Source: Dongiaceae bacterium
GTDB taxonomy: Bacteria > Pseudomonadota > Alphaproteobacteria > Dongiales > Dongiaceae
Length of the DNA stretch: 64,000 nt
Reading direction: 5' to 3'
NCBI GenBank assembly: GCA_040881945.1
Contig: JBBECF010000157.1
Location: 13,301-77,300, forward strand
Shown here: positions 1-64,000 of the stretch, piece by piece
Layout of the letters: each line of letters begins with the position of its first letter
Numbering within the stretch: position 1 is the first letter of the stretch
Position numbers and translations under genes: made by a program
The notes under the pieces: generated by a model
Database searches by the model: none
Told to the model about the DNA's origin: nothing
What the model saw: only the letters and a program-made list of their open reading frames with translations

Positions 1-2682
1 CGAGCTGCCGCCGGTTGAGGATGCGCGCGTCGAGCCGCGCCGCGAAATCGCCGAGGTCCTTGAACGGGCCGCCGGCGTCGCGGGCGCGCACCAGCGCCTC
101 GATGGCGCCAGCCCCGACGTTGCGCACCGCCGCCAGGGCGTAGCGGATGGCGCGCCCGCCGTCGGCCCCGGTCTCGACGCCGAAGCCGGCGCGCGAGCGG
201 TTGATGTCGGGCGGCAGCAGCGGGACCTTCAGGCGGTCCAGCTCCTGCTTGAAGACGTTCAGCTTGTCGGTATTGCCGAGGTCGAGCGTCATCGAGGCGG
301 CGAAGAACTCGACCGGGTAGTTGGCCTTGAGCCAGGCGGTCTGATAGGCGATCAGGGCGTAGGCGGCGGCGTGGCTCTTGACAAATCCGTAGCCGGCGAA
401 CTTGTTGACCTGTTCGAAGACTTGCGCCGCGGTCGCCTCCGGCACCCCGCGGGCGGTGGCGCCGTCGATGAAGTTGCGCCGCTGCGCCTCCATCTCCGAC
501 TTGATCTTCTTGCCCATGGCGCGGCGCAGCAGGTCGGCACCGCCCAGGCTGTACCCCGACAGCTCCTGGGCGATCTGCATGACCTGTTCCTGGTAGATCA
601 TGATGCCGTAGGTCTCGCCGAGGATGCCGGCGAGCGACGGGTGCAGGTAGTCCGGCGCCTCCTGCCCGTGCCGGCAGGCGATATAGCGCGGGATGTTGTC
701 CATCGGCCCCGGCCGGTAGAGCGCGACGACGGCGATGAGGTCCTCGAAGCGGTCGGGCTTGAGCTTGCGCAGCGCGTCGCGCATGCCCGAGCTTTCCAAC
801 TGGAACACGCCGGTCGAATCGCCGCGCCCGATCATCTCGTAGGTCCCGGCGTCGTCGAGCGGCAGGTTGGACAGGTCGACCGTTTGGCCGCGTTCGGCGA
901 TCAGGTTGCGGGCGCGCGCCAGCACGGTCAGGGTCTTGAGGCCGAGCAGGTCGAGCTTCACCAGCCCGGCCTGCTCGACGTATTTCATGCTGAACTGCGT
1001 GACCGGCATGTCGGACCGCGGATCGCGGTACAACGGCACCATCTCGTCGAGCGGCCGGTCGCCGATGACGACGCCGGCGGCATGGGTCGAGGCGTGGCGG
1101 TAGAGGCCCTCGAGCTTCAACGCGATGTCGATCAGCCGGGCCACGGTCTCGTCCTGTTCGCGCTGCTGCCGCAACTGCGGCTCGCCGTCGATCGCTTGCT
1201 GCAGGCCGACCGGATTCGCCGGGTTGTTGGGCACCAGCTTGCACAGCCGGTCGACCTGCCCGTAGGGCACCTGCAGCACGCGCCCGACGTCGCGCAGCAC
1301 GGCGCGCGCCTGCAACTTGCCGAAGGTGATGATCTGCGCCACCCGGTCGCGGCCGTATTTGTCCTGAACGTAGCGGATCACCTCGTCGCGGCGCTCCTGG
1401 CAGAAATCGACGTCAAAATCCGGCATCGACACGCGCTCCGGATTGAGGAAGCGCTCGAACAGCAGGCCCCAGCGCAACGGGTCGAGGTCGGTGATGGTGA
1501 GCGCCCAGGCCACGACCGACCCCGCGCCCGATCCGCGCCCCGGGCCGACCGGAATGCCCTGGCCCTTGGCCCATTGAATGAAGTCGGCGACGATCAGGAA
1601 GTAGCCGGGAAAGCCCATCTGGACGATGACGCCGAGCTCGAATTCCAGGCGCTGCCGGTACGGCCGCGCCGCCGCCTCGCGCGCGGCCGCGTCAACGTCC
1701 GCGCCGAATACCCGCGCCGCCAGCCGCCGCTCCAGCCCCGCCGTCGCCTGGATGCGCAGTTCCTCGGCCTCGGTGCGGCCGGGCGGCACGGGGAACGCCG
1801 GCAGCATCGGCTGGCGGGCCTCCGGCATGAAGGCGCAACGGCGGGCGACGACCAGCGTGTTGTCCGCCGCCTCGGGCAGATCGGCGAACAGGGCGCGCAT
1901 CTCGGCCGCCGGCTTGAACCAGTGCTCGGGCGTCACCCGTCGGCGGTCGGCCTGGGCGACATAGGCGCCCGAGGCGATGCAGAGCAGCGCGTCGTGCGCC
2001 TCGTACATATCGGGGTCGGCGAAGAACGCCTCGTTGGTCGCGACCAGCGGCAGGCCGTGAGCAAAGGCGAGGTCGATCAGCCGGCCCTCGATGCGCGCCT
2101 CGGCTTCGAGGCCGTGGCGCATCAGCTCGACATAGAGGCGACCGGGGAACAGCCGGGCGAGATCGGAAAGCGCGGTCGCGGCCGCGTCGTCCTGGCCTTC
2201 GCCGAGCAGCCGGCCGACCAGGCCCGCAGGCCCGCCGGTCAGCGCGATGAGCCCGTCGGTCATGCCGTCGAGCGCCGCCGGCGGTAGTTGCGGGGCCTCG
2301 CCCGGCTCGCCGTCGAGGAACGATTTGCTGACCAGCCGCAGCAGGTTGCGGTACCCGGCCTCGCTCTGGACGAGAACGACGAGCTGGTCCGGCGGCCGCC
2401 GGTGGGCGGCCCGTCGCTGGCCGTTCTCCGCCCCCGCCTGCACCGGCGCAAAGCCGCCGGCCGCGGTCTCGCGCGCGATCGCGAGCTGGCAGCCGATGAT
2501 CGGCTTCACGCCGGCGGCGCGCGCCGCGAGCGCGAATTCCAGCGCGCCGAACAAATTGCCGCTGTCGGTCACCGCCACCGCCGGCATGGCGTGGCGGCGG
2601 CACAACTCGATCAACTGCTTGATCCGGATCGCCCCTTCGGCGAGCGAATAGGCGCAGTGGACGCGCAGATGGACGAAATCGG
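1..2682 (-). CDS. dnaE: DNA polymerase III alpha subunit, N-terminal ~894 codons (3' end lies beyond the window start)
   Basis: Own minus-strand translation from the ATG at 2682-2680 gives [31 protein letters not shown] (PHP domain). Later motifs are [19 protein letters not shown] and [13 protein letters not shown] near the edge. It is absent from the ORF track because it runs off the window. Confidence 0.9.
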
Positions 2683-2732
2683 CATGCGGCATCGCGGGCG
2701 CAGGATTCCACAAGCCGGCGGCGGCGGCCAGT

Positions 2733-3845
2733 TTATTTCTGCGTCAGCCGGAACTCGATGCGCCGGTTGCGCCGGTAGGCGATCTCGTCGTCGCGCGCGT
2801 CGAGCGGCTGGAACTCGCCGAAGCCGGCGGCGGCGAGCCGCTCCGGCGCGATACCCTGGCGCACCAGAAACTCCACCACCGAGATCGCGCGCGCCGCCGA
2901 CAGCTCCCAGTTCGAGGCGATCGGCCCGGCGCGGATCGGCAACCGGTCGGTATGGCCGTCGACGCGCAGGATCCAGTCGAGGTCGGTGGGGATCTCGGCG
3001 GCGATCTCCGTCAGCCCCGCCGCCAGCTCGCCAAGCTGCGCCTCGCCCTGCGGATCGAGCCGCGCCGAGCCCGAATCGAACAGCAGCTCGGCCTGAAACA
3101 CGAAGCGGTCGCCTTCGACGCGGATATCGACGCGATTGCCGAGGGCGTCGCGCAGGCGCCCATAGAATTCGGACCGGTACGACGACAACGTCTCGCTCGC
3201 TTGGGACGGCGCGGACGCCAGCGCCGCCTTCGCCTCGTCCAGCTTCGCCTGCAACGCCGCGGCCTCGTCGTTGAGGCGCGCGACCTCCTGCTTCTGCATC
3301 ACGATCGTCTGCTCGCGCGTCTCGATGCCCGCCTTTGCTTCGGCAAGGTCGGCCGCCAGGGTTTCATTGCCCTCGGCCGCCGCGCGCAATTCGACTGTCT
3401 CGCGGTCCAGTTCGGCCACGCGGGCGGTGAGCGCCGCCATGGCGGAATCGCGTTCGGCGCTCAGGCGGGCAAGCTCGCGGCCGACCTCTTCGCGCGACCC
3501 CGCGAGACTTTCCACCTGGGTGTTGAGCGCCGCGTTGCTCTCGCGCAGGTCGAGGTTCTCCTCGTGCCGGGTGGTGAGGCTCAGCGCCGCCTTGTCCACC
3601 TGGTCGCCGAGGAACTTCAGCGCCTCGTCGCGCTTGACGGCGGCCGCGTCGATGGCCGCCATGCGCGCCTCGATCTCGGCCAGCAGCGCCTCGATCTCGC
3701 CGGCCGTCGCCTCGGCGGCGGGGTCGGCGGGCACGTCCTGAGCCGCAGCCGGCGAGACGAGCCCGAGCGCCAGCATCGCCGCGAACGCACCGCGGCCGAG
3801 AAGCCGCAAGGCCGCCGAGTTCGTCGTACTTCGTCGCGCGAGCAA
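2733..3845 (-). CDS. OmpA/MotB-like peptidoglycan-binding protein with signal peptide and long coiled-coil region
   Basis: The C-terminus ([11 protein letters not shown]...[17 protein letters not shown]...NRRIEFRL) is a classic OmpA_C domain. The middle is Ala/Glu/Leu-rich coiled coil. I prefer the TTG start at 3845 because AAGGAGG lies 5 nt upstream and it gives an n-region plus [15 protein letters not shown] signal. The longest ORF extends to 3923. Confidence 0.8.
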
Positions 3846-4018
3846 GTCAGCCTCCTTCGGTCCGGCCTCGCCGCACCGGCATTCGCCGCGGCGCACCGCT
3901 GTCCGAATCGATTCTAAGTCCACGGCAAGGGCGTGGCTAGGGTGCGCAAACGACTCGTGGCGGTCCGGGCTATCGGACTCGTCCCCTGCTCCGTCGACGG
4001 GGGCTCGCGCGGCTAAAT

Positions 4019-4043
4019 TGGAATGATACTAGTAATTATTCCA
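4019..4043. promoter_or_regulatory. 25-bp near-perfect palindrome TGGAATGATACTAGTAATTATTCCA, candidate operator upstream of pqqA
   Basis: TGGAAT and ATTCCA arms flank a central ACTAGT. It sits in an AT-rich stretch about 65 bp upstream of the predicted pqqA -35. Confidence 0.35.
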
Positions 4044-4083
4044 TTCAAGACCCGGAAAACGAACATGTTTTCTTCCCCACATG

Positions 4084-4113
4084 TTGACACCATTCCGCTT
4101 GTCTGCGTATAAG
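4084..4113 (+). promoter_or_regulatory. sigma70-like promoter for pqqA (TTGACA-18 nt-TATAAG)
   Basis: TTGACA at 4084-4089 and TATAAG at 4108-4113, about 50 nt upstream of the pqqA ATG. It is flanked by two ACATGT palindromes at about 4064 and 4079. Confidence 0.5.
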
Positions 4114-4161
4114 GAGACTGTGACCTCAATCATATTAGAAAACTTCCAAGGGGGGCAAGAC

Positions 4162-4236
4162 ATGAAATGGGTTGAACCGACCTACTGTGACCTACGGCTG
4201 GGCTTCGAAGTCACCGCTTACGTCTACGTTCGTTAG
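4162..4236 (+). CDS. pqqA: PqqA precursor peptide (24 aa): MKWVEPTYCDLRLGFEVTAYVYVR
   Basis: Own translation; too short for the ORF track. It matches the PqqA signature (W3, R..G.EVT.Y with the Glu-X3-Tyr crosslink pair, C-terminal R). AAGGGGGG SD lies about 8 nt upstream, and pqqD/pqqE follow. Confidence 0.9.
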   Translation: MKWVEPTYCDLRLGFEVTAYVYVR

Positions 4237-4251
4237 CGGGTTCCCCGGGGG

Positions 4252-4275
4252 GGGGTCGGGTTTGCGCCCGACCCC
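4252..4275 (+). promoter_or_regulatory. GC-rich stem-loop just after pqqA (GGGGTCGGG-tttgcg-CCCGACCCC), no U-tract
   Basis: Perfect 9-bp stem 16 nt after the pqqA stop. It resembles the attenuator/stabiliser hairpins reported after pqqA in other pqq operons. Confidence 0.5.
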
Positions 4276-4317
4276 TCTCCAACGATCAACGCGCACCGCT
4301 TCCGCACGACGTCGACC

Positions 4318-4605
4318 ATGACGGGTGACCCTCAGATTCGGGCCATCGACTTCGTCGAGATCAACCCGCTGTACCTGTTTCGGTGGGAAGACCCGCAACA
4401 GGCCTATGTGTTGCTCTACCCGGAAGGCATCGTCAAACTCAACGGAACGGCTGGGGAAATCCTGAAGCTGTGCACCGGCGATAGAACCGTCGCGCAAGTC
4501 ATCGACGAGCTCGAGCAGAAGTTCCCGGGCGAGGCTGTCGCCGATAGTGCCCACAGGTTCCTGGAGGTCTCCCATGCCAAAGGCTGGATCAGGGTTAAGT
4601 CTTGA
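4318..4605 (+). CDS. pqqD: PqqD, PqqA-binding chaperone (RRE domain)
   Basis: 95 aa; the LYPEGIVKLNGTAGEILKLCTGDRTVAQVIDELEQKF pattern is typical of PqqD. It overlaps pqqE. Confidence 0.85.
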   Translation: MTGDPQIRAIDFVEINPLYLFRWEDPQQAYVLLYPEGIVKLNGTAGEILKLCTGDRTVAQVIDELEQKFPGEAVADSAHRFLEVSHAKGWIRVKS

Positions 4606-5725
4606 CGGTCTGGGGCAGCCGCTCTGGCTGCTGCTCGAGTTGACCTATCGCTGCCCGCTGAAGTGCCCGTGGTGCAACAATCCGGTCGATCTCGACAACT
4701 ACCGGAATGAACTCAGCACCGAGGAGTGGGTGCGCGTCATGCGCGAGGGCCGCGAGCTGGGGTCCCTGCAACTCGGATTCTCCGGCGGCGAGCCGGTGCT
4801 GCGCCCGGACCTGGAAGAGTTGATCGGCGAGGCCCATCGCCTCGGTTACTACACGAACCTCATCACCTCCGGGATGGGTCTGACGGCGGAGCGATTGCAG
4901 GCCTTCAAGCAGGCGGGCCTGCGGCAGATCCAGCTCAGCATCCAATCCTGCGATTCCACAATCACCGATTGGCTGGTCGGCAGCAACGGAGCCCACGCGC
5001 ACAAGCTGAATGTGGCGCGCGAGATCAAGGCCCATGGCTTTCCCATGGTCCTCAACGTGCCGGTCTGCCGCCAGAACATCGACCAAACCGAGCGGATCCT
5101 CGAGATGGCCGAAAGCATCGGCGCGGACTATCTCGAGTTCGCCAATCTGCAGTACTACAACTGGGCGCTGCTGAACCGGTCGGAGTTGCTTCCGACACAA
5201 GCCCAACTCAGACGCGCGGAGGCCTCGGTGAAGGCGGCGCGCGAGCGTCTCGGCAAACGGATGACGATCTATTTTGTCATCCCCGATTATTTCGACGGCC
5301 ACCCCAAGGCGTGCATGAACGGGTGGGGAGCGATCCACCTCACCATCGCGCCGGACGGCGCCGCCCTGCCCTGCCAGGAGGCGCGCGTCATCAAAGGTCT
5401 CGAATTCCCCTCCGTGCGCGACGCGAGCCTCGAGTGGATCTGGCGCGACTCGCCGATCTTCAACCGCTTCCGCGGCGACGACTGGATGAAGGACCCGTGC
5501 CGAAGCTGCGACAGCCGGCAGCAGGACTTCGCCGGATGCCGCTGTCAGGCCTACCTGCTCACCGGCGACGCCGCCAACGCCGATCCGGCCTGCAGCCGCG
5601 CGCCGCACCATCATCTGATCGAGGCGGCCGTGGCGGAAGCCGAGGGCGAGCATCGTGTCCCGCGACCGCTGGTCCTGCGCAAGCGGGGTGCGATCGCGGC
5701 CGCCCCCGTCGACCTGGGGCAGTGA
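4574..5725 (+). CDS. pqqE: PqqE radical-SAM/SPASM enzyme (PqqA Glu-Tyr crosslinking)
   Basis: LELTYRCPLKCPWCNNP (CX3CX2C), GFSGGEP, KACMNGWG, and the SPASM motif CRSCDSRQQDFAGCRCQAYLLTGDAANADPAC, collinear with canonical PqqE. ATG 4574 has GGAGG 6 nt upstream. The ORF-track start at 4547 is a GTG without SD. Confidence 0.9.
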   Translation: MPKAGSGLSLDGLGQPLWLLLELTYRCPLKCPWCNNPVDLDNYRNELSTEEWVRVMREGRELGSLQLGFSGGEPVLRPDLEELIGEAHRLGYYTNLITSGMGLTAERLQAFKQAGLRQIQLSIQSCDSTITDWLVGSNGAHAHKLNVAREIKAHGFPMVLNVPVCRQNIDQTERILEMAESIGADYLEFANLQYYNWALLNRSELLPTQAQLRRAEASVKAARERLGKRMTIYFVIPDYFDGHPKACMNGWGAIHLTIAPDGAALPCQEARVIKGLEFPSVRDASLEWIWRDSPIFNRFRGDDWMKDPCRSCDSRQQDFAGCRCQAYLLTGDAANADPACSRAPHHHLIEAAVAEAEGEHRVPRPLVLRKRGAIAAAPVDLGQ

Positions 5726-5820
5726 ATCTGCCGCACGACACTCTGGAGGGCACCGTCCTCGCAGGGATCTTGCTGACGGCGGCGCTCGCCCTGCTGATGC
5801 GCTGGCTGGGCGTCGGATAG
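5722..5820 (+). CDS. Candidate 32-aa single-TM peptide (M)NLPHDTLEGTVLAGILLTAALALLMRWLGVG, GTG start overlapping the pqqE stop (GTGA)
   Basis: Own translation. The start/stop overlap suggests translational coupling and the peptide has a hydrophobic helix. There is no convincing SD and no homology that I can assert. Confidence 0.2.
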   Translation: MNLPHDTLEGTVLAGILLTAALALLMRWLGVG

Positions 5821-5888
5821 CAGGCAAGAAGGGCAGCACGTCGGCCGGGCCGTTGCAACGGTCGGCCCGCAGGAATCGGCGGCGGCGC

Positions 5889-6392
5889 ATGGACCTTTCG
5901 ACCTTCGACATTGTAGCGCGCTGGATCCACGTCATCGCGGTCGTGACATGGATCGGGCACAACTACGCGAACGCCGTGCAACAGCCGGCGTTCCGGCCGG
6001 TCGCCCCCGACGACCCGCCGGAGGCGGCGCGCGCCGTCTTCATGGCGGCCCTGGGACGCGAGCATGCGCTGTTCCGCTATGCCTCGCTGGTCGCATGGGC
6101 CACGGGCCTGTTCATGCTGTGGTATCGCGGGCTGCTGCTCGACGCGTACATGCTGTCGGGGGACGCGGCCGCGATCGGCGTCGGGACGTGGACCGGCACC
6201 ATCATGGTGCTCAATGTGTGGCTGTTGCTGTGGCCGCATCAGCGGAAGGTGCTCGGGTTCACGCCGGCGACCACGGAAGAGCGCATTCGCTGCGCGCGGA
6301 TCACCTTCCTCACGGCGCGGACCAACACGATCCTGTCGTTTCCCACGATCTTCTTCATGGTGGCGGGGGCGCACGGGCCGCTCTTCGGATGA
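5889..6392 (+). CDS. Integral membrane protein, 4 predicted TM helices, conserved His motif (WIHVIAVVTWIGHNY)
   Basis: 167 aa from MDLSTF. Hydrophobic segments are at about 10-30, 70-90, 105-130 and 145-165. The N-terminal motif is reminiscent of CopD/PuuD-type membrane domains (recollection only). Its stop TGA overlaps the next gene's ATG (ATGATG). Confidence 0.6.
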   Translation: MDLSTFDIVARWIHVIAVVTWIGHNYANAVQQPAFRPVAPDDPPEAARAVFMAALGREHALFRYASLVAWATGLFMLWYRGLLLDAYMLSGDAAAIGVGTWTGTIMVLNVWLLLWPHQRKVLGFTPATTEERIRCARITFLTARTNTILSFPTIFFMVAGAHGPLFG

Positions 6393-7510
6393 TGGCCCGG
6401 CCGTTCAATTTCGCCGCCGGGCCGGGCATGCTGCCGGAGACGGTGCTGGCCCGCGTTCGCGAGGAACTGCTCGATTGGCGCGGTAGCGGCATGTCGGTGC
6501 TGGAGATGCCCTTCACCGGCCCGGAATTCGCCGAAATCCAGGCCGACGCCGTCGAGCGGCTGAAGCGCCTGCTGGCCATCCCCGTCAACTACCGCGTGCT
6601 GTTCCTGCAAGGCGGTGCCTACGGTCAGTTCGCCTTCGTCCCCCTGAACCTGCTACGCGGCCGGACTCGGGCGGCCTACGTCGAAACCGGCCACTGGTCC
6701 CGCCGGGCCATGACCGAGGCGCGGCGCTATTGCAGCGTCGAGACGGTGGCCAGCGGCGAACCCGACGGCTTCACGCGCATACCGCCGCGCGACGTCTGGC
6801 GGCTGTCCCCGGACGTGGCCTACTGCCACATCACGACCAACGAGACGGCCCAAGGCGTGCAGTTCCATTGGACGCCGGAGACCGCGGCGGTGCCGCTCGT
6901 CGCCGACATGACCTCCGATTTGCTGTCCCGACCGATCGACGTGGCGCGCTACGGCCTGATCTACGCCAGCGCCCAGAAAAGCATCGGTCCGGCGGGCCTG
7001 ACCATCGTCATCGTTCGCGACGACCTCCTGGGCGCGGCCCTGCCGGGAACGCCGGCGGTCTTCGACTACAAGAGGCAGGCCGACGCGGGGTCTCGGGTCA
7101 ACACGCCGCCCACCTTCGCGATCTACGTCGCCGGGCTCGTCTTCGAGTGGCTGGCGGAACAGGGCGGTCTGGCCGCGATGGAACGGCGGAACCGGCGCAA
7201 CAGCGCCAGACTCTACGCCGCCATCGACGCCAGCGGCGTCTATCGTTGCCCCGTTGCACCCCTCGACCGTTCGACGACGAACCCGTGTTTCCGGCTCGCC
7301 GACGAATCGCTCGAGGCGGATTTTCTGGCCGAGGCGCGCCGGCGCGGCCTGCTGAACCTCCAGGGACACCCGGCCGTGGGCGGCGTCCGCGTCAGTCTCT
7401 ACAATGCGATGCCCGATGCGGGCGTGGACGCGCTGATCGATTTCATGGCGACGTTCGCGCGTCGGCGCGGGCGATCGCGGCGGGAGCGAGGCGGGCGATC
7501 GGCGCCATGA
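6389..7510 (+). CDS. SerC-family (phosphoserine aminotransferase fold) PLP aminotransferase, divergent substrate pocket
   Basis: Collinear with E. coli SerC as I recall it: FNFAAGPGMLP, YRVLFLQGGAYGQFA, TNETAQG, SAQKSIGPAG (catalytic Lys), NTPPTF, GGVRVSLYNAMP. The conserved SHR is replaced by PFT, and GHR by GHP. Confidence 0.8.
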   Translation: MMARPFNFAAGPGMLPETVLARVREELLDWRGSGMSVLEMPFTGPEFAEIQADAVERLKRLLAIPVNYRVLFLQGGAYGQFAFVPLNLLRGRTRAAYVETGHWSRRAMTEARRYCSVETVASGEPDGFTRIPPRDVWRLSPDVAYCHITTNETAQGVQFHWTPETAAVPLVADMTSDLLSRPIDVARYGLIYASAQKSIGPAGLTIVIVRDDLLGAALPGTPAVFDYKRQADAGSRVNTPPTFAIYVAGLVFEWLAEQGGLAAMERRNRRNSARLYAAIDASGVYRCPVAPLDRSTTNPCFRLADESLEADFLAEARRRGLLNLQGHPAVGGVRVSLYNAMPDAGVDALIDFMATFARRRGRSRRERGGRSAP

Positions 7511-8754
7511 ATGCCTTCACCGTCGTCTTCCTCGCCGCGCTCGCCGCCGCAGTCGGCCTCGAGACCTGGTTGAACCTGCGCCAGCTCGCCCATCTGCGGG
7601 CGCACCGGTCAGCCGTGCCCCCGGGCTTCACGGATCGCGTGTCCCCGACCGCCCACCGGAGGGGGGCGGACTACACCATCGCGAGGACCCGGCTCGCCGT
7701 CGCCGTAACCGGCCTGGACGCCGCGTCGTTGCTGGGCTGGACCGTCGGCGGCGGGCTCGACCTGCTCGATAGGGCCTGGAACGCCCTGGACCTGGCCGCA
7801 CCCCTGGCGGGCGCCGGCGTGATCGCCAGCGCCCTACTGTTGAGCGCGCTGCTTCGCCTGCCGCTCGCCGCCTGCCGCCGGTTCGCCGTCGACGCACGCT
7901 TCGAGCTCAATCGCACAACGCCGCGGCTCTTCGCGACCGACGCGCTTACGAAAGGACTCCTGCTCGCCGGCGTGGCCGCGCCCCTGACCGCGCTGATCCT
8001 GTGGTCGATGGACGCCGCCGGCAGCCTGCGCTGGCCGGTCGCCTGGGTCCTGTGGACGGCCTACGTCGTAGTCCGGACATGGGCCTATCCCGGCCTCGTC
8101 GCGCCGCTGTTCAATCGCTTCGCGCCGCTGCCCGACGACGGATTGAGAAAACGGATCGCGGCGCTGCTCGAGCGCTGCGACCTGCGCCTTGGCGAGGTCG
8201 CGGTCATGGACGGGTCGCGGCGCTCCACGCACGGCAACGCGTCCGTCGCCGGGATCGGCCGCGGCAAGCGGGTCGTGCTCTTGGACACCCTCGTCGATGG
8301 TCTCGATCCCGACGAAATCGCCGCGGTGCTAGCCCACGAGCTCGGCCACCTCAAGCGTCGCCACATCGCCAAGCACCTCGCCGTCACCGCCGTCGCCAGC
8401 CTGGGATGCCTCATGCTCCTGGGCTGGCTCGCGGCGCGACCCGGCTTCTTCGCGGGGCTGGGTGTGGACCGGCCATCGCCACAGGCCGCGCTGGCGCTGC
8501 TGTTGCTGAGCCTGCCGACGCTCGCGGTGTTCGCGAAGCCGCTGGTCGCCGCCGTCTCGCGACGCTTCGAGTTCGAGGCCGACGCCTTCGCCACCCGCCA
8601 CGTCGATCCGCGCCTGTTGGTCCGCGCGCTGGAAAAACTCTATCGAACGAATGCGGAGAGCCTGTCGTCCGACCCGATCTATTCGGCGTTCCACCATTCG
8701 CACCCGCCGCCGCTGGCGCGCATCACGCGCCTGGCGGACGCCGTGTCGGGGTAA
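7507..8754 (+). CDS. M48 family zinc metallopeptidase, Ste24-like with N-terminal multi-TM domain
   Basis: HELGH at LAHELGHLKRRH and a downstream FEFEADAFA third-ligand motif. There are several N-terminal TM helices. The ATG overlaps the stop of the preceding gene (ATGA). Confidence 0.85.
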   Translation: MNAFTVVFLAALAAAVGLETWLNLRQLAHLRAHRSAVPPGFTDRVSPTAHRRGADYTIARTRLAVAVTGLDAASLLGWTVGGGLDLLDRAWNALDLAAPLAGAGVIASALLLSALLRLPLAACRRFAVDARFELNRTTPRLFATDALTKGLLLAGVAAPLTALILWSMDAAGSLRWPVAWVLWTAYVVVRTWAYPGLVAPLFNRFAPLPDDGLRKRIAALLERCDLRLGEVAVMDGSRRSTHGNASVAGIGRGKRVVLLDTLVDGLDPDEIAAVLAHELGHLKRRHIAKHLAVTAVASLGCLMLLGWLAARPGFFAGLGVDRPSPQAALALLLLSLPTLAVFAKPLVAAVSRRFEFEADAFATRHVDPRLLVRALEKLYRTNAESLSSDPIYSAFHHSHPPPLARITRLADAVSG

Positions 8755-8775
8755 GCGCAGGGCGTCGCGCCAGCC

Positions 8776-9060
8776 CTACGGCTTTGCGACCTGGCGGCGA
8801 AATTGCTGCGGGGCGCTGCGCCCGATCAGGTTCTGGGCCATGGCGCGCGCCTGCGCGCAGGTCAGGGCGCCGTGCGTCCCGATCACCCGGCGGCACCTGA
8901 CGCCGCTGACCGCGGTGCGGTAGTAGGCGAAATAGGCCGGCCGCCCGCCCGGCGGGACGACGCACCCGAACCCCCATAGATCGGTGTCCCAGAGCACGAC
9001 CATCCGCGCGCCGGGGCGCACCGACCCGACCGTCTCGTCCGTCAACTGTACGCGCGCCAT
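8776..9060 (-). pseudogene. Remnant of a tyrosine integrase: arm-type DNA-binding (DUF4102-like) N-terminal domain only
   Basis: MARVQLTDETVGSVRPGARMVVLWDTDLWGFGCVVPPGGRPAYFAYYR...GTHGALTCAQARAMAQNL matches the LTD..VK....WD..L.GFG.RV...G...F...YR pattern of P4-type integrase N-termini. No catalytic domain follows; the M48 gene ends 22 bp away. Confidence 0.5.
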
Positions 9061-9129
9061 GATGTGGTTCCCGCCTGCCGGCCCGACGATCCGCAAAGCA
9101 CATCCGGGCCACCGCGTCCTTGACCTGGA

Positions 9130-10392
9130 TCAAGAGACAGGCCGCGGCGTCGGCGGGTAGGTCAGCAACATCTGGTTGGTGCCGTTGAGCACGGCATAGA
9201 GCCGGTCGAACTCGGTCTTGAAGGCCGGCCAGTCGAGGCGACCGGATTCCGCGACCGAGACGGCCTGGTGCAAGTCCGTCAGATTGCGGTGGCCGTCCAC
9301 CCGGGTCAGGATCGGCACGGCCCGCGGCGGCAGCGCGAACCGGGCGTCGATGCCGTCGACGCGCAACGCCAGAACCGGCCCCGGCTTGATGCGATCCACG
9401 AGATCGGCGGCGGCGCAGCGGTGCAGGATCGGCACCGCCGCCGGGTCGTCGGGGCGCGCGACCGCCTGGCCGGCGCGCCCAGCCTTGACGACGTAGCAGA
9501 CATGGCGTTTCAGGTTGCCCGCCAGCAGCTCGGCGAAGGCCGCGCGCTCGAACCGGCCGAGCCCGGCGAGCCGCTTGAGGATCGCGCCGTCGCTCACATA
9601 TCGCGCCGGATCGTACCGCCACGGTTCGATGAAGCTACAGATCTCGAGTCCCGCGCCGGTCACGAGCTCGACCAGTTCCGGGACCGTATAGGGGCGGTCC
9701 CGGCCGTGCAGCAGCAGGTCGTACAGCCCCGCGTCGCCGCCGCGGATGTGGTCGACGACGACCGGATTGCGGGCGAACCAATTGGTCGGCGGCAATTGCT
9801 TCAACAGTCGCCGCGCGACCTCGACGTGCGTCGCCGGCGGGTCCGCCGGCGGCGTCAGCCGCCGCAGCATCGCCTGCATCTGATAGACGCCGGTGCGGCC
9901 GAGCGCGCCGTACACCATCAAGGCCATGCCGCCGTCGCCGACCAGCGCGTCGGCAAGCGCACGCAGCGCCACCGGGGGGTCGTCGAGATGGTGCAGCACG
10001 CCGACGCAGTCGATGTAATCGAACCGGCCGAGCCCGAGCGCCGCCAACTCGGTCAGGGAACCGACGACGAAGCGGGCGTTGCCGAGGCCGCGCGCCGCCA
10101 CCCGCGCCTCGGCGATGCGCGTCGAGGCGGCCGACAGATCGAGGTGGACCACCTCGGCCGGGCAGCCGCGATCGGCGAGTCGCTGGGCCAACATGACGGT
10201 GACGTCGCCGGTGCCGCCGCCGGCGACCAGGACGCGGAACAGCCGGCTGAAATCGCGCCGCCCGGCATAGACGTAATGGTCGATTTCGTCGAGATGACTC
10301 TGCGTCGTCTCGATCAGGCGCTTGGCCTCGTCGCGCGGGTCGCGCGCCGGATAGGGATAGACCTCGTACTGGTCGCGAACGGGATCGGTCAT
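9130..10392 (-). CDS. Class I SAM-dependent methyltransferase (420 aa, with C-terminal extension)
   Basis: Motif I VLVAGGGTGD, an acidic loop HLDLS, and DYIDCVGVLHHL typical of Methyltransf_11/25-type folds. Confidence 0.75.
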   Translation of the reverse strand: MTDPVRDQYEVYPYPARDPRDEAKRLIETTQSHLDEIDHYVYAGRRDFSRLFRVLVAGGGTGDVTVMLAQRLADRGCPAEVVHLDLSAASTRIAEARVAARGLGNARFVVGSLTELAALGLGRFDYIDCVGVLHHLDDPPVALRALADALVGDGGMALMVYGALGRTGVYQMQAMLRRLTPPADPPATHVEVARRLLKQLPPTNWFARNPVVVDHIRGGDAGLYDLLLHGRDRPYTVPELVELVTGAGLEICSFIEPWRYDPARYVSDGAILKRLAGLGRFERAAFAELLAGNLKRHVCYVVKAGRAGQAVARPDDPAAVPILHRCAAADLVDRIKPGPVLALRVDGIDARFALPPRAVPILTRVDGHRNLTDLHQAVSVAESGRLDWPAFKTEFDRLYAVLNGTNQMLLTYPPTPRPVS

Positions 10393-10403
10393 CGACCGCG
10401 CCG

Positions 10404-11087
10404 CTACGCGACCGCGCCCTCGTGCAACGTCAGCACGCGGTCCATGCGGCGGGCGAGATCGAGGTTGTGGGTCGCGATCAGCGCCGCCAGCCCGACCTCG
10501 CGCACGAGACCGGCCAGGACGTCGAAGACGTCGCTCGCCGTGTGCTCGTCGAGGTTGCCGGTCGGTTCGTCGGCGAGCAGCAGCGCCGGCGCGTTGGCGA
10601 GCGCCCGGGCGATGGCGACGCGCTGTTGCTCGCCGCCGGAGAGCCGCGCCGGGCGATGGCTCGCCCGCTGCGCCAGGCCGACGCGCGCGAGCAGTTCCTC
10701 GGCGCGCCCGCGCGCCTGGCGCCGGCCCGTGCCCGCGATCATTTGCGGCAGCACGACGTTCTCGAGCGCGGAGAATTCCGGCAACAGGTGATGGAATTGA
10801 TAGACGAAGCCGATGGCGCCGCGGCGCAGCTCGGTGCGCCGGAGATCGGACAGGGCGCCGACGGCGTCGCCGGAGATCCGCACCTCGCCGCCGTCGGGCC
10901 GCTCGAGCAGCCCGGCGATGTGCAGCAGCGTCGACTTGCCGGAACCGGACGGCCCGACCAAGGCCACCATCTCGCCGCGCTTGACCGCGAGCGTGGCGCC
11001 GCGCAGCACCGCCAGGCGATTGCCGCCCTGGACGAACGTGCGGTCGATCTTGTCGAGGGCGAGAACGCGTTCGGCCGCCCTATTCAT
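10404..11087 (-). CDS. lolD: Lipoprotein-releasing system ATP-binding protein LolD
   Basis: Walker [10 protein letters not shown], signature LSGGEQQRV, Walker [13 protein letters not shown]. The start at the internal ATG (MNRAAERV) overlaps the lolC stop. Confidence 0.85.
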
Positions 11088-12324
11088 AGCGCAGCGCCTC
11101 GACCGGATCGAGCCGCGCCGCGCGCCACGATGGATAGAGCGTGGCCAGAAACGACAGCACCAGGGCGACGCCGACGACCGCGGTGACGTCGCGCGCATCG
11201 ACGATCGCCGGCAACTGCGACAGGAAATAGAACTCGTCCGGGAACAGCGCGGTTCCGGTGAATTGTTGCAGCCACTGACGAATCGTTTCGATGTTCTCGG
11301 CGAAGGCCAGGCCGAGGGCGAACCCCAGCCCCGTGCCGACGACGCCGATGCTGGCGCCGCTCAACAGGAAGATGCGCATGATCATGCCGCGCGTCGCGCC
11401 CATCGTGCGCAGGATGGCGATGTCGCGGCCCTTGTCCTTCACCAGCATGATCATCCCGGAGACGATGTTGAAGGCGGCAACCAGGATGATCAGCGTCAGG
11501 ATCAGCGCCATGACGTTGCGTTCGACCTTGAGCACGGTGAAGAAGCTGGCATTGGCCTGCTGCCAGTCGACCAGGCGATAGCCCGGGCCGAGCGCCGCCA
11601 GGATATCGGCGCGCGCCGCCTCCACCCGATCCGGATCGGCGACCGTGACCTCGAGGCTGCTGACCGCGCCGGGCAGCTTGAAAAACAATTGCGCCGCCTC
11701 GAGCGGCATGAACAGAAGGCCGTCGTCATAGAGCGTGTTGCCGATCTGGAAGATCGCCACGACGCGGTAGGCCTTCATGCGCGGCACCGCGCCGACCATC
11801 GTCGTCGTGACCTGCGGCGAGATCGCCGTAATCGAATCGCCGGCGGCGAGGCCGAGACGCCGGGCGAGGCGGCTGCCGATGGCGACCACGTCCTCGCCGG
11901 CGAAGCCGTCGAGGCTGCCGGCGACGATGTTGTCGGCGATGATCGGGCGCGCCCGCAGGTCCTCCGGCCGGACGCCGCGGACCAGCGCGCCCGCCGCCTG
12001 CGCGGCCGCGGTGACCATGACCTGGCCCTCGACGGTCGGCATGACGCTGCGCACCTCGGCCAATCCGGCCACCGCCCGGACCGCCCGGTCGACGTCGACG
12101 AGCGGGCCCTCGCCGGCGTAAACCGCCAGATGGCCGTTCATGCCGAGGATGTTCGACAGGATCTCGTGCCGGAACCCGTTCATCACCGACATGACGATGA
12201 TCAGCGTCGCCACGCCGAGGCCGATGCCGAGCAGCGAGAATCCGGCGATGACCGAGATGAAGCCTTCCTGGCGGCGCGCCCGCAGATAGCGCATCGCCAC
12301 CATGCGTTCGAAGGCGGAGAACAT
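11080..12324 (-). CDS. lolC: Lipoprotein-releasing system permease LolC/LolE
   Basis: [51 protein letters not shown] is the canonical LolC/E N-terminus, with an FtsX-type C-terminal domain. Confidence 0.85.
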
Positions 12325-12333
12325 CGGCGGCGG

Positions 12334-13647
12334 CTAGCCGACGACGCGCGCGAGCGCCGAATCGAGCGACAGCTCGTGGCGCTCGCCGGTCGCCCGCCGC
12401 TTCAGCTCGACGGTGCCGGCGGCCAGCCCGCGCGGCCCGATGACGAGCTGCCACGGCAGCCCGATCAGGTCCATGCCGGCGAACTTGGCACCCGGCCGCT
12501 CGTCGCGGTCGTCATAAAGCGCCTCGGCGCCGGCCCGGCGCAATTTTCCATAGGCGTCGTCGCAGGCCGCCGCGCAGGCGGCATCGCCCGCCTTCAGGTT
12601 GATCAGCCCGACCTTGAACGGCGCCACGGAGTCCGGCCAGACGATGCCGTCGTCGTCGTGGCTGGCCTCGATGATCGCGCCGACCAGCCGCGACACGCCG
12701 ATGCCGTAGGACCCCATGTGCACCGGCGTCGCCTCCCCGTCCGCCTTGGCGACAACGGCTTGCAGCGGCTCGGAATACTTGGTGCCGAAATAGAAGATGT
12801 GCCCGACCTCGATGCCCCGCGCCTCCAGCAGCTCGTCCTTCGGCACCGGGCAGGCGGCCGGGTCGTGCTTGTGGTCGGTCGCCGCGTAGAGGCGCGTCCA
12901 GGCGTCGACCACGGGCTCCAGGTCGGCCTCGTAATCGACCTCCGATCCGAGCACATCGAAGGCCACGAAATCGCGGTGGCAGAACACGGCGCTCTCGCCG
13001 GTGTCCGCCAGGATGACGAATTCATGGCTCAGATTGCCGCCGATCGGCCCGGTCTCGGCTTCCATCGGGATCGCCTTGAGGCCCATGCGCGCGAAGGTGC
13101 GCAGGTAGGCAACGAACATCTTGTTGTACGACCGCTTGGCCCCGGCGTAGTCGAGGTCGAAGGAATAGCTGTCCTTCATCAGGAATTCGCGCCCGCGCAT
13201 GACGCCGAAGCGCGGCCGCACCTCGTCGCGGAACTTCCACTGAATGTGGTAGAGCAGCTTCGGCAAATCGCGGTAGCTGCGCACCGCATTGCGGAAGATG
13301 TCGGCGATCAGCTCCTCGTTGGTCGGCCCGTACAGCATCTCGCGATCGTGCCGGTCGGTGATACGCAGCATCTCCTTGCCGTAGTCCTCGTACCGGCCGG
13401 ACACCTTCCACAGATCGGCCGACTGGATCGTCGGCATCAGCATTTCCTGGCACCCGGCACGGTCCTGTTCCTCGCGCACGATCTGCTCGACGCGCTTGAG
13501 CACGCGGAAGCCCAACGGCAGCCAGGAATAGATGCCGGCGCTGGCCTGGCGGACCATGCCGGCGCGCAGCATCAGCCGGTGCGAGACGATCTGCGCCTCG
13601 GCCGGGTTTTCCTTCAGCGTGGGCATGAAATAGGCGGACAGACGCAT
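12334..13647 (-). CDS. proS: Prolyl-tRNA synthetase (alphaproteobacterial short type)
   Basis: [34 protein letters not shown], class II motifs ([17 protein letters not shown]), and a C-terminal anticodon-binding domain. Start taken at the internal ATG 13647. Confidence 0.9.
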
Positions 13648-13731
13648 CGCGCTCCTCGCCGGGCGGTCGGGCGCGCAGACTGTAGGCAATGGCCGCGGGG
13701 CTGTCCATGCCCGCCGCGGCCGCGGCCGGGA

Positions 13732-14157
13732 CTATTCGGCGTCGTCGATGCGCTGGCAGGCGGCGGCGAGTGCGCGCGTCTCGGGGTCGGTCAGCGCCTG
13801 ACCGTTGAAGGTCACCCGGTCGCCGGCGACCTCGACCACGCCGATGCCGGCGTTGCCTTCGAACAGGACGGAATTTGCCGGGATGCCGAACCGTTCCTGC
13901 AGGTCGACGGTGATGAGGACGAGAATGGTTTCGGGGATCGTCACGTTCGCGGCGTCAGGGCCGGCCGGCGTCACCGGCCGGCCATAGACGTCCACGCCGG
14001 GCCGATAGGCGACGTCGGGCGCCGGCACATGCCGGACCAGCCGCGCGCAATCGGCCCCGGCGACGCGCAGCGGCGCGTCCTCGGCAGCGGCCACGCCCGC
14101 GAGCAGCGGCAGGAAGAGCAGGAGCAGGGCGGCGGGCATGGTTCGGGTCATGGCCAT
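13732..14157 (-). CDS. Secreted hypothetical protein (signal peptide)
   Basis: MPAALLLLFLPLLAGVAAAED signal-like N-terminus. I cannot assign a family. Confidence 0.5.
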   Translation of the reverse strand: MAMTRTMPAALLLLFLPLLAGVAAAEDAPLRVAGADCARLVRHVPAPDVAYRPGVDVYGRPVTPAGPDAANVTIPETILVLITVDLQERFGIPANSVLFEGNAGIGVVEVAGDRVTFNGQALTDPETRALAAACQRIDDAE

Positions 14158-14365
14158 GAGTGTCGCGGCCGGGGATTAACAAGGGCTGACTCGGCCGGCT
14201 GTTCAACGATTTCAGTAGCTTTTCCCACGAGTCTGAGTAAAAATGTCATCGTCGCGGCAAGCGGCATGAGGCGCAACGTCGCCTCGGTCCAAGTTCAGGG
14301 AGACGCGCGAGGTAAGGGCCGCCTGGGAGGGTCCGACAGAAACGTACGGCACGCACGCCATGGGT

Positions 14366-14403
14366 ACGGCAAGCCTCGCTTTGCGGCTTGCCGTTTTCTT
14401 TTT
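14366..14403 (+). terminator. Rho-independent terminator oriented on the plus strand (ACGGCAAGCC-tcgctttgc-GGCTTGCCGT + TTTCTTTTT)
   Basis: Perfect 10-bp stem followed by a T-rich run, which is present on the plus strand only. No plus-strand CDS lies upstream of it. Confidence 0.6.
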
Positions 14404-14428
14404 ATATCAAAAAGTTTTTTTTGTTTGT

Positions 14429-14995
14429 TCAAGTGCGGTCTCGGGAAACACGGCGTCCCCCTTGCCGCATCCACGGCGGGTCCAGGGCGGCGATCCGCTG
14501 ATAGACCGGGCAGTCTGGGACGTGCGTGCCCGGCAGATAGCCGATGCTCATCAGGAACTCGCCGGTAATCTCGCCGCCGGTGAAGCGGAAGGTCTTGCGG
14601 AACAGCGTCACCCAGTCCGGCTTCGAGCGCGGGTGGTGCGCCGCCAGCCAGGCGGCGAACGAGCCGAAGTCGTCGCGCAGGACCCGGACGCGCCGCGCGT
14701 TCTCGATGGCGGCATCGACTTTCAGGCGGTTGCGGATGATGCCGGCATCGGCCAGCAGGCGCGCCCGCTCGCGCGCCCCATAGGCGGCGACTCGGTCGAT
14801 CTCGAAGCCGTCGTAGGCGGCGCGGAACGCCGCCCGCTTCTTCAGCACGGTCAGCCAGCTTAGGCCCGCCTGGTTGATCTCGAGAATGAGCCGCTCGAAC
14901 AGCACCGTATCGTCCGCGACGGGGAAGCCGTATTCGGTGTCGTGGTAGGGCCCGTGCCAGGGGTGACCGGGCGCGATCTCGCAATATGTCGTCAT
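14429..14995 (-). CDS. tag: DNA-3-methyladenine glycosylase I
   Basis: HDTEYGFPV, LILEINQAGLSWLTVLKKR and FTGGEITGEFLMSIGY are typical Tag motifs. Confidence 0.85.
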   Translation of the reverse strand: MTTYCEIAPGHPWHGPYHDTEYGFPVADDTVLFERLILEINQAGLSWLTVLKKRAAFRAAYDGFEIDRVAAYGARERARLLADAGIIRNRLKVDAAIENARRVRVLRDDFGSFAAWLAAHHPRSKPDWVTLFRKTFRFTGGEITGEFLMSIGYLPGTHVPDCPVYQRIAALDPPWMRQGGRRVSRDRT

Positions 14996-14999
14996 CGGA

Positions 15000-15236
15000 T
15001 CAGGCGGCGCCGACGTCGATGAGTTTCCATTCGATGACGAAATAGAACGCCAGCCAAAGCAACGCCGCGACGGCCGACGTGACCAGCAGCTTCAGCCCCA
15101 GCCGCGGGTTGCTCGGCGCGCTCGTCGCGTGGCCGGGCTCGGGGCGGTCCGGCACCCGCACGCCCCAGGGCAGCACGGCGAACAGCACCATCCACCAGAT
15201 CAGCACATAAACGAACGGGCCGCCCAACCAGCCCAT
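15000..15236 (-). CDS. DUF1467 family small membrane protein
   Basis: MGWLGGPFVYVLIWWMVLFAVLPWGVRVP... gives two TM helices. The start is taken at the internal ATG. The upstream part of the ORF is Arg-rich junk that overlaps mce. Confidence 0.7.
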   Translation of the reverse strand: MGWLGGPFVYVLIWWMVLFAVLPWGVRVPDRPEPGHATSAPSNPRLGLKLLVTSAVAALLWLAFYFVIEWKLIDVGAA

Positions 15237-15238
15237 GG

Positions 15239-15643
15239 TCACGCCTGCTCGAGCTCGATGAGGGTGCCGCAGAAATCCTTCGGATGGAGGAACAGCACCG
15301 GCTTGTCGTGGGCGCCGATCCGCGGCTCGCCGTCGCCGAGCACGCGGGCGCCGGCGGCGCGCAGCCGGTCGCGGGCGGCCAGGATGTCCGCGACCTCGTA
15401 GCACAGGTGATGGACGCCGCCGGCCGGGTTGCGCGCGAGGAATCCGGCGATCGGCGACTCGGCGCCGAGCGGGTGCAGCAGCTCGATCTTGGCGTTCGGC
15501 AGCTCGACGAAGACCACGGTCACGCCGTGCGCCGGCTGATCGACCGGGGCCGAGACGCGGGCGCCCAGCGTTTCGGCGTAGAGCCGCGCGGCGGCGGCGA
15601 GGTCCGGCACCGCGATGGCGACGTGGTTCAGCCTGCCGATCAT
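15239..15643 (-). CDS. mce: Methylmalonyl-CoA epimerase (VOC/glyoxalase fold)
   Basis: MIGRLNHVAIAVPDL...IELLHPLGAESPIAGFL...GGVHHLCYEV...FLHPKDFCGTLIELEQ. Confidence 0.85.
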   Translation of the reverse strand: MIGRLNHVAIAVPDLAAAARLYAETLGARVSAPVDQPAHGVTVVFVELPNAKIELLHPLGAESPIAGFLARNPAGGVHHLCYEVADILAARDRLRAAGARVLGDGEPRIGAHDKPVLFLHPKDFCGTLIELEQA

Positions 15644-15682
15644 CCCCTGCCCTCCGGGCGAAACTCTATCAGGCCGCGGCGA

Positions 15683-17344
15683 TCATATCCGCACCAGATG
15701 CACCTGGGTGTCCGGTTTCTTGCCGCGGCTTGCCAGCAACGTCCGCCGCACCGCCAGGCGCGCCGCCTCCTTGAGCGCCGCGTCATCGCGGCGCAGGGCG
15801 GCCGGCAGGCCGGCGAGCGCGCCCTGCACGGCGACCAGCGCCGCCTCCCAGCTCGCCGCGTCGCGCTCGGGGTCGAGCAGCCCGTGCACGGCGAGTTGCG
15901 GGTCGGCTTGCAGGCGCCCGTCGCGGTCCACCACCAGGGTCAGCACGGCGGCGCCGTTGTACAGCATGCGGTGGCGGCGCTTCATCATCGGACCGTCCAG
16001 CGGCACCAGCTCGTTGCCGTCCACGGCCAGCCGTCCGGACGGCACCCGCCCGACGACCTGCGCCGGCCCCGGTGCCAGGCGGACCACGGCGCCGTTCTCG
16101 ACGACCAGCGCGGTCGGCACCTGGCAACTCTCGGCGAGGCGCGCGTGGGCGCGCAGGTGCCGCGCCTCGCCGTGCACGGGCACGGCCACGCGCGGCCGCA
16201 CCCACTGATACATCGCCGCCAGCTCGTCCCGCGCCGGATGGCCGGAGACGTGGACGAAATGGTCGCGCTCGGTCACCACCTCGACGCCCATTCGCGCCAG
16301 GTCGTTGTGCAGCCGGCCGATGGCGCGCTCGTTGCCGGGGATGATGCGCGACGAGAAGATCGCCGCGTCGCCGGGCTCCAGGGTCACGCCGGGATGATCG
16401 CCGCGGGCGATGCGGGCGAGCGCCGAGCGCGGCTCGCCCTGGCTGCCGGTGCACAGCATCAGCACCTTGTCGCGCGGCAGATACGCGACATCGTGCTCGC
16501 GGACGAAGGGCGGCACATCGGCGAGGTAGCCGGTTTCGCGCGCCGCCGCGTCGATGCGCCACAACGACCGGCCGACCAGGCCGGCGTGGCGGTCGTGCGC
16601 GGCGGCGACCCAGGCGCCGGTCTCCAGGCGCGCGACGTTGCTCGCGAAACAGGCGATGGCGACGCGCTGGGTCATGCGCCCGACCAGCCGGCCCAGGCTT
16701 TCCCGCACCGCCGCCTCGGACCCGGACTCGCCGGGGACCATGGCGTTGGTCGAATCGCAGACCATGGCGAGTACGCCTTCATCGCCCAACCGGCGCAGCG
16801 CCGCTTCGTCGGCGAGCGGCCCGACCAACGGGTCGGGGTCGAGCTTCCAATCGCCGGTGTGCAGCACGGTGCCGAGCGGCGTGCGCACGACCACGGCGTT
16901 GGGCTCCGGGATCGAGTGGGTGAGCGTGATCAGCTCCAGCTCGAACGGGCCGACGGCGAAGCGCCCGGACATCGGCACCTCGGTGATCGGCGCCTGGTCC
17001 TGAAGCCCGGCGTCGCGCAGCTTGCGCCGCAGCAGCGCGGCCGTGAACGGCGTGGCGAAAAGCGGACAGCGCAGCCGCGGCCACAGATAGGGCACCGCGC
17101 CGATGTGGTCCTCGTGGGCGTGGGTCAGCACCAGACCGGCCAGGTCGGCGCGCCGTTCCGCGATGAAGCCGGGATCGGGCATGATCACCTCGATGCCCGG
17201 CGTCGTGTCGTCGCCGAAGGTGACGCCGAGGTCGATCATCAGCCACTTGCCGGCGTGGCCGTAGAGATTGAGGTTCATGCCGATTTCGCCGGTTCCGCCC
17301 AAGGGCAGGAACAACAGCTCGTCGGCCCCGGGCCGATCGATCAT
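15683..17344 (-). CDS. rnj: Ribonuclease J (metallo-beta-lactamase/beta-CASP)
   Basis: LGGTGEIGMNLNLY, THAHEDHIGAVPYLW and HVSGHPARDEL motifs. Confidence 0.85.
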   Translation of the reverse strand: MIDRPGADELLFLPLGGTGEIGMNLNLYGHAGKWLMIDLGVTFGDDTTPGIEVIMPDPGFIAERRADLAGLVLTHAHEDHIGAVPYLWPRLRCPLFATPFTAALLRRKLRDAGLQDQAPITEVPMSGRFAVGPFELELITLTHSIPEPNAVVVRTPLGTVLHTGDWKLDPDPLVGPLADEAALRRLGDEGVLAMVCDSTNAMVPGESGSEAAVRESLGRLVGRMTQRVAIACFASNVARLETGAWVAAAHDRHAGLVGRSLWRIDAAARETGYLADVPPFVREHDVAYLPRDKVLMLCTGSQGEPRSALARIARGDHPGVTLEPGDAAIFSSRIIPGNERAIGRLHNDLARMGVEVVTERDHFVHVSGHPARDELAAMYQWVRPRVAVPVHGEARHLRAHARLAESCQVPTALVVENGAVVRLAPGPAQVVGRVPSGRLAVDGNELVPLDGPMMKRRHRMLYNGAAVLTLVVDRDGRLQADPQLAVHGLLDPERDAASWEAALVAVQGALAGLPAALRRDDAALKEAARLAVRRTLLASRGKKPDTQVHLVRI

Positions 17345-18123
17345 TGGGCGGCGCCGGCCCGGTTCAAGCGGTGGAGCATCTCCAGGCCGTGCAGCGTCAG
17401 GTCCGGGTCGACCTGTTCGATGACGCCGGTCGCGTCGCGGAACAGCGGCGCCAGCCCGCCGGTCGCGATCACCTTCATCGGTGCGCCGTACTCCGCCTGG
17501 ATGCGGGCGACCAGTCCCTCGATCAGCCCGACATAGCCCCAGAAGATGCCGGAATGCATGGCCGGGACGGTGCTCTTGCCGATCACCCGGCGCGGCCGCT
17601 GCACGGCCACGCGCGGCAGCTTCGCCGCGGCCATGTAGAGGGCGTCGAGCGACAGGTTGACGCCCGGCGCGATGACGCCGCCGATGTAGTCGCCGCGGTC
17701 GTTGACCACGTCGAAGCTCGTCGCCGTCCCGAAGTCGACGACGATCAACGGTCCGCCATAGCGGCGGTGCGCCGCGACGGCGTTGACCAGGCGGTCGGCG
17801 CCGGCGTCCTCCGGCCGGTCGATGTCGATCTTGATGCCGAGCCGCACGGAGTCATCGCCGACGATCAGCGGCTCGCAGGCGAAATAGCGGCGGACCAGGG
17901 TCTTCAAGTTGAACAGCGCCTCCGGCACCACGGTGGCGACGATCGCGCCGTCGATGTCGGCGGGGGCCATGCCCTGCAGCGCCATGAGTTGCATCAGCCA
18001 CACCGCGTATTCGTCGGCGGTGCGGCGGACCTCGGTGGCGGCGCGCCAGCTTCCATGCAGCTCCTCGCCCGCGAAGACGGCAAACACGACATTGGTGTTT
18101 CCGCAATTGATGGCGAGAAGCAT
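17341..18123 (-). CDS. coaX: Type III pantothenate kinase
   Basis: MLLAINCGNTNVVFAVF..., GADRLVNAVAA, VVDFGTATSFDVV. Start at the internal ATG 18123; the stop overlaps the rnj start. Confidence 0.85.
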   Translation of the reverse strand: MLLAINCGNTNVVFAVFAGEELHGSWRAATEVRRTADEYAVWLMQLMALQGMAPADIDGAIVATVVPEALFNLKTLVRRYFACEPLIVGDDSVRLGIKIDIDRPEDAGADRLVNAVAAHRRYGGPLIVVDFGTATSFDVVNDRGDYIGGVIAPGVNLSLDALYMAAAKLPRVAVQRPRRVIGKSTVPAMHSGIFWGYVGLIEGLVARIQAEYGAPMKVIATGGLAPLFRDATGVIEQVDPDLTLHGLEMLHRLNRAGAAQ

Positions 18124-18139
18124 GCGTCGAGCCTTTCCC

Positions 18140-18904
18140 TCAGAGCCCGGGATAGAACACCTCGCCCGCGGCGATGGTGCGACGGCCGCCGCCGGGCAGG
18201 TCGAGCACCAGGCCGCCGCCCTCATCGAGGGCGGCGAAGCGGCCGGCCAGGGTCTCGCCGACCAGCCGCGCCTCGACGGGTTGCCCAAGGCCGCGCGCGC
18301 CGTCGAGCCAGCGGGCGCGGATCGGTGCGAAGCCTTCGGCACGCCACTGCCGGTACCAGTCCAGGAAATGTCGGGCGAAGGCCTCGAGCACGCCGGCGAC
18401 GCTCGCCTCGCCCGCCCCCACCGCGCCCAGGCTGGTCGCCGGGAACGGCGCGTCGTCGGGGCAGCTTTCGACGTTCACGCCGACGCCGACGACCAGCCAG
18501 TCGAGCGCCGGCCCCGGCGACGCCGAGGTCTCGAGCAGGATGCCGGCGACCTTGCGCCCACCCACCAGGACGTCGTTGGGCCACTTGTATTGCACGCTGG
18601 TCCCGGCCGGCAGCAGCCCATCGAGGGCGGCGCCGAGACCGACGGCGGTGACGAAACTAAGCTGCGCCGCCGTGGCCGGCGCGCAGGCCGGACGCAAGAC
18701 GAGCGACACATAGAGGTTGCCCGGCGGCGACTGCCACGCACGGCCGCGCCGGCCGCGGCCGGCAAGCTGCTCCCGCGCCCACAGCAGCGTGCCCTCGGCG
18801 GCGCCGGCGGCCGCCTGTCGGCGGCCCTCCTCGTTGGTGCTATCGATGCGGTCGAACGCGACGAGGCGATAGAACGACGGCAGCCGCGGCGCCGCGGCGG
18901 TCAT
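18140..18904 (-). CDS. birA: Biotin-[acetyl-CoA-carboxylase] ligase
   Basis: [27 protein letters not shown] and [19 protein letters not shown]. Start ATG 18904 overlaps the nuoN stop. The upstream part of the 696-aa track ORF is non-protein-like. Confidence 0.85.
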
Positions 18905-20334
18905 CCGGGAAACAGGGCGGCGGCGGCGGCCGCGGCGCCCTCGACGATCGGGCCCGGAACCGCGAAGAACAGCACGATGAAGACGCCGCTCACGGCGAGC
19001 ACCCCGGTCATCTCCCAGCCGAGCGGACGGTCGAAATCCTCGATCGGTTCGTCGAAGTACATCAGCTTGACGATGCGCAAATAATAGAAGGCCCCCAGCA
19101 CGCTGGTGACGACGCCGATGACGGCCAGCGCATAGAGCTCCGCCTCGATGGCGGCGAGGAACACGTAGAGCTTGCCGAAGAAACCGGCGAGCGGCGGGAT
19201 GCCGGCCATCGAGAACATGAACACGGCCAGCGCCAGTGCCATCACCGGGTGCGTCTTGGACAGGCCGGCCAGGTCGGCGATCTCCTCCACCATGCGGCCC
19301 TTCTGCCGCATGCACAGGATACAGGCGAAGGTGCCGGCGGTCATGAACATGTAGATCGCCAGATAGACGAGCACGCCGCGCACGCCGACCTCGGTGCCGG
19401 GGGCAAGTCCGATCAGCGCGTAGCCGACATGGCCGATCGAGCTGTACGCCATCAGCCGCTTGATGTTGCTCTGGTTGATCGCGGCCAGGGCGCCGAGGAC
19501 CATCGAGGCGATGGAGATGAAGACGATGATCTGCTGCCATTGCTCGACCAGGTCGCCGAACGGTCCGACCATGACGCGCACGAACAGGCCGAGGGCGGCG
19601 ATCTTGGGCGCCAGCGCGAAGAACGCGGTGACCGGCGTCGGCGCGCCCTCGTAAACGTCCGGCGTCCACATGTGGAAGGGCACCGCGGCGACCTTGAAGG
19701 CGAGGCCGGCCGCCAGGAAGACGATGCCGACGATCAGCCCGATCGGCGCCGCGCCGGCGCCGCCGATCGTCGCCGCCAGCCCGGCGAAGGCGGTCGTCCC
19801 GGCGAAGCCGTAGATCATCGAGCTGCCGTAGAGCAGCATGCCCGAGGCGAGCGCACCGAGAACGAAGTATTTCAGCCCGGCCTCGGTCGAACGCAAGGAG
19901 TCGCGGCGGAACGCGGCCACGACATAGAGCGCCAGGCTCTGCAGTTCGAGCCCGAGATAGAGCGAGATGAGGTCGTTGGCCGAGACCATCATCAGCATGC
20001 CGAGCGTCGCGAACAGCATCAGCACCGGAAATTCGAAGCGCGCCATGTCCTCCCGCTCGATGTAGTCGAGGGACATGATGACGGCGAGCGCCGAGGCGAG
20101 CAGCACCAACAGCTTCAGAAAGGCGGCGAATCGGTCCGCCACGAACAGGCCGCCGAAGGCGGTGCCGGTCGCGTCCGGCGCGACCCAGACGAGGACGAAG
20201 GCGACGACCAGGGCCAAGACCGTCAGCCACGCCACCGCCCGGACACCCTGGCCGCGGCGGAACACGCCGAACATGAGCAGCGCCATGCCGGCGACGGCGA
20301 GGAAGATCTCGGGAGCGGCAAGCATGTAGGACAT
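18901..20334 (-). CDS. nuoN: NADH-quinone oxidoreductase subunit N
   Basis: [25 protein letters not shown]... polytopic antiporter-like subunit at the last position of the nuo operon. Confidence 0.9.
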
Positions 20335-20354
20335 CAAGACCCGCCTCGGCTCCC

Positions 20355-21902
20355 TTATTCGGCCGCGACCGCGGCGGCCTGTTCCCAGGCCGCGGCCGCG
20401 AGCTCGATCAGCGACGGCGCCGGCGATCCGGCCCGCGCCGTGCCGTACTGCTCGATCAGGTTCTCGACGCTCGGCCCCACGATCTCGAGGAACGACATCG
20501 GATAGATGCCCATCCACAGGACGAGCACGACCAGGGGGGCGAACACCGCTATCTCGCGGCGGCTGAGGTCGGCGATGTTCATCAGGTCGGGCCGCACCAG
20601 CTTGCCGAAAATCACCCGGCGATACAGCCACAGCATGTAGGCGGCACCGAGGATGATCCCGGTCGTGATCAGGGTCGCGACCCAGGTATTGTCCTGGAAG
20701 GCGCCGACCATGACCAGAAATTCACCGACGAAGCCGCTCGTGCCGGGCAAGCCGACCGAGGCCAGGGTGAACAGCATGAACACGGCGGCATAGAGCGGCA
20801 TGCGGTGAACCAGGCCGCCGTAGCGCGCGATCAGGCGCGAATGCACGCGGTCATAGATCACCCCGACGATGAGGAACAGCGCGGCCGAAACGACGCCGTG
20901 GCTCAGCATCTGGAACAGCGCGCCCTCAATCCCCTGCCGCGTCAGGGTGAAGATGCCGACGGTCACGAATCCCATATGCGCGACCGAGGAATAGGCGATC
21001 AGCTTCTTCATGTCCTCCTGGGCGAGCGCGACCAACGAGGTGTAGATCACGGCGACGACGCTCAAGACATAGATCAGCGGCGTGAAAAAGGCCGAGGCGT
21101 CCGGGAACATCGGCAGCGAGAAGCGCAGGAACCCATAGGCGCCCATCTTTAGCAGGACGGCCGCCAGGATCACCGAACCGGCGGTCGGCGCCTCGACATG
21201 GGCGTCGGGCAGCCAGGTGTGCACCGGCCACATCGGCACCTTGACCGCGAACGAGGCGAAGAAGGCCAGCCACAGCCAGGTCTGCATGCCGGCCGGGAAA
21301 CCGTACCGCATCAGCGTCGGGATGTCCGTGGTGCCGGCCTCGAAATAGATCGCCAGGATGCCGAGCAGCATCAGCACCGAGCCGAGCAGCGTATAGAGAA
21401 AGAACTTGAAGGCGGCATAGACCCGCCGTTCGCCGCCCCACACCCCGATGATGAAGAACATCGGGATCAGCACGCCCTCGAAGAACACATAGAACGCGAC
21501 GAAGTCGAGGGCGCAGAACATCCCGACCATGAGGGTCTCGAGCACCAGGAAGGCGATCATGTACTCCTTGATCCGGGTCTGGATCGCCTCCCAGCTCGCG
21601 AGGATCGCGATCGGCGTCAGCAACGTGGACAGCAGCACCAGCAGCAACGAGATGCCGTCGACGCCCATGTGGTACGAGATGCCGAAGGACGGAATCCAAT
21701 CGACCTTCTCGACGAACTGGAATTCGGCGCTCGTGCGGTCGAAGTCGACCCACAACAGGAGCGAGAGCACGAAGGTAATCACCGACGTCCACAGGGCCAC
21801 GTTGCGCACGTTGCGCGCCACGATCTCGGCATCGCCGCGGATCACGAGGATGAATCCGGCGCCGACCAGCGGCAGGAACGTGACGAGGCTGAGTAGCGGC
21901 AT
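20355..21902 (-). CDS. nuoM: NADH-quinone oxidoreductase subunit M
   Basis: 515 aa, with the [18 protein letters not shown] motif. Confidence 0.9.
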
Positions 21903-21917
21903 CCGTCTCCCCTGCCC

Positions 21918-23864
21918 TCAGCCGACCCGCGCGAGCAGGTACCACGACACCAGCGCCACGACGCCGATCAGCATGGCGAAGGCATAGTGGTAGACATAGC
22001 CAGTCTGCAGGCGGCTGGCGCGCTGCGCCAGGTTGAGCGCCGCCGCCGCCACGCCGTCCGGGCCGACGCCGTCGATCAACGCCCCGTCGCCGGACTTCCA
22101 TAGGCCGTAACCCAGGTAGTTCGCAAATCGGACGAACAAAAGATCGTAAGCCTCGTCGAAATACCATTTATTGAGCAGGAATAAATAGAGCGCGCGCACC
22201 CGCCCGACGATTGCGGCCGGCAAGTCTGGCCGCCGCATGTACATGAGATAGGCCAGGGCAATCCCGATCGCCGCCGCCCCCAGCGGCGCCAGCTTGACCA
22301 GGAGCGGCACGTGATGCGCCGCCTCGATCGAATCGTTGCCCGGCAGCACGAGCAGCGAGTCGCCCCAGAACGACTCCATTCCCTCGCCGACGAACTGGGA
22401 ATAGCCGATCGCCCCGGCGAAGACGGCGCCCAGCGCGAGCACGATCAAGGGCACCAGCATGATCTTCGGCGATTCGTGGACATGCGCCATCACCTTGTCG
22501 TCGGCGCGCGGGAGCCCGTGGAAGGTCATCAACAGCAACCGCCACGAATAGAAGGCGGTCAGGACCGCGACCAGGAGCCCGAGCCAGAACGCATACCGTC
22601 CGACCCCGGTTTCGGCCGCCCAGGCGGCCTCCAGGATCACGTCCTTGGAGTAGAACCCGGCAAAGCCGAACAGCCCCGGGATGCCGACGCCGGCGAGCGA
22701 CAGGCTGCCGATCCACATCACCGCGTAGGTGACCGGCACCAGCCGCCAGATCCCGCCCATCTTGCGCATGTCCTGTTCGGCCGACATGGCGTGGATCACC
22801 GACCCGGCGCCGAGGAACAGCAGCGCCTTGAAGAAGGCGTGGGTGTAGAGGTGAAACATCGCCGCGCCGTAGGCCGAGACGCCGGCGGCGAAAAACATGT
22901 AGCCGAGCTGGCTGCAGGTCGAATAGGCGATGACCCGCTTGATGTCGTTCTGGCAGAGGGCGATGGTGGCGGCGAAGATCGCGGTCGTCGCGCCGACCAG
23001 CGTCACCACTATGAGCGCCGTCGGCGCGTATTCGAACATCGGCGACAGCCGGACGACCATGAACACGCCGGCGGTCACCATGGTCGCCGCGTGGATCAGC
23101 GCCGAGACCGGGGTCGGACCCTCCATGGCGTCGGGCAACCAGGTATGCAGGCCGATCTGCGCCGACTTTCCCATGGCGCCGATGAACAACAGGATACACA
23201 GCGTGTCGAGGGTATCGACGCGCAGGCCGAGGAAGTCGATGACCGTACCGGCCCTGTCCGGCGTCGCCGCGAAGACGGTGTCGAAATCGATCGAGCCGAA
23301 GACGAAGAACACGCCCATGATGCCGAGGGCGAAGCCGAAGTCGCCGACGCGGTTGACGATGAACGCCTTGATCGCCGCCGCATTGGCCGTCTCCCGGTCG
23401 TACCAGAAGCCGATCAGCAGGTACGAGCACAGCCCGACGCCTTCCCAGCCGAAGAACAGTTGCAGGAAATTGTCGGCCGTCACCAGCGACAGCATGAAGA
23501 ACGTAAACAGGCTGAGATAGGCGAAGAACCGCGGGATCGACTTGTCGTGATGCATATAGCCGATGGAATAGACGTGCACCATGGCGGACACGAAGCTGAC
23601 CACGAACATCATGACCGCCGAGAGCTGATCGACGCGCAGCGCCCAGGACGCCTCGAACGCGCCCGAGTCGACCCAGGTGAACAGCTCGGTCGTGCGCGGC
23701 TGACCGCCGAACGCGACGTCGACGAGGACCGGCACCGACAGCGCCGCCGAGGCGAGCATCAACCCGCAGGACACGGCCTGCGCCCCCTTGTCGCCGATCT
23801 GGCGGCCGAACAGGCCGGCGATGACGGCGCCGATCAACGGCAGGAAGATGACGGCCGCGTCCAT
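21918..23864 (-). CDS. nuoL: NADH-quinone oxidoreductase subunit L
   Basis: 648 aa, with WLPDAMEGPTPVSALIHAATMV and a long C-terminal amphipathic extension. Confidence 0.9.
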   Translation of the reverse strand: MDAAVIFLPLIGAVIAGLFGRQIGDKGAQAVSCGLMLASAALSVPVLVDVAFGGQPRTTELFTWVDSGAFEASWALRVDQLSAVMMFVVSFVSAMVHVYSIGYMHHDKSIPRFFAYLSLFTFFMLSLVTADNFLQLFFGWEGVGLCSYLLIGFWYDRETANAAAIKAFIVNRVGDFGFALGIMGVFFVFGSIDFDTVFAATPDRAGTVIDFLGLRVDTLDTLCILLFIGAMGKSAQIGLHTWLPDAMEGPTPVSALIHAATMVTAGVFMVVRLSPMFEYAPTALIVVTLVGATTAIFAATIALCQNDIKRVIAYSTCSQLGYMFFAAGVSAYGAAMFHLYTHAFFKALLFLGAGSVIHAMSAEQDMRKMGGIWRLVPVTYAVMWIGSLSLAGVGIPGLFGFAGFYSKDVILEAAWAAETGVGRYAFWLGLLVAVLTAFYSWRLLLMTFHGLPRADDKVMAHVHESPKIMLVPLIVLALGAVFAGAIGYSQFVGEGMESFWGDSLLVLPGNDSIEAAHHVPLLVKLAPLGAAAIGIALAYLMYMRRPDLPAAIVGRVRALYLFLLNKWYFDEAYDLLFVRFANYLGYGLWKSGDGALIDGVGPDGVAAAALNLAQRASRLQTGYVYHYAFAMLIGVVALVSWYLLARVG

Positions 23865-23871
23865 TCCCGCC

Positions 23872-24183
23872 TCAACCCTTCATCAGGTTGATGTCTTCAA
23901 CGGCGATCGACCCGCGGTTGCGGAAGTAGACCACCAGGATGGCGAGGCCGATCGCCGCCTCGGCGGCCGCCACGGTCAACACGAACATGGCGAAGACCTG
24001 GCCGACCAGGTCGCCGAGATGGACCGAGAACGACACCAGGTTGATGTTGACGGCGAGCAGCATCAGCTCGATCGACATCAGGATGATGATGACGTTCTTG
24101 CGGTTGAGGAAAATGCCGAAAATGCCCAGCGTGAACAGGATCGCGGCCACGGTGAGATAATGGGCGAGGCCGATGTCGAACAT
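23872..24183 (-). CDS. nuoK: NADH-quinone oxidoreductase subunit K
   Basis: 103 aa, 3 TM, with [16 protein letters not shown]. Confidence 0.9.
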
Positions 24184-24795
24184 TCAGATGCCGCTCCCCG
24201 TGGCCACATCCTTGATCTCGACCGAGCGCTTGCCGCGCGCGAGTTGGGCGGCGATCGACTGGCGCCGGACGCCTTCGCGCTGGCGCAGCGTCAGCACGAT
24301 GGCGCCGATCATGGCGACCAGCAGGATCAGCCCCGCCGCCTGGAACAGATAGACGTAATCGGTGTACAGCACGGCGCCGAGCGCGTGCGTGTTGGTGACC
24401 TCGCCGACCGGGGGGATCGGACGCTGGGCCGTCGCCAACGCCTCCGGCGCCGCCACCCAGGCGCCGAACACCAGCAGCAGTTCGACCAGCAGCACCAGCC
24501 CGATCAGCCCGCCGATCGGCAGATACTGCAGGAAGCCGCGGCGCAGCTCGACAAAATTGATATCGAGCATCATGACGACGAAGAGGAACAGCACGGCGAC
24601 CGCGCCGACATAGACGACGACCAGAATCATCGCCAGGAACTCGGCCCCCAGGAGGACAAACAGCCCGGCCGAATTGAAGAAGGCGAGAATCAGGAACAGC
24701 ACCGAGTGCACCGGGTTGCGGGCGGCGACCACCATGACCCCGGCGGCGAGCGCGGTCCCGGCGAACAGATAAAAGGCGAGCGCCTGGACGATCAT
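24184..24795 (-). CDS. nuoJ: NADH-quinone oxidoreductase subunit J
   Basis: MIVQALAFYLFAGTALAAGVMVVAARNPVHSVLFLIL; start at the internal ATG. Confidence 0.88.
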   Translation of the reverse strand: MIVQALAFYLFAGTALAAGVMVVAARNPVHSVLFLILAFFNSAGLFVLLGAEFLAMILVVVYVGAVAVLFLFVVMMLDINFVELRRGFLQYLPIGGLIGLVLLVELLLVFGAWVAAPEALATAQRPIPPVGEVTNTHALGAVLYTDYVYLFQAAGLILLVAMIGAIVLTLRQREGVRRQSIAAQLARGKRSVEIKDVATGSGI

Positions 24796-24805
24796 CGGGC
24801 GGCGC

Positions 24806-25294
24806 TCACCGGTACGGCGCGTCGGCCGCCAGGTTGGCGGCGATCTCCGCCTCCCAGCGGTCGCCGTTGGCGAGCAGCTTGTCCTTGTTGTAGAGCAGCT
24901 CCTCGCGCGTCTCCGTCGCAAATTCGAAGTTCGGGCCCTCGACGATCGCGTCGACCGGGCAAGCCTCCTGGCACAACCCGCAATAGATGCATTTGGTCAT
25001 GTCGATGTCGTAGCGTGTCGTGCGCCGGCTGCCGTCGGCGCGCGGCTCGGCCTCGATGGTGATGGCGAGCGCCGGGCACACGGCCTCGCACAGCTTGCAG
25101 GCGATGCAGCGTTCCTCGCCGTTCGGATAGCGGCGCAGCGCATGCTCGCCGCGGAAGCGCGGGCTGAGCGGTCCCTTCTCGAACGGGTAATTGAGCGTCA
25201 CGCGCGGCCGGAACATGTAGCCGAAGCTGAGCCGCAGCCCCGACAACAGCTCGCGGAGCAACAGGCTGTTCATGCCGCGATACAGGAAGCCCAT
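24806..25294 (-). CDS. nuoI: NADH-quinone oxidoreductase subunit I (2x[4Fe-4S] ferredoxin)
   Basis: [12 protein letters not shown] and [12 protein letters not shown]. The first ATG is at 25294; the track start at 25300 is TTG. Confidence 0.9.
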
Positions 25295-25379
25295 GCTCAA
25301 CCGACTCCCGTCGCGCGCCCACCGGCCACCCGGCCGCCGCTACCATAGCCGGCGCGGCCGCCGGCGCAAGCCCCGCCGG

Positions 25380-26387
25380 TCACGGCAACCACCCGAAGGC
25401 GAGGAGCGCACCCGCCGTGACGACCACCCAAAGCATCGAAAACGGCAGGAACACTTTCCAGCCGAGGCGCATGAGCTGGTCATAGCGATAGCGCGGGAAC
25501 GACGCCCGCACCCAGATGACGCAGAACAGCACGAAGGCGACCTTGAGCGCGAACCACACCGGCCCCGGCACCCAATTGAACGGCGCCACGTCGAACGGCG
25601 GCAGCCAGCCGCCGAGGAACAGGATGGTCGTCGAGGCGCTCATCAGGATGATGTTGCCGTATTCGCCGAGGAAGAAGAGGGCGAAGGTCATTGCCGAGTA
25701 TTCCGAGAAATATCCGGCGACCAGCTCCGCTTCCGCCTCCGGCAGGTCGAACGGCGTCCGATTGGTCTCGGCCAGGCCCGAAATGAAAAAGATCACGAAC
25801 ATCGGCAACAGCGGCACGGCGAACCAGACGTTCTTCTGCGCCAGCACGACGTCCGTCAGATTCAGCGAACCGACGCACAGCAGCACAGTGATCATGACGA
25901 AGCCGATGGCGACCTCGTAGGACACCATCTGCGCCGCCGAGCGCAGCGCGCCGAGGAACGGATATTTCGAATTGCTCGCCCAACCGGCCATGACGACGCC
26001 ATAGACGCCGAGCGAGGATATCGCGAACAAGTAGAGCACGCCGACATTGATGTCGGCCAGCACGACGCCCTCGCCGAACGGGATGACCGCCCAGGCGACC
26101 AGGCTGAGCACGAAGGTGAGCATCGGCGCCGCGATGAACACGACGCGGCTGGCCCCGCTGGGGATGATGGTCTCCTTGAACATCAGCTTGAGCCCGTCGG
26201 CGATCGGCTGAAGCAGGCCGAACGGCCCGACCACGTTGGGGCCGCGGCGGAGCTGCATCGCCGCCATCACCTTGCGCTCGGCCAGGGTGAGATAGGCGAT
26301 CGCCCCCAGCAGCGGCGCCACGATGGCGACGATCTGAGCGACGATGATCGTCGCCGGCCAGACGTAGCCATCCCATAATTCAGTCAT
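25380..26387 (-). CDS. nuoH: NADH-quinone oxidoreductase subunit H
   Basis: 335 aa with [30 protein letters not shown]. Confidence 0.9.
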
Positions 26388-28443
26388 GCGTGCCGGTCTT
26401 CGTCGGCCGACCGCGCAGATACGCCTCGGTGCAATTCGCCATGGTCTCCGAGGCGCGGCTGATCGGGTCGGTCATGTAGAAGTTTTCGATCGGGAAGCGA
26501 AACGGCGTCGCCGCCTCCGGGCCATCGGCGCCGAACGGCTCCCAGGGCGCCGGCTGGATCGAGTCGAGGCGGCCGAATCGCCCGTTCGCCTCGACGAGGC
26601 GCCGACGGAGCTGCGCCAGATCGTCGTAGGGCAGCGGCCGGCCGAGCGTCTCCGACAGCGCGCGCAGGACCGTCCAGTCCTCGCGCGCGTCGCCGGGCGG
26701 GAACACCGCCAGGCGCGCCTGCTGCACCCGGCCCTCGGTGTTGACGTAGGTGGCGTTCTTCTCGGTATAGGCGGCGCCGGCCAGGACCACGTCCGCGCGC
26801 TCGGCGCCGGCGTCGCCGTGATGCCCCTGATAGACGACGAAGGCGCCGCCGAGGCGGGCCATGTCGATCTCGTCGGCGCCGAGCAGATACACGACCTCGA
26901 TCTCGCCGCCTCCGGCGCCGTCGAGGATGCCGTCGGTGTCGCGGCCGCCCGGGCCCGGCACGAAGCCGACATCGAGCCCGCCGACGCGGGCCGCGGCGGT
27001 GTGCAGCAGGTTGAATCCGTTCCAGTTGTCGCCGACCATGCCGCAGCTTTCGGCGACGCGACGCGCCAGGCCGAGCACCGCCGCGCCGTCCGGCCGGGCC
27101 AGCGCGCCCATGCCGAGCACGAGCATCGGCCGCTCGGCCTGCTTCAGCACCGCGGCGAAGGGATGACGGCCGTCGGCGACCTCGCGCAAGGTCTCCGGCC
27201 CGGCGCCCAGGCGCTCGGCGCGGTAGGTCAGGTCCACGCTCGGCCCGATCGTCGCGACCGGGAACCGCCCCATGAGAAAGCGTTTGCGCAGGCGGGCGTT
27301 GACCAGCGGCGCCTCCCATCGCGGGTTGGTGCCGATCAACAGGCAGGCACCGGCGCGCTCGATGCCGGCGATCGTGGTGTTGAACAGGTAGCCGGCGCGC
27401 GCCCGCGGGTCGATCCGGGCGCCGTCCTGACGGCAATCGAGGTTGGGCGAGCCGAGCGCGGCCATCAAGTCCTTGAGCGCAAGCATGGCCTCGACATCGA
27501 CCAGATCGCCGGCAATGGCGGCGATGCGTTGGCCGGGGACACCGCGCAGCCGCTCGGCCACGGCGGCGAAGGCCTCCGCCCAACTTGCCGGCCGCAGCCG
27601 GCCGTCGCGGCGCAGATACGGCCGGTCAAGCCGCTGGCGCCGCAGCCCGTCGCAGGCGAACCGGGTCTTGTCGGAGATCCACTCCTCGTTGATCCGCTCG
27701 TTGAGCCGCGGCAACACGCGCATGACCTCGCGGCCGCGGGCGTCGACGCGAACGTTGCTGCCGACCGCGTCCATCACGTCGATCGTCTGGGTTTTCTGCA
27801 GCTCCCACGGCCGCGCCGCAAAGGCGTAGGGCTTGGAGGTCAGCGCCCCGACCGGACAGATGTCGATCATGTTGCCCGACAACTCCGAGCGCAGCGCCGT
27901 CTCGACATAGGTGCCGATCTCCATGTGCTCGCCGCGTCCCGTCGCGCCGAGGTCCTCGACCCCGGCGACCTCGGTGGCGAAGCGCACGCAGCGCGTGCAG
28001 TGGATGCACCGCGTCATGATGGTCTTGATCAGCGGTCCGAGATACTTCTCGCTCACCGCCCGCTTGCTCTCGCGGAAGCGGCCGCGGTCCAATCCATAGG
28101 CCATTGCCTGGTCTTGCAGGTCGCATTCGCCGCCCTGGTCGCAGATCGGACAGTCGAGCGGGTGGTTGATCAGCAGGAACTCCATGACGCCCTGGCGCGC
28201 CTTGCGCGCGACGTCGGAATCCGTGCGGATCACCATGCCGTCGGCGGCCGGCATCGCGCAGGAGGCGATGGGCTTCGGCGACTTCTCCATTTCGACCAGG
28301 CACATGCGACAATTGCCGGCGACCGAGAGCCGCTCGTGGTAGCAGAAATGCGGGATCTCGACGCCGGCGATCTGGCAGGCCTGCAACACGTTCAGGCCCG
28401 GTTCGACCTCGATCTCGACGCCGTCGATGATTAGTTTCGGCAC
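26380..28443 (-). CDS. nuoG: NADH-quinone oxidoreductase subunit G
   Basis: 687 aa, GTG start. It has an N-terminal 2Fe-2S cluster and 4Fe-4S Cys clusters ([32 protein letters not shown]). Confidence 0.9.
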
Positions 28444-28449
28444 GAGCCC

Positions 28450-29733
28450 CTACTCCGCCGCCCGACGCAACGGCGACTCGAGGATACGGCGCTCCAGCTC
28501 GGGCCGAAAATGCCGGATCAGCCCCTGGATCGGCCAGGCCGCGGCGTCGCCGAGTGCGCAGATGGTGTGCCCCTCGATCTGGCGCGTCACCTCCTCGAGG
28601 TCATCGATCTCCTCGATCCGAGCCTCGCCTCTGACCAGGCGCTCCATGACCCGCCACATCCAGCCGGCGCCCTCGCGGCAGGGCGTACACTGGCCGCAGC
28701 TTTCGTGCATGTAGAAATGCGAGAGCCGCGCGATCGCCGCGACGACGTCGGTCGACTTGTCCATGACGATGACCGCGGCGGTGCCGAGCCCGCATTTCAC
28801 GTCGCGCAGCGAATCGAAGTCCATCAACACGCTGTCGCAGATCGATTTCGGCAGCAGCGGTACCGACGAGCCGCCCGGAATGATCGCCAGCAGGTTGTCC
28901 CAGCCGCCGCGCACGCCCCCGGCGTGCTTTTCGATGAGCTGGCGCAGGGGCACGCCCATCTCCTCCTCGACGTTGCACGGCTTCTCGACGTGCCCGGAGA
29001 TGCAGAAGATCTTGGTGCCGGTGTTCTTCGGCCGGCCGAGGCCGCTCCACCACGCCGCGCCGCGGCGCAGGATGGCCGGCACGACGGCGATCGTCTCCAC
29101 ATTGTTCACGGTCGTCGGGCAGCCATAGACGCCGACCGCCGCCGGGAACGGCGGCTTCAGCCGCGGCATGCCCTTCTTGCCCTCGAGGCTTTCGAGCAGC
29201 GCCGTCTCCTCGCCGCAGATATAGGCGCCGGCGCCGCGATGCAGGACGATGTCGTAGTCCCAGCCCGACCCGCAGGCGTTCTTGCCGATCAGCCCGGCTT
29301 CGCGGGCTTCGTCGATAGCGGCCTGGAGGTTCAGCGCCTCGTTATAGAACTCGCCGCGGATATAGATGAAGCAGGTGTGCGCGCCCATCGCGGCGCCGGC
29401 CAGCAGGCAACCTTCGAGCAACATATGCGGTTCGAAGCGCAGAATGTCGCGGTCCTTGCAGGTGCCGGGCTCCGATTCGTCGGCGTTGACGACGAGATAG
29501 GACGGCCGGCCGTCCGACTGCTTGGGCATGAACGACCATTTCAGGCCGGCCGGGAAGCCGGCGCCGCCGCGCCCGCGCAGGTCCGACTTCTTCACCTCGT
29601 CGATGATCGCGTCGCGGCCGCGGGCGATCAGGTCCTTGGTATTGTCCCAGGTGCCACGCGCCCGCGCGCCGGCCAGCCGCCAGTCGTGGCGGCCGTAGAG
29701 GTTGGTGAAGACGCGGTCGGCGTCGCGCAGCAT
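28450..29733 (-). CDS. nuoF: NADH-quinone oxidoreductase subunit F
   Basis: [13 protein letters not shown], the FMN/NADH motifs, and [12 protein letters not shown]. Start ATG 29733. Confidence 0.9.
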
Positions 29734-29735
29734 GG

Positions 29736-30349
29736 CTATTCGCCCGCCCCGCCGCCGGCGACCAGGGTGGTGGGTCCGCCCGCCGGGGCCGACCCCTGCC
29801 GGCCGGTCTGCGAGCCGGCGGCCGGCCGTTCGCCGCGGGCGAGCGCGTCGAGCACCGCTTCCAGCCGCCGCGGGTCCAGGTCTTCGTAAAAGTCGTCGTT
29901 GATCTGCACGACCGGCGCGTTCACGCAGGCGCCGAGGCATTCGACCTCGACGAGCGAGAAGAGGCCGTCCGCGCAGCGCTGGCGCATCCCGATGCCAAGC
30001 TTTCGCCGGCAGGTCCGCGACAGCTCCTCGGAGCCGCGCAGCCAGCACGGCGTGGTGCGGCAGATCTGGACATGGAACTTCCCGACCGGCTGCAGGTTGA
30101 ACATCGTGTAGAACGTCGCGACCTCGTAGACGCGAATCGGCGCCATGTCGAGCAGTTCGCCGACATGGTCCATGGCGGCGCGCGGCAGCCAGCCCCCGGC
30201 CTGGCGCTGCGCCAGGTCGAGCAGCGCCAGCACCGCGCTGGCCTGGCGACCGGGCGGGTATTTCGCGATGTACGCCTGCGCGCGCTCGCGGTTGTCGCGC
30301 GTGAAGGCAAAGCCGTCCGGCTGGACGCTGGGCTGCGGGCCGGGCGAAC

Positions 30350-30353
<4 letters not shown>
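29736..30353 (-). CDS. nuoE: NADH-quinone oxidoreductase subunit E
   Basis: [30 protein letters not shown] and [11 protein letters not shown]. The start overlaps the nuoD stop. Confidence 0.9.
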
Positions 30354-31527
<1,174 letters not shown>

Positions 31528-31528
<1 letters not shown>

Positions 31529-32154
31529 CAGTCCGGCTTCCCGGTCTTGTCGGCTTGGTCGGCCTTTTCGTCACCGGGCAGGGTTTGCAGCATGCCCTCC
31601 CACGGGCTGACGAAATCGAAGCGGCGAAATTCCTGGGTCAGCTTCACCGGCTCATAGACGACCCGCTTCTGTTCCTCGTCATAGCGCATCTCGACGTGCC
31701 CGCTGAGGGGAAAGTCCTTGCGCATCGGATGCCCCTCGAAGCCGTAGTCCGTGAGCAGCCGCCTGAGGTCCGGGTGGCCCGAAAAGAAGATGCCGTACAT
31801 ATCCCAGGCTTCGCGCTCATACCAGCCGGCGGACTTGAAGACGCCGGTGACCGACGGCACCGGCTGGCCCTCGGCGGTCGACAACTTCACACGGATGCGA
31901 TGGTTCTGCTTGAGGCTGAGCAGGTTATAGACGACTTCGAAGCGCTGTTCGCGCTCGGGGTAGTCCACGCCGCAGACGTCGATCAGCAGCTTGAACAGGC
32001 AGTGGCTGTCGTCGCGCAGGAACGTCAGCAGCTTGACGACCGACGGCGCGCCGGTGCGTACCGTCAGCTCGCCATAGGCGACGTCCACTTCCAGCACGTC
32101 GTTCGGCAACTGGCCCGCGATGTGTTCGCCGAGGTCCCGCAGCGCCTGATCCAT
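31528..32154 (-). CDS. nuoC: NADH-quinone oxidoreductase subunit C
   Basis: [40 protein letters not shown]. Start at the internal ATG 32154. Confidence 0.88.
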
Positions 32155-32213
32155 GATTCCCGTTCGTCCGATTGTCGTTGCCGCCACGATCCCCGCCTCC
32201 CGGTATCGCCTAG

Positions 32214-32762
32214 TCAGCGCGCGATCGTCGCGGTGCGTCTGATTTTCTTTTGCAGCTGCAGGATTCCGTACACCAGCGCCTCGGCCGTCGGCGGACAGCC
32301 GGGGACGTAGATATCGACCGGCACGATACGGTCGCAGCCCCGCACCACGGAGTACGAGTAGTGGTAGTATCCGCCGCCGTTGGCGCACGACCCCATCGAG
32401 ATCACCCAGCGCGGCTCGGCCATTTGGTCGTAGACCTTGCGCATGGCCGGCGCCATCTTGTTGCACAACGTGCCGGCGACGATCATGACATCGGACTGGC
32501 GCGGGCTGCCGCGCGGCACGACGCCGAAGCGATCGAGGTCGTAGCGCGACATGTAGGCGTGCATCATCTCGACCGCGCAGCAGGCGAGGCCGAAGGTCAT
32601 CGGCCACAACGACCCGGTGCGCGCCCAGTTCACCAAATTGTCGAGCTGGGCGACGACGAAACCCTTGTCGCTCAGTTCGTCCGTGACCGACCGGAGGGCC
32701 GCATCCGATACCGTCCCGGACAGCGGCGCCGGCGCAGCCGGCGTCGCCCGGCTCACTCCCAT
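32214..32762 (-). CDS. nuoB: NADH-quinone oxidoreductase subunit B
   Basis: [31 protein letters not shown] and [11 protein letters not shown]. The start overlaps the nuoA stop. Confidence 0.9.
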
Positions 32763-33118
32763 TCCAAGGCTCCCTTCTTCCATTCGTAGATGAACCCGAC
32801 CGTCAGGATGCCGAGAAACACGACCATCGACCAGAACCCGAAAACGCCGATGTCGCGCAACGAAACGGCCCAGGGGAAGAGGAACGCCACCTCCAGGTCG
32901 AAGATGATGAACAGAATGGCGACGAGATAGAAGCGGACGTCGAAGCGGCGGCGGGCATCGTCGAACGCCTCGAATCCGCATTCATAGGGCGAAAGCTTCT
33001 CGGAATCGGGCTTCTGGCGCGCCATGACGACGGACATCCCGATCGCCCCGCCCGCGATGGCGACGGCGATGGCGAGGAACATCAGGATCGGCAGGTACTC
33101 GCGCAGCAGCTCGTCCAT
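32753..33118 (-). CDS. nuoA: NADH-quinone oxidoreductase subunit A
   Basis: 121 aa with [35 protein letters not shown]. Confidence 0.9.
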
Positions 33119-33189
33119 GACCCCACGTCCCGGCGCCTCGTCGATCCGCCCTGCCCGGCGCCGGTTAACGCACGCGGCCCTGGTGGAAA

Positions 33190-33266
<77 letters not shown>

Positions 33267-33332
33267 GTACCCGGGTGCGGGGCCGCACCATGTAGTGCGG
33301 CCGGCGTACCGGAGTCAAGCGCCCGCCCGGGC

Positions 33333-33407
33333 TGGTGGGCGATGACGGGTTCGAACCGCCGACCCTCTCGGTGTAAACGAGATGCTCTACCGCTGAGCTA
33401 ATCGCCC
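33333..33407 (-). tRNA. tRNA-Val (TAC), CCA encoded
   Basis: Hand-folded: GGGCGAT TA GCTC..GAGC A TCTCG TTTACAC CGAGA GGGTC GGCGG TTCGAAC CCGTC ATCGCCC A CCA. Confidence 0.9.
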
Positions 33408-33531
33408 GCCCGTCCGGCGATCTGCCGTTCGCGACCCGCGGGAACTTCGTCGATAGCGGTCGGCAGCGGCGGACCCGGATCGTCTTTGGCCATCGCCTCG
33501 AACGGCCGGTCGGGCCGGCAAGCCGTCCGAA

Positions 33532-33804
33532 TCAGTTCACGGCGTCCTTCAGGCCCTTGCCCGCCTTGAACTTCGGCTGCTTCGAGGCGGGGATACGGAT
33601 CTTTTCCCCGGTGCGCGGGTTGCGCCCATCCGACGCCGCTCGACGGGCGACATGGAAAGTACCGAAGCCGATCAGGCGAACTTCGTCGCCCTGCTTGAGC
33701 GCGTTCGAGATGGCGTCGAAGACGCCTTCGACGGCCTTGGTCGCGTCGCCCTTCGAGAAACCCGTCTGATCGGCGACGACAGCAACGAGATCGTTCTTAT
33801 TCAC
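33532..33804 (-). CDS. hupB: HU family DNA-binding protein
   Basis: MNKNDLVAVVADQTGFSKGDATKAVEGVFDAI...GFGTFHVARRAASDGRNPRTGEKIRIPA; GTG start. Confidence 0.9.
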   Translation of the reverse strand: MNKNDLVAVVADQTGFSKGDATKAVEGVFDAISNALKQGDEVRLIGFGTFHVARRAASDGRNPRTGEKIRIPASKQPKFKAGKGLKDAVN

Positions 33805-33970
33805 CTCTACTACCCCCTTTTGTTCGGCAAGCCATCAACGCCCCAGAAAAGCCGCGGCCAATAACGACGGAGTGTAGATCGCGATTTTTCTCCACGTCAA
33901 TCTCCGAACCGCGATTATCCCCACAATTCTGCGGACTCCACGCCGGCATGCCGACCGACGATCCGCGCCT

Positions 33971-36376
<2,406 letters not shown>

Positions 36377-36540
36377 GTGGCCTCTCAGTTTGGCGGTCGC
36401 GAGGCACCGCGGGTCGGCGGTTCAAGCCGATCCGGCTCGTCCCGTGTCCACCTCATGAAATGGCGCAAGATTCCCCCGCGTCAAGGGCCGGCGGCCCGCG
36501 GGCGCGTCCTCGGCGCCGGCGGCCGCCGGTCGGGCCGCGC

Positions 36541-37806
36541 TCACGCGCTGCTCCCGACGTCCTCGCGGCGGTCGGTGTAGATATAGAGCGGCCGGGCCGC
36601 GTTGTCGATCACGTCGCGGCTGATGACCATGCTTTCCACGCCCTCGAGGCCCGGCAGCTCGAACATCGGTTCCAGCAGAATCGACTCCATGATCGAGCGC
36701 AGGCCCCGCGCCCCGGTCTTGCGCGCGATCGCCTTGTGGGCGATGGCCTTCAGGGCATCCTCGGTGAAATCAAGCCGCACGTCATCCATGTCGAACAGGC
36801 GCTGATACTGCTTGACCAGGGCGTTCTTGGGCGTCGTCAGAATTTCGATCAACGCCGGCTCGTCGAGGTCCTCGAGGGTCGCGACTACGGGCAGGCGCCC
36901 GACGAACTCCGGAATCAAGCCGAATTTGAGAAGGTCCTCGGGTTCGACGTCGCGCAGGATCTCACCCGTGCCGCGTTCCTCGGGGCCGCGCACGTCGGCG
37001 CCGAAGCCGATCGACGAGCCCCGCCCGCGCGCGGCGATGATCTTCTCCAAGCCGGAAAACGCGCCGCCGCAAATGAACAGGATATTGGTCGTGTCGACCT
37101 GCAGGAACTCCTGCTGCGGGTGCTTGCGCCCGCCCTGCGGCGGCACCGAGGCGACGGTGCCTTCCATGATCTTCAGCAGGGCCTGTTGCACGCCTTCGCC
37201 GGATACGTCGCGCGTGATGGACGGATTGTCGGACTTGCGGCTGATCTTGTCGACCTCGTCGATATAGACGATGCCGCGCTGCGCCCGCTCGACATTGTAG
37301 TCGGCGGCCTGCAGCAGCTTGAGGATGATGTTCTCGACGTCCTCGCCGACGTATCCGGCCTCGGTCAGCGTGGTGGCGTCGGCCATGGTGAACGGCACGT
37401 CGATGATCCGCGCCAACGTCTGCGCCAGCAGCGTCTTGCCGCATCCGGTCGGCCCGACCAGCAGGATATTCGACTTGGCCAGCTCGACGTCGTTGCTCTT
37501 GGCGCCGTGGGCGAGCCGCTTGTAGTGGTTGTGCACGGCCACCGACAGCACGCGCTTGGCGTGGATCTGCCCGATGACGTAGTCGTCGAGGACGTTGCAA
37601 ATGTCGCGCGGGCTCGGCACCCCGTCGCGCGACTTGACCAGCGTCGTCTTGTGCTCTTCGCGGATGATATCCATGCACAGCTCGACGCATTCATCGCAGA
37701 TGAACACCGTCGGGCCGGCAATCAGCTTGCGCACCTCGTGCTGGCTCTTCCCGCAGAACGAGCAGTACAGGGTGTTCTTGGATTCACCGCCGCCGGACTT
37801 GGTCAT
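36541..37806 (-). CDS. clpX: ATP-dependent Clp protease ATP-binding subunit ClpX
   Basis: Zinc finger [28 protein letters not shown] and Walker [12 protein letters not shown]. First ATG at 37806; the track start at 37812 is TTG. Confidence 0.95.
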
Positions 37807-37995
37807 GCGCAATCCGCCCGATGCCAGAACGACTTAATGTTAGCCCTCCGCCCGACCCCCGCACAACGACATTTTGCCGCTGCGCAGCGCCCGGGTACCC
37901 GCTACAGCCCTCTCCGCCCTGGGCGGCGCTTGCGGAACCACCGTCATTCCTTCACCGCCATTCAAACGCCGGCCGGTCAATAAACGGTTAACGCC

Positions 37996-38637
37996 TTACT
38001 TTTGGCCGTCCGCCGCATCCTCGGCCGGCGGCCGTTTATCGACCACGGCGTCGATCAAACCGAACGCCTTGGCGTCCTCGGGCAACAGGAACTTGTCGCG
38101 CTCCATCGCGTCTTCGATGACCTTGAGATCCTGCCCGGTATGGCGGACATAGATCGCGTTCAACCGGGCCCGGGTGGACAGGATGTCCTTGGCGTGGATC
38201 TCGATGTCGGTCGCCTGACCCTGGAACCCGCCGGACGGCTGGTGCACCATGATCTTCGAGTTCGGCAAGCTGAACCGCTTGCCCTTGGCGCCGGCGGTCA
38301 GCAGCAACGATCCCATCGACGCCGCCAGGCCGATGCACACGGTGGTCACCTCCGGCCGGATGTATTGCATCGTGTCATAGATCGCCAGCCCCGAGGTCAC
38401 CATGCCGCCCGGCGAATTGATGTAGAGCGCAATGTCCTTCTTCGGGTTCTCCGATTCGAGGAACAGCAGCTGTGCCGAGATCAGGCTGGCGAGCTGGTCG
38501 TTGACGGGGCCGACGAGAAAGATGATCCGCTCCTTTAGCAGGCGCGAATAGATGTCGTAGGCCCGTTCCCCGCGGTTGGTCTGCTCGACCACCATCGGGA
38601 CCAGGAAATTCATGTAGGTATCTGTCGGGTCCTGCAT
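37996..38637 (-). CDS. clpP: ATP-dependent Clp protease proteolytic subunit
   Basis: [26 protein letters not shown] and [11 protein letters not shown] (catalytic Ser), HQP. Start at the internal ATG 38637. Confidence 0.92.
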
Positions 38638-38677
38638 CGATCGTCCACCTATGTCGGCGACGGGCCGCCCCGTCGCC

Positions 38678-40099
38678 TCATTCCTTCTTCGCCGCCTTCT
38701 TCCCGGCACCGGACTTCTTCGTCGCCGGCTTCTTGGCGGATTTTTCCTTGTCATCCGCGGCGGGTTCCCCGGCAGCGGCCGGCTTTTCCAACTCGATCAG
38801 CTCCTGGGGCGACACCTTACGCTCGCTCACCTGGGCCAGTTCGAGAATGAAATCGATCACCTTGTCCTCGTAAACCGGGGCGCGCAGTTGCACCAGCGCC
38901 TCCGGCGTCTTGCGGTAGAAGTCCACGACCTGGCGTTCGCGCCCGGGATGGCGCTGCGCCTCGGCCATGAGGGCGCGGTTCACCTCCTCCGCCGTCACCT
39001 GAATGTTGTTCAGGCGGCCGACGTCGGACAGCAGCAGCCCCAGTTTGACCCGGCGTTTCGCGATGTCGCGGTATTCCACCCGCAGCACGTCGTCGCTCTT
39101 GCCCTCGTCCTCCGGGTCGAGACCGCCCGCCGCGCGCTCCCTCTCGATACGCTCCCAAATCGCGCCGAATTCGGCCTCGACAAGGCCGACCGGCAGCTCG
39201 AAGTCATGGCGTGCAGCCAGAACATCGAGCAACTGGCGTTTGAGCCGTCCGCGCGCCACACTTGCGTATTCGCCTTGCATGTGGTCGCGCACCGAGGCGC
39301 GCAGCGTGGCGAGATCCTCGAGGCCATGCGACTTGGCCAACTCGTCATCGGCCGGAACCGCCACCGGTTCGCGGATCTCGCGCAGGTCGACCGCGAACTC
39401 AGCCGCCTTGCCGGCGAGTTCCGGCTTCGGGTAATCGGCCGGAAAAGTCACCTTGACCGTAACATGGTCGCCCGGCCCTGCGCCTTCAAGCTGGTCCTCG
39501 AATCCGGGGATCATCCAGCCCGCGCCGAGCTCGAGGTACTGTTCGCTGGCCGTGCCGCCGGGGAATTCGACGCCGTCGATGCGGCCGACGAAGTCGATCA
39601 CCAGGACGTCGCCTTTCCTGGCCGGTCGCGGCGTCGCGATCGGCTCCGACTTGCGTTGCCGCTCGGCGAGGCGCTGCACCGCCTCCTGCACCTCGGCTTC
39701 GGGCACCTCGATGGAGAGCCGCTCCAGCTCCAATTCGGCAAAATCCATTGGCGTGATGTCGGGCATCAGCTCGAGCGCGACGTTGAATTCGAGATCCGCG
39801 CCGCCGGGAAGCGAGACGATCTCGATCTTCGGCTGGCCCGCCGGCCGCAAGCCGCGCTCGGCTATCACTTGGCTCGAGCTATCGCTGACGACGCGCTCCA
39901 CGATTTCGCCCATGGCCGCCTTGCCGTAACGCTGTTTGAGCAGCGACATCGGCACCTTGCCGGGCCGGAAGCCGGGCACCCGTACGGCGCGGCCCAGCTC
40001 CTGCAGGCGAAGCGCAAGCTGGGACTCGCAGTTCTGCGCCGGAACGACGACCCGATACTGGCGTTTCAATCCCTCGGCGCTCGTTTCGGTCACCTGCAT
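38678..40099 (-). CDS. tig: Trigger factor
   Basis: [21 protein letters not shown]..., GFRPGKVP, and an FKBP-type middle domain. Confidence 0.9.
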
Positions 40100-40169
40100 G
40101 GGTCGGCTCGATCCGTGCGTAATTGCTCGAATGAATGGAAGCCCGCGCCCGCTGCGCGCACCCTCCGTT

Positions 40170-40254
40170 TGGTGCGGGCGGAGGGACTCGAACCCCCACG
40201 ACTTGCGTCACCAGATCCTAAGTCTGGCGCGTCTACCAGTTCCGCCACGCCCGC
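40170..40254 (-). tRNA. tRNA-Leu (TAG), long variable arm, CCA encoded
   Basis: Hand-folded: GCGGGCG ... CCAGA CTTAGGA TCTGG TGACGCAAGTCGT GGGGG TTCGAGT CCCTC CGCCCGC A CCA (85 nt). Confidence 0.9.
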
Positions 40255-40470
40255 CCACGGCGCCGCAGCCGGCGGCCCGCGCCACCGCCGGGCGCGGTGT
40301 ATATCAGAGTCGAACGGCCCACAAGCAGGAAAAGCGCCCCGCCCCGCCGCTTGCCTGGTCGCGGGCCGCCCGCCGCACGGCCGGGTAAGCCAACCTCCCC
40401 CATGCGCTGCAAGCCGAAATGATCAATACTGTGCCCGTGTTCTCGTTCACACAAGAAGGGGAGATCGAAA

Positions 40471-40986
40471 ATGAGGGGGGTCAAGGCGGCCGTCGTCGCC
40501 GCTCTCGTATCACTCGTCCTCGGACCGGCCGCGGCTGCGGCGGCCGAGCCGCTGTCCAAGCCGCAAGGCGTGGTCGTCCTGGAGGTCACGGGCAAGATCG
40601 CCAACACCAACGCCGGCGACAAGGCCGCCTTCGATCTCGGCTCGCTCGAACGGTTCGGCGTCACCAGCTTCACCACCGGCACGCCGTGGACTGACGGCAA
40701 GGTCACGTTCGAGGGCGTCAGCGGCAACGAGCTGATGGCGACGCTGGAAGCCGACGGCGCCGAGATTCGCGCCGAGGCCCTGGACGGCTACAGCGTGGTG
40801 ATCCCGATGGAGGACTTCCGCCGGAGCGGCGCCATCATCGCCTACAAGATGAACGGCGCGCCGCTGGCCGAGGGCGAGCAGGGCCCGCTGTGGATCGTCT
40901 ATCCCTACGATGCGGACCCCGGCGTGAATGACGAAGCGCACCACGCGCGCTCGATCTGGCAGCTGAAGTCGCTCGAAATCCGCTAG
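40471..40986 (+). CDS. Secreted small protein resembling the oxidoreductase molybdopterin-binding domain superfamily
   Basis: Signal peptide (AALVSLVLGPAAAAAAEP). The pattern GVSGNELM...ALDGYSVVIPMEDF...AIIAYKMNGAPL...GPLWIVYP resembles YedY/sulfite-oxidase-like domains. Confidence 0.5.
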   Translation: MRGVKAAVVAALVSLVLGPAAAAAAEPLSKPQGVVVLEVTGKIANTNAGDKAAFDLGSLERFGVTSFTTGTPWTDGKVTFEGVSGNELMATLEADGAEIRAEALDGYSVVIPMEDFRRSGAIIAYKMNGAPLAEGEQGPLWIVYPYDADPGVNDEAHHARSIWQLKSLEIR

Positions 40987-43370
40987 CCGAGACACAGCGC
41001 GGCGGCGGCGCGCAGGACGGCATCGACGTCCAGCCCGTAGAGCCGGTACAGGTCGGGGATGTCGCCCGACTGCCCGAAACGGTCGACGCCCAGGGCCTGC
41101 ACCCGATGGCGGGCTACGGCGCCAAGCCAGGCCAGGCTCGCCGGGTGTCCGTCGATGATCGTCACCAACCCGGCATCGGGCGCCAGTTCGGCGAGCAGCC
41201 GTTCGACTTGCGCCGGCGCCGCGGGCCGGCCCGCGGCGCGCGCCTGCTGAGCATGTCGCCAGCCGGCGTACAGGCGGTCCATCGAGGTCACCGCGAGCAG
41301 CCCGGCTCCGGGTATGTCCTCGAGGATTTGCCGGTGCCCTTCGATCGCCTCCGGCGCCACCGCGCCGGTGTAAACGATGGCCAGCGACGCGTCGCGCTCC
41401 GGCGGCACCAGCCAGTACCCGCCGGCGACCACGCCGTCACGCAGCGCCGGGGTCATCGTCCGGCGCGTTTGGTCGACCGGCCGCGTCGACAGGCGCAGAT
41501 AGACCGAACCGCCGTCGTCGGCCTGCATGTGGCGGAAGGCCCAGGCCATGATCGCCGCCAGCTCGTCGCCGAAGGCCGGTTCGAACCCGGTCAGCCCGGG
41601 CAGGCCCAAGCCGATCAGCGGCGTCACGATGGACTGGTGGGCGCCGCCCTCCGGCGCCAGGGTGAGGCCGGATGGCGTGGCGACGAGCAGAAAGCGCGAG
41701 TCCTGGTAGAGCGCGTAGTTGAGCGCGTCCAGCCCGCGCATGATGAAGGGATCGTACAGCGTGCCGACCGGAAGCAGGCGCGCGCCGAACAACGGACCGG
41801 CCAGACCGAGCGCGGCAAGCAGGGTAAAGAAGTTGTGCTCGGCGATGCCGAGCTCGATGTGCTGGCCTTCCGGCGACATCGACCAGCGCTGGGCCGAGAC
41901 CACCTTCTCCTCGCGGAACACGTCCTTGCGGCGCTGGCGATCGTAAACGCCGCGCCGGTTGACCCAGGCGCCGAGGTTGGTCGAGACGGTGACGTCGGGC
42001 GAGGTGGTGACGAGGCGCGCGGCGAAGGCGTCGTCGCGGCGGGCGATTTCGCCGAGGATGCGACCGAACGCCTCCTGCGTCGACTGCCGCTCGCCCGTCG
42101 CGGCCGGCAGGTCGTCGGGCACCGGTACCGGTGCCGCCGCGTGGCGGCGCGAACCGCCGGCGACGAACGGCACCGCGGCGAGGAACCGCCCCAGCGCCTC
42201 GGGCGGGACATCGAGCCCGGCGAAGCGGTCCCATTCGGCGCCCTCCGGCACGCCCATGCTGCGCTGGAACAGCGCCATCTGCTCGAGGTTCATCAGCCCG
42301 GCGTGATTGTCCTTGTGGCCGGCGAAGGGCAGGCCGGACCCCTTGATCGTGTAGGCGATGAAGCAGACCGGCTCGTCGCCGGCGACCCCGTGCATCGCCT
42401 CCAGCACCGACTCCAGATCCTGGCCGGCCAGGTTGGTCATCAGCGCGTGCAGCGCGGCATCGTCGTGGCCGTCCAGCAGCTCCGCGAGTCCGGCCGTGTC
42501 GCCGAGGTCGCGCCGCAGATGCTCGCGCCAGCCGGCGCCGCCCTTGAAGGCGAGGGCCGAATAGAGCGAGTTCGGGCAGTCGTCGATCCAGCGCTTGAGC
42601 GCCTCGCCGCCGGGCCGCGTGAAGGCCGCCTCGAGCCGCTTGCCGTACTTCAGCGTGACGACGCGCCAATCCATGGCGTGGAACAGCCGGTCGATCCGGT
42701 GAAACAGGCGGTCCGAAACGATGCTGTCCAGGCTCTGCCGGTTATAGTCGATCACCCACCACAGGTTGCGCAGGTCGTGTTTCCAGCCCTCGAGCATCGC
42801 CTCATAGACGTTGCCTTCGTCGAGCTCGGCGTCACCAACCACGGCGACCATGCGCCCGGGCGGCTGAGTCTGTGGGGCCAGCCCCTTGAGCCGCACGTAA
42901 TCCTGCACCAGGGCGGCGAAGCTGGTCATCGCCACGCCGAGACCGACCGAACCGGTCGAGAAGTCGACGTCGTCGCTGTCCTTGGTGCGCGACGGATAGG
43001 ACTGCGCCCCGCCCAGCCCGCGGAAGGCCTCCAGCTTGTCGCGCGTCTGGCGGCCCAGCAGGTACTGGATGGCGTGGTAAACCGGGCTGGCATGGGGCTT
43101 CACCGCGACCCGGTCCTGCGGCCGCAGGACGTCGAAATACAGCGCCGTCATCAGCGTCGCCACCGAGCTGCTCGAGGCCTGATGGCCGCCGACCTTGAGG
43201 CCGTCGCGGCTCGGCCGCAGGTGGTTGGCGGCGTGGATCATCCAGGTCGAGAGCCACAGCACCTTGCGCTCGAGCGCGCGCAGACAGGCGAGCCGGTCGG
43301 CCGCGGGGCCGGCCGCCGCGGCCGGGTGCGAGGCAAGGGTGCCGGAAGGGGTCATCGGGCGGCGGATCAT
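40983..43370 (-). CDS. Transketolase-like / homodimeric pyruvate dehydrogenase E1-family ThDP enzyme (orphan, no E2/E3 nearby)
   Basis: 795 aa with VGGHQASSSSVATLMTALYF, GSVGLGV, VVGDAELDEGNVYEA (the ThDP GDG-type motif region), and pyrimidine-binding and C-terminal domains. Confidence 0.7.
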   Translation of the reverse strand: MIRRPMTPSGTLASHPAAAAGPAADRLACLRALERKVLWLSTWMIHAANHLRPSRDGLKVGGHQASSSSVATLMTALYFDVLRPQDRVAVKPHASPVYHAIQYLLGRQTRDKLEAFRGLGGAQSYPSRTKDSDDVDFSTGSVGLGVAMTSFAALVQDYVRLKGLAPQTQPPGRMVAVVGDAELDEGNVYEAMLEGWKHDLRNLWWVIDYNRQSLDSIVSDRLFHRIDRLFHAMDWRVVTLKYGKRLEAAFTRPGGEALKRWIDDCPNSLYSALAFKGGAGWREHLRRDLGDTAGLAELLDGHDDAALHALMTNLAGQDLESVLEAMHGVAGDEPVCFIAYTIKGSGLPFAGHKDNHAGLMNLEQMALFQRSMGVPEGAEWDRFAGLDVPPEALGRFLAAVPFVAGGSRRHAAAPVPVPDDLPAATGERQSTQEAFGRILGEIARRDDAFAARLVTTSPDVTVSTNLGAWVNRRGVYDRQRRKDVFREEKVVSAQRWSMSPEGQHIELGIAEHNFFTLLAALGLAGPLFGARLLPVGTLYDPFIMRGLDALNYALYQDSRFLLVATPSGLTLAPEGGAHQSIVTPLIGLGLPGLTGFEPAFGDELAAIMAWAFRHMQADDGGSVYLRLSTRPVDQTRRTMTPALRDGVVAGGYWLVPPERDASLAIVYTGAVAPEAIEGHRQILEDIPGAGLLAVTSMDRLYAGWRHAQQARAAGRPAAPAQVERLLAELAPDAGLVTIIDGHPASLAWLGAVARHRVQALGVDRFGQSGDIPDLYRLYGLDVDAVLRAAAALCLG

Positions 43371-43478
43371 ATCCGCCGCGTACCATATAGGGGCGGGGGA
43401 CGCCCGGAAAGAGGGGCGACGCCCGGCGCGCGACCCCGCTTCTGCCCCGGTGCGACGGCGCGCCGGCGGCGTTCGGGT

Positions 43479-43754
43479 CTAGGCGCTGACGAGCTCCGGG
43501 AAGTGCTCGGTGAAGGTCTCGACGCTGAGCATCCGAACGCCCTCCGTCAGGCGGCGGTGGCCGGGACTCTCGAAGCTCACGTCGAAGCGGACATGCGGGA
43601 TGCCGAACCGGTCCGCGGTCAGGGCCAGCACCTTCGCCGTCTCGACGAAATTGTCCGGGCGGATCTTGCGGAACACCGCACCGGGCGCGATGTCCGCCTT
43701 GCGCGGCTCGCCCCTGGACAGCCAGCTTCCGATCTTCAGCCCATACCTGGTCAT
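43479..43754 (-). CDS. Hypothetical small protein (91 aa)
   Basis: The internal ATG 43754 has AAGGA about 9 nt upstream. The downstream part is protein-like (MTRYGLKIGSWLSRGEPRKADIAPGAVFRKIRPDNFVETAKVL...). I cannot assign a family. Confidence 0.45.
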   Translation of the reverse strand: MTRYGLKIGSWLSRGEPRKADIAPGAVFRKIRPDNFVETAKVLALTADRFGIPHVRFDVSFESPGHRRLTEGVRMLSVETFTEHFPELVSA

Positions 43755-44005
43755 GACACGATCCTTTGTCTTTCCTGATCCTGTCACCCTAGAATGGCCG
43801 CTGACCCTTAAGAATTGTTGAAATTCGGCCGACCGCGGCCGGGTTTTTCGGCCGGCGGCCGGGGCGCGGCATACCCCTGTACTGGCGGAGACTGGCGTGG
43901 CGGCGGGTCGCAATGTCGAACCGCAAACAACGTAAGTAATAGTCGAAATTGAGACGAAATCGAACCGCCGGTCGCGACGGGGGAAGGCCTGCGGCGCCGC
44001 CTCGC

Positions 44006-45505
44006 TCACCAGCCGGCGGCCTCGTCGCGCAGCCGCCGCAGCACCGCCGGCAGCGCCGCCGGCAGGTCCTCGGCGATCAGGCCGGGGCCGATTTCGGCCG
44101 CCGCCGCCCCCTGCAGCCAGGCCGCGGCCGAGGCCGCGTCGAACGCGCCCATGCCCTGCGCCAGCAGCCCGGTCGCGAGGCCGGCCAGCACGTCGCCGCT
44201 GCCGGCCGTCGCCAGATCGGGCGGGGCGTTGGCGTTGATGCGCGCCGCGCCGCCGGGGTCGGCAATCACGCTGTCGGCCCCTTTGAGCAGCACCGTCGCC
44301 CGGCTTTCGCGGGCCGCTTGGCGCGCGCGCTCGACCTTGCCGCCCGCCGCGCCGACGGCAGGGAACAGGCGCCGAAATTCGCCTTCATGGGGCGTGAGCA
44401 GGCAGGGCGAGCGGATGGCCGCGAACAGCGCCTGCGGATCGGCCGCGAAGACGGTCAGGGCGTCCGCGTCGAGCACGCAGGCCTTGCCGGCCGCGAGGGC
44501 CGCCAGGGCGCGCTCGCGCGTGGCGGCCGAAGCGCCGTTGCCGGGGCCGATCAGGACGGCGTTGCGGCGCTCGTCGGCGAGCAGGGCGGCGAAGTCGGCG
44601 GCGTCGACCAGGGCCCAGATGAGCGCGCCGGGGGCGTCGTTGGCGTAGAGCGCGACCGCCGCGGGCGGCGCGGCCACCGTCACCAGCCCGGCGCCGACGC
44701 GGCGCGCGGCGCGCGCCGCCAGCCGCCCGGCCCCGGTCATGACCGCCCCGCCGACCACGACCGCGTGGCCACGGCTGTATTTGTGGTCCTCCGCCCGCGG
44801 CCAAGGGAAACGGTCGAGCCACAGGATTGGGTCGTTCTCGTGCAGCCGGGGGCGGATGTCGTCGAGCACGTTTTCCGGAATGCCGATGTCGGCGACAACG
44901 ACGCGGCCGGCAAGGACGCGGCCGGGCAGCAGCAGGTGTCCCGGCTTGCGCCGGAAGAACGTCACGGTCAGGGCGCAACGGGCGGCGGCGCCGAGGACCA
45001 GGCCGCCGTCGCCGTGGACGCCGCTCGGGACGTCGACGCCGACGCAAACCAGGCCGCGCGCGTTTGCGGCCTCGATCGCGCGCCGCGCCGCGCCCTCGAC
45101 CGGCCGGGCGAGACCGGCGCCGAACAGGGCGTCAACAACCAGCGGATCGCCGTCCGGCAGACCCTCGCCCAGCGGCTCCACCGGCCCGCCCCAGCGCGAA
45201 GCGGCGCCGGCGGCGTCGCCGGGCAACTTCGCCTTGTCGCCGTAGAGGGCCACCCGCACCGGCCAACCGGCCTCGCGCAGGCGGCGCGCGACGACGAATC
45301 CGTCGCCGCCGTTGTTGCCGGGCCCGCACAGCACGACCGTTTCGCGCCGCGACCAGCGCGCGAGGATCTCGTTCGCCACCGCGCCGCCGGCCGACTCCAT
45401 CAGCGCTTCGCCGGGAACGCCGGCGGCGATCGCCGCCGCCTCGGCGCGCGCCATCTCCGCGACGGTGAGCAGCGCCACTTCATGGGCGGAACGCGCGCCG
45501 GTCAT
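44006..45505 (-). CDS. nnr: Bifunctional NAD(P)H-hydrate repair enzyme (epimerase / ADP-dependent dehydratase)
   Basis: YjeF_N motif LCGPGNNGGDGFVVARRL and a C-terminal carbohydrate-kinase motif GSGDVLAGL. Confidence 0.85.
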   Translation of the reverse strand: MTGARSAHEVALLTVAEMARAEAAAIAAGVPGEALMESAGGAVANEILARWSRRETVVLCGPGNNGGDGFVVARRLREAGWPVRVALYGDKAKLPGDAAGAASRWGGPVEPLGEGLPDGDPLVVDALFGAGLARPVEGAARRAIEAANARGLVCVGVDVPSGVHGDGGLVLGAAARCALTVTFFRRKPGHLLLPGRVLAGRVVVADIGIPENVLDDIRPRLHENDPILWLDRFPWPRAEDHKYSRGHAVVVGGAVMTGAGRLAARAARRVGAGLVTVAAPPAAVALYANDAPGALIWALVDAADFAALLADERRNAVLIGPGNGASAATRERALAALAAGKACVLDADALTVFAADPQALFAAIRSPCLLTPHEGEFRRLFPAVGAAGGKVERARQAARESRATVLLKGADSVIADPGGAARINANAPPDLATAGSGDVLAGLATGLLAQGMGAFDAASAAAWLQGAAAAEIGPGLIAEDLPAALPAVLRRLRDEAAGW

Positions 45506-46284
45506 GGGCGGCCGGCGGCGCGCCGGAACGCTTCGACCTCAACGCGGGCCGCTTCGCGCAACAGCACCACGTCGGCGCCGGTGAACACGAAGTCGTAGCC
45601 GGCGGCGAACAGCGCGGCGACGTCGCGACCCGCGGTCACGAAGCCGCTCAGGAGCTTGCCGCCGCGCTTCACCGCGGCCTCGACCGCGGCGATCGCCTTC
45701 GTCACGTCGGGATGGTCCGGCTCACCGATGTGGCCGAGGTCGGTGGACAGGTCGTAGGGTCCGATGAACAGCATGTCGACGCCGTCGACGGCGACGATCT
45801 CGTCAATCCGTTCGACAGCCGCGGCGGATTCGATCAGGCAGATGATCAATAGCGCCGCGTCCGCCCCCTCCAGATACTCCGCCGCGCGAAATCCATAGCC
45901 GGAGGCGCGCACGATCGGGACTGCCATGCCGCGCAGGCCGGCGGGCGGATAGCGGCAGGCGGCTACGGCGGCGCGCGCCTCGGCCGCGCTGGCTACCGCC
46001 GGCACCATGACGCCGTCGACTCCGATGTCGAGGGTGCGCTTGAACTCCACCGGATCGTTGGCCGGCACCCGCACCAACACCGCACAGGGAGTCGTCCGGA
46101 TCGCCCTGACCATGGCGACGACGTCGCCCAAATCGGCGGGGCTGTGCTCGCGGTCGATCATCAGGCCGTCGTAACCGGCCAGCGCCATCACCTCGGCGAC
46201 CGTCGGGCTACCCGACGCCAAGATACAGCCCAGGGCGCGCCGGCCCGCCGCCAGCCGGCCCTTCAGTTCGTTCCGGTGCGTCAT
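45502..46284 (-). CDS. HpcH/HpaI family aldolase
   Basis: DGLMIDREHSP, VLVRVP, GVDGVMVP, IESAAAVERIDEI and FIGPYDLS. Start at the internal ATG 46284. Confidence 0.8.
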   Translation of the reverse strand: MTHRNELKGRLAAGRRALGCILASGSPTVAEVMALAGYDGLMIDREHSPADLGDVVAMVRAIRTTPCAVLVRVPANDPVEFKRTLDIGVDGVMVPAVASAAEARAAVAACRYPPAGLRGMAVPIVRASGYGFRAAEYLEGADAALLIICLIESAAAVERIDEIVAVDGVDMLFIGPYDLSTDLGHIGEPDHPDVTKAIAAVEAAVKRGGKLLSGFVTAGRDVAALFAAGYDFVFTGADVVLLREAARVEVEAFRRAAGRP

Positions 46285-46325
46285 CGCTGCCTTCCTGTTT
46301 CCCGGTGGCCGGAGTCGCGCCGCCG

Positions 46326-47960
46326 TCAATTGGCCAGCACGATGCAGTCGCCGCCGGGCGTACGCTGCTTGATCTCCGCGCAGACCGCGTCGGCGGCGGC
46401 GCGGCTGTCCATCGGGCCCGCGTAAACACGGTACCAGACGCCCTTCTCGGCTCCGAGATCGACCTCGGTGAGCGTCGGCCCGTAGGGCTGCAGCAGATCC
46501 GGATAGCGCGCCAGCAGCTCGCGCCACGACCGCTGCGCCAACTCCGGCGAGGGCAGCGAGGACAGCCAAATGCGATAACCGCGGTTCGCGGACGGCTGCG
46601 CCACGGCGCGCGGGGCGGTCGCAGCCGCTTCGACGGCCGGCACTTCGGGGGCCGCGGCAGGCGTCGGCGCCGGTGGCGGCGTCGGCGGTAGAAGCGGTCC
46701 CGACAGCGGCGGCAGCGACAAGTTCGCCGTGGCCGTCGACTGGGCCGGCGGCGCATCGGCGGCTGCGGCCGGCGCCGCCGGAAGCGGCGCGGCGGGTGGC
46801 TTCGGCTCCTCGCCCCGGCCGATGTCGGCGGACAGCGGCGGCAGCGACGGCAGCGAGACGGCGACCTGGACCCGCGGTACTTCGGCAGGCGGCGGGGTTG
46901 CGGCCGGCGTCGGCGTTACCAAAGGCGGCGCCGGAGCCGGCGGCGTTTCGATCGCCGCCGGGACAGGTTTTTGCGGCGCCGGCGCCGGCGACAGCAGCGC
47001 CCCCGCGCTTGCCACGGTTGCCGAAAGCGGCGGCAGCGACGGGACCGGAGGTGCGACTCGGGCCTGTGGCTTTTCCACTGGTGGCGGCAGAGCTTGCGCC
47101 ACCGGCTTCTCACGCCGTGGCAAGTCGGATGCGGCCACTTGCGTCTGCGGCGCCGGGACGGGCGGCAACGGCGGCTCCGCCTGCGGCGTCTCGGTGGGCG
47201 CGGCCGCGGCAACCGTCGGTGGCGGTTCCGGCGTCGCCGGCGACGTCGGGGGCGGCAACGGCGCGGTCACGGTCGCCGCTTGCGCCGGCGCATCGTCGGC
47301 GTCTGCCGTTGGGGGCGGCGTACCGCCGGGCACGCCGCGCAGCGTGGCGAGCTGCTTTGCCGCCTGCGCATGACCCTGCGCCGCCGCACGCTCGTACCAC
47401 CCACGCGCCTCGACCTGGTTCGGCGCGACGCCGATGCCCAGCCGGTACATCTCGGCCGTGGCGAATTGCGCATCGGCAAGGTTCTGCTTGGCCGCCGCCT
47501 CGAACAGGCGCAAGGCCTCCCTGAAATCGCGCGGCGCGCCGTCGCCGCGATACAGCATCAATGCCAGGTTGAACTGGGCCATCGAATGCCCGGCGGCCGC
47601 CGCCAGCCGCCACAGCGCGGCGGCCAATTCGAGGTTCCGCGCGACCCCGCGGCCGGCGACGTACATCAATGCCAGGTTGCTTTGCGCCGCCGGCAACTCC
47701 TGCGCCGCGGCCGCGCGGTACCAGCGCACCGCCTCGGCGTCGTCCTGGCGGTCCACGCCGCGCCCCAGCTCGTACAGCAAGCCAAGACCGTGCTGCGCCC
47801 GCGCCTCGCCGGCCTCCGCCGCCGGCTGCCATTCGCGAAGGGCGGCGGCGTAGTCGCCGCTGTCATACGCTTTCAGGCCGGTCTGGTAGTCGGCCCGAAC
47901 GGGCGCCGCCGGCAACGCCCATGACAGCGCGGCGAACAAGAGGGCGCGCCAGATCTTCAT
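46326..47960 (-). CDS. Sel1-repeat (TPR-like) protein with Pro-rich linker and C-terminal SPOR domain
   Basis: Signal peptide MKIWRALLFAALSWALPAAP. There are about 5 Sel1 repeats (A.AQ..LG.[LM]Y..G.GV), a Pro/Ala-rich region of about 250 aa, and a C-terminal YRIWLSSLPSPELAQRSW...YRVYAGP SPOR-like fold. Confidence 0.8.
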   Translation of the reverse strand: MKIWRALLFAALSWALPAAPVRADYQTGLKAYDSGDYAAALREWQPAAEAGEARAQHGLGLLYELGRGVDRQDDAEAVRWYRAAAAQELPAAQSNLALMYVAGRGVARNLELAAALWRLAAAAGHSMAQFNLALMLYRGDGAPRDFREALRLFEAAAKQNLADAQFATAEMYRLGIGVAPNQVEARGWYERAAAQGHAQAAKQLATLRGVPGGTPPPTADADDAPAQAATVTAPLPPPTSPATPEPPPTVAAAAPTETPQAEPPLPPVPAPQTQVAASDLPRREKPVAQALPPPVEKPQARVAPPVPSLPPLSATVASAGALLSPAPAPQKPVPAAIETPPAPAPPLVTPTPAATPPPAEVPRVQVAVSLPSLPPLSADIGRGEEPKPPAAPLPAAPAAAADAPPAQSTATANLSLPPLSGPLLPPTPPPAPTPAAAPEVPAVEAAATAPRAVAQPSANRGYRIWLSSLPSPELAQRSWRELLARYPDLLQPYGPTLTEVDLGAEKGVWYRVYAGPMDSRAAADAVCAEIKQRTPGGDCIVLAN

Positions 47961-48056
47961 GGAGCGGCCGCGCCGCCCGCGGAAAATGCCGTGCCCGATC
48001 ACCCGGCTACTATGCAGTCGTTCGCCGGCCAAGGCAACGCCGGGCAGGGCGCGCGG

Positions 48057-48458
48057 TCAATGGACTCGGTCGGGCGCCGACGCCTCGTCATCGCCCGGTC
48101 GCTCCGCGGTCGGCCCCGCCTGATGATGCACCATCTTCCAGCCGCTGCGCTCCCGGACGAAGACGTTGGTGGCGATCAGAATGTCGCTGCCGACCGCCTC
48201 GAAACAGGTGACGAACGCTGCATCCCCGAGAATGAATGCCCTGGCGCGGCGGCAGCGGATGGCCGGCGCGCTGCGGCTGCCGAGAATGCCGCGCCAGCTC
48301 TCCATCACGGCCTCGCGGCCATCGAGCAGCCCCCAACCGGGGTGGATGCAGGCGACCGGCGCCTCGCGCGCCCATAGCGCGTCCATCGCCGCCATGTCGC
48401 GGTCGGCGAAAGCGCGGTAGAAGGCCTCGTTGGCGAACAGCACGGTCTCGCGATCCAT
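48057..48458 (-). CDS. NTF2-like (SnoaL/DUF4440-type) protein
   Basis: 133 aa with ANEAFYRAFADRDMAAMDALWA ... ATNVFVRERSGWKMVHHQ. Confidence 0.7.
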   Translation of the reverse strand: MDRETVLFANEAFYRAFADRDMAAMDALWAREAPVACIHPGWGLLDGREAVMESWRGILGSRSAPAIRCRRARAFILGDAAFVTCFEAVGSDILIATNVFVRERSGWKMVHHQAGPTAERPGDDEASAPDRVH

Positions 48459-48557
48459 GGCCGGCTCGCCTCCGCTCAGGCTCTCCCGGAAGTCACGGGC
48501 GCCGGCCCGCTTGCGCTACGCGCCCCGGACCCGCGACGCGGTCGGACGGCGAGGAAT

Positions 48558-48635
48558 TGGGGCGAGTGATGGGAATTGAACCCATGACCTCCAGATCCAC
48601 AATCTGGCGCTCTAACCAACTGAGCTACACCCGCC
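48558..48635 (-). tRNA. tRNA-His (GTG) with genome-encoded G-1 opposite C73, CCA encoded
   Basis: Hand-folded: G GCGGGTG TA GCTC..GAGC G CCAGA TTGTGGA TCTGG AGGTC ATGGG TTCAATT CCCAT CACTCGC C CCA. Confidence 0.9.
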
Positions 48636-48770
48636 GCCGTGAAGCCGTTTGTGTAGTCCCGCCCCCGGCTCGGCGTCAAGCGATCCGCCGGGCCTCGCAT
48701 GGCGCTTCCGGTCGGCCGGCCTCTCGTTCTATGATCGCGCCATAGACAAGAAACTTTCGGGGGCGGACCG

Positions 48771-49988
48771 ATGAGGATGGCGAACAGCATGGGGCGGCTC
48801 GGCACGGAGTCCGCCTTCGAGGTGCTCGCGCGCGCCAAGGCGCTGGAGGCGGCGGGCCGGAGCATCATCAACCTCGGCATTGGGCAGCCGGACTTCCGCA
48901 CCCCCGACCATATCGTCGAGGCGGCCTGCAAGGCCCTGCGCGACGGCCACCACGGCTATACCCCGGCCAACGGCATCCCGGCGCTGCGCGAGGCGGTCGC
49001 CGCCGATCTGCACCGGCGCCACGGCGTCGATGTCGATCCGGGCCATGTGCTGGTCGTGCCGGGCGGCAAGGTGACGATGTTCTTCGCCGTCCTGATGTTC
49101 GGCGAGCCGGGCGCCGAAATCATTTACCCCAACCCCGGATTCCCGATTTACGAATCGGTGATCCGATTCAGCGGCGCCGAGGCGGTGCCGCTGCCGCTGC
49201 GCGAGGCCGACGACTTCGGCTTCAGCGCCGAAGCGGTGCTGGCACGCATCACGCCGCGCACGCGGCTGCTGATCCTCAATAGCCCGGCCAACCCGACCGG
49301 CGGCGTCGCCACGAAGGTCGAGATGGACAAGCTGGCGGCCGGGCTGGCGGCGCATCCGCATGTGGCGATCCTCAGCGACGAGATCTACAGCGAGCTGCTC
49401 TATGATGGCCGGCCGCATCTTAGCCTGTTGAGCTATCCGGCGCTGCGCGATCGTACGATCATGCTGGACGGCTGGAGCAAGACCTACGCCATGACCGGGT
49501 GGCGGCTCGGCTACGCGGTGTGGCCGGCGACGTTGATCGAGCACGCGACGCGGCTGGCGATCAATTGCCACTCCTGCGTCAACGCCGCGGCGCAATACGC
49601 CGGCATCGCCGCCCTCGAGGGACCGCAGGACGCCGTCGGTCGCATGGCCAAGGCCTTCGACGAGCGGCGCCGCATCGTCGTTGCCGAACTCAACCGGCTG
49701 CCGGGCGTGAGCTGCGTCGAGCCCGGCGGCGCCTTCTATGCGTTCCCCAACATTGCCGGCACCGGCCTGTCCGCCAAGAAGCTCGAGCTCGCGCTGCTGG
49801 AACAGGCTGGAGTCGCGACCGTCGCCGGCACCAGCTTCGGCGCCTATGGCGAGGGCTATCTGCGCCTTTCCTACGCCAACAGCGTGGAGAACATCATCGC
49901 CGCCATAAAGCGGATCGGTGATTGGCTTGTCGCCCAGGAGTCGGCCGCCGGAGGATCTGCTCAAAAAATCGGCAGTTTGGCGGGCTAA
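48771..49988 (+). CDS. Class I/II pyridoxal-phosphate aminotransferase (aspartate/aromatic type)
   Basis: INLGIGQPDF, GYTPANGIPALREA, NSPANPTGG, and SKTYAMTGWRLGY (PLP Lys). Confidence 0.85.
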   Translation: MRMANSMGRLGTESAFEVLARAKALEAAGRSIINLGIGQPDFRTPDHIVEAACKALRDGHHGYTPANGIPALREAVAADLHRRHGVDVDPGHVLVVPGGKVTMFFAVLMFGEPGAEIIYPNPGFPIYESVIRFSGAEAVPLPLREADDFGFSAEAVLARITPRTRLLILNSPANPTGGVATKVEMDKLAAGLAAHPHVAILSDEIYSELLYDGRPHLSLLSYPALRDRTIMLDGWSKTYAMTGWRLGYAVWPATLIEHATRLAINCHSCVNAAAQYAGIAALEGPQDAVGRMAKAFDERRRIVVAELNRLPGVSCVEPGGAFYAFPNIAGTGLSAKKLELALLEQAGVATVAGTSFGAYGEGYLRLSYANSVENIIAAIKRIGDWLVAQESAAGGSAQKIGSLAG

Positions 49989-50070
49989 TGGTCAGATTTT
50001 GCGCTTTACATCCGCTCCGATCGAATCATCGAACGGCCTTTGCCACGCCGCCGGCGCGCCGTTCGTCTGT

Positions 50071-50086
50071 TGGCATGAGACCTGCG
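50071..50086 (+). promoter_or_regulatory. Candidate sigma54 (-24/-12) promoter TGGCATGAGACCTGCG upstream of glnB
   Basis: GG and GC are separated by 10 nt, as in TGGCAC-N5-TTGCW. It lies 65 nt upstream of the glnB ATG. Confidence 0.4.
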
Positions 50087-50099
50087 GTGGACGCGCTGA

Positions 50100-50489
<390 letters not shown>

Positions 50490-50555
50490 CCGTTCACCGG
50501 CCGCCGCCGGCGGTTCGCCCTGGCGACCCCCCCCCAGCCCTTGAGGAACAGAAGC

Positions 50556-51965
50556 ATGCCCGACGTCAAGAAAGTCCTTTCGATGATCAAGGAACACGAC
50601 GTGAAGTACGTCGATTTCCGCCTCACCGACCCGCGCGGCAAATGGCAGCACATCGCCCTGTCGGTGCAGGCCATCGACGAGTCGGTGCTGAACGAGGGCG
50701 TCATGTTCGACGGATCGTCGATCGCCGGCTGGAAGGCGATCAACGAATCGGACATGCTGCTGATGCCCGACTGCGCGACCGCGGTCATGGACCCGTTCGC
50801 GGCGCAGCCCACGCTGATCGTCTTTTGCGACGTGCTCGAGCCGCTGACCGGCCAGAACTACAGCCGCGACCCGCGTTCGGTGGCGAAGAACGCCGAGGCC
50901 CACCTGAAGAGCACGCGCATCGGCGACACCGCCTTCTTCGGGCCGGAGGCCGAGTTCTTCGTGTTCGACGACGTGCGCTTCGAGGTGTCGATGAACCGCA
51001 GCTTCTTCGAGTTCGAGTCCGACGAGGGGCCGTACAGCTCGGGCAAGAAGTACGACGAGGGCAACCACGGCCACCGGCCGCCCGTCAAGGGCGGCTATTT
51101 TCCGGTGCCGCCGGTCGATTCCGGCAACGACCTGCGTGCCGAGATGGTCACGGTGATGGCCGACATGGGCGTCGAGGTCGAGAAGCACCACCATGAGGTG
51201 GCGCCGAGCCAGCACGAGCTGGGCATCAAGTTCAACCACCTCGTGAAATGCGCCGACAACATGCAGATCTACAAATACGTGGTGCACAACGTCGCCCACT
51301 CCTACGGCAAGACGGCGACCTTCATGCCGAAGCCGGTGAAGGGCGACAACGGCTCGGGCATGCACGTGCACCAATCGATCTGGAAGGGCGGCCAGCCGTT
51401 GTTCGCCGGCAGCGGTTATGCCGACCTGTCGGAAATGGCGCTCTACTACATCGGCGGCATCATCCGCCATGCCAAGGCGCTCAACGCCTTCACCAGCCCG
51501 ACGACGAACAGCTACAAGCGGCTGGTCCCCGGCTTCGAGGCGCCGGTGCTGCTCGCCTATTCGGCGCGCAACCGTTCGGCCGCCTGCCGCATCCCCTACG
51601 TGGCCTCGCCCAAGGGCAAGCGCGTCGAGGTGCGCTTTCCCGATCCCTCGGCCAACCCCTATCTCGCCTTCGCCGCCATGCTGATGGCCGGCCTCGACGG
51701 CATCGAGAACCGCATCCACCCCGGCGACCCGATGGACAAGAATCTCTACGACCTGCCGCCGGAGGAGCTGAAGGAGGTGCCGACGGTGTGCGGCTCCTTG
51801 CGCGAGGCGCTGGACTCGCTCGCCGCCGACAACGCGTTCCTGAAGAAGGGCGACGTCTTCACCGACGACCTGATCGACAGCTACATGGAGCTGAAGTGGC
51901 AGGAGGTGTACGAGTACGAGCAGACCCCGCACCCGCTCGAGTTCAAGATGTACTACAGCGTGTAG
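50556..51965 (+). CDS. glnA: Glutamine synthetase type I
   Basis: [39 protein letters not shown] and [13 protein letters not shown], with an adenylylation-site region NLYDLPPEE. The ATG has GAGGAA 7 nt upstream. Confidence 0.95.
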
Positions 51966-51987
51966 GGGGCGCCGGGCGCCCGGCCGC

Positions 51988-52683
51988 TCAGCCGCCGCAG
52001 TCGTAGGCGTGGTCGCCGGCCGGCCGGGCGGCGGGGCACGCCAGGTCGATCGTGACGCCCTCGACGTCGCGGTTGGCGCTGGCGTAGCTGCACGACACGC
52101 CGTCGCCACGGGCCGTCGAATCGGCAAGCGACAACGCGACCGTGGCGGTGCGCGCCCGCCGCGCGGCCGGCGCCGACGCGGTCACCGTCGCGTCGAGGCT
52201 GGCCGGGCAGACGACGCGGATCGCCGCGGCGCGCCCCCCGGGCGCCTGCCCCGCCCCCGCCTCGATGACCCGCAGGGTGACTTGGCCGATGTTGTTGTCG
52301 AGGTCGTCCTCGAGGATCTCGCGACGCTGGTCGAGCTCGCAGGAGATGCGCCGTTCGCCGAGCGCGTCGGCGCGCCAGTTGAACTGATAGCTGTAGCGCC
52401 CGTCGCGCGGCAGGCCGCGGAACTCCGACACCGCCCGACCGTCGACCTTGATTTCGCCGCGCCAGGTGCGCAGGGGCCGGGTCAGGATATCGCCCTCGAC
52501 CACCCGATAGTTGCATTGGATGTTGACGTACTCGCCGAACGGCGTCTCGTCCACCGGCCGGCGGTCGCGCAGCGCCGCCACCGCCGTGACCGACAGGTCG
52601 TGCTTGGTTTGCGCCACGGCCGGCAAGCTGCCGATGGCGGCCGCGAGGGCAAGGAAGACGAGGCCGGCGATCGCTCGTTGCAT
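51988..52683 (-). CDS. Secreted hypothetical protein, Cys-containing
   Basis: The internal ATG 52683 gives the signal peptide MQRAIAGLVFLALAAAIGSLPAVAQT. The upstream part of the track ORF is Arg-rich junk. Confidence 0.55.
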   Translation of the reverse strand: MQRAIAGLVFLALAAAIGSLPAVAQTKHDLSVTAVAALRDRRPVDETPFGEYVNIQCNYRVVEGDILTRPLRTWRGEIKVDGRAVSEFRGLPRDGRYSYQFNWRADALGERRISCELDQRREILEDDLDNNIGQVTLRVIEAGAGQAPGGRAAAIRVVCPASLDATVTASAPAARRARTATVALSLADSTARGDGVSCSYASANRDVEGVTIDLACPAARPAGDHAYDCGG

Positions 52684-52757
52684 GGTGGCGCCTTGGCTAG
52701 GATGGGCTGCGGCGCGCCGCGCCGTCGCCACGATTTGGCGTGCGCGTCGCCGGGCCG

Positions 52758-53180
52758 TCAAGCCTTGCCGGCGGAAGCCCCGCCGCCGGGCGCGGGCTTG
52801 GGCAGCGGCCGCGGGCGCCCGTCCGGGCCGAGCGCGACATAGGTGAACACGCCTTCGGTCACCCGCTCGGCGGCGCCGTCGGCGCGGCGCTCGACCCAGG
52901 TCTCGACGTCCACGGTCAGCGACGTGCGCCCGCTGCGGACCAGCCGCGCGTAGCAGCTCACCAGGTCGCCGATAAAAACCGGCCGGTGGAAGCTCATGGC
53001 GTCGACCGCCACGGTGGCGACCCGACCGCGCGCCCGGCGCACCGCCTCGACGCTGCCGGCGAGATCCATCTGGGCCATCAGCCAGCCGCCGAAGATGTCG
53101 CCGTTCGGGTTGGCGTCGGCGGGCATGGCGATGGTCCGCAAGGCCGGCTCGCGGCCGGCGGGCGGAGCGGCGGACGGCAT
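52758..53180 (-). CDS. Acyl-CoA thioesterase (YciA-like hotdog fold)
   Basis: LRTIAMPADANPNGDIFGGWLMAQMDLAG closely follows the E. coli YciA N-terminus as I recall it. The start is uncertain (53180 or 53231). Confidence 0.8.
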   Translation of the reverse strand: MPSAAPPAGREPALRTIAMPADANPNGDIFGGWLMAQMDLAGSVEAVRRARGRVATVAVDAMSFHRPVFIGDLVSCYARLVRSGRTSLTVDVETWVERRADGAAERVTEGVFTYVALGPDGRPRPLPKPAPGGGASAGKA

Positions 53181-53290
53181 CTTTACGTTCCCCGGGACTC
53201 GCAATATGTAGTAAGGACTGTCGCCGACCATACAGCATGAAGGCCGGCCGCGCGCAAGTCTCGCGGCGCCGCCCCAGATAAACGTGGCCG

Positions 53291-55270
53291 ATGCCCGACC
53301 TGTTCGATGACCTCGAGCGCAAGTCCGCCGACTACACCGCCAAGGACATCGAGGTCCTGGAAGGCCTCGAGCCCGTGCGCCGCCGCCCCGCCATGTTTAT
53401 CGGCGGCACCGACGAGCGGGCGCTGCACCACCTCGTCGCCGAGCTCCTGGACAACGCCATGGACGAGGCCGTGGCCGGCCACGCCACCCGCATCGAGCTC
53501 GAGCTCGACGCCGAGGGCTTCGTCACCGTGCGCGACAACGGCCGCGGCATTCCGGTCGAGCCGCACCCGAAGTTCAAGGACAAGTCGGCCCTCCAGGTGA
53601 TCCTGACGACGCTCCATTCGGGCGGCAAGTTCGGCGGCAAGGCCTATGTGACGTCGGGCGGGCTGCACGGCGTCGGGCTGTCCGTGGTCAACGCGCTCGC
53701 CGACCATCTGAGCGTCGAGACGGTGCGCGACCGCCAGCTCTACGTCCAGGCCTACGCCCGCGGCAAGCCCGCATCGAAACTGCGCAAGCAGGGCGCCGCG
53801 GCCAAGCGGCGCGGCACCGCGGTGCGCTTCCATCCCGACCCGGAGATCTTCCCGGCCGGAACCGCCTTCCGGCCCGAGCGGATGTACCGCATGGCGCGGT
53901 CGAAGGCCTATCTGTTCCGCGGCGTCGAGATCCGCTGGAGCTGCGACCCGAAACTGATCGGCGCTGGCGACGCGACCCCGGCGCGCGAGACACTGCACTT
54001 TCCCGGCGGCCTTTTGGATTTCCTCAATGCCAGCCTGGAGGGCCGCGAAACCGTCACCGCGACACCTTTTTTCGGCGAAGCGGCCTTTCCCGACGGCAGC
54101 GGCCGGGTCGAATGGGCGATGAGCTGGCCGGCCGACGGCGACGGCTTTCTCAACTCCTATTGCAACACCATTCCGACGCCTGAGGGCGGCACGCACGAGG
54201 CGGGTCTGCGCGCCGGCTTGTCCCGCTCGCTCAAGGCCTATGGCGAGCTCGTCGGCAACCGCAAGGCGGCGCAGGTCACCGCCGAGGATATCGCCGGCGG
54301 CGCCTGCGTGTTGTTGTCGCTGTTCCTGCGCGACCCGCAGTTCCAGGGGCAGACCAAGGAGCGGCTGGCGTCGTCCGAGGCGGCGCGGCTCGTCGAGGCG
54401 TCGATCAAGGACCACTTCGACCACTGGCTGTCGGGCGACCCGGAGCAGGCGGCCCGGCTGCTGGAGCGGGTGGTCGAGCGCGCCGAGGACCGGCTGCGCC
54501 GGCGCCAGGACAAGGAGGCCGAGCGCAAGACGGCGACGCGCAAGCTGCGCCTGCCCGGCAAGCTCGCCGATTGCAGCCGCGCCGGGGCGGTCGGTACCGA
54601 GCTGTTCCTGGTCGAAGGCGATTCGGCCGGCGGCTCGGCCAAGCAGGCGCGCGACCGCGCGACCCAGGCCGTCCTGCCCCTGCGCGGCAAGATCCTCAAC
54701 GTCGCCAGCGCCTCGGCCGACCGGCTGCGCGACAACCAGGAGCTGGCCGACCTGGTGCAGGCGCTCGGCTGCGGCACGCGCGACAAGTACAGCGACGACA
54801 AGCTGCGCTACGAGCGCATCGTCATCATGACCGACGCCGACGTCGACGGCGCCCACATCGCCTCGCTGCTGATGACCTTCTTCTATCGCGAGATGCCGGG
54901 CCTGATCGAGAACGGCCACCTCTACCTCGCCTTGCCGCCGCTCTATCGCATCAGCCAGGGCGGCCAGTCGGCCTACGCCCGCGACGACGCGCACAAGGAC
55001 GAGCTGCTGGCCACGGTCTTCAAGGGCCGCGGCAAGGTCGAGATCAGCCGCTTCAAGGGCCTCGGCGAAATGCCGGCGGCGCAGCTCCGCGACACCGCCA
55101 TGGCGCCGGGCAAGCGCACGCTGTTGCGCGTCGTCGTCCCGGGCCGCGGCGACCGCGCCGAGACCAAGGCGACCGCCGAGCTGGTCGAGAGCCTGATGGG
55201 GCGCAAGCCCGAACTGCGCTTCGCCTACATCCAGGAAAACGCCCGCTTCGTCCGCGACCTCGATGTCTGA
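53291..55270 (+). CDS. parE: DNA topoisomerase IV subunit B
   Basis: 659 aa with LEGLEPVRRRPAMFIGGT, the GHKL ATPase motifs, and Toprim EGDSAGGSA and IMTDADVDGAHI. Its size lacks the GyrB insert. Confidence 0.88.
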   Translation: MPDLFDDLERKSADYTAKDIEVLEGLEPVRRRPAMFIGGTDERALHHLVAELLDNAMDEAVAGHATRIELELDAEGFVTVRDNGRGIPVEPHPKFKDKSALQVILTTLHSGGKFGGKAYVTSGGLHGVGLSVVNALADHLSVETVRDRQLYVQAYARGKPASKLRKQGAAAKRRGTAVRFHPDPEIFPAGTAFRPERMYRMARSKAYLFRGVEIRWSCDPKLIGAGDATPARETLHFPGGLLDFLNASLEGRETVTATPFFGEAAFPDGSGRVEWAMSWPADGDGFLNSYCNTIPTPEGGTHEAGLRAGLSRSLKAYGELVGNRKAAQVTAEDIAGGACVLLSLFLRDPQFQGQTKERLASSEAARLVEASIKDHFDHWLSGDPEQAARLLERVVERAEDRLRRRQDKEAERKTATRKLRLPGKLADCSRAGAVGTELFLVEGDSAGGSAKQARDRATQAVLPLRGKILNVASASADRLRDNQELADLVQALGCGTRDKYSDDKLRYERIVIMTDADVDGAHIASLLMTFFYREMPGLIENGHLYLALPPLYRISQGGQSAYARDDAHKDELLATVFKGRGKVEISRFKGLGEMPAAQLRDTAMAPGKRTLLRVVVPGRGDRAETKATAELVESLMGRKPELRFAYIQENARFVRDLDV

Positions 55271-55272
55271 CA

Positions 55273-55346
55273 AAAAGGGGACATTCCTAATTATCCGACC
55301 TTACCCGCGGGCGAGGAATTCGGTAAAATTAGGAATGTCCCCTTTT
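55273..55346. repeat. Perfect 20-bp inverted repeat AAAAGGGGACATTCCTAATT / AATTAGGAATGTCCCCTTTT with 34-nt spacer
   Basis: Arms are at 55273-55292 and 55327-55346. The repeat starts 3 nt after the parE stop, and the right arm contains the ATG (55335) of the next gene. Confidence 0.9.
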
Positions 55347-55913
55347 CTTCTCCGCTTGCCGCTGATCCTCGCCGCCGCCATGACTCTGGCCGCCTGCGCC
55401 GCCGGGGGCAGCGTTGTGCATCGGGTCAAGCTCGACAGCGTCTACACCAAACAGGAAGTCGCCTACGCCATCGGCGGGCGCGACCTGCGCACCGAGATCC
55501 TCGGCAACCCCTTCGCCGTGCCACAAGCAGCGTTCGACGCGGCGGTGACGGCGGCGATGTACGGCGCCCATTTCGGTCGGCCCGCCAACTTTACGACGAC
55601 GCCGTCGGACTCGGCGCTTCACCCCTATCGGGTGCGGCTGGTGTTCAACGGCCCGGCCGCCGGCAACGGCACCGCGCTGTGCGCCGGCCGGCCCGAATCG
55701 GCGGCGCCGTCGCCGGAAGGCGGCAAGGTCCGGCTCCTCGCCGCCTTCTGTCGGGCCGATCGGGCGTTCAGCTTCCTCTCGGCCGCCGCCGAGGGGATCG
55801 ACGGCCCCGACGATCCCGGCTTCCGCGCCTTCATGCGCCAGGTCACCGTGCTGCTGTTCCCGCCGGTCGACGCGGAGCGCAACCGCGACCGCTGCCTCGT
55901 GCCGTTCTGCTAA
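55335..55913 (+). CDS. Putative lipoprotein
   Basis: MSPFLLRLPLILAAAMTLAAC has a lipobox LAAC. The start is uncertain because AGGA abuts the ATG directly. Confidence 0.55.
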   Translation: MSPFLLRLPLILAAAMTLAACAAGGSVVHRVKLDSVYTKQEVAYAIGGRDLRTEILGNPFAVPQAAFDAAVTAAMYGAHFGRPANFTTTPSDSALHPYRVRLVFNGPAAGNGTALCAGRPESAAPSPEGGKVRLLAAFCRADRAFSFLSAAAEGIDGPDDPGFRAFMRQVTVLLFPPVDAERNRDRCLVPFC

Positions 55914-56064
55914 CAAACGTTAACGCGACGGATGAACGAAACCCGGATTTCGATTGACTTTTCCAGGTCAATCGCCATATCCCCTGATGGGTCCGCGGCC
56001 GAGATCGTCGCCCGGCGGATATCCTTAATTTACGTTAATTGAATACGGGGCCACACCACATATC

Positions 56065-57534
56065 ATGAACTTTTCCGATCTCGGGCTCAGCCCCGAAGTC
56101 CTTCGCGCCGTCGAAGAAGCTGGCTACCGCCAACCCACGCCGATCCAGGAACAGGCCATTCCCGTCATGCTCATGGGGCGTGACGTGCTCGGCTGCGCCC
56201 AGACCGGCACCGGCAAGACCGCGGCCTTCGTCCTGCCGATGATCGAAATGCTGGCGGCCGGGCGGGCGCGGGTGCGCATGCCGCGCTCGCTGATCATCGA
56301 GCCGACGCGCGAACTGGCCGCGCAAGTGGCGCAAAACTTCGAAACCTACGGCAAGTATCACAAGCTCAGCATGGCGCTGCTGATCGGCGGCGAATCCTTC
56401 GTCGATCAGGAAAAGCGCCTCGACCGCGGCGTCGACGTGCTGATCGCCACGCCGGGACGCCTGCTCGACCTCTATGGCCGCGGCAAGATCCTGATGTCCG
56501 ACGTCAAGATCCTGGTCATCGACGAGTCCGACCGCATGCTCGACATGGGCTTCATCCCGGACGTCGAGCGGATCGTGGCGATGATCCCGAAGATCCGCCA
56601 GACCCTGATGTTCTCGGCCACCATGCCGCCCGAAATTCGCCGCCTGGCCGACGCCTTCCTGATGAATCCGAAGGAGATATCCGCGTCGCCGCCGGCGTCG
56701 CCGGCGGCCATGGTGACACAGGCGCTCGTCACCGTGGCGCCGACGGACAAGCGCGAGGCGCTGAGCCGCCTGATCCGTTCCGAAGACGTGAAGAACGCGC
56801 TCATCTTCTGCAACCGCAAGCGCGACGTCGATCTCCTGCATCGCGCGCTCGTGCGCAGCGGTTTCAGCGCCGCCGCGCTGCATGGCGACATGGCGCAGGC
56901 GGTGCGCGTCGCCACGCTCGACAGGTTCAAGCGCGGCGAGGTGACCCTGCTGGTGGCGAGCGACGTCGCCGCCCGCGGCCTCGACATCATCGCGCTCAGC
57001 CATGTCTTCAATTACGACGTGCCGATCCACGCCGAGGACTACATCCACCGCATCGGCCGCACCGGCCGGGCCGGGCGCGAGGGCCGTGCCTTCACCCTGG
57101 CGACGCCCGAGGACCGGAAATACGTCGATGCGATCGTGCGCCTGCTCGGCAAGGACATCCCGCGCGTCGAGATCGCCGACATGGCCGCGCCGGCCGAGAC
57201 GGAGGCCGAGCCGCGTCGGTCGCGCCGCGCGGCGCCGCACAAGCCGGCCGCCGCGAAATCCCGGCGCCCGCGCGACGGCCGCCGGCCGACCGAGGCGGCG
57301 GCGCCGGCGGCGGAACGGCCGGCGGCGAGCGAGCGGGCGGCGGAACGGCCGGCACCGCCGAGCCCGCGGGCGGCGGAACGGCCAGCGGCGGTGAGCCCGC
57401 GGACGCGCCGGGACACCGAAAAGAACGTCGATTCGGAACGCCTGGTCGTCGCCTTCGGCGACCACGTGCCCGACTTCCTGCGCCAGCGGGTCCGTCTGCC
57501 CGCCGCACCGGACAAGCCCGCCAAGATCGCCTGA
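56065..57534 (+). CDS. DEAD-box ATP-dependent RNA helicase (RhlE-like) with Arg/Pro-rich repeat tail
   Basis: Q-motif PTPIQ, AQTGTGKT, PTRELA, motif II reads DESD, then SAT, HGDM and HRIGRTGRAG. Confidence 0.9.
   Translation: MNFSDLGLSPEVLRAVEEAGYRQPTPIQEQAIPVMLMGRDVLGCAQTGTGKTAAFVLPMIEMLAAGRARVRMPRSLIIEPTRELAAQVAQNFETYGKYHKLSMALLIGGESFVDQEKRLDRGVDVLIATPGRLLDLYGRGKILMSDVKILVIDESDRMLDMGFIPDVERIVAMIPKIRQTLMFSATMPPEIRRLADAFLMNPKEISASPPASPAAMVTQALVTVAPTDKREALSRLIRSEDVKNALIFCNRKRDVDLLHRALVRSGFSAAALHGDMAQAVRVATLDRFKRGEVTLLVASDVAARGLDIIALSHVFNYDVPIHAEDYIHRIGRTGRAGREGRAFTLATPEDRKYVDAIVRLLGKDIPRVEIADMAAPAETEAEPRRSRRAAPHKPAAAKSRRPRDGRRPTEAAAPAAERPAASERAAERPAPPSPRAAERPAAVSPRTRRDTEKNVDSERLVVAFGDHVPDFLRQRVRLPAAPDKPAKIA
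57307..57402 (+). repeat. Three in-frame tandem units (30/33/33 nt) starting GCGGCGGAACGGCC, encoding AAERPA-type repeats in the helicase tail
   Basis: Unit starts are at 57307, 57337 and 57370. The protein reads AAERPAASER / AAERPAPPSPR / AAERPAAVSPR. Confidence 0.8.
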
Positions 57535-57537
57535 GCC

Positions 57538-57564
57538 AAAAAAGGGGACAGTCCCCATTTTTTT
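57538..57564 (+). terminator. Bidirectional-type intrinsic terminator AAAAAA-GGGGAC-A-GTCCCC-ATTTTTTT after the helicase gene
   Basis: 6-bp GC stem flanked by an A-run and a T-run, 4 nt after the stop codon. Confidence 0.7.
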
Positions 57565-57592
57565 GCACTTTAGACCAATGGCTTAGCCACTG

Positions 57593-57617
57593 AAAAAGGG
57601 GACTGTCCCCTTTTTTT
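57593..57617. terminator. Second copy, inverted: AAAAA-GGGGAC-T-GTCCCC-TTTTTTT
   Basis: Same stem as 57544-57556 in the opposite orientation. On the minus strand it follows the remnant ORF that ends at 57640. Confidence 0.6.
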
Positions 57618-57639
57618 GGGTCCCGGCCGCGGTGCTGTT

Positions 57640-57767
57640 TCAGTTGAACGTGTGGAGCTTGAGCTTCATGCCGCCGCCCACCTTCTCAAACACGTGGACG
57701 GCGATGCCGCCCCAGTCCTGATGTCGGCGACGGCCTCGTCGTCGCCCCCGAACCGCCGCCTTGCCAT
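57640..57767 (-). pseudogene. Frameshifted 3' remnant of an NTF2-like gene
   Basis: The ATG at 57767 gives MARRRFGGDDEAVADI. After a 1-nt frame change the reading continues QDWGGIAVHVFEKVGGGMKLKLHTFN*, a typical NTF2/DUF4440 C-terminal strand pattern (compare NVFVRERSGWKMVHHQ at 48057-48458). Confidence 0.3.
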
Positions 57768-57880
57768 TTGAGCCTCGCCGATCCAATGGTCACCGCGAGA
57801 GTGACCTCAACGCCCGGACCAATTCCTTAACTAAAACATCGGCAATCCCGGCGAAAATCCACGAACGCCGGCATTTCCGG

Positions 57881-59989
57881 CTAGCGCGCCCGCGGCACGA
57901 CCAGGGCGTCGAGGGCGACGCAGCCGTTGGCGCCCGCCAGGACCGGGTTCACGTCGACCTCGCCGAGCAGGCCGCGCAGATCCGCGACCATGACCGAGAA
58001 GCGCGCCAGCGCCTCGGCCAGCGCGTCCAGATCGGCGGGCGGCGCCCCGCGCCGGCCGTCGAGCAGCGGCCGCAGCTTCAGGCAGTCGAGCAGCCGGCGC
58101 GCCGCCGCCGCGTCGAACGGCGGCAGGGCGAAGCGCCGGTCGGCGAGCAGCTCGATCAGCACCCCGCCGGCCCCGACGATCACGAACGGCCCGAACTGGG
58201 CGTCGTCGAGCGCGCCGAAGGCGAGCTCGACCCCCGGCCCGGCCATCGCCATGACCAGAACGCGCGGGCCCAACCGACGCGCCAGGTCCTCATAGGCCGC
58301 CGCCACGGCCGCGGCGTCGCCGAGCCGCAAGCGGACCCCACCCCGGTCGGATTTGTGCAGCACGCCCGGCATGGCGGTTTTCACGGCCACGGGAAAGCCG
58401 ATCTCGCGGGCCGCCGCCAGCGCCGCCGCGGCGTCCTCGGCGACCCGGTGCGGCAGCACCGGAATCCCGTAATCGGCGAGCAGCGAAAGCCCCTCGGCCT
58501 CGTCGAGCGCGCCGCCGGCGCGTAACCGCGGCGCCCAACACGCACACACGCCGGCCGGCGCCGGCGGCGGCGACATCGGCGCCAGCGCCCGCCGGTCGCG
58601 GTATGCGAACGCGGCCCGGATCGCCGCGAGCGCGGCGTCGGCGCCGTTCAGCACCGGCACGCCCGCCCGCGTCAGCCGATCGGACAGGTCGTTGCTGCCG
58701 AGCGCGCCCAGGTTGGTGGCGACGATCACCGGCTTCTCCGTGCGCGCGGCGGCGGCCAGCATTGCCCGGCCGTAGCCTTCGCTCAGATAATAGCCGCTGC
58801 GCGGCTCGACGAAGAGCGCGCCGAGCGCGGCATCGGGGTCGGCGACGAGCGCGCTCATGCAGTCGGCGAAGATCGCCTCGAAGTCATGGCCCGTCCCCCA
58901 GGCGTCGAGCGGGTTGATCGGCTCGAGCCCGTAGTCGAGCCGCGCCGCCAGCTTCGCCGTCGTCGCGCCATCGATGCGGGCGAAGGGCACGCCGCGCGCC
59001 GCCGCCAGATCAACCAGCAGCTCGCGCTCGCCGCCCGAGTCGTGCATGCTGGCCAGCGCCCCGGCCGCCACCCGCCGCTTCTGGGCGAACAGCAGCAGGG
59101 CGTTGGCGAATTCGTCCAGGGTCTCGACCTCGATCGCGCCGTAGCGCTCGAACACGGCCTGGTGGGCGGCGTGGCTGCCGGCGACGGCGCCGGAATGGCT
59201 GAGGGCGAGCGCGGCGCTTTCCGGCGTGCGGCCGACCTTGAGCACGATGACGGGAACGTCGCGCGCCCTCGCCTTCTCCAGCCCGGCGACGAAGCCGGCG
59301 GGATCCCGCACCGCCTCGATGAACAGCCCGACGACGCGCGTCGTCGCCTGGTCGAGCGCGTAGTCGAGGTAATCGGCGGCGGTCGTCGCCAGTTCCTGCC
59401 CGGCGGAGACGACCAGGTTGTAGCGGAACCGCCGGTCGTTGTGCGCCAGCGCCGAGAACACCGATCCGGAATGGGTGATGAGCGTCATGCCGCCCGGCTC
59501 TAGCCAGTCGGGCGGCGGGAAGCCGCATATCCGCAGGTCGGCGTCGAGGTTATAGAATCCCATGCCGTTGGCGCCGCAAATCGGAATGCCGGCGGCGCGG
59601 GCCATGGCGCCGAGCCGTTGGGTCAGCGGCGGGTCGCCGTCGTCGGGCAGGTAGCAGCTCGCGAAGATGACGGCGGCGCGCGCCTTGTGCCGGATCGCCT
59701 CGGCGAGTTGCGCCTCGACGCGCGCGCTGGCGACGCCGATGACGGCCAGATCGACGGGCTCCGGCAGGTCGGCCAAGGACCGATGACACTTCATGCCCTC
59801 GATCTCGGCGTAGGTCGGGTTCACCAGATAGACGCGGCGCCGGGCGCTCAGCCGGACCGTGCCCTCGATCATCCCGCTCCCGACCGACCCCGGCTTCGGC
59901 GACGCGCCGATGAGGGCGATCGACCGCGGCGCCAGCAGCGCCGTCAGGCGATGGCCGGCGCCGGAGACCGCGGCCGCCGATGTCGTCAC
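57881..59989 (-). CDS. NDP-forming acyl-CoA synthetase (acetate--CoA ligase family: CoA-binding + ATP-grasp)
   Basis: 702 aa, GTG start. SIALIGASPKPGSVG is a CoA-binding Rossmann motif, followed by a succinyl-CoA-ligase-like middle and a C-terminal ATP-grasp (FPVAVKTAMPGVLHKSDRGGVRL). Confidence 0.8.
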   Translation of the reverse strand: MTTSAAAVSGAGHRLTALLAPRSIALIGASPKPGSVGSGMIEGTVRLSARRRVYLVNPTYAEIEGMKCHRSLADLPEPVDLAVIGVASARVEAQLAEAIRHKARAAVIFASCYLPDDGDPPLTQRLGAMARAAGIPICGANGMGFYNLDADLRICGFPPPDWLEPGGMTLITHSGSVFSALAHNDRRFRYNLVVSAGQELATTAADYLDYALDQATTRVVGLFIEAVRDPAGFVAGLEKARARDVPVIVLKVGRTPESAALALSHSGAVAGSHAAHQAVFERYGAIEVETLDEFANALLLFAQKRRVAAGALASMHDSGGERELLVDLAAARGVPFARIDGATTAKLAARLDYGLEPINPLDAWGTGHDFEAIFADCMSALVADPDAALGALFVEPRSGYYLSEGYGRAMLAAAARTEKPVIVATNLGALGSNDLSDRLTRAGVPVLNGADAALAAIRAAFAYRDRRALAPMSPPPAPAGVCACWAPRLRAGGALDEAEGLSLLADYGIPVLPHRVAEDAAAALAAAREIGFPVAVKTAMPGVLHKSDRGGVRLRLGDAAAVAAAYEDLARRLGPRVLVMAMAGPGVELAFGALDDAQFGPFVIVGAGGVLIELLADRRFALPPFDAAAARRLLDCLKLRPLLDGRRGAPPADLDALAEALARFSVMVADLRGLLGEVDVNPVLAGANGCVALDALVVPRAR

Positions 59990-59996
59990 GTCCGCC

Positions 59997-60923
59997 TCAG
60001 CCCTGCGCCGCGCCGGCGCCGAGGCGTCGACGCAGCGCGGCGCCGGTCGGGCCGTACACCTCGGGCCAGAACAGCGGGTCGAACAGGCCGCACAGCAACC
60101 CGATCTCGCGCGACGACGGTTCGGTCTCGCCGTCCAGCCAGCCGCGCACCGTTTCGGGAGTCACGCCGACCGCCGCCGCCAACTGCTTCACCCCCGGGCC
60201 GCCGCCGGGCGCGAGACGGCGGCGCAGCGCCGTCGCCAGCCGGGCCCGGTGGGCGGCGCGGTCGAGCTCGTGCGCGTCCGCCGTCGCCACCGCGCCCGGC
60301 GCCGCGTGGACGGGCCGCGGAAACTCGTTCGGGAACAGGCCGCTCAGGAACAGCCGGCAGGTGCGCTTGGCCGTTTCGCGGTCGAAATCACGGGGATCGA
60401 TCAGGAAGTCGAGCCAGAAGCCGTCGATCATGGCGTTGAGGCCGGTGGCGACGGCGCCGGCGTCGATGCCCGCGTAACCGCCTTCGTCGATCAGCCGCTG
60501 GCACATCGCCCGAGTGGACTCGAAATACCTCGACTCCAGTTTCGAAACGAGCCGGCGATAGGGCGGCTGCGACTGCGCCTCGGCCCAGAAGGCGAACCAC
60601 ACCGACACCTTCTCGTGGGTGAAGATCGCCGGGTCGAAATCGGCATCGATCATGGCGTCGAGCGGCGCCGCCGGCGACTCGCCGGCCGCCGCGATCGCCT
60701 CTTTCCAGAACGCCTCGTATTCATCGGCGATCTGCTCGAGCGTGGCGATCAGGAGCTGTTCCTTGCTCTTGAAGTAGAAGTTGACGATGCCGGGCGACAG
60801 GCCGGCCTCGCCGGCGACGTGGGTCAGGGTCGTCCCGGCATAGCCGCGCCGGCCGATCGACGTCACCGTGGCGTCGATCAACTGCCGCTGCCGGGCCTCC
60901 TTGACGGCACTTGTCTTGCTCAT
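59997..60923 (-). CDS. TetR/AcrR family regulator (BetI-like C-domain) with an extra ~100-aa C-terminal extension containing a second HTH-like segment
   Basis: N-terminal HTH TLTHVAGEAGLSPGIVNFYFKSKEQL. The extension contains VKQLAAAVGVTPETVRGWLDGETEPS (Cro/XRE-like). Confidence 0.8.
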   Translation of the reverse strand: MSKTSAVKEARQRQLIDATVTSIGRRGYAGTTLTHVAGEAGLSPGIVNFYFKSKEQLLIATLEQIADEYEAFWKEAIAAAGESPAAPLDAMIDADFDPAIFTHEKVSVWFAFWAEAQSQPPYRRLVSKLESRYFESTRAMCQRLIDEGGYAGIDAGAVATGLNAMIDGFWLDFLIDPRDFDRETAKRTCRLFLSGLFPNEFPRPVHAAPGAVATADAHELDRAAHRARLATALRRRLAPGGGPGVKQLAAAVGVTPETVRGWLDGETEPSSREIGLLCGLFDPLFWPEVYGPTGAALRRRLGAGAAQG

Positions 60924-61107
60924 CCCTCGCCATCCTATTATCTTGAGGATATGGATTTATACATCAACGTAATATTTTGATATCATTAGATTTATTTAAC
61001 ATATGTCGTTAAACGTCCATTCAGTCAACTGGACAACACCGGGGCCATATGGTAGTCATACTATACACGCATTCAAAAACAGCGATCGGAGAATCACGGG
61101 TGCCGTC

Positions 61108-62442
61108 ATGAGTCGAACCTTGGAGAAATCGAACCGCCATTTCCATAACGCCATCCGCCGCCTGCCCCTCGGCGTCAGCTCCAATTTCCGCTATTGGGGA
61201 GACGAGCGCACCGTCTATGTCAAGCGTGGGCGCGGCGCCCGTGTCTGGGACCTCGACGACAACGCCTATATCGACTACCGGCTCGGCTACGGGCCGGTGA
61301 TTCTCGGCCACTGCCACGCGCAAGTCGATGCGGCGGCGCGCGAGGGCCAGGCCATCGGCACCGTCTTCGCCCTCGGCACCGAGCGCGAGTTGGCCGTCGC
61401 CGAGCTGATCCACGACATGGTGCCGGCGGCCGAGCTCGTCCGCTTCTCGAACTCCGGCACCGAGGCGGTGATGGCCGCCTTGCGCCTGGCCCGGGCGGCC
61501 ACCGGCAAGGACAATTACGTCATCTTCGAAGGGTCCTATCACGGCCTGTTCGACGCCACCATGTGGTGGGCCGATGTCGCCAACCTGAAGGACCCCGACC
61601 AGGACCCCGAGATCGTCAGCCTCGGCAAGGGCATTCCGGACCTGATCCGGCAGCTCTTCTGGCAGGTGCCGTACAACGACGCCGACCGGCTCGAGAGCCT
61701 GTTCCGGCGCCACGCCGACCGCATCGCCGCCGTGCTGATCGAGCCGATCCTCGGCAATTGCTGCGGCATCCCGTCGCGCCCCGACTTCATCCGCGCCGTG
61801 CGCGAGCTGTGCGACCGCCACGGCGTGTTGATGATCGTCGACGAGGTCAAGACCGGCTTCCGCGTCGCCAAGGGCGGCGCACAGGAGCTCTACGGCGTCG
61901 CCGCCGACATCTGCACGATGGCGAAAGCGATGGGCAACGGCTACCCGATCGCCGCCGTCGCCGGGCGCGAGGAGTTTATGCGGCTGTTCGGCAAGGGCGT
62001 CGCCCATGGCGGCACCTACACCGCCCAGTCCATGAGTCTCGCCGCCGCCGAGAAGACGCTGCAGATCCTGCGCGACACGACCGCCCTTGCCGACATCGCC
62101 CTGTACGGCAAGGCGATGCAGGCGGGCATGAGTCGCATCCTCGATGCAAGCGGCGTCGCGCACAGCTTCAGCGGCCATCCGAGCATGGCCGGCCTGTTTT
62201 TCCGCGAGACGGCGCCGACCAATTACCGCGACTGGCGGCTCAGCGACTACACGTTCTACGACGCGCTGGCCCGCAACCTGATCGATCGCGGCGTCATGTG
62301 CGAACCCGACTCGCGCGAGCCCTGGTTCATCTCGGCGGCGCACGACCGCTCCTGCCTCGAGGAGACGCTCGGCGTCTTCGAAGAGGCGCTCGACGCGACC
62401 CTGGACCGGGCGGCGCGGCCGCGCGGCCAAGCGGCGGAGTGA
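61108..62442 (+). CDS. Class III aminotransferase (glutamate-1-semialdehyde aminomutase-like)
   Basis: YIDYRLGYGPVILGH, FSNSGTEAVMAALRLAR, DEVKTGFR (PLP Lys) and GGTYTAQ. Start at the internal ATG 61108. The upstream part of the track ORF lies in AT-rich promoter DNA. Confidence 0.85.
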   Translation: MSRTLEKSNRHFHNAIRRLPLGVSSNFRYWGDERTVYVKRGRGARVWDLDDNAYIDYRLGYGPVILGHCHAQVDAAAREGQAIGTVFALGTERELAVAELIHDMVPAAELVRFSNSGTEAVMAALRLARAATGKDNYVIFEGSYHGLFDATMWWADVANLKDPDQDPEIVSLGKGIPDLIRQLFWQVPYNDADRLESLFRRHADRIAAVLIEPILGNCCGIPSRPDFIRAVRELCDRHGVLMIVDEVKTGFRVAKGGAQELYGVAADICTMAKAMGNGYPIAAVAGREEFMRLFGKGVAHGGTYTAQSMSLAAAEKTLQILRDTTALADIALYGKAMQAGMSRILDASGVAHSFSGHPSMAGLFFRETAPTNYRDWRLSDYTFYDALARNLIDRGVMCEPDSREPWFISAAHDRSCLEETLGVFEEALDATLDRAARPRGQAAE

Positions 62443-62452
62443 CGGCACGGCC

Positions 62453-62550
62453 CCCCTCACCCCACCCTCTCCCCCCGCTTGCGGGGGGAGAGGCATACGA
62501 AGGGTTGGGCGCGGCCTCGGCCCGCGCCCTACCCGGAGTTGGGTGAGGGG
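62453..62550. repeat. 98-nt composite nested palindrome (outer CCCCTCACCC/GGGTGAGGGG enclosing two GC hairpins)
   Basis: Inner hairpin 1 is CTCTCCCCCCGC-tt-GCGGGGGGAGAG (62467-62492). Inner hairpin 2 is GGGCGCGGCC-tc-GGCCCGCGCCC (62507-62529). The element begins 11 nt after the aminotransferase stop. Confidence 0.85.
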
Positions 62551-62570
62551 AGGCGCCAACGCCGGCCATA

Positions 62571-62631
62571 TCCCGCGAGACGGCGAAAAAGTGAACGACG
62601 AACCCCATACGCAGCGGGAAGTCTCGCGGGA
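62571..62631. repeat. Palindromic repeat copy A (TCCCGCGAGAC ... GTCTCGCGGGA, core CCCCATACGCAGCGGGAAGTCTCGCGGGAGA)
   Basis: 11-bp perfect inverted arms with a 39-nt spacer. It is about 70% identical by eye to copy B, which lies 167 nt downstream. Confidence 0.7.
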
Positions 62632-62737
62632 GAAGGGGGGCGTCCCCTGGGAGAAACGCCACCTTCGGGCGCCGAGCGGATCGAGTCCGGCGATGGGCTT
62701 CGGTCCACTCCGCAGGCGGTTGCACGTCCGTAGCCGC

Positions 62738-62796
62738 TCCGGCGAGACCTCGAATCCGAGCGATGCACCCCATGTCCAGCGGGAAATCCCGCGGGA
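62738..62796. repeat. Palindromic repeat copy B (TCCGGCGAGAC ... ATCCCGCGGGA, core CCCCATGTCCAGCGGGAAATCCCGCGGGAGA)
   Basis: Aligned by eye to copy A. It contains the 10-bp palindrome TCCCGCGGGA. Confidence 0.65.
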
Positions 62797-63069
62797 GACG
62801 CGGGCCGACTCCGCGGGACAAGGGCCGTCTCGACCGTCGTAGGGGCGAGGTTCAAACTCGTCCCGACCGTTTCGATCGTGCGAGTCGAATCGGCGCCCGA
62901 GCGGCGCCGCACTCCGGGGCTACCCTCCGGCGGGCCACCGCATCGAGACCACGGGCGCATCGCCCCCGGCCGGCAAGAGCCAGCAGACCGAATGGCGGTC
63001 CTTCCGGCCGGATCCTCTGTTCACGATGCCAAACAACGACCCCCGGGGCTTGACGGGGGCAAGCGCCAC

Positions 63070-63098
63070 TTGACGCCAACCCATTGTAGGACTATCCT
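63070..63098 (+). promoter_or_regulatory. Candidate sigma70-like promoter TTGACG-17 nt-TATCCT facing the exonuclease gene
   Basis: It would give a leader of about 210 nt. A second TTGACG lies 21 nt upstream. Confidence 0.3.
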
Positions 63099-63279
63099 CC
63101 TACCGAGATCAAGAGCCCGGAAGACGCAGGGCGCGATCCGCTTTCCGCCTCACCCGGCTGTAAATTCGCGCGCAATAGTGACCCCCTGGGGGGAAAATGG
63201 GGATGAGTCCAATTTCGTGGCTCCAACGGTCGGCTTCTGGTCGCTCTCGGGGAACGAAACGGGGAAATAAGTAAACTGT

Positions 63280-63301
63280 CACCGTTTTCACACCGTTTTC
63301 A
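63280..63301 (+). repeat. Tandem direct repeat CACCGTTTTCA x2
   Basis: Two perfect adjacent 11-mers ending 12 nt before the ATG at 63314, next to the AAGGTG SD. Confidence 0.85.
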
Positions 63302-63313
63302 AGGTGCTAACTG

Positions 63314-64000
63314 ATGTCACTTTCCCCGATCGCCGGTCCAATAGCCGTAATCGATGTGGAAACGACGGGCTTATTCCCGTTTCGCCACGACCGCGTGGTC
63401 GAAGTGGCTGCCGTTATTGTGCAGGCTGACGGGCGTATTGGACGCGAGTTCGTATCGCTGGTGAATCCAGTGCGGGACATCGGGCCGAGCAGCATCCACG
63501 GTTTGACCTCGGAAGATATTCTCCACGCTCCGCGGTTCGCAGACATCGCGGCGCAGCTATTGGACGTGCTGAGCGGCACGGTGGCAATAGCCGCTCACAA
63601 CGTTCGCTTCGACCGCCAGTTCTTGGAGAGCGAGTTCTCGCGGCTAGGTTACCAGTTACCAGACTGCTTCAGCATTTGCACAATGCAGTTGGCGGGAGGC
63701 GGAAAACTAACGGACTGTTGCCGTGACTATGGAATCTCACTAAAAGGCGAAGCCCATCATGCCCTCGCCGATGCCCGTGCCGCCGCTCGGCTGCTGATCT
63801 GCCTTCTCTCTGACCAATCCCAAACTGTTAAGGAGCTTCGCCAGGTTACGCCAATTCAATGGCCAGCTATTCCAAATATAGGGAAGCAACCAGTAACGCG
63901 TGATGAGTCCCGCCGTCGCCAAACGGAACCGCCCACATACCTACAACGTCTTCTCGGACGAATGCACGACCGCGCCCTGCCCGCGGCCGTCGACGGCGCA
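63314..64000 (+). CDS. DEDDh (DnaQ/epsilon-like) 3'-5' exonuclease domain protein with C-terminal extension; 3' end beyond the window
   Basis: Own translation: MSLSPIAGPIAVIDVETTG (ExoI), IAAHNVRFDRQFL (ExoII) and HHALADARAAARLL (ExoIII, His type). It then continues QWPAIPNIGKQPVTRDESRRRQTEPPTYLQRLL... AAGGTG SD lies 8 nt upstream. It is absent from the ORF track because it runs off the edge. Confidence 0.8.
   Translation, partial: MSLSPIAGPIAVIDVETTGLFPFRHDRVVEVAAVIVQADGRIGREFVSLVNPVRDIGPSSIHGLTSEDILHAPRFADIAAQLLDVLSGTVAIAAHNVRFDRQFLESEFSRLGYQLPDCFSICTMQLAGGGKLTDCCRDYGISLKGEAHHALADARAAARLLICLLSDQSQTVKELRQVTPIQWPAIPNIGKQPVTRDESRRRQTEPPTYLQRLLGRMHDRALPAAVDGA

Follow-up and report, generated by a model that had tools for sequence, protein, structure and literature searches.

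A minority variant of a widespread second type of PQQ cassette in a Dongiaceae genome, with a likely theme of oxygen independence

The DNA analyzed in this study, a 64-kb stretch (the window) from a Dongiaceae MAG, carries seven tightly packed genes on one strand between positions 4162 and 8754. These are pqqA, pqqD, pqqE, an ORF of 32 aa, and three genes whose products are a membrane protein resembling PuuD, an aminotransferase of the SerC fold and an M48 protease. All seven ORFs are complete, with catalytic motifs present and start/stop overlaps preserved. pqqD and pqqE overlap by 32 nt, and the pqqE stop overlaps the start of the 32-aa ORF (GTGA); after a gap of 68 nt, the stop of the PuuD-like gene overlaps the SerC-like start (ATGATG), and the SerC-like gene in turn overlaps the M48 gene at ATGA, stop with start. 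Genes, coordinates and junctions, as described in a first-pass annotation, were confirmed on the sequence and with family profiles. Cluster members at >=90% identity number 11-13 and derive from several metagenomes, and the population was recovered from several metagenomes with an unchanged gene order.

The pqqA gene (4162..4236, + strand; PF08042, 36.9 bits; TIGR02107, 30.3 bits with a cut-off of 20) encodes a 24-aa precursor peptide, MKWVEPTYCDLRLGFEVTAYVYVR, which ends in TAYVYVR and contains a conserved Cys9 as well as E-X3-Y, the crosslink motif. The peptide had been called canonical, but it belongs to a cassette-specific subtype, W..P.[YF]C[DE].R.GFEVTAYVY[VT]R, which was found upstream of pqqD in 67 loci. 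Canonical pqqA genes adjoining pqqB in the same genomes end in ...GFEVTMY..NR, whereas in the cassette type the Cys is invariant and the tail reads YVY(V/T)R. Directly 3' of the pqqA stop lies a G+C-rich hairpin of 15 bp with no T-run (4247..4280, + strand); the segment 4230-4320 folds at -42.1 kcal/mol (z = -2.0). Relatives generally carry a stem-loop in the 70 nt that follow their cassette pqqA (median z -2.2 over 72 loci), and its sequence differs among them. The hairpin probably sets how much precursor is made relative to the enzymes, either by attenuation or by stabilising the mRNA.

Upstream of pqqA is an AT-rich control region (4014..4161, + strand), in which pattern matches were read from the sequence. 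It includes a putative sigma-70-type promoter close to the consensus (TTGACA at 4084-4089 and TATAAG at 4108-4113, separated by 18 nt), a pattern match that a stricter promoter scan of the region did not list. Two palindromes, TGGAATGAT-N7-ATTATTCCA at 4019-4043 and ACATGT-N10-ACATGT within 4061-4086, and a G-rich ribosome-binding site at about 4150-4157 were also found. Many relatives have FNR or sigma-54 sites upstream of the cassette, whereas the Dongiaceae copy has neither: the best match to an FNR box had 3 mismatches, and no sigma-54 motif was found in the region. The Dongiaceae cassette appears to be driven by the sigma-70-type promoter. The GC content is 41.2% at 4014-4161 and 58.3% in pqqD, against about 70% in the flanks, and GC3 climbs along the cassette from 0.64 in pqqA through 0.76 in pqqD (the lowest among the protein-sized genes) and 0.85 in pqqE to 0.87-0.90 in the downstream genes; other window genes average 0.896 +/- 0.035. 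The GC figures given earlier hold, but only the first ~450 nt are truly deviant.

The product of pqqD (4318..4605, + strand; TIGR03859, 89.1 bits with a cut-off of 46; PF05402) is by its family the RiPP recognition element that chaperones the PqqA peptide. PqqE (4574..5725, + strand; TIGR02109, 507 bits with a cut-off of 381) contains Radical_SAM and SPASM domains and a CX3CX2C motif, and is identified by these as the radical-SAM/SPASM enzyme for the Glu-Tyr C-C crosslink. It falls within a cassette clade: identity averages 68% among cassette PqqEs and 54% against canonical PqqEs, those of the same genomes included, and canonical sequences form the outgroup to this clade in an NJ tree. Judged by their sequences, PqqA, PqqD and PqqE of the cassette are subtypes of their own.

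The 32-aa ORF (5722..5820, + strand), conserved in relatives, encodes a micro-protein, MNLPHDTLEGTVLAGILLTAALALLMRWLGVG, with a single transmembrane helix and, at the N-terminus, the motif LPH(D/E)(T/S)xxGT. It matched no family in Pfam or NCBIfam. Outside Hyphomicrobium, most loci, from three proteobacterial classes, have an ORF of 30-38 aa that shares this motif and position. The micro-protein is probably a small subunit of the PuuD-like membrane protein encoded next (167 aa; 5889..6392, + strand). The latter is annotated as urate hydroxylase, and its partial match to PF06181 (Urate_ox_N) covers only profile positions 162-240 of 295. The cassette protein contains four long helices, comprises half the membrane domain and lacks a cytochrome c domain. 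An alignment of 25 sequences showed strict conservation of H14, H24, H59, H162 and C135, and of several Arg and Trp positions. An AF2 model (pLDDT 88) showed four helices, and its fold had no match among solved structures. Relatives of the protein were found in 262 species genomes, and its gene is the marker gene of the cassette.

The SerC-fold PLP-dependent aminotransferase (6389..7510, + strand) shares about 50% identity with solved SerCs (E = 7e-121) and keeps both the arginine of GG.R and the PLP lysine (AQK). GenBank lists it as SerC, and its score of 481 bits exceeds the NCBIfam SerC equivalog cut-off of 253. Nevertheless, all 78 cassette SerC-like sequences have PF(T/S)x in place of SHRS (His41-Arg42) and GH(S/P/A/G) in place of GHR (Arg329), and new conserved basic residues occur in W-S-x-R-A and (R/K)-x-NTP. 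The residues binding the phosphate or the substrate's distal acid group are thus lost, and the protein reads as a cassette-specific paralogue with a re-specified active site, not as the housekeeping SerC.

The last gene encodes a Ste24-type M48 integral-membrane zinc protease (415 aa; 7507..8754, + strand; Peptidase_M48_N and Peptidase_M48) with the motifs HELGH, SRRFEFEADAF and HSHPP; an HMM of cassette-linked M48s gave it 413 bits. In 22 of the 70 assessable loci the cassette ends 3' with an M48 gene on its own strand, and in L005 and L063 such a gene lies divergently upstream. The enzyme is probably the peptidase that processes PqqA. The usual sixth cassette gene is a pyrD-like gene for a dihydroorotate dehydrogenase (DHODH)-like quinone dehydrogenase, whose nearest relatives are class-2 quinone DHODHs (E = 1e-42); it is absent from the Dongiaceae window, which represents a minority variant with M48 kept. 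Immediately 3' of the cassette, a weak match to an integrase N-terminal fragment (Arm-DNA-bind_3) occurs at 8776-9096 on the - strand.

HMMs built from 13 PqqB, 13 PqqC and 69 DHODH-like sequences gave no match at E<=10 in any frame of the 64 kb. The earlier statement that pqqB and pqqC are missing from the window thus stands. A Pfam scan of ten unassigned ORFs found no M16 peptidase; the other large ORFs were assigned by length, gene order and summary annotation only. The sole MBL-fold protein of the window is RNase J. The flanks look like core chromosome, with dnaE and a nuo cluster (nuoL/M/N and nuoB/C/D families); further ORFs fit lolD and tig-clpP-clpX-lon by size and order alone.

A synteny survey was performed on 80 species genomes of alpha-, beta- and gammaproteobacteria that carry the short PuuD-like gene. 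Its immediate upstream neighbour is pqqE in 71/71 assessable loci, SerC-like follows the PuuD-like gene in 74/77, and the DHODH-like gene is present in 68/73 (93% of relatives), while the cassette flanks are unrelated between genomes. Some variants, such as Azospirillum L019 and L028, have no SerC-like gene, so the gene set is not fixed. The first-pass annotation had offered two readings and preferred neither, and the survey supports its interpretation in part. One was a split canonical operon, with pqqB/pqqC elsewhere; in that case the genes of the membrane protein, SerC and M48 would be housekeeping genes that follow by chance. The database annotations as SerC and urate hydroxylase, the SerC equivalog score and the core-chromosome surroundings would fit it. 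However, the conserved order amid unrelated flanks, translational coupling through the whole set, the lost SerC residues and the halved membrane domain without cytochrome c all speak against it, and a complete canonical pqqBCDE operon adjoins the cassette in L010, L011, L086 and L088, in the first three of which, with its own pqqD and pqqE, it makes the cassette a second set. We therefore regard the split operon as highly improbable and effectively refuted by the synteny. A landing of pqqADE upstream of an older membrane-serC-M48 unit likewise finds no support, as the PuuD-like gene was never seen without pqqE upstream. The other reading, a different tailoring set, passed the comparative co-occurrence test: the linkage of pqqADE with the membrane and SerC-like genes is essentially invariant, and M48, the third member of the proposed trio, is a recurrent seventh gene. 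Finding pqqB/pqqC elsewhere had been named among the grounds against a distinct pathway, but this is normal for cassette genomes and no argument against one. Nor is the branch undescribed, since pqqAED-puuD-serC-pyrD clusters have been noted, with explicit speculation on anaerobic PQQ synthesis (PMC12423496, section 2.9; 2025). By this comparison, a second PQQ cassette type is widespread, and the Dongiaceae copy is a variant of it.

Several features point to oxygen independence, a likely theme that the first-pass annotation missed, as it did the absence of the pyrD-like gene. Two U32 peptidases (UbiU/V type) and an SCP2 protein (UbiT type) flank the cassette in 30/72 loci, accompanied by UbiD, UbiX and Crp/FNR genes; ubiT/U/V function in oxygen-independent ubiquinone synthesis. 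In L005, L006 and L009 the cassette is flanked by nrdD/G and nar genes, and 16/72 loci have a perfect FNR box in the 300 nt before the cassette pqqA (mean of dinucleotide shuffles, 0.04). In H. denitrificans, transcripts of the cluster shift together with denitrification and ubiTUV genes (PMC12423496). No FNR box, ubiTUV, nar, nrdD or PQQ-dependent enzyme was found in the 64-kb window, so the anaerobic context of the Dongiaceae cassette is borrowed wholly from relatives.

Whether the product is PQQ has to be weighed against another PqqA-derived molecule, a new quinone-type cofactor or small RiPP, formed from the crosslinked variant PqqA by M48 excision, SerC-like transamination and membrane oxidation. 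With one amino group removed, the PQQ ring system could not form as usual; PQQ keeps both amino nitrogens, which leaves the aminotransferase without an obvious place in the pathway. Established PQQ biosynthesis needs no transamination, yet the aminotransferase with its rebuilt pocket is nearly universal. The separate PqqE clade and the fixed, distinct PqqA could also mean a different product, and a full canonical operon usually coexists, the cassette being reported elsewhere too as a second set beside it (PMC12423496), as a second product would predict. Against this, Sedimenticola, L014 and L076 have the merged order pqqB-pqqC-pqqA (cassette type)-pqqD-pqqE-puuD-like, and only one pqqADE set occurs in the examined sequence (up to 10 kb on each side), which implies that PqqB/PqqC are fed by this same crosslinked peptide. 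In 8 loci, PQQ-dehydrogenase genes occur no more than 10 kb from the cassette, the enzymes replaced are precisely the O2-dependent ones, and the genomic and regulatory context is that of anaerobic cofactor synthesis. A different product is thus possible but rather unlikely, and oxygen independence is the likelier theme.

The Dongiaceae copy might also be incomplete and possibly decaying, yielding no finished cofactor and at most crosslinked PqqA for PqqB/PqqC elsewhere. The missing DHODH-like gene, the neighbouring integrase fragment and the lack of anaerobic context in the window favor this, as does sporadic loss of the DHODH-like gene in Terasakiella, where one MAG (L072) is without it and three congeners keep it. 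But the seven ORFs and their motifs are intact, the ATGA overlap of SerC-like and M48 leaves no deletion scar visible, GC3 of the downstream genes is typical of the host, and several metagenomes share the gene order. L039 shows the same architecture independently, and a housekeeping or distant DHODH-like gene could act in trans. Decay is thus a marginal prospect, and the copy is an intact minority variant.

In sum, the region 4162-8754 is best read as one conserved unit, a second-type PQQ cassette whose product would be PQQ or a close derivative made without O2, a reading to which we assign a probability of roughly 0.55. PqqA, PqqD and PqqE would form the Glu-Tyr crosslink by radical-SAM chemistry with no need of O2, and M48 would excise the crosslinked Glu-Tyr from PqqA. 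The cassette would replace exactly the O2-consuming late enzymes, PqqB hydroxylase and PqqC oxidase. The PuuD-like protein and its micro-protein may oxidize the ring at the membrane with oxygen from water, passing electrons to the respiratory chain, a route proposed for the cytochrome-c urate oxidase PuuD, which hands electrons to cytochrome c and not to O2 (PMC4562309). Where present, the DHODH-like enzyme could dehydrogenate the Glu-derived ring and deliver electrons to the quinone pool, and SerC-like may perform an O2-free amine/keto exchange on a non-phosphorylated polycarboxylate intermediate. The end product would be PQQ or a very close derivative, formed O2-free. The cassette would thus probably let bacteria make the cofactor PQQ without oxygen.

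Seven genes on the plus strand make up the cassette in the window. The first, pqqA (4162-4236), matched PF08042 (36.9 bits) and TIGR02107 (30.3 bits, cut-off 20) and carries the E-X3-Y motif as EVTAY. It is followed by pqqD (4318-4605; TIGR03859, 89.1 bits, cut-off 46) and by pqqE (4574-5725; TIGR02109, 507 bits, cut-off 381), which contains CX3CX2C and overlaps pqqD by 32 nt; PqqA, PqqD, and PqqE each exceeded the curated equivalog cut-offs (Pfam, NCBIfam). A 32-aa ORF (5722-5820) opens in a GTGA at the pqqE stop and is separated by a 68-nt gap from the gene for a 167-aa PuuD-like membrane protein (5889-6392), which matched PF06181 (Urate_ox_N) partially, at profile positions 162-240 of 295. 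An ATGATG overlap joins this gene to a SerC-fold gene (6389-7510; NF003764, 481 bits, cut-off 253), the stop of which overlaps the M48 gene (7507-8754) in an ATGA. The M48 product combines Peptidase_M48_N (PF16491, 117 bits) and Peptidase_M48 (PF01435, 102 bits), with HELGH and SRRFEFEAD representing HEXXH and the downstream Glu. Genes and junctions were all as described in the first-pass annotation, according to the ORF list and the raw sequence.

The ORFs of the window were annotated with purpose-built HMMs and one Pfam batch. At E ≤ 10, an HMM from 13 PqqB of related loci found no PqqB among the six-frame ORFs of the 64 kb, one from 13 PqqC found no PqqC in any frame of the window, and one from 69 cassette DHODH-like proteins found no DHODH-like (pyrD-like) gene in the 64 kb. 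RNase J is the sole MBL-fold protein of the window, and a Pfam scan of ten unassigned ORFs found no M16 peptidase. The earlier claim that pqqB and pqqC are missing from the 64 kb thus holds at this threshold, as does that on M16 for those ten ORFs. Neither a creatininase gene nor a PQQ-dehydrogenase gene was found in the window, the rest of which resembles core chromosome: profiles identified dnaE, nuo subunit families, and an OmpA-domain protein, four tRNA genes are present, and further ORFs fit lolD and tig-clpP-clpX-lon by size and order alone. A 444-aa ORF on the minus strand (51988-53322) showed coding-like GC3 (0.91) and no Pfam match at E ≤ 1e-5.

A scan of 185,579 species genomes, with aligned short PuuD-like proteins as the query, gave 262 relatives; the best 80 of these 262 loci were annotated by tblastn and purpose-built HMMs. 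Among these 80, pqqE lay directly upstream of the PuuD-like gene in all 71 assessable loci, and a SerC-like gene (74/77 loci), a DHODH-like gene (68/73), and an M48 gene (22/70) followed; M48 lies divergently upstream in two more, L063 (seen in the genome scan) and L005 (seen in a separate context look-up), L-numbers denoting cassette-bearing loci of relatives. Sixty-six loci were fully assessable for the genes after pqqADE and the PuuD-like gene: SerC-like and DHODH-like genes follow in 40 loci and in L049, where pqqE is present; SerC-like, DHODH-like, and M48 genes in 18; a SerC-like gene only in three; DHODH-like and M48 genes without a SerC-like gene in two, both from Azospirillum; and SerC-like and M48 genes without a DHODH-like gene, which matches the window, in two (L039 and L072). 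The closest non-identical PqqE relatives sit in wholly different neighborhoods with the gene order unchanged. In GCA_037024435.1, for example, PqqA-PqqD-PqqE-32 aa-PuuD-like-Aminotran_5-DHO_dh-like is found between nrdD/G and cox genes; the identical gene set adjoins narG/narXL in Marinobacter sp. SS13-12, and in a 5.8-Mb Motiliproteus genome it is immediately followed by a complete canonical pqqB-pqqC-pqqD-pqqE-S9 peptidase operon.

This conserved order with differing flanks makes two readings untenable, namely that the downstream genes are unrelated neighbors, which the survey counts rule out, and that pqqADE landed beside an older unit. The latter acquisition scenario had been suggested in the first-pass annotation and is wrong, since the linkage is universal. 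Its reading of an alternative tailoring set gained support from the comparative analysis that it had proposed, as the membrane protein, SerC-like, and M48 genes are linked to pqqE at the frequencies given; the branch is not undescribed, because PMC12423496 already noted pqqAED-puuD-serC-pyrD clusters. The presence of pqqB and pqqC elsewhere in the genome, which had been put forward as evidence against that reading, does not discriminate, since the cassette coexists with full canonical operons in L010, L011, L086, and L088. We regard it as nearly certain that the cassette forms a conserved functional unit that differs from the canonical operon.

Several loci deviate from the common order. Three Azospirillum MAGs (L019, L028, and L038) possess pqqADE and the PuuD-like, DHODH-like, and M48 genes without a SerC-like gene, and may be viewed as natural "knock-outs". 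In three Hyphomicrobium MAGs (L024, L060, and L069) the cassette seems to stop at the SerC-like gene, and the next 3-5 kb gave no match to DHODH-like or M48 genes. L005 (GCA_030157145.1) contains two cassette-clade PqqE genes on one contig (6026-7207 and 10001-11149; 71% and 75% identical to that of the window), one of them an orphan with no adjoining pqqD; the divergent M48 gene lies between both, and narH/J/I-like and hemerythrin genes are located upstream.

The distinction from the canonical operon extends to the precursor and its radical enzyme. A signature, W..P.[YF]C[DE].R.GFEVTAYVY[VT]R, was found in the cassette PqqA of 67 loci and fits the PqqA of the window, whereas the pqqA products encoded beside pqqB in the same genomes end in ...GFEVTMY..NR. 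Cassette PqqEs form a clade with a mean identity of 68%, within which the window PqqE falls; canonical PqqEs, even where both types share a genome, form an outgroup at 54%. The window locus shares with canonical pqqABCDE(F/G/H) operons (Klebsiella, Methylorubrum, Pseudomonas) an E-X3-Y PqqA, equivalog-level PqqD and PqqE, the pqqD/pqqE overlap, and a hairpin 3' of pqqA. It differs in lacking PqqB, PqqC, and an M16/S9 protease, in having pqqD directly after pqqA, in the separate subtypes of PqqA and PqqE, and in the four non-pqq genes coupled downstream.

The SerC-like protein shares about 50% identity with SerCs of solved structure (PDB match, E = 7e-121) and keeps the PLP lysine and the arginine of GG.R; in addition to its NF003764 score, the window protein reached 436.7 bits with TIGR01364, slightly below the cut-off of 443.6. 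All 78 cassette sequences have PF(T/S)x in place of SHRS and GH(S/P/A/G) in place of GHR, the window residues being EMPFTGPEF and GHPAVGGVR (PFTG and GHP); the arginine of GHR is presumably Arg329 of E. coli SerC, in both numbering and role. Basic residues are newly conserved at W-S-x-R-A and (R/K)-x-NTP. In E. coli SerC, the distal acid group of the substrate is bound by His41 and Arg42, as stated where PMC6797613 cites Hester 1999. Since the His41-Arg42 and GHR residues are substituted, the SerC-like enzyme is a re-specified paralogue, not the housekeeping SerC, and a polycarboxylate substrate would fit its added positive charges. Thus, compared with SerC/PdxF (PDB 1BJN/1BJO, 4XK1), the window enzyme is similar in fold type, length, PLP lysine, and carboxylate-binding arginine, whereas the cassette subfamily lacks His41, Arg42, and Arg329, has extra basic residues, and is always encoded within a pqq cassette. 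The GenBank name of the window protein (MEX1205942.1, 6389-7510) is "3-phosphoserine/phosphohydroxythreonine transaminase"; the name is probably wrong for the entire cassette subfamily, because the binding residues for the substrate's acid group have been lost.

PuuD is an integral-membrane cytochrome c urate oxidase that delivers electrons to cytochrome c, not O2 (PMC4562309). The PuuD-like protein shares with it the homology of the DUF989/PF06181 membrane domain (PMC4562309), and the presumed chemistry, in which an N-heterocycle is oxidized at the membrane and O2 does not accept the electrons directly, is taken as a likeness. PuuD has eight helices and a cytochrome c, whereas the PuuD-like protein, with 167 aa and four helices, has no second membrane half and no cytochrome c, and its gene never adjoins urate-catabolism genes in the loci examined; the window protein has a single Cys and no CXXCH. 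His14, His24, His59, His162, and Cys135 are invariant in the alignment, together with several Arg and Trp residues. An AF2 model shows four long helices (pLDDT 88) and had no significant match in a fold search of the PDB (best E = 0.13). GenBank names the protein "urate hydroxylase PuuD" (MEX1205941.1, 5889-6392), which is probably wrong for the entire cassette subfamily, given the half membrane domain and the lack of cytochrome c.

The 32-aa ORF is, on the evidence of its sequence conservation, a real conserved gene. In most loci outside the Hyphomicrobium clade a micro-ORF of 30-38 aa occupies the same position, encoding M(K/R)LPH(D/E)(T/S)xxGT and one hydrophobic helix; the micro-protein belongs to no family in Pfam or NCBIfam.

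Further enzymes accompany the cassette in relatives. The nearest relatives of the DHODH-like protein are class-2 quinone-reducing DHODHs (E = 1e-42). A creatininase-family gene (PF02633, 221 bits) was observed 3' of the cassette M48 gene in L027, L032, L045, L052, L055, L072, L076, L081, L082, and L087. The creatininase family includes the mycofactocin peptidase MftE, and the creatininase may act in the cassette as an additional enzyme of peptide processing.

The composition of the window cassette is uneven. The region upstream of pqqA (4014-4161) has a GC content of 41.2% and pqqD of 58.3%, against about 70% in the flanks, in agreement with the hand counts of the first-pass annotation. GC3 forms a gradient, from 0.64 in pqqA through 0.76 in pqqD and 0.85 in pqqE to 0.87-0.90 in the four downstream genes, the remaining genes of the window having 0.896 +/- 0.035. 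No flanking direct repeats and no tRNA gene were found at the cassette. A recent horizontal insertion of pqqADE alone was rejected, because the linkage is universal, direct repeats and tRNA genes are missing, and GC3 deviates only over pqqA-pqqD. The sole trace of mobility is a fragment of about 94-106 aa from an integrase N-terminus (8776-9096, minus strand; weak match to Arm-DNA-bind_3) directly after the M48 stop, near which there are no att-like repeats or tRNA genes. It is followed by a 420-aa SAM methyltransferase (9130-10392) and is kept in the sister assemblies L001, L091, and L092.

Upstream of pqqA lies a near-consensus promoter of the sigma-70 type (TTGACA at 4084-4089, an 18-nt spacer, and TATAAG at 4108-4113), as judged by pattern match only. 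The palindrome TGGAATGAT-N7-ATTATTCCA (4019-4043) lies upstream of the putative -35 element, and ACATGT-N10-ACATGT (within 4061-4086) overlaps it; both may be operator sites for unspecified regulators. Neither was seen in the upstream regions of L005, L039, and L063. A 15-bp G+C hairpin follows pqqA (4247-4280); relatives generally have such hairpins, with differing sequences. Within 5726-5888, part of which is the conserved micro-ORF, a pattern scan found no terminator, and the gap folds no better than shuffles (z = +1.0).

In relatives, the cassette is linked to PQQ and to anoxia. A merged order, with pqqB-pqqC upstream of a single cassette-type pqqA-pqqD-pqqE-puuD-like-serC-like-DHODH-like-M48 set, was found in Sedimenticola, L014 (a Thalassospiraceae MAG), and L076; pqqB-pqqC directly precede the set in the first two and are about 3 kb away from it in L076. 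The pqqB/C genes of Terasakiella are located a short distance downstream of the cassette on the opposite strand, and eight loci have PQQ-dependent dehydrogenase genes within 10 kb. The merged operons and nearby dehydrogenases suggest that the normal pathway can accept the crosslinked cassette PqqA, and argue that the cassette serves the same cofactor. They weigh against the alternative that the cassette makes a different PqqA-derived product, a new cofactor, a possibility that draws on the fixed differences in the cassette PqqA and on the uncertain SerC-like step, PQQ keeping both amino nitrogens; we consider this alternative rather unlikely.

The flanking ORFs of 72 non-redundant loci were clustered, and the most recurrent clusters were annotated with Pfam. 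In 30 of the 72 loci, the flanks of the cassette encode two U32 peptidases and an SCP2 protein, which are the UbiU/UbiV/UbiT set for ubiquinone synthesis without O2. Further recurrent products of flanking genes are UbiD, UbiX, and Crp/FNR regulators, and other loci adjoin nrdD/G or nar genes. A perfect FNR box (TTGAT-N4-ATCAA) is present within 300 nt 5' of the cassette pqqA in 16 of the 72 loci (dinucleotide shuffles: mean 0.04, maximum 1); FNR/Crp-type boxes lie 105-235 nt upstream of pqqA in L016, L019, L020, L021, L028, L038, L041, L047, L051, L056, L059, L073, L077, L080, L084, and L089. Ten of the 72 loci (L005, L006, L011, L016, L050, L056, L063, L077, L083, and L089) carry a sigma-54-type -24/-12 motif (TGGCA[CT]-N5-[TA]TGC) 80-115 nt upstream of pqqA, compared with 0.3% of random windows, and some loci combine the two elements. 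The window copy is unusual twice, being without the DHODH-like gene and without anaerobic hallmarks: no FNR box was found upstream (the best match has 3 mismatches), and the window contains no sigma-54 promoter and no ubiTUV, nar, or nrdD genes. That this copy is incomplete or decaying is quite improbable. All seven of its ORFs are intact, with the motifs CX3CX2C, AQK, and HELGH/EFEAD present and the start/stop overlaps preserved, and near-identical copies with unchanged gene order occur in several metagenomes (Dongiaceae MAGs, Logan assemblies).

The Hyphomicrobium denitrificans clusters of the Hden_0548-0553 type (PMC12423496, Mol Microbiol 2025) likewise consist of second-type pqqA/D/E followed by genes for four-helix PuuD-like and SerC-like proteins, and the transcript abundance of Hden_0548-0553 shifts alongside denitrification and ubiTUV genes (PMC12423496, section 2.9). 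The same paper names "pqqAED-puuD-serC-pyrD" clusters in several denitrifiers and finds an O2-independent end of PQQ synthesis "tempting to speculate", the function of the second clusters being speculation only. The window proteins are orthologous to those of these clusters (59-77% identity for PqqE, 54-64% for the PuuD-like protein, 46-66% for the SerC-like protein). The window differs in having no pyrD-like gene, in an M48 gene translationally coupled to the serC-like gene and unmentioned in PMC12423496, and in the lack of a ubiTUV, fatty-acid, or nor neighborhood and of an FNR box; its 32-aa micro-ORF is absent from the Hyphomicrobium clade. A literature search found no experimental work on anaerobic PQQ synthesis and met the topic only in PMC12423496. 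The idea of anaerobic PQQ is thus not new, having been voiced as speculation in 2025. Beyond that paper, the analysis adds the conserved micro-protein, the M48 and creatininase accessory peptidases, the distinct subtypes of PqqA and PqqE, the altered active site of the SerC-like enzyme, the operons that merge pqqBC with the cassette, the upstream FNR and sigma-54 elements, the linkage to ubiTUV across classes, and the natural variants without a SerC-like or DHODH-like gene.

The chemistry of PqqE is inherently anaerobic. PqqB and PqqC, the late enzymes of PQQ synthesis, both need O2, and it is exactly these two that the cassette lacks. We give a probability of roughly 0.5-0.55 to the reading that the cassette provides an O2-independent route to PQQ; that this route is self-sufficient from PqqA onward is about as likely as not. 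In such a route, a Ste24-type M48 chamber protease, suited to the 24-residue PqqA, would excise the crosslinked residues and stand in for the canonical PqqF/G/H/L, and the replacements of PqqB and PqqC would plausibly dispose of electrons without O2. The half-size PuuD-like membrane oxidase, with the 32-aa protein as a subunit, may introduce oxygen from water and deliver the electrons to the respiratory chain; the PuuD reaction is an oxidation followed by water addition. In most genomes, the DHODH-like protein could perform a quinone-linked ring completion, since the class-2 DHODH reaction, dehydrogenation of a carboxylated N-heterocycle, is akin to aromatization of the Glu-derived ring of the PQQ precursor. 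The re-specified SerC-fold PLP enzyme might help to complete the rings through an O2-free amine/keto exchange on an intermediate, by analogy to the oxidative deamination by MftD. This step is the weak point of the proposed mechanism, because both amino nitrogens are retained in PQQ.

Mycofactocin synthesis involves MftA/B/C, the creatininase-type peptidase MftE, and MftD, which uses O2 and FMN. Common traits are a PqqD-like chaperone and a radical-SAM/SPASM enzyme acting on a Tyr peptide, a dedicated peptidase, an amine-to-carbonyl conversion, and a redox cofactor as product; the precursor and chemistry differ, and a PLP enzyme would carry out the amine/keto exchange in the cassette. The UbiT/UbiU/UbiV pathway, as far as Pelosi et al. 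2019 is cited in PMC12423496, follows the same concept of a parallel set replacing O2-dependent quinone-cofactor hydroxylases under anoxia, whereas it has no sequence relationship to the cassette, the U32/SCP2 proteins lying outside it. On canonical producers, the part of PMC12423496 that bears on them cites Klebsiella and P. aeruginosa as forming no PQQ anaerobically.

In sum, the survey delineates a compact set of candidate genes, present in at least 262 species and with a clear sequence signature for each component, and flags two probable systematic annotation errors in public genomes among cassette proteins, "phosphoserine transaminase" and "urate hydroxylase PuuD". These signatures, together with the natural variants lacking the SerC-like or DHODH-like gene, make the question testable by genetics or anaerobic heterologous expression; the SerC-less Azospirillum variants could reveal the step served by the aminotransferase. 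Denitrifying methylotrophs rely on PQQ-dependent dehydrogenases without O2. If the cassette is indeed an O2-independent route to PQQ, it would explain how denitrifying and anaerobic methylotrophs keep these dehydrogenases working without O2.

Follow-up and report, generated by a model that had tools for sequence, protein, structure and literature searches.

A SerC-fold aminotransferase without the phosphate clamp in a second pqq operon of a Dongiaceae bacterium

Introduction

Does a gene that annotation would name serC encode a phosphoserine aminotransferase (PSAT) when residues that bind the substrate phosphate have been replaced, and if not, which process does its product serve? This question is raised by a locus of a Dongiaceae bacterium (GenBank assembly GCA_040881945.1, contig JBBECF010000157.1), from which a stretch of 64,000 nucleotides, hereafter the window, was analysed. 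The original prediction for this locus, made without a link from the SerC-like gene to its pqq neighbours, proposed that the enzyme acts on a non-phosphorylated substrate. These neighbours belong to PQQ biosynthesis, a pathway in which PqqB and PqqC need O2. Denitrifying methylotrophs nevertheless grow anaerobically on PQQ-dependent dehydrogenases. To our knowledge, the type of second pqq operon described here is the only candidate gene set so far proposed for anoxic PQQ synthesis. Clusters of this type, written as pqqAED-puuD-serC-pyrD (Hden_0548-0553), have been reported from Hyphomicrobium denitrificans, where they are regulated together with anaerobic genes, and from other denitrifiers, and an O2-independent synthesis of PQQ has been proposed for them; the gene of interest was called "putative SerC" and treated as a putative phosphoserine aminotransferase (Mol Microbiol 2025;124:204, PMC12423496). 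No experimental follow-up of that proposal was found in the literature searched.

The active site of the SerC-like protein

The protein has the fold-type I, class V aminotransferase fold of SerC type. It shares 56-64% identity with PSATs (56% with that of P. aeruginosa), it matches the solved PSAT 4xk1 at E=7e-121 (phmmer), and its AF2 model (pLDDT 93.6) superposes on PSAT structures with TM 0.92-0.97 and an rmsd of 1.3 A, the top Foldseek matches of the model all being PSATs. The PLP site and the alpha-carboxylate Arg (K197, D173, W103, T153, N238-T239, R334) are kept both in the clade with the usual SHR motif and in the clade of this protein, termed PFT after its EMPFTG motif. Of these residues, K197 is the Schiff-base Lys and W103 the stacking Trp; D173 pairs with N1, T153 with O3' and N238-T239 with the phosphate of PLP. 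The PLP machinery had been described as intact, and all of the residues then named are indeed present and conserved in the family.

The substrate phosphate site is different. Roles of the PSAT active-site residues were taken from a study of AtPSAT1, the PSAT1 of A. thaliana, whose structure with phosphoserine identifies H110*/R111* and H396/R397 as direct phosphate ligands and R403 as a carboxylate ligand (PMC6043687). The numbering offsets between AtPSAT1 and the SerC-like protein agree at five landmarks (W171/W103, T221/T153, D241/D173, K265/K197 and R397-R403/P328-R334), which places Phe42-Thr43 at H110*/R111*, His327-Pro328 at H396/R397 and Arg334 at R403. In E. coli SerC the counterparts of the first pair are, we assume, H41/R42, and the clamp for the phosphate of phosphoserine presumably also holds the gamma-carboxylate of glutamate, as in the E. 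coli structure 1BJO. HMMER alignments to solved PSATs are gap-free around both motifs, with vlemPFTgpef opposite vmemSHRsddy and lqGHPavggvRvs opposite lkGHRsvggmRas, and the claim of a protein collinear with E. coli-type PSAT in which clamp residues are replaced holds without any shift in the alignment.

The two replacements differ in weight. At the first His-Arg pair, Phe42-Thr43 is fixed in the PFT clade; of the best 150 representative clusters, by contrast, nearly all retain xHR and only 3 have PF[TS]. At the second pair His327 is kept and the Arg has become Pro328, at a position where some SHR-type proteins also carry K, A, V or S (GHK in 12, GHA in 5 and GHV in 2 of the best 150 representative clusters). 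The change from GHR to GHP, which had been put forward beside the first, is therefore real but of little diagnostic value by itself, and was rejected as a strong signal because the position is variable in normal SerCs. As far as the sequences can tell, the telling change is the loss of His42-Arg43, which is rare, and not that of Arg328, which is weak alone.

Phylogeny, constraint and distribution

With the motif columns removed from the alignment, 57 PFT-type proteins formed one side of a branch with an SH-aLRT value of 100. Further changes fixed in the clade adjoin catalytic residues (S9A, V146C, I154A, S175T and P300C), and the PLP and carboxylate residues are invariant in the 57 members, which come from several phyla. 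Orthologues of the SerC-like protein include Hden_0549 of H. denitrificans and proteins of Halomonas and Stutzerimonas. Judged by these alignments, the PFT subfamily is conserved and monophyletic and no one-off.

The reading frames are intact in more than 40 loci, with dN/dS values of 0.28-0.39, which are below 1 (0.28 at dS ~1). Constraint on the gene is nevertheless 3-5 times weaker than on its neighbours, with a dN/dS of 0.39 against 0.08-0.10 for pqqD, pqqE and the membrane protein gene. A search of 40 relatives (24 of the same family) for E. coli-type SerC at E<=1e-40 gave none; with no vertical history to trace, the SerC-like gene is patchy in its distribution and was probably acquired horizontally. 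A scan of genome contigs with back-translated peptides returned mainly ordinary SHR serC loci, which were used as negative controls, together with two unexpected positive loci, L023 and L024.

A second pqq operon

The SerC-like gene is the sixth of seven in an operon that runs from pqqA2 through pqqD, pqqE, a 32-aa ORF and the gene of a PuuD-N-like protein with four transmembrane segments to an M48 peptidase gene (Table 1). ATGA start-stop overlaps join the membrane protein gene to the SerC-like gene and the latter to the peptidase gene.

Table 1. Features of the second pqq operon, with positions in the window
Feature	Position	Strand	Remarks
AT-rich control region upstream of pqqA2	3990..4161	+	includes palindrome TGGAATGATACTAGTAATTATTCCA, about 4019-4043
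pqqA2, 24-aa precursor peptide	4162..4236	+	MKWVEPTYCDLRLGFEVTAYVYVR; E-x3-Y motif kept
pqqD2, peptide chaperone	4318..4605	+	PF05402 E=1.7e-14; TIGR03859 89 bits vs cut-off 46
pqqE2, radical-SAM/SPASM Glu-Tyr cross-linking enzyme	4547..5725	+	TIGR02109 507 bits vs cut-off 381
32-aa hydrophobic ORF	5722..5820	+	GTG start overlaps pqqE stop
167-aa four-helix membrane protein, PuuD N-terminal-domain relative	5889..6392	+	PF06181 E=1.4e-13
SerC-fold PLP aminotransferase, PFT subfamily (EMPFTG)	6389..7510	+	373 aa, stop-free ORF
Key residues of the SerC-like protein			A9, P41-F42-T43, Y78, W103, C146, T153-A154, D173, T175
Key residues, continued			Q196-K197, N238-T239, C300, H327-P328, R334
Ste24-like M48 zinc peptidase	7507..8754	+	PF16491 + PF01435

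The control region upstream of pqqA2 is conserved in the relative L027, which is 91-98% identical. The peptide PqqA2 differs from the native PqqA of the same genome, MAWTSPKIVEICVGLEINSYACAGL, and its family has a second Tyr and a conserved Cys, with the C-terminal GFEVTAYVYVR invariant in 11 loci and 80 metagenomic matches. For pqqE2, which may alternatively start at the ATG at 4574, identity to the other pqqE of the genome (contig C209) is only 50%. The 32-aa ORF was recovered at the same position in L023, L027, L029 and L041-L043 (tblastn, 52-91% identity), and called genes of 33-35 aa occupy this position in L042-L044. The membrane protein has the invariant residues H14, H24, H59, H117, H162 and C135; its AF2 model consists of four long helices (pLDDT 73.8) and matched only generic four-helix bundles in a Foldseek search of the PDB (E>0.1), which gave no functional lead.

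At most loci the last gene of the operon encodes a PyrD-like flavoprotein, where this genome has the M48 peptidase, a candidate for the protease that trims PqqA2. The peptidase gene takes the same position in L027, L041, L043 and L044 and is found divergently upstream in L042. A tblastn search of this genome for a PyrD-like orthologue matched only the canonical pyrD, at 30% identity. A weak second DHO_dh match on contig C124 was considered as the PyrD of the cluster and rejected, being unlike the cluster-type PyrD-like proteins. The second operon contains neither pqqB nor pqqC; their canonical copies lie elsewhere in this genome, only on contigs C123/C209, and pqqC was present in 4/4 other hosts tested. 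Three PQQ-dependent dehydrogenases are encoded in this genome, and in Halomonas the operon is directly preceded by the genes of two dehydrogenases, one dependent on PQQ and the other acting on aldehydes.

The association holds from both ends of the operon. From the SerC side, pqqA2-D-E and the membrane protein gene were found upstream in 10/10 non-SHR loci and in 0/8 SHR loci. From the pqqA2 side, the SerC-like gene follows 2.1-3.4 kb downstream in 26 of the 31 metagenomic loci with enough sequence, and all 32 readable SerC motifs at metagenomic pqqA2 loci are PF[TS] or SFV, with no SHR. Two pqqA2 loci, L064 and L141, have pqqD, pqqE and the membrane protein gene but no SerC-like gene nearby. 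The proposal of a non-phosphorylated substrate, putative as it is, gains from this linkage, from the changes fixed in the clade and from the SHR SerC present in every host tested, and the function of the SerC-like gene likely lies with its pqq neighbours.

Oxygen-related regulation and gene content

FNR/Anr-type boxes of the form TTGAT-N4-ATCAA, defined as at least 9/10 matches within 300 bp upstream of pqqA2 (background 0.017 per 300 bp), were present at 19/73 of the metagenomic and 4/11 of the genomic loci. Ten of these boxes are perfect, and the metagenomic frequency is about 15 times background. The pqqA2 promoter of the window itself has no such box. This genome, which is 97.7% complete, encodes NirK (324 bits, cut-off 296), whereas the searches for NarG and NapA gave no score above the family cut-off and NirS was not found in it; it therefore cannot be called a full denitrifier.

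Possible roles of the SerC-like protein

The SerC-like protein is probably not the phosphoserine aminotransferase of the cell but a tailoring enzyme. The reading that we favour, with moderate confidence, is that a descendant of E. coli-type SerC was taken up by a horizontally mobile second pqq operon for O2-independent tailoring towards PQQ or a close analogue. We also infer a transaminase role in PQQ chemistry. A more specific version is offered tentatively, as a possibility in which our confidence is limited: the PFT SerC would carry out a hitherto undescribed PLP step on the Glu-Tyr cross-linked by PqqE, that is, an O2-free two-electron oxidation at C-alpha, possibly with relocation of nitrogen, and would, together with the His-rich membrane protein, replace PqqB/PqqC, so that either PQQ or a novel cofactor derived from PqqA could be made anaerobically.

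In such a route, Glu16 of PqqA2 would be joined to Tyr20 by PqqE and PqqD, after which a peptidase, in this genome perhaps the M48 enzyme of the start-stop coupled gene, would free the cross-linked amino acid. The SerC-like enzyme, its phosphate clamp swapped for Phe/Thr/Pro, would still bind PLP and the carboxylate of an alpha-amino or 2-oxo acid. It could then convert one alpha-amino group of the cross-linked amino acid to the 2-oxo form, or act in the reverse direction, and the gamma-aryl-glutamate moiety would be the most natural substrate for an enzyme that formerly used glutamate. The C-alpha would thereby be raised, with no O2 used, to the imine oxidation level of C7 or C2 of PQQ. Other oxidations might fall to the His-rich membrane protein, and to the PyrD-like flavoprotein where present, with respiratory acceptors, and the whole operon would make PQQ, or a compound closely similar to it, by an O2-independent route that is used next to the O2-dependent one through PqqB/PqqC.

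The FNR/Anr-type boxes upstream of pqqA2 speak for the anaerobic part of this reading. Several observations count against the favoured reading, namely the weaker constraint on the SerC-like gene, the loci L064 and L141, the promoter of the window without an FNR box of its own, and the presence in this genome of NirK alone among NirK, NirS, NarG and NapA. Since the nitrogens of Glu and Tyr are both retained in PQQ, there is no obvious need for a net deamination. The hosts tested all keep pqqB/pqqC, and the operon might thus depend on PqqB/PqqC and not replace them.

In an alternative that we regard as unlikely, the operon makes a different product from PqqA, namely an analogue of PQQ, another quinone or a redox-active small molecule. 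The aminotransferase would then turn an alpha-amino acid side chain into a 2-oxo acid and so draw away from PQQ either the cross-linked Glu-Tyr or the AHQQ that the PqqB of the host supplies. Such a product would account for the coexistence of the operon with a complete canonical pqq set and for an aminotransferase where PQQ itself needs no net transamination, and the distinct and unusually invariant PqqA2, with its conserved C-terminus, second Tyr and conserved Cys, suggests a constraint beyond E-x3-Y. Weighing against it are the PQQ-dependent and aldehyde dehydrogenase genes that directly precede the Halomonas operon, the scores of PqqD and PqqE as true equivalogs, and the FNR boxes, which agree with O2-dependent steps being replaced under certain conditions; we moreover know of no second cofactor of this PqqA-derived kind.

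That the protein is a spare SerC, a working phosphoserine/phosphohydroxythreonine aminotransferase that binds phosphate in another way, appears very improbable. Its identity to PSATs, the retention of His327 and Arg334 and the variability of position 328 in ordinary SerCs would allow it, as would the score against NF003764 (481 bits, cut-off 253). Pipelines would label the gene serC, as had been anticipated, and the NCBI name of PFT-type members is '3-phosphoserine/phosphohydroxythreonine transaminase'. The score against TIGR01364, on the other hand, falls just under the trusted cut-off (436.7 vs 443.6), and the nearly universal phosphate ligands His42-Arg43 have given way to Phe-Thr across the clade. 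Another SerC is also present in every host tested. The search for a canonical serC in this genome, as had been suggested, located one on contig C47, flanked by serB and serA (a serB-serC-serA cluster whose product is a TIGR01365-type SerC with 591 bits, cut-off 448), and an SHR SerC was found in 5/5 other host genomes tested. The SerC-like gene is neither the sole or main SerC nor set beside gyrA/pheA/aroA, and at the loci examined it never stands in a serA/serB/aro context, which speaks against a role in the phosphorylated serine pathway.

A decaying or non-catalytic paralogue carried along by the operon is the least credible account, for which the relaxed constraint relative to neighbouring genes and the few pqqA2 loci without a SerC-like gene might be cited, and as a pseudogene reading it was rejected on conservation and dN/dS, given the invariant PLP and carboxylate residues of the clade, the intact frames, the dN/dS of 0.28 at dS ~1 and new clade-specific invariants (F42, C146) that point to a gained specificity.

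For the favoured reading of O2-independent tailoring, these results supply the anoxic PQQ question with a concrete enzyme, a clamp-less SerC clade locked to pqqA2-D-E in operons many of which have FNR-type boxes. They also bear on annotation, where hundreds of PFT proteins labelled '3-phosphoserine/phosphohydroxythreonine transaminase' inflate the number of serC and pdx pathways called when metabolism is reconstructed, an error that could be corrected by a rule combining PF[TS] at residues 41-43 with a pqqE neighbour.

Comparison with known systems

With SerC/PSAT (EC 2.6.1.52; E. coli type; PDB 4xk1, 1bjn, 6czz) the SerC-like protein has in common the fold, the PLP Lys, Asp and stacking Trp, the PLP-phosphate loop and the alpha-carboxylate Arg. 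It differs in having Phe-Thr for the His-Arg clamp, Pro for the second Arg, Ala for Ile154 and two new invariant Cys, and its gene, which always accompanies that of a normal SerC in the hosts tested, is placed in a pqq operon without serA/serB or aro neighbours.

The Hden_0548-0553-type cluster matches the operon of this genome in its pqqA, pqqD, pqqE, PuuD-N-like and SerC-like genes and in their order, and both coexist with a classical pqqABCDE, whereas the operon of this genome ends in an M48 peptidase and is without a PyrD-like gene. New with respect to the earlier description (PMC12423496) are the lost clamp, the separate clade, the linkage counts, the 32-aa ORF and the FNR boxes. As in the canonical PQQ pathway (PqqA-PqqD/E-protease-PqqB-PqqC), the second operon encodes an E-x3-Y precursor, a chaperone and a radical-SAM cross-linker, but where that pathway has the O2-dependent PqqB/PqqC it provides a membrane protein and a PLP enzyme, together with either a flavoprotein or a peptidase.

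Loss of the phosphate clamp in a SerC-fold aminotransferase

The SerC-like gene is an intact open reading frame of 373 codons, whose product matches the phosphoserine aminotransferase (PSAT) of Pseudomonas aeruginosa (4xk1) from end to end with about 56% identity (E=7e-121) and that of Escherichia coli (1bjn) with E=1.7e-107. In HMMER alignments that are gap-free around both motifs, 'vlemPFTgpef' is paired with 'vmemSHRsddy' and 'lqGHPavggvRvs' with 'lkGHRsvggmRas', which confirms both expected substitutions against solved PSATs. In the phosphoserine-bound structure of Arabidopsis thaliana PSAT1, the phosphate is directly hydrogen-bonded by H396 and R397 together with H110 and R111 of the other subunit, and R403 and W171 hold the substrate carboxylate (PMC6043687). 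As judged by five landmark spacings, those of Trp, Thr, Asp and Lys and the distance from R397 to R403, these ligands correspond to Phe42-Thr43, His327-Pro328, Arg334 and Trp103 in the window protein. Its AlphaFold2 model, computed from 44 clade members (pLDDT 93.6), gives TM 0.92-0.97 and an rmsd of 1.3 Å when superposed on PSAT structures. Alignments, spacings and superposition together bear out the original prediction of a SerC-fold protein devoid of the Ser-His-Arg (SHR) phosphate residues. Of the two substitutions it had relied upon, only the loss of His42-Arg43 is diagnostic as judged from the alignments; the GHR to GHP change is not, position 328 being variable even where SHR is kept (GHK, GHA and GHV among 150 representative clusters). 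The comparison shows a SerC-fold PLP enzyme with intact cofactor and alpha-carboxylate sites, from which the anion clamp is absent.

Clamp-less SerC homologues constitute a subfamily rather than an isolated case. Of the 120 closest proteins in a 5.8-billion-protein collection, 57 carry a non-SHR motif (PF[TS] or similar) at residues 41-43 and 64 carry SHR, and a maximum-likelihood tree built after removal of the motif columns places the 57 on one side of a single branch (SH-aLRT 100). The clade is small, with PF[TS] found in only 3 of the 150 best clusters when its profile was searched against 1.84 billion representatives. Fixed positions distinguishing the groups are S9A, S41P, H42F, R43T, V146C, I154A, S175T, P300C and I337L. 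G75-G76-A77, W103, T153, D173, S176, Q196-K197, N238-T239, H327 and R334 are invariant in both, indicating that neither PLP chemistry nor the anchor for the alpha-carboxylate has been lost; the PLP machinery said earlier to be kept (K197, D173, W103, N238-T239, R334) is included here. By these replacements, the predicted side-chain pocket of PFT-type proteins has two or three positive charges fewer and one aromatic and two cysteines more, and is roomier owing to the Ile to Ala change adjoining the PLP-O3' Thr. The SerC-like gene is under purifying selection (dN/dS 0.28-0.39), looser than that on pqqD, pqqE and the membrane gene (0.08-0.10).

A second pqq operon

The SerC-like gene stands fifth among the cistrons of a compact operon from which pqqB and pqqC are absent; the last three genes of the operon are joined by ATGA overlaps.

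Features of the second pqq operon and its surroundings in the window
Feature	Position	Strand	Remarks
AT-rich region upstream of pqqA2	3990-4161		about 40-45% GC; 25-bp palindrome TGGAATGATACTAGTAATTATTCCA
pqqA2	4162-4236	+	MKWVEPTYCDLRLGFEVTAYVYVR
pqqD	4318-4605	+	
pqqE	4547-5725	+	TIGR02109, 507 bits
32-aa hydrophobic ORF	5722-5820	+	GTG start overlaps pqqE stop
167-aa four-helix membrane protein	5889-6392	+	PF06181, PuuD N-terminal domain
SerC-like gene	6389-7510	+	
Ste24-like M48 peptidase	7507-8754	+	
Integrase arm-binding-domain ORF	8776-9060	-	isolated
Class I methyltransferase	9130-10392	-	420 aa, long C-terminal extension

All ten loci with a non-SHR SerC homologue have pqqA2, pqqD, pqqE and the membrane gene immediately before it (the window, L023 from Pseudomonas oligotrophica, L024 from a Bacteroidota MAG, L027, L028 from Marinobacterium, L029 from Halomonas, and L041-L044), an arrangement found at none of eight SHR loci. 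From the pqqA2 side, metagenome contigs were scanned for back-translated GFEVTAYVYVR, giving at least 80 loci. Among the matches listed, 80 of 80 encode a genuine PqqA2 ending at the stop codon, a SerC-like gene lies 2.1-3.4 kb downstream in 26 of the 31 loci with at least 2.6 kb of downstream sequence, and every readable motif (32/32) is PF[TS] or SFV, none being SHR. Exceptions are L064 and L141, which lack a SerC-like gene; the metagenome contigs L140 and L121, on which genes for a TonB-dependent receptor and a HemN-like protein, rather than pqqE, come after pqqA2-pqqD; and L131, with two radical-SAM genes. The HemN-like protein is a predicted O2-independent coproporphyrinogen oxidase, marking a rearranged cluster among anaerobic-biosynthesis genes. 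The SerC-like gene is co-inherited with the PqqA-processing genes and translationally coupled to them.

In most loci the SerC-like gene is followed by a divergent DHO_dh (PyrD-like) flavoprotein gene (at least 22 metagenomic loci, plus L023, L024, L028 and L029), of which no orthologue was found in the window's genome. The M48 arrangement of the window is a minority variant shared with L027, L041, L043 and L044, the M48 gene of L042 being divergently placed. The cluster is rare: among 400 other genomes sampled from the phylum, a single one has the PqqA2 pattern.

PqqA2 itself (window and L064-L143) is conserved far beyond ordinary PqqA, with GFEVTAYVYVR and the stop invariant, Cys at position 9 in nearly every copy and a second Tyr two residues past the cross-linked one; constraint on the predicted peptide extends past the E-x3-Y pair. 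The 32-aa ORF has counterparts at the corresponding position in at least six further loci (52-91% identity, tblastn), with a gene of 33-35 aa called there in L042-L044, and probably represents a genuine small membrane subunit encoded by the operon. The methyltransferase is syntenic in L027, does not belong to the operon in other hosts and has paralogues on contigs C133 (65% identity), C149 and C124.

Canonical SerC and PQQ genes of the host

Cultured PFT-type members (Marinobacterium, Halomonas, Billgrantia) are labelled '3-phosphoserine/phosphohydroxythreonine transaminase' by NCBI, and the window protein scores 481 bits with NF003764 (cut-off 253), falling slightly short with TIGR01364 (436.7 versus 443.6). 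The expectation that pipelines would call this gene serC therefore holds. The search for a second, canonical copy, as originally proposed, was successful: the 3.37-Mb assembly (218 contigs, 97.7% complete) encodes a TIGR01365-type SerC on contig C47 (591 bits, cut-off 448), flanked by genes for a HAD-type phosphoserine phosphatase and phosphoglycerate dehydrogenase, one on each side. An SHR-type SerC also occurs in 5/5 other genomes with a PFT-type gene. In one, Marinobacterium aestuariivivens (C1:1048130-1049204; L061/L063), it matches the family model in two pieces in different frames (model positions 1-90 and 91-356), reflecting a frameshift, pseudogene or assembly error; a real break would leave the PFT paralogue as the sole intact E. 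coli-type copy there.

Since no E. coli-type SerC was found at E<=1e-40 in 40 related genomes, of which 24 belong to the same family, the window's gene is patchy and probably acquired in this alphaproteobacterium. This absence, the integrase-domain ORF just downstream of the M48 gene and a slightly lower GC over the operon (0.668 at 4001-8000, 0.707 in the flanks) are consistent with the operon having been acquired as a mobile unit.

A native alpha-type pqqA (MAWTSPKIVEICVGLEINSYACAGL), with pqqB, pqqC, pqqD and pqqE after it, is present in the genome as well, as are three PQQ-dependent dehydrogenases. This canonical cluster is split between contigs C123 and C209, which carry canonical pqqABC and pqqCDE and overlap by 481 bp (C123 1-481 and the last 481 bp of C209) with 96% identity; the break is probably due to strain heterogeneity in the MAG and not to two pqqC genes. 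PqqC is present in 4/4 other hosts tested, and the Halomonas operon is preceded by a PQQ-dependent dehydrogenase and an aldehyde dehydrogenase.

Possible low-oxygen control

TTGAT-N4-ATCAA is the FNR/Anr/Dnr consensus. Boxes with at least 9/10 matches lie within 300 bp upstream of pqqA2 in 4/11 genomic and 19/73 metagenomic loci, ten of the metagenomic boxes being perfect; the background on the same contigs (0.017 per 300 bp) would give about 1.3 in 73 loci. These predicted sites are new support for low-oxygen control. No such box is present upstream of pqqA2 in the window or its near relative L027. As many orthologous operons do have one, its absence here points to control by a different regulator in this lineage. 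Both loci have instead an AT-rich region with a 25-bp palindrome, conserved between them, in a genome of roughly 70% GC in the case of the window. NirK was found in the window's genome, with no NarG or NapA over cut-off and no NirS.

Predicted role and comparison with known systems

The results bear out both the finding and the original reading. The most fitting description of the gene is that of a new functional variant in the SerC family, mis-annotated as serC, with a predicted role as the dedicated aminotransferase of a second pqq operon devoid of PqqB/C. From the binding-site residues we infer an alpha-amino or 2-oxo acid substrate other than phosphoserine and probably also other than free glutamate, the latter because the same clamp binds the glutamate gamma-carboxylate in E. 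coli PSAT (1BJO). The most economical candidate would be the cross-linked Glu-Tyr made by PqqE and released by protease, comprising a gamma-aryl-glutamate and a tyrosine-type amino acid arm, with Phe42, Tyr78 and Ala154 offering room for, and stacking on, the aryl group. Transamination could bring C-alpha, without any O2, to the oxo/imine level, at which C7 and C2 stand in PQQ. Electrons might be drawn off into the respiratory chain by the His-rich membrane protein, water serving as the oxygen source by analogy with PuuD-type urate oxidation, and the PyrD-like flavoprotein might perform the same electron removal, as in dihydroorotate-to-orotate desaturation. This whole scheme is hypothetical; both nitrogens are retained in PQQ, and the transaminase role is therefore its least understood part.

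The operon has already been noticed in print, there as a proposal. Hyphomicrobium denitrificans Hden_0548-0553 belongs to the SoxR/sHdrR regulon with anaerobic functions, and the 'pqqAED-puuD-serC-pyrD' clusters of several denitrifiers that also have classical pqq genes have been speculated to finish PQQ without O2, PqqB and PqqC needing O2 or H2O2; the aminotransferase was named putative SerC (2025, PMC12423496). A literature search found no experimental follow-up of this proposal. The Hden-type cluster shares the pqqA, pqqD, pqqE, PuuD-like and SerC-like genes with the operon in the window, which differs in ending with the M48 gene, without a pyrD-like one.
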